DNA of 64,000 nucleotides from Torpedo marmorata (lineage: Eukaryota), in the NCBI GenBank assembly GCA_977017645.1, contig OZ360225.1, forward strand, positions 56,420,001 through 56,484,000, read 5' to 3'. Shown piece by piece: positions 1-64,000 of this stretch. Within the stretch, counting starts at the first letter, position 1. The number at the start of each line of letters is the position of its first letter. A program made the translations under genes and the position numbers. Under the pieces are notes generated by a model. It was not told where the DNA came from and ran no database searches. It saw nothing but the letters and a program-made list of their open reading frames with translations.

Positions 1-627
1 CAGAGAAAACAACCCAAATTTGTCCAACCTCTCCTTGTAGCTCATGCCCTCTGGTCCAGGCAGCATCCTGGTAAATCTTTTCTGTAGTCTTTCCAAAGGC
101 TCCACATCGCTCCTGTAATGGAGCGACCAGACTTGCACGCAATTCCACTTCTCTTGGTAATGCTCCACTTTACTTTGTAATGATCAGCAAAAACATGATG
201 CACCACTGTTAGATTGTCATGAAGTACCACCTGAGATCTACAAACTAAAAGATTGAAAATTCTCTAGCTAATTTAATGGAAAAAAAATGGGAAAATAAAA
301 TGGGAAAATATTAATTGAATTCATATTCAGTTTTATTATCACAGCATATCTTCTGTTGCTTTTGGTCTTGGACCCACAAGGCAGTATTACATTAGACAGT
401 CCAAGGAAACTAGATCACTGTAGCTGTTCATTTTAGTACCATAATTCTCTGTGGAATGGTGTTTTTTTTAGGTCTTCACTGAAATTCTTTCATGTATTGT
501 ACATCCCAAGTTATCAAATGTAAAATAACTAGATAATAGTAATGCAGAGACAAACATAATGTACACATGGATTGAAAGAGAAGATGCAAAAGCAAAATAC
601 TGAGGATTCTATAAATTCTGACTTGAA

Positions 628-1030
628 GAATCAGAATCAGAATCAGAATCAGAATTTATTGTCATGAACAAGTCATGAAATTCGGTGCTTTGTGGCAGCA
701 TCATAGTGCAATTAACATTCATATTAACCATTCTAATGACATTACTATATAAAAAAAATTATACACAATAGTGCACTAGTGTCTTTGGTTCATTGATTGT
801 TCAGGAATCTGATGGCAGCGGGGAAGAAGCTGACCTTGTGCCGTTGAGTGCTCGTCTTTAGGCTCCTGTACCTTTTCCCCGATGGAAGCAGCGTGAAGAG
901 GGCATGGCCTGGGTGGTGGGGGTCCTTGAGGATAGAGGCTGCTTTATTAAGACATCGCCTCATGTAGATGTCCTCGATGGAGTGAAGTTTGGTGCCCGTG
1001 ATGTCACAGGCCGAGTTAACAACCTTCTGG
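628..1030 (-). mobile_element. Rex1/Babar-like 3' fragment
   Basis: (GAATCA)n tail followed by TTTATTGTC at 628-663; antisense RT C-terminal remnant (LLPSGKRYRSL). Confidence 0.75.
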
Positions 1031-1589
1031 AGTTGAGATTGCTGGGAATACTCATCATATCAGGATGCATCAGGTTAATGATCTTTGTCAAAACCTATAC
1101 TGAAAGGTTACAAACTTGAATTGTTCATTTAGTTTCTCTGGAGAAAAGGTGTTGATTAATCAATGCATTTAAAGTCTCTCTGAATAATAAATATGTACCA
1201 TGGCATTTGGGCTACTATATCTCAACAGATGCATGGGAATGTGAGATTGTCACTTCTATAGATCCACTAAACATTGGAATGTGGGGATTTTTTGAAATGG
1301 GATTAATGTAGGATTAGTGTAAATGGCAGTTGATGGTTAGAACAACTTCAGTGGGCCAAAGAGCATGTTTCAATACTGCATCTCTCGATGACTGCATGAT
1401 ATTCCAATCAGCTGCTCCAAGTGGGCCTTGCAGCATCCATAGAAAGCAAGAGGCAGTTGACGTTTCAGGCCTGGGCCCTTCTTCAGGTGTGCTGAAAGTC
1501 AGGCAGACTTCCGATTAAGAAGCTGAGGTTGGGGGTGGGGGCAAGAGGAGCACAGGCTAGCAGGGGATAGATGGCCTTGAATCTGGTAT

Positions 1590-2050
1590 GTGGTTCCATA
1601 CTCGTGTATCTTCTGTCTGAAGGGAGGGGGAAAAGAGAGTGTGATAGGGTGGAATGTGTCCTTCAATATGTTGGCTGTTTTCCTGAGGCAGCAGGAGGTG
1701 AAGATAAAGTGGATGAAGGGGAGGTTGTGTGATGGCCTGAGCTGCTTTCACATCTCTACAGTTTCTCGTAGTCTTGGGCAGAGCAATTCCCGTACCATGC
1801 TGTGATGCATCCGGACAGGATAAAATCTATGATGCTTCTATAAAAATTGGTGCTGGGTGCTGGAATGTGCTATATTTCCTTCGGCTTCTGAGGAAATAGA
1901 GGTGTGAGAATGCTTCTTTGGTTGTAACATCAACATGGTTGGAGCAGGTCAAGTTATTGGTGATATTTACTCCTAAATATTTAAACCTCTCCACCATCTC
2001 CACTTCAGTATTGTTAATATAGACAGGGCTCCTCCACATTTGACAGACAG
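1590..2050 (-). mobile_element. Rex1/Babar-like RT C-terminal fragment
   Basis: ORF 1827..2069 VEMVERFKYLGVNITNNLT...LYFLR parallels ORF 49180..49848. Confidence 0.75.
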
Positions 2051-3129
2051 TTGAAAGATCAGGAAGCAATTATTGGGGTAGATGTGGAACAAGGTCTGTT
2101 TTTAAAAACTATCCAACTTAAGATTTTGAAAGGAAATTCACATTCTAGATAGGATTGACACTTGAAACAGTGGGGATGGGACCAGTGGAGCTAGCAGTGG
2201 GGCAGGTGGGAGCATTGTTACCACCAGGCCCTAAAGGTAAGGGCTCTTTGCAAGTGCCTGATTGAGTAAATTCTACATCCACTGTATCAACAGTGGATTC
2301 TGAGTAAAATTCATCCCAACCCCCCCGCCCCCCACCCAACACCCCACCCAAGCCATCCCAACACCATGAGAAACCAGCTTGACCACTGATATGGAGCCAA
2401 GATGTGAGTTTGGATTTAGAAGACACATCTGACATAATCTCTCTGAATGGGAGCCCAGGCGTAAGCAGCCGAATAGCCTCCTCCAGTTTCAATGCACCCA
2501 GCTGCAACTCCTTGTCTTCTGTAAATATGTGGTCAAGTCAAGTCAATTTGAGAATAAAGGGGTCTTTAAATCTAATCTGGCATGCAGAAAAACTACTTAA
2601 AATAAACTTGGCAGGATCTGTAAGAGCTCTTTTGTCGAGTAACTCAGATTTCTTGATGTGTGGGGTGGAGGAAATCCATGTGATGCATTTCTTTAAATAT
2701 TCAGTTGTGGTGTATGCTCTGTGGTGAGTGCTGCCAGACAGCACACAAGGACATTGTGATAATATTCTGGATCCACACTACTGCACACAGCCAATGATGG
2801 AAAACTACAACAATTAGAAAGATCCAGGAAAATTTTTATTTCAACTTTGCTGAAACATTTTCCTTGTAGAAAACAATGTACTGTATATGCAACTGCACTT
2901 GTGATGTGTTTTGGTGAATCCATTGCAAAGTCAGACAAAAAAAAATCTCCATTCACATTGCCCAATTTCCAGGCAATGAAACGGACTACAATGAAAACTA
3001 ACATTATTAGAAAGGACTTCTGATGTTTTAGCCATTAACAGGTAAACCTACTTGAAACATACCTTGGGTGGTGACATAATCTTGACACGTGTTGGCTTTC
3101 CCACTACTGCTGAAAGTGTCTTTTGGTTA

Positions 3130-3470
3130 GGAATGAGCCGTGCGGCATGGAAACCACACTTTGGCCCACTGGATCCGTGGGTACCATCAAATATCCATTA
3201 TCAATAACCCTACACTGATCTGATCATATTGTCCCCCCATTCCCAGCTGTACTTCCCAGATTCTACCACTTACACTCACACTTAGGACAACTTACTGTGA
3301 CCAATTAACCCACCAATCTGCACGGGATGTGGGAAGAAACTGGAGGATTGAGGTGAAAGGTATGTGGTCACAGGAGAATGTGTAAACTCCACACAACAGC
3401 AGTGAAAGTTAGGATTGAACCCACGTCCCTGCATCTGTGCGGCAGCAGCTCTACCAGCTGGACCATGGTG
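3130..3470 (-). mobile_element. Older V-SINE (similar + strand copies at about 9975-10290, 22025-22310, 29905-30100 and 59110-59400)
   Basis: GGTTCAATCCT B-box and GTGTGGAGTTT V-domain remnants. Confidence 0.7.
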
Positions 3471-3499
3471 TCACCCTGAAGAGTGATTCCTGAGCTTTG

Positions 3500-3800
3500 G
3501 CGGTGAGAGCGCTGAATTTTAACTACTTGACTGCCAGGCCCTTTCTGTTGCCTTGGATGGATATAAAAAGATCCCATCGTATCATTTTGAGGAAACAAGT
3601 AGGAGAATTTTTCTGATAACCCATCTACTATTCATACCTCTATCAACTAAAATCACTAAATCCAATTATCTGGTCTTTATAAGATCATTTTGCAGAAAGG
3701 ATATTGTTATGACAGTAATCATACTTCAAAAATGCTTAATTGGCGGTAAAGTGCTTTAAGATGTCCAGATGTTTGGCAATGTGAATGCAAGTCTTTCTTT
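3500..3800 (+). mobile_element. Deu-domain SINE remnant (SacSINE1/AmnSINE1-like)
   Basis: AAAAGATCCCAT...ATTATCTGGTC...ACTTCAAAA...AATGCAAGTCTTTC resembles the remembered Deu-SINE body and tail. Confidence 0.6.
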
Positions 3801-5569
3801 ATCCCTAAGGACCTGCCTTAGGAAGAACTATTGAGGCCCAGGCTCAAGTAGATAATTGGAGATGGAAGATTGTGAAACTAATTGTTCCTTTTCCTGCATA
3901 TGCACTTTTGTCATCAAACCCTCTGGCAGTATTGTAGTTCAGAAGATTGATTTCCAGGGTGCAATTGCTTGAATCCAGAAAGAAAAGCAAAGCTATGTAC
4001 CTGGTTCTTGTGTTGCCATACTTTCCTCTTTAATCCTTCTATTTGTGTTTCTGCTAACACTGCCCAACCTGATTACTTTGCTGACAGGGATTGTTTTCCC
4101 AGTTTGTTGGCATTGTCCTTAATCTCTGACTCACTCTATATGCTCACAATAATGTTTGTGTCAGAATATGAAATAGAAATGTTTCTGCTCATAAGGCATC
4201 TTCTGTGAACTTCTGCATCAGGTGTTTCACAACCATTGAAGAACCTTTGAGATGATATCTCTGTTACAATGCCATAACCAATATCCGTACGGCAGGATTC
4301 TACATATTGCATTAAGCCAAGGGAACTTGTTATGTGGTGATGTTATTTTGGAATTAAATGATAACCAGAACATCAGGAGAAAGTGAAGCAGAAAATGCCT
4401 GCCATAATCAGCAGGTTAAGCAATGATGATGCAGGGAAAAACAGCATTCCGATTGCTAACCTTTCAACTGCTTTAGCAAATTGAAACAGGGCGTCTTGTA
4501 ATTGCACCCTTGGTGAGTGGTCAAAAGATCAAATGTTGCCAATATCAGGAGGAAACAAAAACAGGCGGCATCTCTGCCAAGTATCTCTCATAGATTCTCC
4601 TGGAGTCTCCTGGATTGGAAGCTGGATCTTCCTGGCACAGGCTAACCTTCTGCCTGTGTTGAGGGAACTGCTGGTCTGTGGAAATTTGGATGGCCTTTGG
4701 CTGTCCACTAGTACCTGGTGTACTGTGGTTTCATGGAAGATCCCATAGTACAGACATAGGGGATTTCCAAGAGTAGGAAGCTTAAATGTTCAGTTTATTC
4801 TCCAGAGCACCCCAAAGAGAAGGGAGGGTATTTATCCCCAATCACCACTTATGCTTCCAGTCCTTACAAAACTTTGCTAGGTCAGAATAATCAAGACTGT
4901 CCCCAGGGCCCAACTGCCTAATTAAAGAAGGACCCCAGTAATATTATTTGGTTGTATTTGCTCCCTGCTCAGAACATTTGTTAAAAGTTGAAAATGGCAT
5001 GACATCAATGGAATTAAATATTAGACGAAACATAGAGTGGACAACTGATCCATTGCCATTTGATATGAACTTGTACCCTAAGGTCTTCCCTTGAATTGGA
5101 GACGCATGATCCTGGAGGAACTCAGCCAGTCAGGTAGCAAGTGTGAACGGTTGAAACTTTGAGTCAAGTCCCTCCATCAAGACTGATCCTCATTCTTCAG
5201 CAGCTCTCTTTTGGTTCAGATTTCAGCATTTGCAGTCTCCTGTGTCTCTAATTCAAGAGAAGACTTTAGGGAACAATTTCGTATTGAGTGGGTCATGATG
5301 GAGGGTCTCGATTCGAAACGTTGACTTTCCATTTCCCTCCACAGATGCTGCCTGACGCGTTGAGTTCTTGCAGCAACCTGTCTTCCCTTGAATCCCTCTA
5401 AAGATCACAGGCTTGGCTGTTCAGCCCTACTCTTTCTTGCATGATTTCCCGATAGGTTCCTGGATACTACACCTGGGTAGTTAATTGGGTTTGACAGCAT
5501 GGGAGAATTCAGGAAAGCTTGTCCACAAGGCAAGGAAAGTGATATGCCCCACAAAAGAAGACAATACAT

Positions 5570-6300
5570 TTGGAGTATTGTGTTGCTCAATTATTGGAAG
5601 GATGTTATTAAGCTGGAAAGGGCATGGAAAATATTCACGATACTGTTTCCGGTATTGAAGGACTAGAGTTCTAAGGAGATGCTGAATAGGCTGGGACTTT
5701 TTTCCCTGGAATGGAGCAGGCTGAGGGGAGACCTTGTAGAGGTATCTAAAATCATGAGAGGCATAGATAAGGTGAATGATCAGTCTTTTTCACAGCATAG
5801 GGGAGACTAAAACTAGAGGGCATAGATTTAAGGTGAGAGGAAAGATTTAAAGGGCCACATTTTCCAGAAAGAGGAAGGTGGGTATATGGAATTAGCAATG
5901 TGGTAGAAACGAGTAAAATTACAACATATAAAAGACAGGTACATGGGTAGGAAAGGTTTAGAGCAGCCATTCTCAATCTTTGTTTTGGCTATGGCCCCCT
6001 TAGGACTCTGCTGAAAGTTTATGGGCCCCCTTCCCTGTGAAGCAGTCAAGTTTAGTTGGTTTTTTCCATACTTCTCTTCTACCGAATACATAAAAAACAT
6101 AAAAAATATTTTATGATTTCAGTCCGTGCCCCTCCTCCCCTTAAATGTTCTGTGGCCCCAGTATAGCCCCCGTTGAGAATGGCTGGTTTAGAGGGATATG
6201 GTCCAAATGCAAGCTAAGTGGATTAACTCAGGGAGCCAACTTGGTTGGCATGAACAAGTTGGGCTGAAGGGCCTGTTTCCATGTTGTATAATTCTATGGC
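5570..6300 (+). mobile_element. CR1 3' fragment (host of the MITE at 5964-6185)
   Basis: Similar to the 3' end of the CR1 at 44670-46225; ends gggcctgtttccatgttgtataattctatg. Confidence 0.8.
5964..6185. mobile_element. hAT-type MITE inserted in a CR1 3' end
   Basis: TIR CAGCCATTCTCAA / TTGAGAATGGCTG; 8-bp TSD GTTTAGAG at 5956-5963 and 6186-6193. Confidence 0.92.
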
Positions 6301-6403
6301 TCTAACTACTTCTCAGATGAATATTTAAGATTAATTATGTGCTTAAATTGAAGGTAATTTCTGTAAAGAGAAGTATTTTCCTCATTTTACATGATCCTTT
6401 CAG

Positions 6404-6569
6404 AATCGGTGTGTCCTACAAGAATCCCTGTTGTGGCACGTGATGAGAAGGGCTTTGAACTGATGTTGGGCTTTAAAATCCCACAAAAAGCTCAGGAAAT
6501 TTCTGGATCATTGACCACAGGAACAGGTTTTCTATTGACGGCTGAAATTGATGTGACTGAAAACACCAG
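6404..6569 (+). CDS. COL21A1: Collagen XXI-like exon: end of VWA linker and start of TSPN domain (ESVCPTRIPVVARDEKGFELMLG...DVTENTR)
   Basis: tttcag acceptor at 6398-6403, gtatgg donor at 6570; 166 nt, phase 1 to 2. The peptide matches the remembered collagen XXI motif ESVCPTRIPVAARDERGF. Orthologue versus paralogue is unresolved. Confidence 0.9.
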
Positions 6570-9195
6570 GTATGGTTTATAGTTAAAAATGTTATAATTC
6601 GATTTCTGTTTAAGAGTATGGGTTCATAGAGCATCAACACAGTAACACAGCAGGAAGGCAGCTACTGCCAAGGACATTAATGGCTAGAAATAACAAAGAC
6701 CTATTGGCCAACACCTTGCTGTAATTAACAGTAATGTTATGCATTGGAGAAACAAGTCCTACAGCCCAGCATGTCCATGCCAACTATCACATGTTATCTG
6801 TACCAAACCCATTCGCCAGCACTTGCTCCCTAGCCTTCTATGTTTCGGCAATTCAAGTGCTCATATTGGTACTTAAGTGTTGTGAGAGTTCCTGTCTCGA
6901 ATGCTCACTCAGGCAAGGCGTCCTAAATCCATCACCACATTTGATCTAACCAATCCTGTGAAACATGCACTATTTATATTCTACGATCTCTACAATCTTG
7001 TAACTTAAAATATTGTTTCAAATGGTTGAGAGACAGAAGCAGAAGTATTTGAGTACTCTTGTACATGAGCCACAGGTTAACAAGCAGATGCAGTAACTAT
7101 TTGTGAGGGCAGTGTATAGTTAGCAACCCCAGTGCTGTTGGAGACTAAGAGTAAAGGAGTTATGCTGCAATGATGATCTGCTCTCCCTGCCTAAGGAATA
7201 CCATACTAGTGTTGAAGGGGTACAGTGAAGGTTCACTGGACTGATTCGGATTTCAAGATTGTGAGATTGATTGAGTAGAATGGGCCTGATTATCAGACAG
7301 GGATATGAGCTCATGATATGGTTAACATTTTTACATGGCTTTGCAGGACAGATGTTGAGAGTGTTTCGATAAAATGGAGTGTCAAGAACTAAGAGTCTTG
7401 ATCTTAGATTTAGGTCAACCATTTAATACAGAGATAAGGTCCGCTTTATTCATTCAGTGGGTTATGAATCTTTGGAAATCCCAAACCCAGAAAGCTCTAG
7501 TTCTCAGCAACTGTTTACTTAAGGCAGAGGTCATTGATTTTTGAGCCAAGGGATGTGGGAAAAAGGGTGGGAGGAGAAGTGAATCTGAGGAATAGAATTA
7601 GCTCTGATCTTGCTGAATTATGGAGCAGAGTCTAGGAACTGTATGGTTAATTCTTTTCCTCTTCCTTGTGTTGGTACACTAGTCAAATGTATTTGATCAT
7701 CAAACTATAAATAGATAATATTAAAACTGCAGCACTTATTTCAGAATACACCCAGTTCTAATTGTGCAAGATTAATACAATTTTAAAGCAAGTTTGGGAT
7801 CATAATCCATTGGAGTAGTTTGAAGGAAATTATGTTACATGAAACATTATCAGGTATCTCCACAGGAAGTCTTCGGTATGGTAATGAGAATTTATAAATA
7901 CTCACAGAGTTCAATCTTACAAAATGCAAAGCTTGCTTGTCAGGAAATGTTATTCTTGGATCTGAAACCTGACTCTCCCTAGACAAAAAACATTTAATCT
8001 GAAAACCTCAGCAGATGCCTCTTTATAACTTAAATTTGAACTGACATGATGAATAATATTTGTATCACACTGAAACAAAATGCACATTTGCAGCGAAGTG
8101 ATTACAGTGCTAAAATTAATTGACACTTTTGCAAAATTGTCACAAAATTAATTTGTATTGTTGAGCAGTTAAGAATGTCTAAACCAGATTTGGAACCACA
8201 GTGTTGTATTCAAGTGGAACTTTCATCAAATGTTGCGTTCACCACATGATTTTCCTTTCCAGTTGTGTAAATAGGCAAACAATTATCTGATGCTTTGTTC
8301 CATTTTCCAGTTCCCAGAGCTACATTTCTAAAGTTGACTTTAAGACTTAGATCTGTGCTTCAAATATTTATTTGGTTTATGCTGCTATGATTTGCAATGT
8401 ATTATTTCTACACAAAATATAATGCTCTAGTGATTGATTTTGGAAACAGAATATATAAGTAGTCTACTAGCTCCAGTAATAAGATTAATACCTACTAGTT
8501 CTGAGTAAGATACCACACTTTTTTATGCCAGTTTTCTTGAAACTTTTATATTGGATAAGCCATTTTTAAATAAACAAAAATTTGTCCTGCTGTTAAAGCA
8601 TAATGCATAATTTGGCTCAGATCCACTTTTTTGTAGTCCTCTCTCTGATGAGTAGGTGCATTGTGAAGATGATGAGGTGCCTTTTACTGCTGTTATTTTA
8701 GAAGGTGCTTTCGATGTTGCTAGTTTTGCTGCTATAGGCTAGAGATTGATTATGTTCCACCTTGTCTTCTTACTATCTCCTTTTTGATAATATAAAGCTT
8801 TGGATAATCAATATTGTTAGCTTTAACTGCATTCCAAGTTTTCATCATTGGATCCTCCACCTGCATAGCTTGTCTTCTCACGAACTTGGGTAAAGATTTA
8901 ACATGGTTGTTATAATGTTGGCTTCCATTCACATGTGCATCTGCCAGTCATAGTCTTAATTAATATTGGCCTTGAGGAGACGTATTTTGTTTGGCAGGTT
9001 GTTTTATATTTTCTGCTATTGAATAGCTAGGCTGAAGATTTCATGTTGGTCCTGGACTTGACAATAAGATAAGGTTTGTGTCTTGCTTGATCTCTCTGCA
9101 TTTGACAATTTTCCTCTTGGCTGCTTAAATATGTCTCTCTATGAAACTATGTCCTCTCTGTGGAGATGGGGGTCATGATATTGAACCTGCAACAC

Positions 9196-9930
9196 TCAAG
9201 ATTCAAGATTCAATTTATTGTCATAGCAATAAGACAGTGTCATATTCCATGAAATTTCTTTTTGCCTGCTGCAAGGCAGACAGTTTCGCCACCGGCAGAA
9301 GTTGCCTAAGCGCCTCTAACATTCCTTACAGTCAGAGAAAGAGAAGCAAAAGAGAGTCCCCCCAGAGTCACCGAGTGTCCTTAGATTCGCCTCCAGCGCT
9401 TCCGCAGCCTCCGCAGCCACACAAAGTCCAGTCCAAACCATCGGCAATCCGAGCTCCAGATCCGAACCTCCGACACGGTCAGGTCGCCCTTGGCACCCCC
9501 TCGCATCCCGGTTCCGATACCTGGTACTCCTCCAGCCAGTTCGAGCCATCCTCCAGCAGTCCGCAGCCCGGCGTGAGTCCCCCGACAGCAGTCTCCAGCA
9601 GCTCACAGCCTCCGCGGGTTCCTCGCCTTGAGTCGCCAGCAGCCTGCCGCATGCACTGGTCCTTCAGCCTCAGAGCCCCTCACTGGTCCGCCGCCGTGGT
9701 CACTGTCCCGTGGGTCGTCTCCTCCGCTTCTCCTTCTCAGACGGGGGGGTGATCTTCCCGTACTCTGGTGCCCTGCTCCAGTCCTCTGCTTCCCCGGAGT
9801 CTGCAGCCCCTCGTGGCTGCTGCCGACTAATAGGCGCTGCCATCTTGGGCGCAGACCCCGCGATCTTAAATAAAACCACCGTCGACTCCTTTAACGGGCC
9901 GTTCAAAGCTGGGATTAGGGGTGCTGTTGT
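9196..9930 (-). mobile_element. CpG-rich non-autonomous retroelement with a Rex1-type (TCTTGAA)n tail
   Basis: TCAAGATTCAAGATTCAATTTATTGTC tail at 9196-9222, also present as a short copy at about 18870-18920; no RT coding; GC-rich body. Confidence 0.6.
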
Positions 9931-11879
9931 AATTTGTTGAGGCGTTTCATGTGGGAATTTAGAGGCACAATTGTGAGATGCAGGGCAACGCAATGATGCA
10001 ACTAGTGGAACTGTCACCTTGCAACTCCACTGACTTAGGTTCAATCCTGACTTCCAGTGCTGTCTGTATGGTGTTTGCATGTTCTCCCTGCGATAGCATG
10101 TGTTTCCCCCAGGTGCTCTGGTTTCTTTCCAAGGATGAATGGGTTGCTTTGTTGGTTTCTGTAAATAGCCCCTAGCATGTAGTTGAGTGGTAGAATCTGG
10201 AGAGAGAAATGTGTGAAAAATTAGTGGAGAGAATGGGAGTCCACTGTGAGTCAGCAGCGACAATGATGAGTTTAAATGGCCTCTTCCAAAGTCACTTTCC
10301 TTGTGCATAAACAATCAGCTCAAACAGTATGCCATAGCTAGTGTGTTTCTCTAATTTTGACATGCAGCAAGTTGACACGATTCTCTCTATATTTTATAAA
10401 TATTAATCTGATATACAGCTGATCAAGCTCTCAGTTTGCAGGTCTTGTGATCTTCAATCTTCATGTTTTCTTTTGGAGTCAATCTTTTTGGATCTGTTTG
10501 ATTATGTGGATTCCGGATCAAACCAGTAGAAAGCAATATTCCACTGAGGCACCATCCTTGATTGTCTGATAACCTCTTGTTGCTCACTCTGTTTGTTTCA
10601 CCATTCCAGACCACCCCTGAATCATTTGCCGAGGATCTTGCTTAGCTTTGTGGTGTCACATTTACTCGGTAATGCTTCTTCGCATCTAGATCTGCCATTT
10701 CATGAGTTACTTGCAGTGACAGGCAAGAGAATACATCTGCCAGCACCAATCATTTTCCAAGTTTGTATTTTGGAATGAAATCATAACTCTGAAACCTCAA
10801 CAGTAATCTTTTCAGCCTTGTTGGCACTCTATGAAGGTTCCTTTTAATAGATTTGCTCTGGAGTCAACGTCATCTTCCAGTGCAAATTTCCTTTAGAGAT
10901 GGGTGTGAGACTTCCTGCATCAACCCAAGATTGCTAATTGCTCTCTTTCTCTGTTGGCATGTCTTGTTTCTGCCAATACGAAAGTTTTATTTGCAGATAG
11001 TTGCTCTCAGACTTTGTATGGAGGTATCTACATGTAAAGTGATGGTTTGTTTTCTTTTGTAGCATGACTGGTTTGTCTCAATGAACTACTTTCATAAGTA
11101 CCTTTCATTAGCTCTCAGGCTGAGTGTATGTCCTGACATGTGCTCAATTAAGTACTTCATGATTAACCCCAGAAGGTTTCTCAGCTCTTTCTTGTCCTCT
11201 TGTACAGTTAGCTCCTCTTGGAGATGACAACCATGGGCTTTCTCACCACTCCAAGACCTGGATGTCATCATTTATGCTAATTCTTCCTCTGTAAGTCTTG
11301 TCAACTTGCTGCCAAAGTGCATCGTGGCATATGTAATGTCAAGATGTTGCCGCTTGTATCATTCAAGTGGTGTGATGAATGTTGTCAACTGGGAAGATTC
11401 CCCATTAAGATAAACATAAGACAGTGGAAAATTAGGGGAGGGTTCAATAGATTATAATTCTCAAAATATCCGACTCTTTGAGTGAAACATTCTGGGTACA
11501 GAGCATTGTGTATCCCATAGTCTCGGACCATTCCAAGTTGTGAATGTTGCCTCCTCCTGACATGAAGTCACTTTATTTCAAGGCACTTTGCTTTTGATAT
11601 CTATTTTCTTTCATGTTTTCAGGGGAAATCTTTCTTTTAGCATAAACTGAACAGATTGATATTAGTTTGTGTGCCTGTACCTAAGTGAGTTTAAGATTGA
11701 TGGGTGTTGGTTATTTCCTGCAATTTCCATGTTCTGAATGGTAGCTTTTGGCCCATGAGCCTGTCCCGCCCAATTGACCTACAACCCCGGTACGTTTTGA
11801 ACGGTGGAAGGATGGTAGCTTTCATCACTCCAGGAAATGACCCATCCAGTCGCTCCATCTATTTATTAATTGATTTATT

Positions 11880-12105
11880 TATTTTTAACGATACAGCATG
11901 GTAGAAGGCCCTTCCAGCACATGACACCTGTGCTTCCCAATTGCACCCAGTTAACCTACCGACCCCGTACATTTTGAAGGTTGGGAGAAAAATGGAACAC
12001 CCGATGAAAACCCACGCAGGTCATGGGGAGAATGTACAAACTCCTTATAGACAGCGCTGGATTCGAACCCAGGTTGCTGGTGCTGTAATAGCGTTGCACT
12101 AACCA
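11880..12105 (-). mobile_element. V-SINE (HE1-like)
   Basis: Reverse-complement similarity to 12229-12447. Confidence 0.8.
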
Positions 12106-12228
12106 CTTCATACAAATGTACAGCTCCAATATCTATTGTGTCCTCAAACTCTCTGTCACCTTCCATGATGTGAACAGACTGGTTTCCTGCCTTTGCCATT
12201 TGATTCTTTAGCTTTCCTTTGATGTTAA

Positions 12229-12447
12229 GGCTGGCACGGTTAGCGTAGCAAGCGATTGGGACCGGGGTTCGAATCCGGCGCTGTCTGTAAGGAGTTTGTA
12301 AGTTCTCCCCATGTCAGCATGGGTTTCCTCCGGGCTCTCCGGTTTCCTCCCGCCGTTCAAAACATACCGGGGTTTTAGGTCAATTGGGCGGGACGGGCTC
12401 ATGGGCCGAAAGGGCCTGTTACCGTGCTGTATGTCTAAATTTAATTT
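12229..12447 (+). mobile_element. tRNA-derived V-SINE (HE1-like)
   Basis: A-box-like TGGCACGGTTAGCG, B-box GGTTCGAATCC, V-domain GGAGTTTG...GGTTTCCTCCC and a CR1-like tail. Confidence 0.85.
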
Positions 12448-13829
12448 TAAAAATCATTTTCACTTTGTACATCTTCCCCCATTGATTGAGTCACCTACAT
12501 AATCTGTATGCAGTTTGTGAAGTAAGGTGATCGTCCACAGCCCCTGCAGGACGACCCACCAGTTTGGTTATTTATGCTGCCTCTCTGTGCCAACTGTGCT
12601 TCCTTTCCCAGCACTCAATTGGAGGTTGAGTAGTCAGCATCTTCATCTGTCTTGTAGTGGCTTTCTGTTTCTGTGCCTTGTGCAGTAGTGAACTGTCCCT
12701 TCCGAATCAAGGCTCACTGTACTTCTGTGTATGCTGACCCCAATTTAACTAGTCTACTAGCTCTTGAATTCATATCCTTGAATTTCCATTTACTGGCTCT
12801 ATTTCCTAGTTCCTCATAACTAACGTACTTAGTTTCTCCCTCAGACTATGGAACTCACTTCAATGGACCTGGTGAATTGATGTCAACTTGAGGCGTGCAT
12901 TGAATATTTTGAAAACCTTGTCAGGACTTTTACTCTCTAAAACACCCATTGATAAGCTCCAATCCCTCCTCTCCTATCCACAAAAGAATGTACCTCGCCC
13001 TTTTCTTCATCGCCCATACCCCTCCTATCCATGTACCTGCCCAAATTCTTCTTAAATGTTAAAATTGAGCCCGCATTCACCACTTCATCTGGCAGCTCGT
13101 TCCACACTCCCACCACTCTCAGTGTGAAGAAGTTCCACCAATACTCCCCCTAAACCTTTCCCCTTTCACCCTTAACCCATGTCCTCTGGTTTGTATCTCA
13201 CCTACCCTCACATCGCTTCACATCAGTTTACGTTTTCATTGGATTTTCCAAAGTCCTCTATAGCATAATCATTGAGGGGTGAAGCTATGCCATCTTCTCT
13301 ATGGTGCATGGAATCAACATACCGGTAATAATAAGAGTCAAAAAACTACAGATGATGGACATGTGAAATTAATAACAAAAATACTCATTATATCAGGCAG
13401 CATCTGTGGTTCTCTTTCCACAGATGCTGCCTGATCTAATAAATGTCTCTAACATTTTCTGTTTTTTTTTTGTAATAAAGTCAGTGATTTTTATTTTCAA
13501 TTGCTGCTTAACCCATTGTCACTTCTCTTCCACAATTGCCCACATTCAAGATCTGCCTCTCTCTGATGACACTTCTGTTTCTCATTTTTGATTGCACATC
13601 TTCTCTAGCTTCCATTTCCTTTTGGGATTGACAAAATGTTTATCATAACCCACTTTCATGCCACATTTTCATCTCTCTCTTTAGAAAATGTTTCCAGCTC
13701 CAATTAATTCCATGTGGATTGCAACCATTCTACCCGTCGTAATTCAGATCCACTGTTTGACTCACCGCAGTTGCTACCCGGCCTGCTGAGTACTTCATGT
13801 ATCTTCTGTTTCTATTTCAGCAGCAGAGC

Positions 13830-14720
13830 CAGTATTTAGATGTCCATCCCTAATTGCCCTTGAGAAGGTAGTGGTGAGCTGTCTCCTTGAAAAGTCCTTG
13901 AGCTGTTAGAGAGGGAGTTACAGGATTTTGACTCCATGACGGTGGAGGAACTGTTATATCTAAGTTGTAATCATGTGTGGCTTGGAGAGCAACTTCCAGG
14001 TGGCTTTGATCCAACACTTTTTCGGCCCTTGTCCTTTAAGGCGGGGGAGGTGATGGATTTAGAAGATGTTGTCCATGGAGACTTGGTGAGATGCCGAGTG
14101 TATCCTGTAGATGACACAAACTAATGCTACTGTGCATTGGTATACCAGTGAATGGTTATGCTGGGGTGCCTATCAAATGGGCTGCTATGTCCTGTATGGT
14201 GTTGAGTTTCTTGAGTGTTGTTGAAACTGTAAGTGGAGAGTATTCCATCACACTCTGTCTTGAGCCTTATAGATGGTGCACAGGCTTTGTGGAGTTAGGA
14301 GGTGAATGTCTGCTCTTGTAGCCACAATATGTATATGACTACTCCTGTTCAGATTCTGGTCAATCAGTAACCCCCCACCAGGGTTTTGATTGCAGGAGAT
14401 TCAGTGGATAGTAATGCCATTGAATGTCAAGATGGAGATAGCTGGATTTTCTCTTGGATATCATCATTGCCTGCACTTGTGTGCTGTGAGTGCCACTTGC
14501 TACCTACCAGCCTATACCTGGAGATTACCCAGATCTTGCTGCACTTGCATGTGGAATGCTTCATTATCTGAGGAATCATGAATGGTACTGAACATTGTGC
14601 AATCATCAGCAAATGTTCCTACTTCTGACCTTATGATTGAATGATGGCAATTGATGAAGCAGCTGACGATCGTTGGTCCCAGCACACTATCCTGAGGAGC
14701 TTTTGCAGGAATTCTGTGTT
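13830..14720 (-). mobile_element. Decayed L2/CR1-group LINE 3' part
   Basis: ORF 14512..14724 APQDSVLGPTIVSCFIN...GTFADDCTMF. Confidence 0.75.
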
Positions 14721-14935
14721 CCACCCCATGAGGGCAAGCATGTCATATGTCTTCTCCAGTGTCCTCAACAAAGCAATTAAAAATGCAGCAAAAATGGACC
14801 GTTGTTCAAGGACAGAGTCTTCGCAGAGGCTTTTGGTTTGTTGAAGGCAGGTTTCCGTGAAAAATGATGCATAATTATGAATTTAGATCCTGCTTTAAGT
14901 ATATGAAATATTAAAAGAACTCTATGTATTTTCAG

Positions 14936-15161
14936 AGACATATTTCCAGAAGGCCTGCCTCCTTCTTATGTATTTGTTTCCACTCTGCGTTTAAAAAGCC
15001 CAACCAACAAGATGCGATTTGACTTGTGGAGAATCCTGTCCAAAGAAGGAATTATGCAGGCAGCTGTCACACTTGATGGAGAACAACAGGCTGTGTTTTT
15101 TACCACAACCAGCCTGGCTGAGGAGATACAGACAGTGGCTTTCATTGATGAAAGACTAAAG
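14936..15161 (+). CDS. COL21A1: Collagen XXI-like TSPN/LamG exon (RDIFPEGLPPSYVFVSTLRLK...FDLWRILS...FFTTTS...DERLK)
   Basis: ttttcag acceptor and gtttgt donor; 226 nt; its first base completes the AG|A codon from the previous exon. FPEGLPPSYVFVST is characteristic of the collagen XXI TSPN domain. Confidence 0.93.
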
Positions 15162-17450
15162 GTTTGTGGTAATTTTTAATGCACAAAGAGTTTAATTTTT
15201 CAATAAATAAACGGACGAACCTGGGCAAGATTCTGTAAAGAGCTCTTGATGTATTTCAGTGCATTGTGGAGTTTGTATATTTATTAAAATAAATCAACTT
15301 ATTAACTATGTATATTGGGAAGCAAAATTCATAATGGATAGAAAATTGTCTTGGGGAATAATCCATTATAAACGTTATCACATACAAAGAGAAACACAAG
15401 AACTGTAGATGCTGGAATCTTGAGTAAACAAAGAGAAGCTGGAGGGGTTCAGCAAAGTCAGCCAGTGTCCATGGAGAGAAATGGTCAGTCAATATTTTGG
15501 GTCGGAACTAATTGAAAACATTTCTCTCCATTGATGCTGCCTAACTCAATGAGTCCCTTCAGCATCTCTTTGTTATCACATCCAAGTCTTGCCTGACATT
15601 CATTCTATTGACACTATGAATCAGAGGAGGAATGTATTGAATGGCCAGTTTAATATTAATCACTCATACTGTCATTTGCTAAGAATTTATTTTCAGAATA
15701 TCTATTTTCAGAATAATTTCTATTCTGAAAACTGGATGAGTTTGCTGCAGTAATAACTTCTACTTGGTAGCCACCAAATAACTTGTTTGATTGTATTTAG
15801 TAAAAATCTGGGATGTAATGATCTGAAGACCAATCAGCACACACCTATTTATATCAGATCCAAATGTACTAACCCTTAGCCCTAGGGAAATCTTTGTGAT
15901 ACCCTGTCCTCTGCATTGGCTGGGGTCACCTCTTTTAAGGATTATTAAGACCTCTTCAGCGTGTTCCATAGAATTTGGTGTCATTAGAGAGTGAATAATA
16001 GTCTTCAGATGCTGTAAATTGTAGAAGAATAAAGAGACAAATCTGTGCTCAGTCTTCCGTGCTAGCAAATAACCAGTTATGTTTTGTGTGTGGAGCCTGT
16101 GAAGATGAATTTCCATTATATTGTAGTGCTGATGTGTGGTCTGCTGGAAGCTGATATGAAAGATGAATAATGAAGGAGTTGTAACAGTGTAGGAGAGTTT
16201 GGCATGTCTATCAGCTCAACAACATCCATATGACTAACTACTTCTAAATTAGCATCTCTATGAATATCTTTGCAACACTCCTTAATTTCCAACCACCTTT
16301 CCAAGATTTAGTGACTGACCAGTCAGAGCCTTATCTGTGGGGAGTCATGGAGGACCAGCTAATCTAAAGGTCAGCAAGCATTAATCATACCAAACACTAA
16401 TTCTCCTTTGAGTGCAGGGACTGGAAACTTTTAGACATTGCTTTCAAAGAAATAGTGAATGAATTGACAGTTTCTATGTAAGTAGTTGGTGAAAATCTTT
16501 CTTCTCAAAGTAAAGTTCCTATAGGCAATGGATTTAGTGTTGCCCTTAATTTGACATAGAGGGAACAGTTGGGACATGTACATCATTTAACATTTATATG
16601 TTTATGATTTCAAGAGAATGCATTGTTTTTGATTGTGGGAAAGTTTGTTCTGGTGTCATGAGGTTGGTCTTACTACCCCTTGTTTTTTCAATTGGCAGTA
16701 GTGAGCTTTATTTTGTATTTGTCCTGTAATCCCACCATGGAGAGTTCAATGCCAGGATAGAGTGTCCAAACTGGAAAAAGTGTTCCATTTGCCATCCTTG
16801 ATATCATTTCACCACTACCCCATCCACAACTCCAAGTACGAACAGTAATGGACCCTTTCAGCTGCAAGGAAATCGGTCAGGTTCCAAGATCCTGACCAAA
16901 AGTAAATGTACTGTGTGGAAAATGTCAAAATACAGACTTATGTTTTTTGGCAACAGGAAAAAAAGATCCCTTGCTTGAAAAATGAGGCTTGAGATCTTAA
17001 TTTATTTAACTTTTTTTTTTACTTGATGCTGAAATTACTTTGCTAGAGAAAATGATTGTTCTTGAAATATTTGTCTATTTTAGATAATGAAAGATGCACA
17101 GGAGACAAACTAAATAACATGCACCATGTTCATATACAATAAAACTCTGAGAGTTTTAATGATGCCGGACTGACAGATTTTCTGAAATGTTGGAAATCAC
17201 TGCTTTTAATACCCCAACACACTTTCAATGCATAATAGAATACATTTTTCAGTGATCCCATGAGTTAAAAAGGAGTAAAATAGATGAAAAGAAATTATGA
17301 AGGTCGGTGGGGAGATATGGGAGCCCTCGAGAGGGCGAGTGTGGGAATAAAATAAGATGATCTTGCACCTTAACTCAGATATTGTACTGGGTGCACTCAG
17401 AAGAATAAGCTGTTCCAATTTTAATCCAATCTTTTCTGTTATACTCATAG

Positions 17451-17624
17451 AAATTGTTTGATGAGGAGTGGCATCAGTTAAAGGTACTGATACTTGAAAT
17501 GGAAGTCACTTGTTTCTTAGATGATGTAAAAATTCAGAACAGACTTCTTGAGCAAGTTATTCCTATTTTCATAAATGGGAAGACCCAGGTGGCTAAACTT
17601 GTGAAAAGAGAGACTTCTGTACCC
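17451..17624 (+). CDS. COL21A1: Collagen XXI-like TSPN exon (KLFDEEWHQLKVLI...FINGKTQVAK...ETSVP)
   Basis: catag acceptor and gtaagt donor; 174 nt, phase 0-0; LFDxxWHQ TSPN motif; overlaps ORF 17454..17657. Confidence 0.93.
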
Positions 17625-17767
17625 GTAAGTAAAAATACCACTTATATTATTATATGAACTTATTGTCAAATAATTTGGCTGTTAGATATAGCTATCATTC
17701 TTGGTTTGCAAGTAACAATTTCTAATAATTAAAATGATTAGGTACATGAATTTATGTTTAGTCTATA

Positions 17768-18117
17768 CAGGGTGAATACCCCTTATCCAAAATGCCTGGG
17801 ATCAGAAGTGTTTCGGATTTTGAATTTTTTTGGATTTTGTAACACCATTTAAAAAATGCACTCATTCACTCAGACTTAAAGATACATACATTCACATTAC
17901 AATACAAATATTTATATATGCACAAATTAACTGAAGTAGACATATATTGAAAAATCTACACTCAATAATGCACTACTTACGTCTGCTACATCCCGTTCTC
18001 CGATCGGGATTTCTGAACTCTATTACGTATTACCTTATGGGACCACGGACCAAAAAAGGTTTCGGATTTTGGATCATTTCGGATTTCGGGTATTCGGAAA
18101 AAGGGGTATTCAACCTG
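17768..18117. mobile_element. Tc1/mariner (pogo/Tigger-like) MITE
   Basis: TA TSD at 17766-17767 and 18118-18119; TIR CAGG(G/T)TGAATACCCCTT; internal TTCGGATTT repeats. Confidence 0.88.
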
Positions 18118-18139
18118 TAATAAAAAAGCAAAGATAGTG

Positions 18140-20115
18140 GTAAGCTGAAAGCAGGAAATGCTGGAAATACTAACCAGGTCAGGCAGCATCTGTGGAGAGA
18201 GAAAAATGAGTTTAATATTGTAGGTCATTGATCTTTGATCAGAACTGAAAAATTGAGAAAATGAGTAGGTTTTAAGATGTAGAGAGGGAAAGGAGTGGGA
18301 AGAACAAAGGGAATGGCTGTGACAGGACTGAAACCAAGATTGGCTATGGGATATATTTGTTGGTGCTCTCCAGCAGAGGGTGATGAACTGGTCAGTTGCA
18401 GCTGGTCTGTTTGGAGGAGTGTATGTTGAGGAAAATTAATGACAATAGTAGACAGAAAGAAAATTGAATGGCTGAACCTGAATGGCAAAAAACATTGTTC
18501 GGCACAGACTAGAAGGGCTGAAGAGGCCTGTTTCTGTGCTGTAATGTTCTATGGTTCTATCGTTCTAACCTGTGTAATGTAGGCGACAGCAATTCCTGAA
18601 AAACTGAAATAAAGGAGAATGCTGAAAATATTCAGCAGCTCAGGTGGCATTAAAGGAAAGGAAAAAAACTGGGTTATTGTTGTAGATGGATGACCTCATA
18701 CCAGAACCATCCCGATCTGGCACCAACAGGAAATCATACAGTGCTGAATTCATTCTTGAGTCTGGAGGGTGATAATATATTTAGATGAGAATTTGTTCTC
18801 TGAGTTTACATTGGACTTCAGTGAAACAGCATAGAGGCCCAAAGATTAAGATGTAAATGTAGTAATGCTTCAAGATTCAAGATTCAATTTATTGTCATGC
18901 AATAAAACAGTGTCATATTGAGATGGAGAATTAAAGTAATAGGTGATTGGAAGCTCAGGATGCCCCTTGCAGCCCGATGGAAACCATCACCCAATCTGCA
19001 TTTGTTTTTTCAAGTGCAGAGGAGACCACGTCTAATGCAGTAACAGTAGGTAGGAAGAAATACAAGTGAATTGCTGGTTCACCTGGAGGGACTGTGTGGC
19101 TATCTGGATGGGGAGAAGGCAAGAAGTAAAAGGGATTGCATCTCCCATGGTTGAGAGGAAAGTGCAGTGCAAAGGATTGTGAATATTAGAGATAGAAGAG
19201 CACACTAGAGAGTCATAGAGGGAATTATTCCTTCAGAATACTGACGGGAGAAGGGAAAATTCATCATATTGAAGGTGGCAGAAATTAGTTGGGATAATCC
19301 ATTGTATGCGGAGACTGATGGGATGGAAAGTGAGGACAAGAGGATCTCTAGTCTTGGTTGGGAGGAGAGTGGGTGAATGCAAAAGTGTGAGAAGTAGCAC
19401 AGTACATGGTTGAGAACACTGTCAACTTTGGTAGAGAGTTAAATATGGTTAAGGAAGAAGCAGGACTTCTCAGAAGCACTAATCTGCAAAGTCACATCAT
19501 CAGACCAGATACAGCGGAGGCTCCTCTTTCAGCATAATGGAACTGTTCTTGCTGTGGCTCACTATCTTCCTTTTCCATTACCACAAACCTCTCCTCTTGA
19601 TCAAAGGAGATACAATAACCACCCCTTTTACTTCTTCCCACCATTCAAGACCTCGCTCACTTCCTCCATGAGAAGTGGAAATTTACTTGCATTTAGTGCA
19701 TGTGATGTGGTCAACTCTTACATTTGAGAAACTAGATACAGATTGAGTGTCCACTTTACTGAACATCTCCATTCAGTTTGCAAGACTGATCATGAGCTTA
19801 CAATTGCCTGTCATTATAATTCCCTGTCCTATTCCTAGATTGACCTCTGTCTCTGGCCTCCTATATTGTTACAATAAATCCCAATGTAAGCTCAAAGAAC
19901 ATCATGACATCTAACCACAATGCATTGAACAATTTCAGATAACTTTCCTTTTTCTGTTTGTGTCAGAACTGGTCAGTTCTGATATAAGGCCATTCACCTG
20001 TAACATTAACTCCTTTTTTTTTATCTCCAAGGATACTACCTGATCTGCTGCCTATTTCGAGCATTATCTTTCATTTGTGTTTTAGGTTTCCAGCAACTGC
20101 TGTACTCCACATCTC
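18140..20115. mobile_element. Two decayed Penelope-like remnants in inverted arrangement (about 18140-19510 minus, 19520-20115 plus)
   Basis: GIY-YIG-like remnants near 18980-19030 (minus) and 19700-19790 (plus); pLTR-like GATGCTGCCTGACCTG sequences at both outer ends. Confidence 0.6.
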
Positions 20116-20179
20116 ATAGTTGGAACATTTTTTTTGTTCTCCTTATTTCTACAATGTTTTCTACTTTTTTTTACTGCAC

Positions 20180-21195
20180 TAATGACTTGGATGAAAATGT
20201 AGTTAGCATGGTTAGTAAATTTGCTAAATTGGTGGCATCGTGGAAAGTGAAGAAAGTTATCTAAGATTAGAACAGGACCTAGATGAACTTGGAAAGAGGG
20301 CCAAGGAATAGCAGATGGAATTTAAATGTTGCACGTTGTAGGTTAAAATAGGGCAGGACTTGCAACATGAATGGTAGGACCCTGAGGAATGTTGTAGCGC
20401 AAAGAGATTTGGGGGTACATGTGCATAATTCCATGAATGTGGCAACACAGGTGGACAGGTTAGTAAAGAAGGTTTTTGGCATGATTGCCTTCATTAGTCA
20501 GGGCATTGAGTACAGCAGCTGGGATATCAGGTTACAACTATCCAAGATGTTGGTGAGACCGCATATTGTGAACCGTTTTCATCCCCCAATTCTTGGAAGG
20601 ATACCATTAAGCTGGAAAGGGTGCAGAAAAGATTCATGAGGTTGGGGGGCTTGAATTCCAAAAAGAGGCTGGATAGGTTGGGACTTTTCTGTCTGGAGCA
20701 TTGGAAGGAAAAGGATAGGTGGGGTACCTTCTTGAGGGTTATAAAATCATAAAGGGCATAGTTAAGGTAAATAGTGATAGTTCTTTTTCTGTAAAAACAC
20801 ACAGAATTGCTGGAGGAACTCTACCGGTCTCGTAGCATCCATAGGAGGTAAAGATATATTACCGACGCTTCGGGCCTGAGCCCTTCTTCAAGAAGTTATT
20901 TTTCCCCCAGGGTACAGAAATCTAAATCCAGAGGGCATAGATCTAAGGTGAGAGGGGAAAGGTTTAAAATAGAGCTGAGGGGAATCTTCTTTACACAGAG
21001 GGTGGTGGGTATATGGAACGAACTGCCAGAGGAAGTGATAGCACCAGGGACATTTGTAACATTCAAAATAGACAGGTACATTGATAGGAAAGGTTTATTG
21101 TAATATGGGCTGAATTCAGGCAAATAGGACTAGCTTGGTCATGGGCAAGTTGAGTCAAAGGGCCTGTTTCTGCGCTGTAGAACTTTACGACTCTA
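20180..21195 (+). mobile_element. CR1 3' fragment containing a short Penelope-LTR insert (about 20792-20895)
   Basis: ORF 20367..20639 is CR1-like (RDLGVHVH, LVRPH); typical 3' end GGGCCTGTTTCTGCGCTGTA. Confidence 0.85.
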
Positions 21196-24100
21196 TGAGA
21201 TATCATCCATCTCCCTCTATTTAAATTTCTTCAGAGTGATCAACAGCATTCATCGCCCTCTCTTAGATGGCACCTTGACAATTTTGGTTTCCACCCTATT
21301 ACAGATATATTGTTCTCTCTTCCTCTCTCCCTCCAGGACTAAAAATCTACTTGTTTTCTCATTTTTCCAGTTCAACTACTTGTCACCAGACCTGAAATGT
21401 TAACCATGTTTCTCTCTCCACAGATGCTACCTGACCCTCTGAGTATCTACAGCATTTTCTATTTTAATATCAGTAGGTATGGATTTTTATGTTAATGAGC
21501 ATAAGAATACTTAAAATTCTTGTGATTCAGATTTACTAAGCTGTCCAGAAAATTGTATGTCTATATTTAATGCAAAATCAGTTTCTTAAATTTCATGATG
21601 CAAATTTTGAAGACCCCAACTAAAGTGTACTGATTCCTGTGGTAAAAGGTTCAATTGTTGTTATTATTGGAAGTGATTTTCATTGGGAGGAAAGAACTTC
21701 CATAAAATCACACTCTTAATCTTTCCCACTTTTTGTCAACTTTGCCTCCTTACACCACAATGCCTTTAGTTCCATTTTGGCTGACATTCATCCACAGCAG
21801 CAGACAGGTCTCTGGGCCAAATGGTGTTTTCCTGTTTCCTCTGCATTGTGCCAAACTGTGGACTAGTCTTTCAACCAAAGTGGTTTAGATCAAGGTGTGT
21901 GAGCAACATCATATTCACCCGGGCCAAAGCAACTTAAAACTTTAAAATTGAGCCAACTCACTGGAACATTTGAAGTGAGATTTTCTTTTTGAGGTAGCTC
22001 CATTCATAGGTGCTTGTTCCACATTACAGTGGTATAGTTAGTGGAGCTGCTGCCTCACACCTCCAATAACCTGGATTCAACCCTGACCTCGGGTGTTCTC
22101 AGTGTGGAGTTTGCTCATTCTTCTTATACCTGTGTGGGTTTCATCTGGGTGCTGTAGTTTCCTCCCACATCCCTAAGATGTGCTTCTTAGGCGGGTAACA
22201 AAACAATGTGCATTGCCTGTAATTTGTGGATGAGTAGTAGAAAATGAAGGGAGGGTGGGATGGGGTTGATTGGTATGTAGGAAAATTAGTGAGAACAAAT
22301 TGCTCTGTGAACCAGCAGATTCTGACAAAAAACAAACCTCTATGTTGTTAGGATATTTTAATGTCATGTTTTGCCCCATACTCTCAATTCTTCTAGCTCT
22401 CTGACAATGCACAACTAGATGGGAAGGGAGGGAACAAAGAGCCTGCAGAGAAATATAGACAGTGGGCAAGGAGGTGAAATCATGCAAGTTTGGAAGGAAG
22501 GAATGAAAAGTTGATATTAGTAGCCATTGGTGAACTGAGGGATCTTCAACTACTAGTTCATGGGTCACAAAGATTAAATATGCAGGTTCTGAAATCAGTT
22601 TGGAAGGCAAAAGATATTTTGGATTTTATTGTAAGATATTAGCGTACAAGAGTAAGGGAGTCATGATAACGGGTTGCAGGCCTTTCGTGAGACATCACCA
22701 TGTGAAGCTTTGGACTGCATCTAAAGAAAAATGTATGAGTTGGGAGCAAATCCCTCAGTTGATTCCAAGTGAGGGGTTGTTTCTGAGGAGATGTTTATGC
22801 AAATTGACCTATACATCAGCATTTAAAAGAAAGAGGGGTGATAATTTTAAGACAAGATTTCTGTTGCTGAAGAGTTCAGAACTGAGGGGTGTGTTCTCAG
22901 GAAAAGGAGTTGGCTCCTTAAGATTTTAATGAAGATACACTTCTTTATTCAGAGGGCTGTAAATCTATCTTGGAGGGCCATAGATGCTCACTTGTTGAGT
23001 ATATTTCAAGGGTGAATGTGATAATAAGGGAATCAAGAGATAGGTGTAGGACTTTGTACTTTAGATGCAGAGTGATTCTTTCTAATGCTATCATGCTCAG
23101 CAAAGAGCAGAATCATTAAACATGATATTATTGTTATCTTGAAGTATAACTGGGGATATCTAGGGTGAATTAAAGTTCAATCTCCACCCACCCATCCAAT
23201 ATGACATATTCTCTCACAATTTTGCCATAAGAAGTTGGCTAAACATTGATGAAATAAATCAATCATCCACATTCAAAGTTAAACAAATTAGTGCACCCAG
23301 GTGTACCAAAGAAGCAGTCCCAGAAGAGCTTAAGCAACACATTCAGCATTGTTGTCATGTGCACATTTTAAAGAATACATTCTCTAGCCAAGTCCTTTCA
23401 CAAGAACTTACTGAGTCACTAATTCCCCAAACCACAGCTAAATGGCAAACAGTCGGCAACCTCTTTTGTTAGTTCTTAACTGCATTCTAATTGCATCTGA
23501 ACTACCATTGTTGCCTGTTTTGATTTCCTGTTTTGCTCACAGACCAGAAACAACAATATTGAGGCTGAAAGAGCAGCAATTCAATCTCTTGGAAACCTTG
23601 GTAGCTTGCAATTCAGTGATGACATAACTTCCAAGGTAACTCTTAATAGGGATGTTAGCTTGAAAGATTCTCTTCCTCATAAAGTAATCTTCCCAATAAT
23701 AGCCCATGTGGTAGAGCAGGTTATAATGTTACCTCGGCCAAATCCAGACCAGAATAATAAGACAATTTGCCTACTATGTGGCAAGTTGACATTTAAACAC
23801 AATACTGGAAGGAATAATGCCCAAGAAAGAACAGGTAGCAGGTTCCCCTCCAAATCACACACACCACTCTGACTTGGAACTGGATTGCCATTCCTTCATT
23901 GCCGTTGGATCTGGATTCTGGGACCCCCTATACAACAGTACCGTGAGAGCATTATCAACAGAAGGACAATAAAGTGGATCATCAGCATCACCTGAAGAGC
24001 AATTGGATGGACAACATATGCCAGCAACATGACACCTGTTTTTTTATATTTAAAAAATAGATACAGTTACTCAGGTAAATTGGAAGCTGGAACAGTTTAC

Positions 24101-24281
24101 ATAAAATGGCAATGTGTTCTGCTTTCCAAATCCAAAATATCCTTCAACCAGGATAGTAACATTAAATGATATTTGTTGTGGTCAACTGGGTGTTGCATTG
24201 AGCCATAGAATCCATTTTCAACAGTGAGCTTCTTCACTTGCATGGTTCATGATGATGCTCTCTGTAACTTATATTAAACAG

Positions 24282-24359
24282 ATAGAAATACAGAAGCTTA
24301 GACTCTACTGTGACCCTCAGCAAAGTGAACGGGAGACGGCCTGTGAAATCCCATCTGTG
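24282..24359 (+). CDS. COL21A1: Collagen XXI-like exon (IEIQKLRLYCDPQQSERETACEIPSV)
   Basis: aaacag acceptor and gtgagt donor; 78 nt; FACIT motif QKLRxYCDPxQxxRETACEIP. Confidence 0.93.
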
Positions 24360-24649
24360 GTGAGTGAACAAATCTTCATGTAAAATAAAGCAGTCTCTCA
24401 AACTCACCTTGCCTTAAAAAAAAAAATTAGTGACCAATAATTTTTCAGAAACAGTATTATTTTTTGGATTAAAAATTAGCTACTTTAAAGATACAATAAA
24501 CGTATCCACTTGTTTGGTATCCTGATCTCGAAACATTAACCTGGAATCCTCTTGGAGAGATACAAGTCTAGTAAAGACCTGCTAGCAGCTGGACGTTTAA
24601 CCTGTGTATTTTAATCTGTCTCCCTTATATTAAAACAACTGAGCAATAG

Positions 24650-25265
24650 AACCTCGAACAATATACAGTATGTCAAGAACAGGCCCTTCAGCCTATGATG
24701 TCTATGCCAAACGATGCCCAAACTCTGCTGCTTGTGCATGATCCACATTCCTCTATTCCCTGCATATTTATGTTTATCTAGAAGCTTCTTAAACATTAAT
24801 ATCATATCTGCTTCCACCACCACCCCTGTCAGCTCATTCCAGGCACCTAGCACTCTGTCTGAAAATTCTTGTCCTGCACTTTAAACTTTACCTCCCTGAC
24901 CTTAAGTACGTATCCTCTGGTATGTGACATTTTTACCCTGGGAAAAAGGTTCTACTGCCTACTATATCAATGTGTCTCATAATTTAAAAATTTCTCTCAT
25001 GATTCCCCTCAGCATCTGAAGATCCGGTTTGTCCAATCTCTTCTTACAGCTCATACTCTTTAATCCAGGCAACATCCTGGTAAACCTCTTCTGCACCCTT
25101 AACAAAACGCTACATTCTTTCTGTAATGGTGCAACCAGAATTGCACACAATACTTCAAATGCACTCTCACCAAAGTTTTATAAAATTGCAATGTGACTTC
25201 CTTATTTTTATGCTCAATGCCTGGCCAATGAAGCCAAGTATACCATCTGCCTTCTTTACCACCCA
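24650..25265 (-). mobile_element. CR1 3' fragment
   Basis: Antisense similarity to the CR1 ORF2 end (AWNELTGVVVEA, ORF 24611..24853). Confidence 0.75.
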
Positions 25266-28200
25266 AGGCTGACCTTTAATAACAATTAGGGAATGTTGCA
25301 ATTGCAATTGTAGTCAAAACAATCAGGTTGGAATTTCACAAATGCTGGATCTACTTTACAATACCACTTAGAACATAAGAGCATAAGAAATAGGAGCAGG
25401 AGTAGGCCATCTTGCCCATCGAGCCTGCTCTGCAATTCAATATGTTCATTGAAGATCTGGTCGTGGACTCAGCTCCACTTGCCCATATGTTCCTCATAAG
25501 CTTTAATGATTCAAAAATCAGTTTCTTAAATACATTTAATGAGGCAGTCTCTACTGCTTCCTTGGGCAGAGAATTCCACAAATTCACTACTCTCTGAGAG
25601 AAGCAATTCCTTATTATCTGTTTTGTACCTCTGACTTTTAGACAAAATCCAGGTGACAATAAAGTAGTAAAGATAAAATCTCCAGTGACACAGGAATGAA
25701 CAGGAAACCCCAAGTGAAGGCTGAACATCTTTTGAAAATGTAAAATATGTTTGACATTTTCTCTCCGATCGTTTTCCTTTGTAGATAGTATTTAGGTTCT
25801 ATGCATAACCCAAATATATTTAAGTTATCTGATGAGACCAGTAAAAATAGAGAAACATTGCTGAAAGTTAAAGTATGAACAACAACGTTCATATTTATCA
25901 TGGAAAAACATCCCAAAGTCTATCTGTGAGTTAGAATAGAGCTGACGCTGTCAAAATAGAGAGTGGGAGAAGCAATCAAAAGTTTGAAGAAAGGGCATAA
26001 AGAGAATAAGGGGGAGAGCCACGCAGTTTCAGGGGAGAATTATGGACTTGGCAAGCAATGAGAGGAAGCTGAAGTGTGATGGAGATGGGGGATGAACTTA
26101 GGTTGGAGGGCATTGAAGGTTAGCAAGGGAGGGTCGAGGAGAAGATCATGACCTTATGTGAAATGGGAAATGATTAACGGAGATTAGTTTGAGTGGGAGT
26201 TTAGGGATTGTGGAAGCCATTATGAATAGCATTGGAAAAAGCTTGCCTGGGATTGGCAAGTACACAGGCAGATGGATAAAGTAGGATAGGATATGTTCCA
26301 AAGTTGAAGTAGATGCCCTTTGATCTGTTGAAATGGTTTTAATATAGCTACAATATCACTTGTTTAAATTGTCAGAAAGAATCTTTGGAAGTTCTGCTTG
26401 AAGTTTTGTAATTAAACTAAAATTCATAGGAGAGAAGTAGTTAAACAAATTGGTTAAAACATAAGAGCATTGTTTGATTGGACAGAGAGGAAAAGCTAAA
26501 AATGGTATCTAACATTTCCAGTTACCATAAATTATGGGGATATTAAAGTTGGCTCAATATTCGTCCAATTTGCTGCCAATGTTCTGAATCAAATGTGTTC
26601 TAAGGTTTTTGGGAGTTAAGTCAGCTGTGTGTAGAAATGTAAGGAATTAATCATAAGCACCGGAAATCTGAGAATATTCAATTCGATTCTTTTATTATCT
26701 GGAAAATTAATTGAAACCAACGTGGTTTAATTATTAAAAAGCTAGGACATCCAGCTAGAACAATTATGATCAAGACCGCAGAAGCTATCCAAGTGAGACA
26801 ATGGCTAGAATATATGACTAGATTGGTTATTAAACCATTAGGGGAAAATACTCAATGGTGTAGGAAAGGGTAACCAGATTCATCCCACGTGTAAAAGCAT
26901 TCAAGGAAATTATAGGTTTCATGAGAATAAATTGGGGGGTAAGTTCCACCAGCATTATGTGAGTCTCAGCCACCAGCTGCATTTAGGTGCAAATAGCCAA
27001 AGACCGATTTCACCCTTTTATAATTGTTGATAATATGGAAAACCAAAATTTATTGCTTCTATTAAACTGTCAACAGAACATACAACATCTGTCCAATAGT
27101 GAAGTAAATGTAGAATAAAAATCATGGGACTCCAAAGAGTGAAGTTGACAATAAAATATTATAATAAAATCACTTTTTTATGAACTTAAAGTCATTGAAA
27201 AGCCTAATTGTTTCTCCTTTTAAAGTATAATTACATTAATAATTGCAGAGATCATCTCAGAGACATCTTCTCGCTATGCAGGGTTTCACTTTGCTCGTTA
27301 TCCATTCACAAGCCTATATCATTTCCAGTTAAAACACGAAGTAACAGATAGTGATTAAGCACTCTTCGTTCTCATAGCCAGGTATTATTCTATTCTTACT
27401 CTCATAATAAGCTCTATAGTTCAAAACTGGCATAAAGTGAAAAATTAGCTAACTCATTTCAAAGCTCCCAACATTTCAACTGAGACCAAGACCTTCAATA
27501 AATGAGTGGTGGGCATGAATTGAAGAGGATATTCACTCCTGTTCAGCAAACACTGACATGGTACATTTCAGTTTTGGAGTTATCACAGAAGTCTAATTGT
27601 TGCACAGTTTGTTGCATCTTGTTGCATAGTTTATTTATACATACAGTATATCTGCCTGTCTTCGACTTTTCGAATCCTATCTCTTCTGCCAATAATAACA
27701 ATTTTCTTAAGTAAAAACACAATGCTGGAGAAACTCAGCAGGTCACACAGTGTATTTTATATAGCAAAGATAAAGATACATAACTAACATTTCGGGCTTG
27801 AGCCCTTCATCAAGGTATGAGTTTACAATTTTTTCTCTTTACTCTGAAGCACATCAAAGGTTAAATTGTCTCAATCTAAAATCCAAGCAATGCCATTCTA
27901 TAAATTTGGTAGTAAAATGCAGACCTAATGAATGAGCATTAAATAAATTTTTTTTTAAGGAAGTAACTTTGTTGTTTTTTTAACTGCTGTTTGTCCTCAT
28001 TTCTTCATGATTATCATTGAAAAGGGAGCTGGAATGTGACATTCAACTTCTGCCGGAAACTGGGATTTCAGTGCATTGGTCTGTGTTGTTTTGGAAGGGA
28101 GTTTAATTTTCTCAATGGATGATGTTATCTCCTGACTGCATGCCATGTACTTTCATCAAATTCCAACAGAAAAAAAGCTTTCACAGTAAATTAGTTTACA

Positions 28201-28309
28201 ATAATGCCTGCATTTACAATGACGATATCCTGGGAGATTTTCAGATGACAAATTAACATTGTTGAGGCAATTCTTGATTTTAGAATGTCATGAAATATTT
28301 AGAGTACAA

Positions 28310-28800
28310 TACACAAATATGCTGGAGAAACTCAGCAGGTCACTCAACATCTTTAGGAAGTAAAGGAAGTTAACCAAAGTTTTGGGCCTGAGCCCTTAGT
28401 CAAGGTATGAGCAAAAAACAGGCAGGTTCCTGAATAAAAATATGGGAGGGGGGGGGAGGGAAAGAGAGAAGAGGGAGGAAGGGGCAGTGGGAGGAGCACA
28501 GGCAAACAGGTAAGTGGTCATGTGTGGATACAGGTGGGAGAGCAGAAGAGAAAAAAGGTGATAAGTGATAAGTGGAGAAGATAGCTCTCTGATAGGAGAA
28601 GGAAGGGAAGGGAGTAGGGAGCTCGAGGAAAGGAGACAGAAATATAGTAAAAGAGAGAGACTCGGCAGAGGGGTTTAACAGAAATTGGAGAAGTCGATGT
28701 TCATGCCATCTGGTTGGAGAGTGCCCAGATGCAATATTAGGTGTTGTTCCTCCAATTTGTGGGTAGCCTTCATTTGACAGTGCATGAGGCCATTGATGGA
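28310..28800 (-). mobile_element. Penelope-like element 3' end (GIY-YIG C-terminus and pseudo-LTR)
   Basis: The minus strand of 28680-28760 reads KLEEQHLILHLGTLQPDGMNIDFSNF, typical of the PLE GIY-YIG C-terminus, followed by a pyrimidine tract and a pLTR with a hammerhead-like motif. Confidence 0.8.
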
Positions 28801-28862
28801 CATTTGCTGTGTTGAATCTCTAACCACAAAAGTAATTTTTTCTTCTGTTTCTTCTGATCTAG

Positions 28863-28874
28863 GATGATGAGAGG
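28863..28874 (+). CDS. COL21A1: Candidate 12-nt microexon (GATGATGAGAGG = DDER)
   Basis: Long polypyrimidine tract and ctag acceptor upstream, a ctaac branch-point candidate near 28819, and a perfect gtgagt donor; frame-preserving; 127 nt upstream of the next exon. Confidence 0.75.
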
Positions 28875-29001
28875 GTGAGTAATTTTTGCATGTGCTCTAG
28901 GCAAAATGAAAATTAAGATAGAGCTTTTTTTTTAATGCTAGTTTTACTGCTTGCATAACATACAGCTTGTGCTAAAATCTATTACTTAAAATTTTGCTTA
29001 G

Positions 29002-29085
29002 TGTCCGCCCAACAGAATGGCTCCCAAGTCAGTTTGCGAGTGTCCGATGGGGGCTCCTGGCATCCCTGGTCTACACGGAGAGAAA
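29002..29085 (+). CDS. COL21A1: Collagen XXI-like NC-to-collagenous junction exon (CPPNRMAPKSVCECPMGAPGIPGLHGEK)
   Basis: cttag acceptor and gtaagt donor; 84 nt; CxCP motif followed by the first Gly-X-Y triplets. Confidence 0.9.
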
Positions 29086-30165
29086 GTAAGTTTTACTGTC
29101 ATCGCATACACCCACATCCAATTACTCGAAACATTGAACCTCGCCTTACTAGCTAATGAATTGCTGGCCTTCGGTTAAGATGGCACTCCCATTTATGATG
29201 GGAGAAAGTCAGAGAGAACATTCTTGGTGAATGTGAAAACTTTCTTTCTTGCCCACATTCTGAATCCAGTAAAGATGACACTATCACGTTGTGACTGACG
29301 GGCTCAAATGTTCCTGCCCATTTCTCTCCATGGATGTTGCCTAAACCCATTGACTCCCTCCAGCTTCACACTTTTTGCTCAAGGTTCCAACATCTGCAGT
29401 TCTTGTGCTTCCCTGGTCTTCCTAAATATTTATTTGTGTTTCAACAATATTTCAACTATTTTGGAGTGTTTTCTTTTGCTTGAACATACTTGTATGGGCT
29501 TGGCTCTTTAATAGTGAACCGATGCTAAAGATTTTGATGCTCTGTAATGTAACTCATTTCACCTTGGACATCCAGGCTGTTTCCTGGGTGAAGTTCCAGC
29601 AATATAATGCTTGATTTTGAACCTGGGAATCTCCCCTGACAGTACATCATTTCTTGGGGTTTGAGGCCAGTTGCATGCACAATAGAAGGAGTCTTGCTTC
29701 TGAGAGAAAAATTGCTGATGTAAAAAAGAATGGTGCACGTGGTTTGTATGAGAATCAATGCAGGAAGCAGGGAAGATGAGCAGAAACAAACCTAGCTCTG
29801 TATCAAGGTCCAAGCCAAGCCTTTGGATTATGCTCGGCCTCAACTAGAGTGAAGGGAGATCTTTAACAAGGCCTGCCTTTCTTTTGGGCCACTTGGGTGT
29901 TACAATGGCACTGTGGGTTGTGCGGCTGCCTCATAACTCCAGTGACCTAGGTTCAGTCCTGACCTCCAGGGCTGTCTGTGTGGAGTTTGCTCCCACGTTC
30001 CAAAGGCATGCTGGTTGGGAGGTCGATTGGCTGGTGTAGTAGATTATCTTCAGTGTGTAGGTAGGTGATGGGAGATCAAGGAAGTGTTAATGGCCTTGTG
30101 AGTGAGAAGAGATTTGTTGGAATATGTCAGGAAATGACATTAATAGCATTGTACTGAGAGCTGGC

Positions 30166-30398
30166 TGATGCACCATCAATATCTCCAAAGACTAGAAGTT
30201 AGACAGGAACTGATAGGCTTTTATTCACATTGGAATGGATGTACAGTTCTGGTGGTCGTCTGAGCTGGAATGGGGAGGGAGCTGTGGCACAATAGCCTTT
30301 ATTCAGGGGTCTGTGGGAGGAGCCACAGGTACAGCCAGTAAGGGGCGTGTCCAGATGACCATAAGCATATATACATGTATTTACAGTGGTTTACCACA
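30166..30398 (-). repeat. 3' LTR of the Gypsy element (233 bp)
   Basis: Direct repeat of 34465-34688, preceded in element sense by a polypurine tract. Confidence 0.95.
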
Positions 30399-30414
30399 TT
30401 CACCCCTCCTTTTT
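30399..30414 (-). promoter_or_regulatory. Polypurine tract of the Gypsy element
   Basis: Minus strand AAAAGGAGGGGTGAA directly abuts the TG of the 3' LTR. Confidence 0.85.
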
Positions 30415-33388
30415 AAAAAGAGACCTGTGGGGTGAAGTGAATTAAAGTTCTCACAGATTCAGTCTTTCAGGTGGTCTGGTCTGCCGCTGCGACCGTCGTA
30501 GTACCGGCTGCGGCGCAGCTGTTGCATCCAGTCCTGAGTGGACCACCTGTGTGTTGTTGTCGGCTCTGTCTTGGTGGATGCGTGGCAGCGAAGTGTCTGG
30601 CAAGTCATCCCCCGGAGCTGGGGTCACTTGCCGTGGTAAGGGTGCATCGTGGGAGCGGTGGGTGGGGTGGGGGGGTGGTGCAGGGCAGTCGATGGTGGTA
30701 TCAGGGACTCCTGAAGGTGCCAGGTCCCGAACGGGGACTGTGTCCTCCCGCCCATCAGGATACGTCACGTAGGCGTATTGGGGGTTGGCGTGGAGGAGAT
30801 GGACCCTTTCGACCAGTGGGTCCTGCTTATGGCTCCTCGCATGCCTCCGGAGTAGGAACGGACCTGGGGACGTCATCCAGGACGGCAGCGTGGTCCCTGA
30901 AGCGGACTTCCTAGGAAAGGAAAACATTCTCTCATGTGAAGTGGCATTGGTGGCTGTGCACAAGAGTGATCTGATGGAATGGAGTGCCTCGGGGAGGACC
31001 TCTTGCCAATGGGAGACTGGAAAACCTCTTGACCTTAGGGCTAGGAGGGTGGCCTTCCAAACAGTGGGGTTCTCTCTCTCCACCTGCCCGTTCCCTCAGG
31101 GATTGTAACTGGTGGTCCTACTTGTGGCGATGCCTCTGGCCAGCAGGTACTGACGCAGCTCATCACTCAAAAAAGAGGACCCCCAGTCACTATAGATATA
31201 GCAGGGGTACCTGAAGAGGGTGAAAAGGTTGCGTAGGACCTTGATGACTGTGGCTGTGGTTATGTCCGGGCAGAGGATGGCAAACAGGAAACGTGAGTAC
31301 TCGTCAATAATGTTGAGGAAGTGCACGTTGCCGTCAGAGGAGGGAAGAGGTCCCTTGAAGTCAACGCTCGGGCGTTCAAAGGGGCGGGTGACTTTTATAA
31401 GGTGCGCTCTGTCTGGTCGGTAGAAGTGCAGTTTGCACTCTGCACAGATCTGGGAGTTCCTGGTCATGGTTCTGATCTCCTCGATGGAGTAAGGTTGGTT
31501 GCGGGCTTTTATAAAATGGAAGAATCTGGTGACCCCGGGGTGGCAGAGGTCGCCGTGGAGGGCTTGTAGGCGGTCTATTTGTGCGCTGGCATATATTCCA
31601 CGGGAAAGGGCATCTGGGGGCTCATTGAATTTACCGGGCCGGTACAAGATATCGTAATTGTAGATGGAATGTTCAATTCTCCACCTCAGAATCTTTTCGT
31701 TCTTAATTTTACCTCGCTGTTGGTTATTAAACATAAACGCAACTGAACGTTGGTCAGTTAGCAAGGTAAACCATTTTCCGGCGAGGTAGTGCCTCCAGTG
31801 CCGCACCGCCTCAACAATGGCTTGGGCCTCTTTCTCGACAGAGGAGTGTTGGATTTCTGGGCCCTGGAGGGTGCGGGAAAAGAAAGCTATGGGTCTGCCC
31901 GCTTGGTTGAGGGTGGTGGCCAGGGCGAAATCGGACGCATCGCTCTCCACCTGGAACAGGGTGGATTCGTCCACAGCATGCATCGCGGCCTAGGCGATGT
32001 CCGCTTTGATGCGGCTGAAGGCCGCACGGGCCTCTGACGTCAGGGGAAAAGAGGTGGATTTGACGAGGGGGCGGGCCTTGTCCGCATAATTGGGGATCCA
32101 CTGGGCATAATAGGAAAAGAAGCCCAGGCACCTTTTCAGGGCTTTGAGGCTGTGGGGAAGTGGGAGTTCCAACAGGGGGCGCATGCGGTCTGGGTCTGGG
32201 CCAATCACTCCATCCTGTATGACACTGCCAAGGATGGCCAGGCATGTTGTGCCAAAGACGCATTTATCCTTATTATAAGTAAGGTTGAGGAGCTTGGCGG
32301 TCTGAAGGAATTTTTGGAGGTTGGCTTCATGGTCCTGTAGGTCATGGCCGCAAATGGTGATATTATCCAGATACGGGAATGTGGCCTGCAGCCCGTGCCG
32401 GTCGACCATGCGGTCCATCTCCCACTGGAAGACCGAGACCCCGTTGCTGACACCAAAGGGGACCCTCAGGAAATGATAGAGGCGGCCAGCTGCCTCAAAG
32501 GCAGTGTATTGGCGGTCCTCCGGTCGGATGGGGAGTTGGTGGTATGCCGACTTTAAGTCGATGGTGGAGAATACCCGGTATTGGGTGATCTGATTCACCA
32601 TGTCGTCTATGCGGGGGAGGGGTACGCATCCAGCTGCGTATATCTGTTGATGATCTGACTATAATCGATGACCATCCTGTTCTTTTCCCCATTTTTTACC
32701 ACTACCACTTGGGCTCTCCAGGGGCTGGTGCTGGCTTCGATGATCCCTTCCTTCAATAGCCGTTGCACTTCCGACCGGCACTGTATCGCCTACTTTTGGT
32801 GGCCACGGGTTTGGAATCGGGGGTACGATTAGCGAACAACAGTGGGGGGGTGATCCGGAGGGTAGAAAGGCCACAGGTCGCGCGCGGTGGGCGGTCGGCG
32901 GGTCGCTGGCTGGACGCGATGGGAGGGGGATGCGGGGAGCTTCTGTGGGTGACTTGCGATGGGCGGTTCACAAACTGTGGATTACAGATGGTAAGAGGGG
33001 TGTGGGGCCCATCGTACTCCAACGTCACGCTTTTAAGGTGACATTGGAAGTCTAGCCCCAGCAGCACGTCCGCGCAGAGCTGTGTCATGACAAATAACTT
33101 AAAGTTTTTATATTCTGTGCCCAGTACAGTCAGGGTCACTATGCAGTACCCGCGGATCTCTGCTGTGTGAGACTTGGAAGCCATGGAGACTTTGTGGCTT
33201 ACAGGCGTTACCGCGAGTCGGTAACGCTGTACCGTTTCGGGGTGAATAAAGCTCTCTGTGCTCCCACTGTCGAAAAGGCAGCTCATCCTGCGGCCATCCA
33301 CCTCAATGTCCATCATCGATCTGGCCAGTTGATGGGGACTCCCTTGATCGAGAGTGATGGAGGCCAGTACGGAGTCGCTGTAGGATTT

Positions 33389-33645
33389 GCACGCGGCGCT
33401 GCTGGGTGGGGAAGATGGCATCGTCCAAGATGGCGGCCCCCGTGGTTCGCACGCAGCGCTGCCAGGTCGGGAAGATGGCGTCGTCCAAGATGGCGGCCCC
33501 CATGGTTCGCACGCGGCTCTGCTGGGTGGGAAAGATGGCGTCGTCCAAGATGGCGGCCCCCATGGTTCGCACAGGGTGCTGCTGGATTGGGAAGATGACG
33601 TTGTCCAAGATGGCGGCGCCCTCTGCTCGCACGCAGCGCTGCTGG
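33389..33645. repeat. 60-bp tandem repeat (about 4.3 units) inside gag-pol
   Basis: Lines 33421, 33481, 33541 and 33601 align in register; the minus strand encodes 20-aa repeats ACEPWGPPSWTTPS in ORF 32753..34081. Confidence 0.95.
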
Positions 33646-34464
33646 ATCTAGCAGGCGGTTGGGACTTACAGACTTTTGCGTAGTACCCCTTCTTCCTGCA
33701 GTTAATGCAGACCACGTCTTTCGCCGGGCAGCGTTTCCGTGGGTGCTTATTCGAGCCGCAGAAGTAGCACTTCAGCTGGTTGCGGGTCATACCAGCCGTG
33801 GTCGAGTCGGTAACGGAACGTGGCGGTGTTCCACAGGCTTGTGACCCTCCCGCATCCCAAGACGGCAGCGCCCACTGCAACCACGGTGTGGCCGCGCTAT
33901 AGGCCGCGTAGGCGTCCATGTTTTGGAGGGCCACTTCTAATGTGTCCGCTAGGTGCACAGCCTTCCACAAATCGAGCTCACCTTGCTCCAAAAGTTTCTG
34001 CCTTATGTAGTTAGATCGGACACCGGCAACATAGGCATCCCTTATGAGGTCCTCAGTGTACGTCGCGGTCATAACGGCCACGCAGTTGCAGGCCCGTCCG
34101 AGGGTTCACAGGGCTAGTAGGTATTCATCACTCGATTCCCCAGGTCGCTGTTTTCTGGTAGCTAGGGGATGTCTTGCGTAGACTTGGTTTACCTTCTTCA
34201 GGTACGGCCTTTTTGCGTCTCCATAGCCTCCTGGTAGGATTCAGCGTCCCTGATCATCAAGTACACCTGGGGCCCGACCCGGGAATGTAGTAGTTGTAGT
34301 TTGTCGTCTTCCGATTGTACGACAGCAGCGGAGGCCCTCAAGAATGCCTCGAAACAACGCAGCCAGTGTTCGAAACAGTTGGATGCCTCAGGTGATCGAG
34401 GGTCAAGCTCCAACTTTTCTGGTTTCAGGTACTTATCCATTATTGAAAACAATGTGAATAAAAT

Positions 34465-34688
34465 TGATGCACCATCAATAACTCCAAAGACTAGAAGTTA
34501 GACAGGAACTGATAGGCTTTTATTCACATTGGAATGGATGTACAGTCCTGGTGGTCGTCTGAGCTGGACTGGGGAGGGAGTTGTGGCACAATAGCCTTTA
34601 TTCAGGGGTCTGTGGGAGGAGCCACAGGTACAGCTAGTAAGGGGCGTGTCCAGAAGACCATGAGCATGTATTTACAGTGGTTACCACA
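34465..34688 (-). repeat. 5' LTR of the Gypsy element (224 bp)
   Basis: Direct repeat of 30166-30398; by hand alignment, 7 substitutions plus one 8-bp and one 1-bp indel. Confidence 0.95.
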
Positions 34689-35078
34689 CTGGCATTGATT
34701 CAATATAGACTCAATAGGATGAACACCCTCCTCCTCTGTCATAAGGAAATATGGTGCCATACTTCTGCTTAATTTAACCTGCGTAAGGTGATCTTGGGAG
34801 GAGGCACAGAGCATGGCTGATGGCAGGGAAGTGTGGACTTCATGTGGTTGCTTGCTTTTCCTGCAAGCCTCAGGCTACCAAGGAACTAAATGGACAGGGA
34901 ATTCCTCAAAGTTCCTTTTGTTCTAGAGACATTAATTCAAGGAAAGCATGGCTTTGACTTCAGTCCCTCACCTCTGAGCCTTCCCCGCCTATAATGAGGA
35001 ACAAGGATGAAGGAACCTGAAAGTAATATGACTGAATATATTCAGGCCAATTGATCCATGGTTTTTTTCTGTTACTAG

Positions 35079-35132
35079 GGGCAAAAGGGAGAACGTGGCA
35101 AACCAGGAAAATCAGGAACTAATGGGGTGCCT
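35079..35132 (+). CDS. COL21A1: 54-nt Gly-X-Y exon (GQKGERGKPGKSGTNGVP)
   Basis: actag acceptor and gtgagt donor; six Gly-X-Y triplets. Confidence 0.92.
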
Positions 35133-35924
35133 GTGAGTACTTTTCCATTTCTGACACAATCTTCACATGTTTAAAGTGATCAGTGTTGTTTTGTTGTGTG
35201 TTGTTACCTGGTGCTAAAACACCATACACACCTTTGATAAACTTTAAGGCAAAGGTGCATTTATTTTGTCTCTGTTTCATTTTGGAAATGTTTCTGTTTC
35301 CTTGTTGGCTCCCTGTGGCTGCATGTTTCGTTCTGGGTGCAGTTACTCATAACAGCTCAAGAGGAGGCTGCAGAATTACTATTCTAGAGCAGATGCTGCA
35401 CCAGTACTCACATCATATTAGAAAATTGATGCAGAATGAAGTGCATTTAAATCTGTGACTTTTTGACATTAATGGTGGGAGGTCTCTGCTACTATAAGCA
35501 CACCAACAATACAATATATTGTTCAAATATTAACAAATGGCTGAGGGAATGAACAGGAAGAATTCTCCTTTGTTAACACTGAAGACTGCTATTTGTTTGG
35601 GCAGGGATACGATGATTGGTCGACCAACTATAGTTGCATGATGGTATGTAATAATTATTATCAAAGCATCCAGTAGCAGGGAGTTGGGAGGAGAATATAT
35701 TCATAATAATCTTGTACTTAACAAGCATCTCAGTGAAATATAAAGGATTCCTTTCTAGATGATTAGATGCAATAAAGCTATTACTTCTCAGCGGAGAGTC
35801 CAGAATTGGGAAGCATGTTCTAGAATTAAGGGTTGGCCATTTATGCTTGAGGCGAGGGGAGATTTCTTTAAACAGAGTTGTAAAACTTTGAGGTACTGCG
35901 GATGCTCAATCATTGAGTGTAGAC

Positions 35925-38345
35925 CAGGGGTGGGCAACCTTTTTTTTAAAACTCACATTCCACCTTAAGTAATCCCTATGCCAAGTGCTCTGTGATTAGT
36001 AAGGGATTGCTTAAGGTGATATGTGAGTAATTTATACATTTGAGAAATAAACTTATTAACATTTGCTTTAGTTATTAATAATTCTAACTCATTATGTCTT
36101 GGAGCAATCAAATCTTCTCCTAATTTCTCAACCAGAAAAGCTTTAACTTGATAATAAGCTAACCATGTATTATCTAATACATTAAATTTTTCCTTCAATC
36201 TTTGAAACGTAACAAATCTTTAAAATTCTTAATTCCTTTTTGAAACCATGCTTTCAATAACTGATTATTCATAGTAAATAATAAAAGTGGATTTTGATAT
36301 AATGGCATATTTAAAGAAATTAATCCTCTCCCGCCTATTTCTTTATCTACCTGTGTCCATATTTCCAACAAATGTTTAATAATCGGTGAATTTTTCTTTT
36401 TTACTAATAATAATTTAGAATTCCACTTGTAAATAATATCCTCTTTATAATTTTCTCCTATATTATTTAATTCTATATTAACCCAAGCAGAAGTTTTAGC
36501 TAAATCAAAAAATTCATTAACAAATTTTAATTGAGCTGCTTTATAATAATATTGAAAATTAGGAAGTTGCAATCCTCCCATCTCATAATTCCATGTTAAC
36601 TTATCCATACTCACTCTTGCTAACTTCTCTTTCCATAAAAATTTCCTAATTATAAACTTTAAATCTTTTTAAAAAAAATTTGGAATTCCAAAAGGAATTG
36701 ATTGAAAAAGATATTGAATTCTTGGAAAAATATTCATCTTAATACAATTTACTCTCCCCGTTAAAGTTATAGGCAAATCTTTCCAATTTTCCAAATCTTT
36801 CTTTATTTTCGTAAATAAAGGTACATAATTTAATTTATATAAATTTTCTAATTTTGTATCCACTTTAACTCCCAAATATTTAATTCCTTCTTTTGCCCAC
36901 TTAAATTCCGTAACTTCTCTACACCTAGTATAATCACCTTGGGATAAAGCCATTATTTCACTTTTATCTGAATTAATTTTATACCCAGATATTTCACCAT
37001 ATTCTGTTAATATAATAGCTAATTGTTGAAGTGATGTAATTGATTTCGTCATATATATTAATACATCATCTGCAAACAAACTAATCTTATGCTCTTCCAT
37101 ACCGACTTTAATCCCTACTATATTAGGATCTGTCCTAATCAATTCAGCTAAAGGTTCTATTGCCAAAACAAATAAATTATTTCAGAGAAAAATGCCTAAA
37201 GTAGGATTACATAAATCAAGATTAAAATGGAAATTAGATTTAAATGTTAATATAGCTGAAAAACTTTGGGAAGATTTATGTAAGTTAAGTATGACTAAAG
37301 TTATTAATGTTAGATATAGATTAGTACAATATATTTTTTTTCATCAATTATATTTAACACCAAAAAATTAAAGAAATTTAACCCGACATTGTCGGATTTG
37401 TGTTTTAGATGTAAGAATGAAGTAGGTTCTTTTGTTCATTCTACATGGTTATGTCCAAAAATTCAAGATTTTTGGCTGAAAGTTAAGAATTTTTTAGAGA
37501 GAGTTTTTAATGTTATGATTCCAATGGACCCTATGTTATTTCTATTTGGAGATATTATAAAATTTAGTATTAGGAATAGATTGAATATGTATCAGGTAGA
37601 ATTTTTGCGAATTGCTTTAGCTGTCTCAAAAAAATGTATTGCTATTACTTGGAAATCAGATTTAGATTTAAATTTAGATAGGTGGCATGCAGAACTTCGT
37701 TCGTGTATTCCTTTGGAAAAAAGTACTTACAATTTACGTAATAAATATCATTTATTTTTAAAAATTTGGAGCCCATATATGAGAGTTATGGGTTTAAGGA
37801 TTTGAAATCTCTTGAAATCAGGTCTATTGGCGAGTTTAACCTCCAGGATAAAATAAGTTTTTAGATGGTTCTCTCCTCACTATTAATTTACTTTTCTTTT
37901 TCTTTTTTTTAATTATTTTTAGATTAGTGGGGTTGGGGGGGTTAGGGAAGGGTGGGAGGGTTTGGGGGGAGGGAATTTATATCACTTGTATTTTGGAAAC
38001 TATATATTTTGATTTGTGTATTGTGTGATTTAAAAATTTAAATAAAATATATTTTTTAAAAAAGGTGATATGTGAGTGGAAAGAAAAAGTTTGAAAACCA
38101 CTGCTTTAATCATACCTAATTAACTCGTTATGTGCACGGTTTCATAACTCCAAAGGAAATGGGCCAATGACAATTTTTCTCAAATGAAATATTTCAGTAA
38201 CAATTGGGTCCAGAGCAATGGTTCTCAGCCTTCCCTTTCCACTCACATACCACCTTAAGCAATCCCTTACCAATCACAGAGCACTGATGGCATAGGGATT
38301 ACTTAAGGTGCAATATGAGTTTTAAAAAAAGGTTGCCCACCCCTG
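35925..38345. mobile_element. hAT-type MITE interrupted by the L1
   Basis: TIR CAGGGGTGGGCAACC / GGTTGCCCACCCCTG; 8-bp TSD GTGTAGAC at 35917-35924 and 38346-38353. Confidence 0.92.
36029..38061 (+). mobile_element. L1-clade LINE, 5'-truncated with 5' inversion
   Basis: 36029-37175 is antisense ORF2 (KISLFADDVL). 37173-38061 is sense ORF2 C-terminus (CFRC...H...C), 3' UTR and A-rich tail. The 16-bp TSD AAGGTGATATGTGAGT is at 36013-36028 and 38062-38077. Confidence 0.93.
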
Positions 38346-38955
38346 GTGTAGACAAAGCTAAGAGAGATCTTTAATTTTGAATTCTAAGAGGATTAGAGGG
38401 TCAGGGGAAATGGGATGAGGTGCAAGAGATCGGCCATGATCTTATTCAGTGTAGGTACAGGCTTAATGGATTGCATGGGTGATACTTGCTCCTGTTTATT
38501 AAGATGTGAAGCATTGACCGCATGGTGAACTGACATGGGACTGTCCATCAGCAGACTTCTAATGATTATCTAAGATTTGACATTTCTGATTCCTGGCCAC
38601 TTCTGTTCTTCTGTCACTTCCCTGACAAACCGTTGCTTAAATTAACAGGGATATAATGGAACTGCTGTGCGTTTTTACAAAAAGAAAAATCAGAAATATT
38701 GCATAAAATGAAGGAGAGAGTAAAATGCTCACCTTATTACCTCCTGATAATCAACTTGTCGGTATTAATGATGATTAGTGATGAGGGACTGTTGAGGTGG
38801 GGTGGTGCTGTTTGGAATTAAGGAGACTGAGAGAGGATTTACTCAAGGTGTGTAAAACTCTAAAAGCCTCAACAGGTTACGTTGGATATAAAAAACATAG
38901 GACAAAAATAGTTTACAAGGAATGTCTTTCAACAAGATCATGGCTGATCCACATT

Positions 38956-41900
38956 ATAACATATAACATATAACAATTACAGCACGGAAACAGGCCATTA
39001 GGCCCTTCCAGTCCGCACCGAACCAAACATTCCTATCTAGTCCCACCTACCTGCACCCTGCCCATAACCCTCCACTTCCTTCTCATCCATATACTTGTCC
39101 AACTTTTTCTTAAATAATAAAATTGACTCTGCCGCCACTACTTCTCCCGGAAGCTCATTCCACACCGCTACCACTCTCTGAGTAAAGAAGTTCCCCCTCA
39201 TGTTACCTCTAAACCTCTGCCCCTTAACTCTTAGCTCATGTCCTCTTGTTTCAATCTCTCCTATTCTTAATGGAAATAGTCTATCCACATCCACTCTGTC
39301 TATCCCTTTCATAATTTTAAATACCTCTATCAAATCCCCTCTCAACCTTCTACGCTCCAAAGAATAAAGACCTAATCTGCTCAATCTCTACTTGTACTCT
39401 AGATTCTTAAACCCAGGTAACATTCTGGTAAACCTTCTCTGCACTCTCTCCACCTTGTTGATATCCTTCCTATAATTTGGCGACCAGAACTGCACACAGA
39501 ACTCTAAATTAGGCCGCACCAAAGCCTTATATAATCTCAACATCACTTCCCAACTCCTATATTCTATGCAATGATTGATAAAGGCCAGCATACTAAAAGC
39601 ATTCTTCACCACCCTATTCACATGAGTTTCCACCTTCAGGGAACGATGCACCGTTATTCCTAAATCTTTCTGCTCTTCTGTATTCATCAATGCTCTCCCA
39701 TTTACTACATATGTCCTGTTCTGATTCTTCTTACCAAAATGAAGCACCTCACACTTATCAGCATTAAACTCCATCTGCCATTTTTCAGCCCACTTTTCTA
39801 AGCAGCCCAAATCCCTCTGCAATCCTTGAAAACCTTCTTCATTATCCACTATTCCACCTATCTTAGTATCATCTGCATATTTACTAATCCAGTTTACCAC
39901 CCCATCATCTAGATCATTGATATATATAACGAACAACAATGGGCCCAATACAGATCCCTGAGGCACACCACTGGTCACCGGCCTCCAACCTGACAGACAA
40001 TTATCCACTACCACTCTCTGGCCTCTCCCTTCCAGCCAATGTTCAATCCATTTGACTATCTCAGAATTTATACCTAAAGACTACACCTTCCTAACTAACC
40101 TTCCATGCGGAACCTTATCGAAGGCCTTACTGAAGTCCATATAGACAACATCCACCGCGCTACCCTCATCCACATTCCTAGTCACCTCTTCAAAAAATTC
40201 AATCAGATTGGTCAAACAGGACCTTCCACTCACAAATCCGTGTTGAGAGTTCCTGATCAGACCCTGTCTATCCAGATATTTATAAGTACTATCTCTGAGA
40301 ACTTTCTCCATTAATTTACCTACCACAGACGTCAAACTTACAGGCCGATAATTGCCAGGCTTCCTCCTTGAACCCTTTTTAAATAACGGAACCACATGCG
40401 CAATACGCCAATCCTCCGGCACTATCCCCATCTCTAATGACATTTGGAAAATCACCGTCAGAGCCTCTGCTATTTCTTCGCTTACTTCTCTCAAGGTCCT
40501 GAGGAAGATCCCATCGGGTACCGGAGACTTATCCACCTTTATATGCCTCAAAAGCCCTAACACTACATCTTTCGTAATCCCTATATTCTCCATATTTACC
40601 CAATTTGCTTTTTTAATCTCGCATATCTCAATATCCTTCTCCTTGGTGAATACCGAAGAAAAGAAACTGTTCAATATCTCCCCCATTTCTCTAGGCTCCA
40701 CACACAGTTTTCCGCTCTGATTCTCTAAGGGACCAATTTTGTCCCTCGCTTTCCTTTTACCATTAACGTATTTGTAAAAACCTTTTGGATTAATTTTCAC
40801 CCTGCTTGCTATAGTCTCTTCATACCTTCTTTTAGCTTTCCTAATTCCTCTCTTAAGATTCTTTTTACATTCAATGTATTTTTCAAACATCTCCTTATTT
40901 CCATGCTTCTTATACTTAATGTACGCCTCCCTTTTTTTTCGAACCAAGTTTCCAATATTCCTTGAAAGCCATGGCTCTCTCAAACCTTTTGCCCCTCCTT
41001 TTAACCTAACAGGAACATAAAGCTTTTGCACTCTCAAAATCTGATCTTTAAAAGACTTCCATCTCTCTACTACATCCTGCCCATAAAACAAATTGTCCCA
41101 ATGCACACCCTGTAAGTCCCTTCGCATCTCCTCAAATCTAGCTTTTCCCCAATCAAAAACCTCAACCCTTGGCCCTGACTTATCTCTTTCCATAATGACA
41201 TTGAAACTGATGGCATTATGATCACTGGACCCGAAGTGCTCGCCAACACAAACCTCCGTCACTTGACCTATCTCATTTGCCAACAGTAGATCTAACACTG
41301 CTCCTTCTCTGGTTGGTACCTCTACATATTGTTGTAAAAAACTATCCTGCACACATTTCACAAACTCCAACCCATCCATCCCTTTCACAGAATGTGTTTC
41401 CCAATCTATGTGTGGAAAATTAAAATCTCCCATAATCACAACCCTGTGCTTATCACAAATATCCACTGTCTCCCTACAGATTTGCTCCTCTATGGCTCGG
41501 TCCCCTCCGGGTGGTCTATAATACACCCCTACAAGTGTAACTTCTCCTTTCCCACTTCTCAGTTCTACCCAAATAGCCTCCGTGGACGAGCCCTCTAATC
41601 TATCCTGCCTAAGCATCGCTGTAATATTCTCCCTGACAAGCAATGCAACACCACCTCCTCTTGCTCCTCCGACTCTATCACACCTAAAGCAACGAAACCC
41701 AGGGATATTCAACTGCCAATCACATCCCTCCTGCAACCATGTCTCACTAATCGCTACCACCTCATACTTCCAAGTATCAATCCACACCTTCAGCTCATCC
41801 ACCTTTTTTACAATACTCCTGGCATTAAAATATATGAATTTCAGAGATTTCCTACTTAATCTCTGTTTGCCCTTATCTTTAGTAACCTTCTCTATCACCT

Positions 41901-43140
41901 GCCCATCCATATTCAAACACTGACTACAAACTTTCTCTGTTCTAACCTTCTCCTTATTGATCTGTACTATTTTACTCCCTCCCCCCAACCTTTCTAGTTT
42001 AAAGGCTCCTGAGTAGCCCTAGCAAATACCCCTGCCAGGATTCTGGTCCCCCTGGGATTCAAGTGTAACCCGTCCTTACTGTACAGGTCACATCTCCCCC
42101 AAAAAAGGTCCCAGTGATCCAGAAACTTGAAACCCTGCCCCTTACTCCACCCCTTCAGCCACGTGTTAATCCTCCACCTCATTCTATTTCTACTCTCACT
42201 GTCACGTGGCACAGGGAGTAATCCGGAGATTACCCCCTTTGCGGTCCTTCTTTTTAACTCCCTACCTAACTGCCTGTACTCACTTTTTAGGACCTCTTCT
42301 CTATTCCTCCCTATGTCATTGGTACCTACATGTACCACGACCTCTGGCTCCTGTCCCTCCCCCTTTAGGATATCCGGGACACGAGTAGCAACATCCTGGA
42401 CCCTGGCATCAGGGAGGCAAACCACCATCCGGTTCTCCTTGCTGCGTCCACAGAATCCCCTATCTGTCCTCTTGACTATGGAGTCCCCTACGACTATTGC
42501 CCTCCTCTTCCTTTCCCTACCCTTCTGAGCCACAGGGGCTGACCCCGTGCCAGAGGCACAGCCACTGCTGCTCCCCCAACTATGCTGTCCTCCTCAACAG
42601 TACCCAAAGAGGCGTACTTATTGCTGAGGGTTACAGTCATAGGGCTCCTTTCTGGCTCCTTATATTTTACTGTCCCTCTTCTAACTGTTACCCACCTTTC
42701 CTCCTCCCGTGGCCCTGGTGTGACCACCTGGCTGTAACTCCTGTCTATGACCTCCTCTGTTTTTCTAACCAGCCTGAGGTCATCGAGCTGCAGCTCCAGT
42801 TCCCTAACACGGTCCCTAAGAATCTGCAGCTCTACACACCTCGTGCAGATATGGACATCAGGGAGTCTGGAAGACTCCAGGACCTCCCACATTTGGCACT
42901 CCCAACAACACACAGCCCTAACACTCATCCTGGACCCCAATGAAATCGTAATATGAGAGAATTTAAGACTCTTACCTTAGTGTTCAGTGACGCGTCCTCA
43001 GCCTGTGCTCGTCGAAGCCTGTCGAGTCAAAGCCGGAAGGAAGAGTTCCACTCCTTCGCTGTCCCCACTCACTCGCCTGGGCCGCTCACTCGCTGCCGCT
43101 CCCAAACCTCACCTTTAGTCTTACACTACTTAATGTAACG
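38956..43140 (-). mobile_element. Near full-length CR1-clade LINE (ORF1 with zinc finger, coiled coil and SGNH esterase; ORF2 APE-RT)
   Basis: ORF1 pieces 42494..42940 and 41994..42533 (IVVGDS, HVGTND, DGLHL) are joined by one frameshift. ORF2 41988 to 39037 has two in-frame stops (40081, 39388) and motifs YFNARS, SETWL, GDFN, SDH, GVPQGSVLGP, YADD. The 3' tail is (GTTATAT)n near 38956-38975. The 5' end is approximate. Confidence 0.95.
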
Positions 43141-44669
43141 CCATTTTCTTGCCCTATCCCCAGTTTCATCTGAAATCCACAAATCTGATAGGATTGAATG
43201 CGAATAATGACTGACCGTCATTCGCCCAACATGAAGGAACTTATATTCATTTTGATCCTAAATGGCCTATGCCTTTATTTTGAGACCATGACTCGAAGTT
43301 CCAGACTCCTCGGGTCGTCTCAGTGATTCACAAATAATTTTAAATACAAAATAGCATTTTTATATCCAATGATTTTACCAATTTATTGTTCTTATTCAGA
43401 ATAGAATAGCAGATATACAGGATAAAATTCACCAAAAAACAAATCAAAGGCTTTGAGCTTGTAATTATTTGAAGTAAATTCACATTTGCACCACATACAC
43501 AAACAGGGTAACATGAGCAATACAGAGAAGGCAATATCACTTTTACTACAGAGCTTTTGTCTTCCAAAGTGCTGTTTCATGTAAATTTTATTAAATAAGG
43601 TAGTGGCATAGATCTAATAAAGTCAGCTTGAAATGTCATGCCCTTTGCCTTTATTCTGTATACATTATTAGGAATGTCTTATTTTTTTCAAATGCATGAG
43701 GCAGTGGTAATTTTTAGTGAATTACTTTGCGAGTTTACATCCTACTCTAACAGTTTCATATTCACAATGATTAATTTCCTCAAACTATTAAACAATATCA
43801 ACCAATGTGCTCACTAAACGCATTCTGCTGTTGATGAATTATATTGCTGACCATTTAATCTTTACTTGGTGTGTGTGCACAACACAGTAGGTAGAAAGAG
43901 GATTGTGTCCTTGCATTTAAATTAAGCAAGACTGAAATAGAAGTTTTGTATTTCATAATGAATAGCTCATATTGTTATTATTTTATTTAAACTGGCACTG
44001 TGGTGAGTAGTGGAGGAGCATTGAAAAGTCCAATCATCTGGAAATAATTGGAGTCTTGCACAAAAATAGGAACGCATTGGTTTACTGGTTAAGCACCTTC
44101 AGCAGTGTTGCTTCTGTACTGGTGAGAAACATGTTCTCTGCTCCTATGATATGATTAGTACGAATGCAGAATTGGTACACGTGCATACTATGCAAACTCA
44201 GGCCATTGATATATCAAACGAAGAGCATCAGTTCTAACTCTAGCCATGGGAAACACAACTGGGTAATGGAAAGTACAAGCCTGAATATTGAACGGGCTGT
44301 CAGTGAATTGGTGTATGTGGTTACAATTAAATTTAAAAGACATTTACGCAGGTCGGTGGATAAGAAGGATTTAGGATCAAGCACAGGTATAAGGGACTAG
44401 TTGAGGCAGACAACTTGGTTGGGCCAAAGGGCCTGTTTCTGTTCTGCATAACTATAATTCCATGAAGTTAAACAGCATAAGGTAAAAATTAGAAATCAGG
44501 AAAGAAATTTTAAAGAGATGATCCTCTGTCAAGCTAGGGAGCATTGCAGTTTGAACATTCCCTGAGCACATGTCCCATGAGGTGGGCATTCCCTGTCACA
44601 GAAGCTGCAAGGGGGCAAGGAAGGAAATGGAGAACAACTTTGTATCTAGTTCTGGGAAATAAACGGGGG

Positions 44670-46225
44670 CATTAAAGATGAGGAAGTGCTTGCTGTCTTA
44701 AAGCAAATAAGGGTGGATAGATCCCCAGGGCCTGACAAGATATTCCCTCGCACCTTGAGGGAGGCTAGTGTAGAAATCTCAGGGGCTCTGGCAGAAATAT
44801 TTAAAATGTCCTTAGCCACAGGTGTGGTGCCACAGGATTGGAGGGTAGCTCACGTTGTTCTGTTGTTTAATAAAGGCTCAAAAAGTAACCCTGGAAATCA
44901 GTAGTAGGTAAATTATTGGAAGGTATTCTAAGAGATCGTATATACAATTATTTGGATAGGCATGGACTGATTAGGCATAGTCAACATGGCTTTGTGCGTG
45001 GTAGGTTGTGTTTAACCAATCTTATAGAGCTTTTCTAGGAGGTTACCAGGAAAGTTGACGAAGGAAAGGCTGTAGATGTTGTTTACATGGACTTTAGTAA
45101 GACCTTTGACAAGGTCCCACATGGGAAGTTAGTCTGGAAGGTTCAGACGCTCAGTATTCATGGTGAATTAGTGAACTGGATTCGACAATGGCTGGACAGG
45201 AGAAGCCAGAGAGTAGTGGTGGATGATTGCTTCTCAGACTGGAGGCCTGTGACTAGTGGAGTGCCTCAGGGATCAGTGCTGGGACCATTGTTGTTTGTCA
45301 TCTTTATCAATGATCTGGATGATAATGTGGTAAATTGGATTAGCAAGTTTGCAGATGACACTAATATTGGAGGTATTGTGGACAGCGAAGAAGGTGTTCA
45401 AAGCTTGCAGAGGGATCTGGACCAGCTGGAAAAATGGGCTAAAAAATGGCAGATGGAATTTAATGCAGACAAGTGTGAGGTGTTGCATTTTGGAAGGACA
45501 AACCAAGAAAGGACATACACGGTAAATGGTAAGGCAATGAGGAGTGGGGTATAACAGATGGATCTGGGAATACAGATACATAATTTCCTGAAAATGGCAT
45601 CACAGGTGGATAGAGTTGTAAAGAGAGCTTTCGGCATATTGCCCTTCATAAATCAAAGTACTGAGTACAGGAGTTGGGATGTTATGGTAAAGTTGTATAA
45701 GACATTGGTGAGGCCAAATTTGGAGTATTGTGTGCAGTTTTGGTCACCTAACTACAGGAAAGATATCAATAAGATAGAAAGAGTGCAGAGAAGATTTACT
45801 AGGATGTTGCCTGGACTTCAGGAACTGAGTTACAGGGAAAGGTTAAACAGGTTAGGACTTTATTCCCTGGAGCATAGAAGAATGAGGGGAGATTTGATCG
45901 AGGTATTTAAAATTATGAGGGGGATAGACAGAGTAAATGGAGATAGGCTTTTTCCATTGAGGGTAGGTGAGATACACACCAGAGGACATGGGTTAAGAGT
46001 GAAAGGGGAAATGTTTAGGGGAACATGAGGGGGAACTTCTTCACACAGAGAGTGGTGGGAGAGTGGAACGAGCTTCCAGCTGAAGTGGTGAATGCGGGCT
46101 CAATTTTAACATTTAAGAGGAATTTGGACAGGTACATGGATGGGAGAGGTATGGAGGGCTATGGACTGGGTGCAGGTCAGTGGGACTAGGCAAAATAAAT
46201 GGTTCGGCACAGACTAGAAGGGCCA
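44670..46225 (+). mobile_element. 5'-truncated CR1 LINE (RT region and 3' end)
   Basis: ORFs 44686..44904, 45087..45554 and 45558..46028 with GVPQGSVLGP, FADD and LVRPNLEYCVQFWSP; related to the CR1 at 38956-43140. Confidence 0.93.
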
Positions 46226-48449
46226 CAGTAAGGATCACAGTCTAGGGTCTTTTCTGCTACTGGGCATTCAGGGGCTGAGACTGGTGTGGAAGACCCTCAA
46301 ACAATGGAGAAGGAAGTAACCACAGTGGGCCATGGTGCAATGTAGTAAAATAAAGGATTAACGTTACAATGTACAGTAAAGGAATGTTAATATGAATATG
46401 ACACTAAGAATGTGAAAAAGCTTTGCATTGGTTTCCTTTGTATATATTTTTGTTGTGAATAAAGTTTATTCTTGAAATTTACAAAAAATGTCTTCCACCT
46501 TCATTAGATATGAGAGAAGTTCTGGAGTAGTGCTAATGTTACCAGCACTGAATCAGTAGTGAGAGAGAGAAAATAATTGGAAACTCTAGGCCAGTCAGAT
46601 GATGGAAATTATTAGAGATTTTGATCATAGACAAATATATTTTCATTGGTCATGATGTAAGCTGGTCAAGGAGAGCCAATGTTAATTTGTTGGAGGTAAA
46701 CTATATATAAGGAACTTTAAGTTATTTGATATGCAGAATGAGTTGATGAGGATAGAGTTTTTTTCCATGTCTTATGGGTGCCATGCAGGAGGCTTATTGT
46801 GAAGACTGAAGCCTAAATATTGCTTCTATTTATTCAATCACAAGATATGGAGGGCAATGCCAGCAATTTTCATACATCCCTAGTTGCCTCCAAACTGAGG
46901 AAACAGTTAAGAGTCAACCACTTGGAGTCATATATCGGCCAGACAGGTAAGGATAGCAGGTTTCCGCCCCCGGCTGTCCACAGAGCATCAGTGTACCAGA
47001 TGGGATTTTATGATTATCCAGCAGTTTCATGGTTACTGTTACTGAGGCCAGCCTTTTCTTTTAAATTCCAGTTTAATTTCATTATTTAAATTTAAATTCC
47101 CCAGTTCCCACAGTAAGACTTGAACCCATGACAAGTGAACATTCGTCCAGAACTGTCTGTTTGTTCAATAACTTAACCATTATGGTACCATAACCCAGAA
47201 TTGAAGTGAAGGCAGTGGATGTTGATTTGTTGGTGGGAAGCAGAGAGTGGTGATGTGGGTGGGGGTTGACGTGGCGGTTTGAAGGTTTTGTTTAATATTC
47301 TTTTAGAATGTAAGAACATTGAAAACATTGTGTAGGACACTCAGCTCCTCAAGCCTTCCCTGCCACTCAATGTCATCTTAGCTGATCTGCCCGAGGCCTC
47401 ATCTCCTCTTCTGTGCCAGTTCCACAAGGCCCTCAATTCCCTAATCTTGTCAAATTTACCCAATTCCTCTTTAAATACCTCACAAATTATCTCGTCTCCA
47501 CAACTCTCTGAGGTAGAAAATTCCAGAGATTCACCACCCTCTGCAAGAAGAAAGACCTACATACTGTACAGTTTTAAATGACAGCTCCCCGATCTTGTAT
47601 TATGTCCTTTCATTTGAGGATCTCCCACTGTTAGAAACCCTCACTGTGATCCAGAGCATTTGTCAAAGCTGTCACTTTATGTTCTGAATGTGGGTTTGAC
47701 TGAACATAGGCCCATAAAGTCCTTGCTATCTGTGGAAAGGTGGTTGGTGCAGTCTCTTCCTGTATTTCATTGGAGTACTGACATGTCCATTCATCATTAT
47801 TGGTGGTGTTTAGAGATCTGGATAAATTCCCTTTCCATTCCCTTGGAGCCAAAGACTTCCCATTTCTTCTGGAGCTGGCCATTTGAAGCAAGATGCTTCT
47901 CTATTGATGTGTGGGTAGAGGTGCTTAGGACCTGTAATAACCTTTGTGCCACAGCATTTTGGCTTCCTCCTCCCACAACCAAAATTTAAGGAGCCAAATT
48001 GGCATCAGCCAGGCTTCAGAGACATTTGGATCTTTGCATGCAGGAAGAACCCATTATCATATGGCAAGTCTAGTGCAAGTTGCTGAGGACAGATTTCTAC
48101 CCCAGGCTCAGAGCAACAGAGAGATAACGTAGTGCTATTAGTATGCTCTTCTTGAGGCACAAGCTACAGACATCTTAGTGGAGATACAATCATGACCTCA
48201 TAGGTGGACTTTAGCCAAGGAATCAGGCCTTACCTGTTCTCTGCAATCAGTTTTGTTGAAGATTTCAACGTCTACAATAGACGCAGGAGTAGGCCATTCG
48301 CCCTTCGAGCCAGCACCGCCATTCATTGTGATCATGGCTGATCATCCACTATCAGTCTACACTTTTATGAATTGCCACTTATATGAAAGTCTTGTCAACT
48401 GGATAACTTAATTAATAATTCTGAAACTTAGAATAGCATTGGGTTTGGA

Positions 48450-50012
48450 GGCAGTCCCTTGATCGGTGAGGAGATGAGGAGAATCCTATCCAAGGGAAAC
48501 CCACACATGGCAGCGGGACCAGACAACATATCTGGCCGGGTACTGAAGGACTGCGCAGACCAATTGACAGAGGTCTTCACAGACATCTTCAACACATCAC
48601 TGCAGCAGTCCATCGTTCCCGCAGGGGTCAAGACAGCCACCATCATCCTGGTACCCAAAAGGGTGACAATAACAGGCCTCAATGACTACCACCCTGTGGC
48701 ACTGGCCTCCACCATTATGAAATACTTTGAGCGTCTGGTGATGGAACGCATCAAAGTACACCTCCCAGAGGTGCTGGACCCATTTCAATTCGCCTATAGA
48801 AGAAACCGTTCCACAGACGATGCTATAGCCTTGTCCCTTCACTCCGTCCTGACCCACCTGGAGAATGACGCTTCATATGCCAGCCTGCTGTTCATTGACT
48901 TCAGCTCGGCATTCAATGCAATCATTCCCCAGAGGCTGGTGGAGGAACTGTCCTCACTGGGACTCAACACCCCTCTGTGTAACTGGATTCTGAACTTCCT
49001 AGCGGAAATACCACAGTCTGTTCGGGTCGGTAGCAGATCGTCGAGCACCGTCTCGCTGAGCACTGGCTCACCTCAGGGCTGTGTGCTCAGCCCGCTCCTG
49101 TTCATGCTACTGACCCACATCTGCATCGCCAGATCCAGCTCCAACAGTGTCATCAAGTTTTCAGATGACACAATAGTAGTTGGCCTACAGAGAAGAGGTG
49201 GGAAATCTCGTGATATGGTGCGAGAGTAATAACCTGAGTCTCAACGTGGACAAGACGAAGGAGATGAACGTGGACTTCAGGAGGACCAGGAACGACCACC
49301 CTCCACTACACATCAACAACTCTGTAGTGGAGAGAGTGGAGAGCACCAAGTTCCTTGGAGTTCATTTAACTAGTGACCTATCATGGACACTTAACATCTC
49401 CTCACTTGTCAGGAAGGTGCGACTGCACTTACTGAGAAGAGTGAAGCGGGCAAGGCTACTGGCCACCATCATGTCAATCTACTATAGGAGCTCTATCGAG
49501 AGCGCCCTGGCCAGCTGCATCACAGTGTGTTACAGTTGCTGCAGAGAAATGGATTGGAGGTCAATCCTCAGGACCATAAGTGTGGCAGAGAGGATCACTG
49601 GAGTCTCCCTCCCATCCCCCCCCCTCGCCCCCCCCCCTCCACCCATCTACGAGATCTACCGGGATCATTGTCTGAAGTGGGTGTGCAAAATCATTGAGGA
49701 CCCCTTCCACCCTGCACACAGCATCTTTCAGCTGCTCCCGTCGGGGAAGAGATATAGGAGTATCAGAGCAAGCACCACCAGGCTGAGGAACAGCTTCTTC
49801 CCATGGGCAGTGAGAATGCTGAACGACCAAAGGAACTGCTCGCACTAACCATCCGAGACTCTCATATTCATGAAACAATATTTATTTATTCATTTATTTG
49901 TAGATAGGAATACTTGTCCTGCATATGTATTGTGTTACGTCTGGTTGTGTGCTTCGTCAGGTTGTACTTGTGCATACAGATGACAATAAACTTGACTTGA
50001 CTTGACTTGACT
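48450..50012 (+). mobile_element. Rex1/Babar-like non-LTR retrotransposon, 5'-truncated
   Basis: ORFs 48459..49229 and 49180..49848 ([36 protein letters not shown]); AATAAA followed by (CTTGA)4 at 49985-50010. Confidence 0.88.
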
Positions 50013-50735
50013 GTGAGCTTGTTTTCCTGTTGGTATTATTTTTTATCATGGGTTCACTTTTAGGCCAAATGGCCTCTTTCTGTGCTGCGAATTTCTATGA
50101 TTTCTGAACTGATGCTTGGCTAATTCATAGGTGTCCTCAATGATCATGACCATTGCTGATGCACATTGGGGTGAAAGATTGCTTGGACTGGGTGGGAATG
50201 TGGAATTGAGGTCACTCTCAGATCAGCTAAAATTCATTAAAAGGCAGAGCAGGGCTGAGGGACCCTGTTGTCTACAACTGCTCCTTACTTGTGCATTCAA
50301 AAGTCTGATAAGATCAAGCTGGCATATGAAGGAGGGGATTCAGAGTGGGTATATGTGGTCAGCGTGCAGGGGGAGAATGATTTGGATTACAACGGCTCCC
50401 TTTGCTTCTTTTTTTTACCTATTGTTGAGGGGTGGTGAGAATATTTCTCTTGAATGAGTGACGGGAGGGTTGTTGCTCCTTCTCCATTCTGCCAACATGC
50501 CACCACATAATCAGCCCTGGGGCAGCAACTCTACAGTTGTCCTTTGTGGCAAGAGTGTTGGCCATTGATGTCTTAAGCTCATGATATCCATTGGACCATG
50601 CAAGCTTTGGGGGCCTAGGCGACCAAGCCTCAGTACTTTCCGTGATGTGCCATCTGCTCATTTTCACCGTCTCGTCCAAAATAATGTTTGATGTAGAGTT
50701 ATAACTGCTTACATAATTTATGTTTTATTTTGAAG

Positions 50736-50789
50736 GGACTGCCTGGCAAACAGGGTATTCCAGGCCCACGTGGATCCCCAGGCATACAG
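50736..50789 (+). CDS. COL21A1: 54-nt Gly-X-Y exon (GLPGKQGIPGPRGSPGIQ)
   Basis: tgaag acceptor and gtaatg donor; ends GSPGIQ as in remembered collagen XXI. Confidence 0.92.
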
Positions 50790-51880
50790 GTAATGCACTG
50801 TAGCTTAGTAGTAACTAATAGCTATGAATTATATCGTTATAGACTTGCATATAAGATGACCATTTATCTATCTGCTCTATCCCTTCACATTGTTCATCTA
50901 CTTCCTTGCTGTTACTATCAAACTAATAGCTGTCTTGTCCTCTTTTAAGTTATCTAGCCCCAGCACAACCTTCTGTTTTCCCATCCCTGATTGCCTGAAT
51001 TTATTTTTGTATGAATTTTTAAAAATCTATTTAACCACAATTTTTTATTACATTTCTAACAGAATGTTCCTGGATCTAAATTTACTAAAGACCATGTTAA
51101 TCAATGGGCTCATCCCACCACATTCTACCAAAAGTCATACTCTCAAATATGTATCAGGGAGAGAGACTCCCTCATGGTCCCTTATACTGGAGTGTCCAAA
51201 ACTAATCTCCTTCTTCCCACCAAATATTTACTCACGTTTCACTTAAATCATGCATTGAATTGTGTCTCAAACACTCCATGTTGAAAATTTGTTCCAATGA
51301 TCCTTCCTATAATGAAATTTCACCTCTCCCCAATTTGGAGAGGATTTTAATTCCATGACTCCTTCTCTTGGATTCCATAATTAAGGAAGTCAATTTTTCC
51401 ATGTGTACTCCATCAAAATCTTCCCTAAGTTTAAAAAAAATCTCAGACAAATTTCCAACCTTTCTCTGTCTCAGTCATGGTGCCATCTTCTATGAACAAT
51501 TTCCAATCATGGATATTATTCAAGGAAACCAAAGCAATGAGTTTTCATTTGTTTAAATCCAGTAGTATTTTCCTGTTATCTTTCCAAAGTTTTGCAGAAG
51601 GTTAAAATTTCCACCTTCCTCTCTTACTTTGTTTCAACCCTAAAAATTATTTGCCAGATGATTCCATATTGAACTTTGAGAGACGTGTGGCTGGCAATGC
51701 AATGTCCTTCCACATGTTTCTCCTTTTTCTTCTACATCACTATGACGGCACACTACAACTACATTACATTGTCCAACTACCTATTCTGCCAAGCGGTTTT
51801 CTTGAAGGTTCTGGGAGTCTGTGACATTGCCCGCAATCTCTTCCTTCCTTATTATCATCAGTAAATTTTGATACCTTAGT

Positions 51881-52256
51881 CCGGGGTTTCCCAAACTTTT
51901 TCTTTCCACTCGCATTCCACTTTAAGTAATTCCTATGCCATAGGTGCTCTGTGATTAGTAAGGGATAACTTAAGGTGGTTCGTGAGTGGGAAGGGAAGGT
52001 TGAGAACCACTGCTCTAGACCCAATTGTTACTGAAATATTTTGCTTGAGAAAAATTGTCATTGGCCCATTTCCTTTGGAGTTATGAAACCGTGCACATAA
52101 TGAGTCAATTAGGTACGATTAAAACAGTGGTTTTCAAACTTTTTCTTTCCACTCACATACCACCCTAAGTAATCCCTTACTAATCACAGAGCCCCAATGG
52201 CATAGGGATTACTTAAAGTGGTATGTGAGTGGAAAGAAAAAGTTTTGGAAACCCTG
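51881..52256. mobile_element. Related hAT MITE, uninterrupted, opposite orientation
   Basis: Same arms and central segment as 35925-38345 in reverse complement; termini CCGGGGTTTCCCAAAC / GTTTTGGAAACCCTG; no clear TSD. Confidence 0.85.
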
Positions 52257-53177
52257 CAGGCTTTGTCTAAGCCCTCTTTGAGGCTAAAGTATTTTTTTGA
52301 TTTTGCAAGTAAAACCAACACTAATAATGGGCATGGGACAGTACTCACAAAATGTTATTTGTGATTGCTGGTTAACTGGAAACCAAAAAGCCACTCATAC
52401 CATGTATTTTGTCAATGTACATGCTTTGTATCTTTGCTGATGGCATATTGGTTACTTAGATATGTAACACATTAAACCCACCAGCAACACTATATGGAGA
52501 GGGGGCTTTCACAGCAGGAAGCTCTCAATAGTGGGATAGGGTGATCTCAGCGTGGGGAGGTGGATTGTCACGACATGGAGGTACAGTATTACGGTTAGTT
52601 GACTAAACCAATAACAGGGCACATCATTGGTGAAAAGCCATTAACATGGCACATCTTTGGCAGAAGGCAGGCTGCACGCAGCTCACTCTGAATGGAGAGG
52701 AAATGTGGGCTTCATATGTGTCATTGTGAGAACTACTGCTTACAGCTGCCAAATAAATGCCTGGTTGCTAGGGGAGATGTGCCACATTCAATTAATTCTA
52801 TTAAATTCCCAGTAATTGCTAAAGCAGAAAGACTCCAATATTCCAGCAGAAACCAGCACATGATAAAGTGGCACATTCCAGATGGAAGTTCTCCTCTCCT
52901 TATCCTTTGGCTAGCAGATCTAGATTTGCGTCTCTTCCTCATGGTTTCACAATTGAAATAAGTCATTTTTCTATACATTCTCTGTCAGGATTCACCCATG
53001 AGATGATGGGGAGTTTTTAAAGAACTACCGTATGCATGGACATACAGTATATTCATGTTTTACTTGCATTGTGTGTATTATCCAGACCAATGAAGCTGGC
53101 ACCTGTAGCTCAAAGGTGGTCACCATGAGAATACTCATGGCCATTGACAGTATCTATTGGAAAGAAGTATTTTATAG

Positions 53178-53743
53178 TAGTGGTTCTCAACCTTTTTACA
53201 CCCTACATCACCAAAAATATTCCTTTACCTACTGTGGACCACCTATAATAAACTCACTGACCACGAGTTGGAGGAGGGGTAATGAGGTCGAGTACCTTCC
53301 TAGACCACCTACTGGAGTTTTGTTTTGGTGCGGAAATTTTGAGAATTTTGGGGTGCTTTGTTCATATTTACAACCATGTTTCACATATTACTTGTTTACT
53401 AAATCAAATCATTACTAAATGGGGGCGGCACGGTTGGCGTAGTGCGCCAGGGATCGGGACTGGGGTTCGTATCCTGCGCTGTCTGTAAGGAGTTTGTATG
53501 TTCTTCCCGTGTCTGCATGGGTTTTCCCCGGGTGCTCCGGTTTTCTCCCACTGTTCGAAACGTACTGGGGGTGTAGGTTAATTGGGTGTAAATTTGGCGG
53601 CACGAACTCGTGGGCCAAAATGGCCTGTTACTGTGCTGCATGTCTAAATTTAAATTCAGCAATCTTTGCCATGTTGCTGTGGGCCATCCACAACAAACCC
53701 ACCAACCACCAGTGGTCTGCGGACCACAGGTTGAAAAATACTG
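53178..53743. mobile_element. Degenerate hAT-type MITE carrying a nested SINE
   Basis: Ends TAGTGGTTCTCAACC / GGTTGAAAAATACTG; flanking 8-mers match only partly. Confidence 0.5.
53420..53657 (+). mobile_element. V-SINE (HE1-like)
   Basis: Same family as 12229-12447; tail TGTCTAAATTTAAAT. Confidence 0.85.
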
Positions 53744-54560
53744 CTCTACAGAATACCAATTCCTGTCTATTCTGAGTAACATCCATTTGCCATTCTCACA
53801 CTTTCCTATTCATTATCCAACTTCCTCCCAATGGTGCAACATTTCCTCCATGTTACCAATAATACATTAATAGCAATCTTCTGAAAACCCATAGGAACAA
53901 TTGCATTTCTCTTAAGTTGTCTAAATAGTTCACTTCATCAAAACAGCTACATTAACTTTGCTGAAACTTGATTTGCCTTCAGCAGCACCACTTCCTCTGA
54001 AGAGAGCGAAGCATCAGGTTCAGTGGATATTTGTCTTGAATCACTGTTGATGCTCAGAAGTAGCCATCGCTCTGTGTCTGCTGCAATAATTCCACATCCT
54101 TTCTGTAATGTAGTGATGGAAACATAATGTAGTACAGGCAACCTCACATTGGGCAAGGAAAATTCACCCTTATTGAATTCACAAATCACTACCCAATAAT
54201 TGGAGATAGCGAATAAAATTTGCTCTTTCAGAATTTTTGTGAAAAAAGTAAATAAACACAATTATTTTTTCCAAGTCGCACTCCTTGAAGCATGCATAGA
54301 TGATATAGCCTCGCGTTGTGGACACTTGTGATTGTGGCCATATTCTAGAAACACAATCCACCTCTCGCTGTAATGCAGGGATCACCTGTAGTCTCGGTGA
54401 AGCTTCATGTAGACCATAGGGTGGTCTTCGTTTAATCTTTGTGCTCTTCTTTTAACATAGGATAAATGTATGCAATCCAAAATAGGCATCTATTCATGAC
54501 TCCTGCCTGTGTGACCCAGGCTTTTAATTCCTTCTGTAATGTATTTTCCCCTTTTTTCAG

Positions 54561-54614
54561 GGTAAACCTAGTTTGCCTGGACCTCAAGGAGAACCTGGAC
54601 CAAGAGGATACAAA
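54561..54614 (+). CDS. COL21A1: 54-nt Gly-X-Y exon (GKPSLPGPQGEPGPRGYK) with one Gly position read as Ser
   Basis: ttttcag acceptor and gtagga donor; AGT at 54570-54572 falls in a Gly position. Confidence 0.9.
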
Positions 54615-56497
54615 GTAGGAGATCTGTTCCCATTCCTCAATCAAACAGAATTAGTTTGTAACTGTGATGTTATGGCCTGAAAGTTATAGTGTGCCTCCAA
54701 AGGCGAGCTATATGGATGTTTTATGCTGTATCATTAAGTGTTTCAGTCATGTGGCCAATTCTACAGGCTGCATTAAGCCCTGAGAAACAAGGGATCAGGT
54801 GCTGCATAACCGCAGTTACATGTCATCCTCCGTAAGTTGAGGTGAGAGGTTACTGGGCAAGGGCCTGAGTCAGAAATTTGGAAGATCTTGGGGTGGGCTT
54901 GGGGTTGGAGTCAGAGATGATAACGTGGTTGGGGCCTAGGGCAATTTAAGGGTCAGGGCCAAGTGTGACTGAAGATTAGAGGCAATGGAACCAGTGGGAA
55001 TCAGGGTTTGGGACGAGAGATTTAGACCTTGGCAGTTGAAGGGTTGGAACAAAGGGCAAACGGGGTGTAGGAATCAGGGACGACTATCAATGGTTTGGGG
55101 TCAGAGATAATCAGATGTGAAATTGGCAGATGGTAAACATCATTACTCAGGTGGGGAGGCATGGAGGCAAGAGTAGAAAGCACTTATTACGGTGGTGTCC
55201 CTGTCCATGAATGGCAATGAAAACACGATTATCTGCTTCCTAAACCAAGTGAACTGATTTCCCCAGTAACATCACAGCAGGAGCGACATCGTTTGATGGA
55301 GCATGATAAGGAAATCATAACCAGTGCCAGGAAGTGCCTGGTCAAATTTCTGGAGGAATATAAATACACCAGAAGTGTTTCATTCTAGGAGAAGAGATTT
55401 TTAATCCCTTAGCATGAAATAAAAACTAATCTATTATCTAATTTCCAGGCAGATGCTTTAATTTTATTGAACGTCTCACCACTGAGACTCATTCAGAAGG
55501 AAAAAACAACTCCTTGCAAATAATTAAGATTAACTTGATCACCTCTTTGGCATTGTATTTTATATTACTATTTGTTTTTTAAAAAATGCATCAAAAACAT
55601 ACTAGCTATCTTCAACCATTCAGTATATATCTTTAACTTCAGAGTTCAGATCAATTGGTTATTTCATCAATATAAGGTGAATACACTAACTAATCAGAGT
55701 GCTTCAAGAACTAAAGTCCCTCACAATTTCAAACCTATGCTGGATATTCTCTTAAATACTACAACTCTGAATGTTCCTTTAAGTAGTCTCTTAAATCCTG
55801 GTGTGTTCCTACCAGATTTTTGATTATTTTATTGCTTAACTCAGTCAATGACTTAGATATTGTCCCTTTTATTAATGCTCTTTGCACTCTTCTCTAATCT
55901 TGCTCCAGACAACTGTATACTTGAATCGTGTTAATGAAATAAGATGAGATATAAGCATTAAGATACAAAAACAACTGCAGATGCTGGAATCTGGTGAAAA
56001 AAAACCCAATCTGCTGGAGGAACTCAGCAGGTTCAGAAGCATTAGTGGGAGAAGAAGAATGGTCAATGTTTCAGGTCGGACCACTTCAAGACCTATCGTC
56101 GACAATTCTTTTTCTCCCACTAATGCCGCAGGACTAGCTGAGTTCCTCCAGCAGATTTTTTTGCTCTATAAACATTAGTTGTTTAACTCTACAAGTGGTT
56201 AGACTTACAGCAATAAGCAAGCCTGCTCACTTAACTCCCTGAAAATAAGAAGCAGAACTGGGCACGGTACAGGCAAAGGTATGCTTCAAGCACGTCCTTC
56301 TCTGTTGAACCTTTACAGTCTGTAAACCAAATCCTGGCCCTCGACCAATGTTTCCTTCATTCATTTATTGTCACTGCAGATTTGCCTCCATCCAAGGATT
56401 TGTTAAAAGGAAAGTGGTTCAGATTTCATGAGCATATATTCTCCATAGCCATTTTAAATAAAACAAAAAAACATAGTTCACAAGAATCACTAACTTA

Positions 56498-57025
56498 TAT
56501 TTTTGTTTGGAGATATTAAAGGAACCAGTGTTAAAATGAAATTAGATATGTATCAAACAGAATTTTTACGTATTGCTTTGGCCGTTTCTAAGAAATGTAT
56601 TGCCATTACATGGAAATCAGATGTAGATTTAGGGTTAGAAAGATGGCATGCTGAATTGCGTTCATGTATACCACTTGAAAAAATTACTTATAATTTACGT
56701 AATAAATATCATTTCTTTTTGAAAATATGGAGCCCATATACAAAAACTGTCGGTTTAAGGATTTGAGAATCTCCACATATTGGATCTGACTGGCGGACCT
56801 GTGTTCCACTATAAAATTAGGTTATAGTAGTTTTGTTTAGAGTGACATTCTCCTTACTTTATCTTTTTCTTCTCTCTTTCTTTCTTTTCGGGAGGGTTAG
56901 GGAGGGGAGGGAGGGAGGGAGGGAGGAAAGGGGGGTGAAAATGTATCACATGTAATTTGATAACTTTGCAGTTTAAGCTATGTACTGTGTGATTTAAAAT
57001 TTTAAATAAAATATATATTTTTTTA
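56498..57025 (+). mobile_element. 5'-truncated L1 (same family as 36029-38061)
   Basis: ORF 56503..56766 is nearly identical to the end of ORF 37389..37805; TSD AATCACTAACTTA at 56485-56497 and 57026-57038. Confidence 0.92.
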
Positions 57026-57075
57026 AATCACTAACTTACCTTTTCACTGCACGATGGATTCTGGTTCAGATACTT

Positions 57076-58147
57076 TTTTTTTAATTTAAATATTTTATTT
57101 AAAATTTTTAAATCACAAAGTACATAATATAAAATGCAAAATTATCAAAATACATGTGATACATTTTCACCCCCCCTCCCTCCCTCCCCTCCCTAACCCT
57201 CCCACCCCTACTAATCTACTAAAATAGAAAAGAAAGAAAGAAAGAAAAAGATAAAGTAAGGAGAATGTCAATCTAAAAAAAAACAACTATAAGCTAATTC
57301 TATTGTGGAAGATAGGTTCGCCAGTCAGATCTGATATCCAGAGATCTTCAAATCCTTAAACCGACAGTTTTTATATATGGGCTCCATATTTTCAAAAAGA
57401 AATGATATATATTACGTAAATTATAAGTAATTTTTTCAAGTGGTATAGCTGAACGAAGTTCTGCATGCCCTTTCTAACCCTAAATCTACATCAGATTTCC
57501 ATGTAATAGCAATGCATTTCTTAGAAACAGCTAAAGCAATTCACAAAAATTCTATTTGATACATACCGGTATTTAATTTCATCTTATACTAATTCTTTTA
57601 ATATCTCCAAACAAAAATATCATAGGGTCCATTGGGAGTGTAATACTTAATACTTTGTCTAAAAACTTTTTAACTTTCAACCAAAAATCATATATCTTTG
57701 GACAAAGCCATGTAGAGTGTACAAAAGAACCTTCCTCTCTATTACATCTGAAAAATAAACCTGATAATGTCGGATTAAATTTCTTTAATTTCTTAGGTGT
57801 TAGATATAATTGATGAAAAAAATTATATTGCACTAACCTATATCTAACATTAATAATCTTTGTCATACTTTGTTTACATAGTTCTTTCCAATGTTCTTCA
57901 TATATTGTTACATTCAGATCCGATTCCCATTTTAATCTTGATTTATGAATTCCTAATTTGGGCATTTTTCTCTGTAACAATCTATACATTTGAGAAATAA
58001 ATTTATTTACACCTCCATTAGTAACTAATAATTCCAGTTCACTTTGTCTTGGTAAAGTCAAACTATAACCCAACCTTTCAACTAAAAATGCTCTAATTTG
58101 ATAATAAGCAAAACGTGTATTATTTAATACATTAAAACTTTTCTTTC
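57076..58147 (-). mobile_element. 5'-truncated L1 (same family), antisense
   Basis: ORF 57579..58073; poly(T) at the left end; TSD ATTCTGGTTCAGATACTT at 57058-57075 and 58148-58165. Confidence 0.92.
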
Positions 58148-58475
58148 ATTCTGGTTCAGATACTTGCCTTGAATACTAATCTGCATTGCCCATCTGTTTA
58201 CCTCACCTTTTTAAACCCACCCAAACTTATTTTGCTCCAAAGTAAACCTCCCAAATAAAACTCGCTTCCTATCCTGCAAAGATCCCACACCACGAATTCC
58301 CTTCAGGATCATGCCATGAACAATTATTCTTCATGTTATAAAAACAGGACCAGAATGATGGGAAAAAATATTGGTCAAAAATGATCCTATCTTGAAATGA
58401 GTGGTGCTGATGAAACACTGAAAGAATGAATCTTTTTTAAAGAGAAAATTAAATGTCTTGCTTTTGTACCATTAG

Positions 58476-58529
58476 GGTGAAAGAGGACAACAAGGTTTTC
58501 CAGGGATGCAAGGACCTCCAGGTGCAAAG
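58476..58529 (+). CDS. COL21A1: 54-nt Gly-X-Y exon (GERGQQGFPGMQGPPGAK)
   Basis: attag acceptor and gtattt donor; six triplets. Confidence 0.92.
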
Positions 58530-58628
58530 GTATTTTTGAATGAAATATATCAACAGTTCAAATCAATAGTTTTGGCTTCAAACACAAATGATAAATTTTG
58601 ATTTGCTCCATGTTGCAATTTTGTTTAG

Positions 58629-58682
58629 GGACCAGAAGGACTGGCAGGACAAGATGGATTACCAGGGTTTCCTGGAAAAAGG
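58629..58682 (+). CDS. COL21A1: 54-nt Gly-X-Y exon (GPEGLAGQDGLPGFPGKR)
   Basis: tttag acceptor and gtatgt donor; separated from the previous exon by a 99-nt intron. Confidence 0.92.
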
Positions 58683-60980
58683 GTATGTGGTTTTTTGCTG
58701 TATTCCCATATTCAGGTTTGGCTTTGTGTAATTGCAGAGATCATTTATGATGTGTTGCTCAAGGCAAAGTAATGGTAAGTTCAAGGCTCTTACAGCATGC
58801 AGTGTGCTCTGATGTGCCAAGTGGTCTGAGAAGAACATGTCCACAGTAAACAGGATGAGGTTCCACCTCCCTTGAGTTTGCTCCATCATTCAACTTGGTG
58901 AATCAGGGCTGATCTAATTTTGGCCTCATCCCCATTATCCTGCACGAAAAAAACAACCCTTTGAAGTCTTCTGCAACATCTCTGAGTTTGGACCTATTCC
59001 CACAAAACATTTTAACATGGTTTTTTTCTATTCTTCAATTCATGACGTCAGTTATATCTGTGCTCTGTTTTGAAATCCAGGGTAAAGCAACATCATTCTA
59101 TCTTCCTTAGGACGGCACAGTTAGTCGAACTGTTGCCTCTCAGCACCGGGTTCAATCCTGATTTGTCTTCCTCTGACTTCATTGGTTTCCTTCAGGTGCT
59201 CTGGATTCCTCCCACAGTCCAAAGACAAGTGGATTGATAGGTTAATCGGCCACAGTAAATTGCTCCTAGTATGTGGGTGAGCGGCAGAATCTGGGGAGAG
59301 TCAATGGGAATATTGGGAGAATAAAACAAATGAGATTAATGTAGGATTAAAATGAATGGTTGAAGGTCCTTGTGGACTGCTTCCAAGCTGTATATCTCTA
59401 ACTCTCTCACCCTGTTTCAAAACAAGACAATCGACAGGCCTCACATTGGCTCTATGCCTTTTATTTTCCAGTGGATCTAATGTGCTTCCTATTCAAAACC
59501 ACTTCTCTCAGTTGCATCCCCTGCTTTCAGCCAACACAGCCCTGTGGTATACAATGGCCTACTCTGGTCCAATTCTTACAATTTTTATGCTTGCCTATCC
59601 TGGTCTTGGAACATTGATGATCTGCACAGACCCCTGGAGAGAAATTTAACAGTTCATTCTGGCCTAGGATTCTGGCACAGCCCTTGCCTGTAGACCCCTT
59701 ACTGGGCAAACAACTCCACTGAGCCTCCTTCTCGTGGTTAAGAACATCAAGTAAACTGTGTTAATTGCCAAATTGTGGCAATTGACATTCAAGTTATCTT
59801 CTTCTTGATAAACATTCAACCAACCCCTCCCACCGTCAACAAAGTGGTCTCCTGCTGGCTGGTTCCCAAAATTCCCACTGGAAAGATGGATTTTATGATC
59901 CATTGTTTGGATATATTGACATGTGATCCTTATTCTGTTTAACACTGCCCTCAGCTTACATTTCATATTCCCAATGCCCACAATCCCATTATGGAGTGGC
60001 CTACCCTGGCATCCTCCAGTACTCTACCCGCCCCAATCATTTGTCTTCTCCCAAAGGTGCACCGTGCCTACACTGTGTTCTACTGATGAATCAGTCCAAC
60101 AACTCTCAGGAAGGATGACACCTTCTAAAGCAACCCACTTGTTCGCTAGTTCATCAACTACCATAAGCATTCAACCAACCCCTCCCACCGTCACACTATG
60201 GCTGCAGTGTGTGCTGTTATCAAAATGCACTGCAGTTACTCGCATGGGCTACTTCAACAACACCTCTCTTGACCAATACCACTAAGGGGGACTAAAGCAG
60301 CAGGTGCATGAATACACTCCCACCTGCAGATTCCCCTCCATGTCACACATCAACCTGAGTGAGAAATTCATCACCATTCTTTCACCATTGTGGGGTCTAA
60401 GCCCTGGAACTGCTACTACCCAGTACCAGTGAGGGAGCATCTTCATTGAAAGGACTGCATCGATTTATGACAACATCTTTAATTTTTTTTAAAATTTAGA
60501 CATACAGCATGGTAACAGGCCATTTTCTCCATGAAAGTTAAAGCTTGGCAATAATTGCTGGTCTTAGATGTCCAAAAAATCTTTGCAACAGATATGAGTT
60601 CCAATGCAGTGATGAGACCAGGTCTTTGTGAAGGTGATGTCATGAATTGTATGAACCAATGCAGTAAAACTCTAATGATCTGCTACACTCGGGAAATTGG
60701 TGGTACCGGACTGTCAGGTTTTCCAGATTATTGGTTTTTCTTCTGTTAATTACCCCAAACACCTTTAATTCACATTTTTAGGCTTTACACAGAATTGTAA
60801 TACACAATATAATACATTTCCCAGTGAACTAGGAGAAAGGGAACAGGAGTCCCAGTGGGTTGGCAGGGTGTGCGGCAACTGGGCCTAAGTGAATGGAAAG
60901 GGAGTGGCAAACATCACCTGATGAGCCTGGTGCTGATCCATTGGGATTTCGGAATAGTCACATGGTGGACTATCGCAGTC

Positions 60981-61232
60981 TTAAATTTAAATTTAGACAT
61001 ACAGCACGGTAACAGGCCCACGAGCCCGTGCCGCCCAATTACACCCAATTGACCTACAACCTCCGGTTTGCTTTTGATCGGTGGGAGGAAACCGGAGCCC
61101 CCAGGGAAAACCCATGCAGACATGGGGAGAATGTACAAACTCCCTACAAACAGCGTGGGATTTGAACCCCGGTCCCGATCGCTGGCGCTGTAACAGCATT
61201 GCGCTAACCGCTACGCTAACCGTGCTGCCCCC
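60981..61232 (-). mobile_element. V-SINE (HE1-like), near complete
   Basis: The minus strand starts GGGGGCAGCACGGTTAGCGTAGCGGTTAGCGC, with B-box GGTTCAAATCC, V-domain and tail. Confidence 0.88.
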
Positions 61233-62659
61233 GTCTTGCTGCAGTTGGCTTCATCGCCGCACACTTCAGCTCATCAATGTTTTGCCTTGTCAGTAAGCTG
61301 GAAGGAAAATGTGCTAAAGCATGGTAGGGTCAATGGGGCATGTGGGGTAAGGTCACCTAAAGACTAATATTTAAGGATTGAGACTCGATCAGAGAAAACA
61401 ATGAAGAGGATAAATCTGAGTCAAATTAGGTATAAAAAGAATATAAGAAAGGGAAGGGGGAGGGGAATAATGGATTCACCAAAAGAAAAAAAATACATTT
61501 AATAATGTTTAAATCTCAGGAGGAGGATTTTACCTTCAGAAATTAGGCTCAACAGTTTAAGCAGTTCTCTTCCTGCATCAACAAGTTTAATTCGCATTGC
61601 ATTAGCTATTATCCCATTGTTAAAAAGTGCTGCACCAAGGTTCTGTGTGTTTTAACAGGCAATTTACATGCAGTTATGGCAAATTCTTCAAAACTACAGG
61701 GAGGCTGAGGGCGAACGGTTATTTTTGCCAGGAAATCTGTGGAGTGTTGTGAATCTGCTATGCTAATTTGCAACTTGATGCAACTTTTCTTTCCCTGAGT
61801 TTACTTGCCAATCTGTATATTAATAGAGAACTATATAATGAAATTGATGGCTTTTTAAGGACAAAATTATGAAATAGTATATTTTATTGACCACAAAGCC
61901 AGTGGATTTCTGCAATAATATTTGGACTTCTTCGCCAATTTAATAACAAGCAAAAACTTAACTTATGTAAGGTTATAAGCCGACTGGAACTGGTTTAGTT
62001 CTTGTACTATTTGCTGGCGGTACAGATTGGTTTTCTGCTGTTCTTTTGAGGGGATGGCAGTGGTTTTAATTCCCTGGATTTGCACAAGGAACAAAACATA
62101 AATCATTATGGTCTATTCAGGTGGGCGAGTAGTTTGGCTCTTAATGCACTTGCTTGCTCCAAAACTTCAGCTAATCGAAATGATCAAAGGGGACACGATA
62201 TTGCCTTGATACTCAAAAAAAGAGATGCTGGAAATCTGAAATAAAAACAGAAATTGCTGGAAATACAATAGTTCAGGCAGCATCTGTGGACAGAGAAATA
62301 GCTTTTGTTAAATTGTTCAGTTCCCAAAGGAAATTATCCTTGAATTCTTTATCTACTAAAATTGATCTCTCATGAGACCATAATGGGTGAAATTTAGCAA
62401 ACAACTGTCTCTTGCATTTATGTAGTACTTTCAAAGTAGTAATCTGTCTCAAATAACTTCACAGAAGTTAATTGAGCTGTGACTTTATTGGGACAGGTGA
62501 CCAAATACTCTATCAAAGACATGATTCGTTTAATTTATTTATTACATTGCTTTCTTTAGTTACCTGCCAATAAGTGTTTAATTGTGCATATCAATACTCT
62601 TACCAATTTGGCCTCAGCCATTAACAAATTTTTTAAATTATTAATCGATTTCATTACAG

Positions 62660-62713
62660 GGTAGTAGAGGTGAAAAGGGAAAACCTGGTTCTCCTGGACA
62701 CCATGGCCCTTCG
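62660..62713 (+). CDS. COL21A1: 54-nt Gly-X-Y exon (GSRGEKGKPGSPGHHGPS)
   Basis: tacag acceptor and gtaagt donor; six triplets. The gene continues past the window. Confidence 0.92.
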
Positions 62714-64000
62714 GTAAGTGGATTTAAATACACGGATGTCTCATGAGGAAATAAAGGACTGCTTAATTTGTAAAAGTTTTATGTACTTGTAATACATATT
62801 TTTGCAATTATTCAGGCTTGCATTTCAGACAAGGTGTATTCACAGGCCATTCCTGAAATAATACTATTACTATTTTCATCTGTGTCTCAGGATATCTCCA
62901 GGTATATGAGTTTGGCCCTTCTGTTTGTTCTACTACTTTGTGATAGCATGGTTTATCTTTTGCCGAACTTCATTCATCCTGTATCTGTAATTAATCCCTC
63001 CCCCTCCCCACCTCCCACCCCATTCACTGACTTGTAGTACTGAGAGAACGTGGTGGTAAAAAGCAATTTTCAAAGTACTACAAGTAATATTATTATTGGT
63101 TTCCTTCTTTTTCCTTTAACTATGATTTTTTTTTAACTTGGCATGTTCTCCTAAGTCAGGATTTGTTTCTATAAATCCATAAAATTTTCTCAGTAAGTTT
63201 TCAAGTCTGTTTATTGTATGAGACTTGTACTTTGACAACCTCTGATTTACAGCCTTTTACTGTAAGCCAAGTGGCTTAAGCAATATAAACACATTAAAGA
63301 AAACTAACAAAATAAATACATTATAGTATAAAAATGATCATATATATGCTCGAAACAAGAGTGGAGCATTTCCATCTTGTTTGCCAGGCCAAAATGTTGT
63401 ATGTGAAATTTACGACTGTTTGTATTTGTCTCCATATGTTTAGCTCCATTAACTCCGTGGAATTAAATACATTGAAGTGAAGCCAACTGACCACTGCTTA
63501 TGCACACATCTAGTGACAGCAACCAATGAGGAAATCTTCTCTGCTTTATTGGACAGATTGTTATGACCAAGCTTGCCTGAATTTGGTGTGTCCTCCTGTT
63601 CCTTACTGCCACTTTGCCCCCACCAATCACCCCCTAACAAACCTGTCCAGGACATGGGAGGTTGGCTGAGATGGCCCTCTGTGCCACTGAATTATCTAGT
63701 GGTTCACTGTAAGTAACTGAGCCTCAGGTGGCATATCTTGAGGCCCTGTCAGCAGTGGTCCTCTTGAGTGCAGAAGCAATTAAAATAATGAAAATTATTT
63801 TTTAAACTCAAAAAAATTGGAAACACCTTAAGAACTGGAAATTAATTATGAATAATCAGACAGAATAGAATTAATGAGGTCCTACCTTTTCATTCAGCAC
63901 ATACAGATGAATGGGGTTGATGTTTTACTCCATCAATCCTGGCGTAAGCTCCTCAATCCAGTGCATCCATACTCCACCCATGGACTCTCTGCTGTGTCCA

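Follow-up and report, generated by a model that had tools for sequence, protein, structure and literature searches.

To our knowledge self-priming of reverse transcription has been proven for Tf1 alone, and among Gypsy elements it is treated as a mark of the Tf1/sushi group. The primer-binding site of Tf1 pairs with the element's first 11 bases and RNase H cuts the RNA between bases 11 and 12 (PMC7175516), a DNA copy of the primer is made at the cDNA's 3' end (PMC11042837), and priming requires three duplexes (bioRxiv 10.1101/2022.12.06.519325). Self-priming has been described for Tf1/sushi, for Tcn1 and for the TAR lineage of Copia (PMC6317226, PMC4600332, PMC5341516).

The locus described here has, as do Tf1, Tf2 (Schizosaccharomyces pombe), Tj1 (S. 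japonicus), Tosmo1-3 and Tcry1, a site after the 5' LTR that complements its own LTR and not a tRNA, and it shares with the Tf1-type chromoviruses a core of 11 nt and a stem beside the site (PMC7175516, PMC4600332, PMC5341516, bioRxiv 10.1101/2022.12.06.519325). It differs in that a chromodomain is absent from the open reading frames of the window (Pfam) and from 40/40 full-length relatives, whereas all seven fission-yeast elements have one (bioRxiv 10.1101/2022.12.06.519325), in being found in animals, in a pairing of 11-19 nt that often lies over the poly(A) signal, and in being known from sequence alone. The vertebrate Tf1/sushi elements (sushi-ichi) and the Tcn1 clade are likewise Gypsy elements predicted to self-prime, fish included (PMC6317226, bioRxiv 10.1101/2022.12.06.519325), but they are chromoviruses, and the tree presented here holds no Tf1/sushi reverse transcriptase (RT). 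In the plant Ty1/copia TAR lineage (Houba, Osr-1) self-priming is predicted from a complement of at least 10 nt lying 0-5 nt past the LTR (PMC6317226), thus the trait exists outside chromoviruses, although TAR belongs to another superfamily, with another domain order, and to plants. A tRNA site is also lacking in the fungal GalEa Copia elements, which have a 'conserved hairpin site' (PMC5445492), but both arms of that hairpin lie after the LTR and no complement was found in the LTR, whereas here one arm is inside the LTR.

The window, by which is meant the whole 64-kb stretch of Torpedo marmorata OZ360225.1 that was analysed, holds a decayed Gypsy element of 4.5 kb on the minus strand with the paired stretches at its 5' end. 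Its features are as follows.

34689-34693 and 30161-30165, minus strand: target-site duplication GCCAG, flanking both ends of the element
34688-34465, minus strand: 5' LTR, 224 nt, TGTGG...CATCA, a direct repeat with the 3' LTR
34570-34602, minus strand: candidate alternative promoter-like pair, AATAAAGG (34602) with a CCAGT whose A is 34570 (32-nt spacing)
34532-34537, minus strand: CCATTC, outer edge of the pairing, kept in the host families, in which the next 7 nt vary; initiator-like, candidate start region
34531-34518, minus strand: LTR arm CAATGTGAATAAAA, the putative self-primer, with AATAAA at 34524-34519 and GCC directly after
34478-34464, minus strand: LTR-end hairpin TTGATG-GTG-CATCAA, 6 bp, adjoining the primer site, in the position of the U5 inverted-repeat stem
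34463-34450, minus strand: putative primer-binding site TTTTATTCACATTG, starting after a single A (34464) past the LTR
30451-34440, minus strand: gag-pol, broken by several frameshifts and stops
30399-30414, minus strand: polypurine tract, recognised from its sequence, with an identical tract in sister families
30398-30166, minus strand: 3' LTR, 233 nt, carrying the arm with no complement downstream

The element is a Ty3/Gypsy LTR retrotransposon, as its TG...CA LTRs, target-site duplication, polypurine tract and domain order all agree. The Pfam domains of its gag-pol follow the Gypsy order, protease, RT, RNase H, integrase, two zinc knuckles are seen by eye, and the top solved-structure match of its RT is that of Ty3 (104 bits). 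The start of the 5' LTR is common to 30 copies with differing flanks, and the two LTRs of the element differ by 7 substitutions and two indels. Within gag, between the zinc knuckles and the protease, lies an in-frame tandem repeat of 60 bp (33389-33645, 4.3 copies) that encodes a 20-residue unit rich in Pro, Ser and Trp.

The site TTTTATTCACATTG is the exact reverse complement of CAATGTGAATAAAA over 14 nt, which is the longest complement between the LTR and the 40 nt downstream of it, and both 14-mers are confined within the window to the two LTRs and the primer-site position. The Tf1-type definition, a site complementary to its own LTR over at least 10 nt, therefore describes this element. 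Folding of the 100-nt leader gives -27.9 kcal/mol (z -5.6, with 0/200 shuffles equally stable). For the matching stretch of the 3' LTR and its flank z is +0.8, and the fold exists only at the 5' LTR. An earlier note on this DNA had described a perfect complement of an AATAAA-bearing LTR stretch one base after the LTR, the lack of a TGG-type site, a gag ATG about 25 nt past the LTR and a 3' LTR without a downstream complement, and all of this holds: TGG is absent from the position in 30/30 best-matching copies and the ATG, at 34440, is 24 nt past the 5' LTR. The hairpin that it saw at the LTR end is present, here with 6 bp, but in the minimum-energy fold the left arm pairs with GCCTATCAGT instead. 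This hairpin has 6 bp in 10/11 host-genome families, where the sixth pair is G-C, G-U or A-U, with no excess of covariation over shuffles (255/500), and 1-8 bp in other families. A search of Rfam returned nothing beyond a chance match to MIR397 (E 0.96 and 18 bits, where the gathering score is 55), and no tRNA gene was found in the 64-kb window.

Evidence that the pairing is maintained comes from the host genome of 6.2 Gb, where a first look gave 2,359 DNA candidates for the 5' region and about 49,000 protein candidates for the gag start, both lower-confidence counts. By eye, 26 of the 30 best-matching copies (window copy included) retain all 14 pairs. Queries taken from the gag starts of three relatives in sharks and rays led to sister families. 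The host families differ in the seven bases that precede AATAAAA, and the site changes to match, with arm/site variants CAATGTG/CACATTG, TGTAGTT/AACTACA, TTTTGCC/GGCAAAA, TATTGTT/AACAATA, TATAACT/AGTTATA and six more. Examination of 90 gag-anchored loci left 84 scorable copies, 59 of them perfect and spread over 11 distinct paired arm types; the 1176 cells comprise 1,127 Watson-Crick, 43 mismatched and 6 G-U, and the 25 imperfectly paired copies are what decay would predict. At the level of the 11 host families, pairs 1-14 are Watson-Crick in 154/154 cases. Across 15 rows, hand-picked to span the types and with two imperfect rows among them, both sides change at 7/14 pairs, in 27 cells against 8.3 in shuffles (0/500), a test that is inflated by the kinship of the sequences. 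Sliding the register lowers the paired fraction of these rows from 97% to 37-54%, a control that is free of the kinship flaw, yet favours a structure drawn from its own rows. Covariation between the 14-mer after the LTR and the 14-mer within it was among the checks proposed in the earlier note; once run it gave 11 perfect types, with complementarity kept across diverged families.

In two copies (L254 and L256) both LTRs have acquired a new arm change and the site still has the older letter. This would be the expected intermediate of a primer-copying cycle, although any change made during copying would look alike. The copy L253 (G000:C22:139325300-139331000) is chimeric, its 5' LTR having the variable 7 arm bases of another subfamily and its 3' LTR being followed in tandem by a partial LTR of that subfamily; it is regarded as a later recombination and was left out of the start-site evidence. 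Three further copies (L008, L009 and L010) have an identical 5' flank, which points to duplication of a segment and not to independent insertions.

The same arrangement is found well beyond the host. A metagenome scan considered the best 80 of 522 relatives. A gag start is present in 49 of them, and after removal of one that lacked upstream DNA 48 were tested by one rule. With RT-RNase H sequences about 46-63% identical to the query relative, 39/48 of these loci have a perfect complement of 11-19 nt, matched by 0-1 of 60 shuffles per locus. Of the nine that fail, two have <60 nt upstream, three have the arm in register by eye with one or two breaks, one of these a G-U, and L078, L079, L109 and L112 have no explanation. 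The passing loci were collapsed by hand into 24 families, in which the site starts one base past an LTR-type CA and the 3' end of the arm pairs with the base nearest the LTR. The complement has a mean length of 14.3 nt in a family's own pairs against 4.5 nt in cross-family pairs, and only 4/600 cross-family pairs reach 11 nt, all of them between families with near-identical arms. Pairs 1-14 in the 24 families comprise 325 Watson-Crick, 11 mismatched and 0 G-U, where predicted inner helices have 41 G-U of 266 pairs; the absence of G-U from pairs 1-14 extends to all 35 chosen families (24 distant and 11 host), a count biased by the choice and registration of families through perfect complements. 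The distance between arm and site is 24-87 nt.

At its 3' end the arm finishes in AAA in nearly all of the distant families, and the next base is a purine in 24/24, followed by C in 23/24 and C in 22/24, an edge (AAA/RCC) that is conserved across the lineage. Within the arm, position -10 is G in 23/24 distant and 10/11 host families and position -11 is A in 19/24 of the distant ones (L061-L128); these letters may belong to an initiator or to an enzyme-recognition site.

The predicted self-priming signature is thus a trait of the lineage, in which the pairing is kept and the letters differ. It is likely that the element, which has no tRNA primer site, primes reverse transcription with the RNA of its own LTR arm, as Tf1 does. 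Position, polarity and strict pairing are all as priming requires. In the proposed cycle the LTR arm would fold onto the site in the 5' leader and the RNA would be cut past the last A of the arm (AAAA/GCC), probably by the RNase H of the element by analogy with Tf1. The new 3' A end could then prime minus-strand DNA through U5, the stretch between the cut and the poly(A) site would serve strand transfer, and at a later step the progeny's primer site would receive a copy of the primer. Such copying would let the two sides of a pair change together without G-U steps.

The three-duplex 'pretzel' of Tf1 is not supported for this lineage: the central duplex is seen, the stem near the site is variable, and the third duplex, between U5 and leader, was rejected because in a simple duplex test it is at shuffle level (mean z -0.06 and +0.18, with 1/35 below -2). 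A short inner GCC helix of 3-7 bp that opens at the proposed cut beats shuffles at p<=0.05 in only 6/35 families.

Where the transcript begins bears on how close the geometry is to that of Tf1. On balance a start no more than about 5 nt from the arm's outer edge, which would be plain Tf1 geometry, is slightly more likely than not. This is supported by the position of an initiator-like HAGY, by the length of the Tf1 primer and by the sharp edge after CCATTC in the host genome; the A of HAGY lies 11 nt before the arm end, where the cut is proposed, in 15/24 families, with the next-best position reaching 5/23. A start 11 nt before the cut would leave the pairing of bases 12-14 and beyond without explanation, and the pairing does extend 2-8 nt past the HAGY A in most families and covaries there. 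TATA-like motifs 24-38 nt before position -11 occur in only 3/24 distant families. In the host families AATAAAGG stands 32 nt before CCAGT in 74/77 scored copies and CCAGT stands 39 nt upstream of the arm in 69/76, a pair that would fit an earlier start, upstream of the arm, although a start 39 nt upstream would give a primer with a long unpaired 5' part, unlike that of Tf1. The earlier note had placed the primer in the poly(A)-signal region 'rather than' at the extreme 5' end, and here the self-priming half of that claim is supported but the contrast has hints both ways, as the RNA may begin with the paired stretch, in which case the contrast may be false. For its broader proposal, self-priming independent of tRNA, there is good support in the covariation, the register, the polarity and the strictly Watson-Crick pairs.

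The upstream promoter-like pair, in making a primer of Tf1 type unusually long, also lends something to a different form of self-priming, in which the primer would be a separate short RNA or a 3'-end piece of the transcript ending at the arm, for instance from 3'-end processing at AATAAA, and not a leader cut by RNase H. The arm does lie over the poly(A) signal and finishes in A's, both LTRs carry it, and covariation is blind to which copy donates; against this the 5' arm lies close enough to its site (24-87 nt) to favour folding in cis and 11/24 families have no strong hexamer in the arm. Polyadenylation cleavage, moreover, normally falls past the hexamer, usually by 10-30 nt, and not at its end. 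This form of priming is considered improbable.

The hexamer counts also weigh on the suggestion, made in the earlier note, that the pairing serves to mask the poly(A) signal in the 5' LTR. AATAAA is inside the arm in 11/11 host families and 6/24 distant families, and either AATAAA or ATTAAA in 13/24, the fold is confined to the 5' LTR and conservation within the arm is strongest at its A-rich end, all of which would suit a pairing that merely hides the signal, or regulates the leader, with priming by some other unseen route. However, 11/24 distant families have neither hexamer in the arm; three of these (L063, L064 and L094) have AATAAA or ATTAAA outside the duplex, and in one hexamer-less family the arm ends TGAAGA and the site TCTTCA matches it. 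Masking requires neither a site that starts one base past the LTR nor strict Watson-Crick pairs, and it would leave the element without a primer site. Since a hexamer lies in the paired stretch of only 13/24 families, masking alone is disfavoured and has quite a low probability; it is not the lineage-wide reason for the pairing, whilst in the 5' LTR here the pairing may hide AATAAA as a side effect. Priming by a tRNA half or other host RNA, with the LTR match incidental, has a precedent in the half-tRNA priming of some Copia lineages (PMC6317226), but it is very improbable given a site that lacks a TGG start, at least 11 forms in a single genome that each fit their own LTR, and cross-family matches that fall to 4.5 nt.

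The predicted self-priming signature also sets these elements apart from other Gypsy elements of the same genome. Seven elements of two other host lineages, a control set with complete LTR ends that excludes two further elements with incomplete ones, never have a complement >5 nt, and in five of them TGG lies no more than 6 nt from the LTR end, while one has TGGG after TATTT and one has TAGG. By their motifs and the order of their domains these lineages are presumably of Mag type and Gmr1 type. The RT of the present lineage is 24-33% identical to theirs, and in a quick RT-RNase H tree of 52 rows its 42 rows fall on one branch (SH-aLRT 99) apart from the other ten, the tree comprising only the present lineage and the two other host lineages, with no chromovirus row and a midpoint root for drawing only. 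The separate RT branch and the TGG-type sites of those groups speak against membership of either the Mag-type or the Gmr1-type group. A young family, presumably of Mag type (for example L235, L239 and L243), has a TGG-type primer site and LTRs of about 146 nt, and many of its copies hold frames that stay open over 1,300-1,400 codons.

As the lineage has no chromodomain it is not filed under Tf1/sushi. Of 95 candidates from a Chromo search of the host genome only 15 matched a chromodomain, where gag candidates number about 49,000, and an SH3_Tf2-1 search for sushi-type outgroups gave other lineages and the present one. Chromoviruses are said to 'usually contain' the domain (bioRxiv 10.1101/2022.12.06.519325), so some lack it, and its absence lowers, but does not end, a Tf1/sushi claim. 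The closest named RT relatives come from rays and sharks (67-83% identical), then from cnidarians, a damselfly and many other records (53-65%); the lineage is represented in cartilaginous fishes, cnidarians, a damselfly and many marine records. Viral contigs gave 53 pattern matches with 0 relatives among them. Cigr-1, with a length of about 4.2 kb and LTRs of 245 nt, resembles the present lineage in these sizes. It or the MolGy clade, both non-Mag metazoan Gypsy groups (PMC6238403, PMC8556966), is a lead only, by description and not by sequence; the available passages on them have 0 mentions of PBS or primer binding, and three motifs sought in 5 supplements of PMC6238403 to name the clade had no match.

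That a chromodomain-less animal lineage would have come to self-priming independently of Tf1/sushi and without the pretzel, with a stretch internal to R that doubles as the poly(A) signal, so that a single duplex would hide this signal at the 5' end and also supply the primer, is a tentative and rather unlikely reading. Repbase entries may mention self-primed Gypsy elements in invertebrates. No report of self-priming in a chromodomain-less animal Gypsy lineage was found in the literature searched, and as Repbase reports and subscription journals lay outside the search an earlier notice is possible. If the proposed priming is correct, a second and chromodomain-less self-priming lineage would mean either an independent origin or a trait older than thought, in a lineage that is very abundant in the 6.2-Gb host genome (about 49,000 candidate gag places, a lower-confidence count) and spread across animals. 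Such elements would be independent of host tRNA and would presumably escape control by tRNA fragments, and annotation that requires a tRNA site misses them. The natural variants of arm and site reveal which letters are important (AAA/RCC, G at -10), and through them the chemistry of the proposed cut becomes directly testable.

Other repeats are present in the window. LINE fragments with a Pfam endonuclease and/or RT lie at 39388-42018 (-), 48432-49848 (+), 45039-45554 (+) and 36669-37181 (-), and the piece 49183-49845 matches ALKBH8_N. A short dispersed repeat (families D4 and D8) with a palindromic look inside is found at 35897-35977, 38235-38334 and 51854-52244, and is possibly a non-autonomous DNA transposon.
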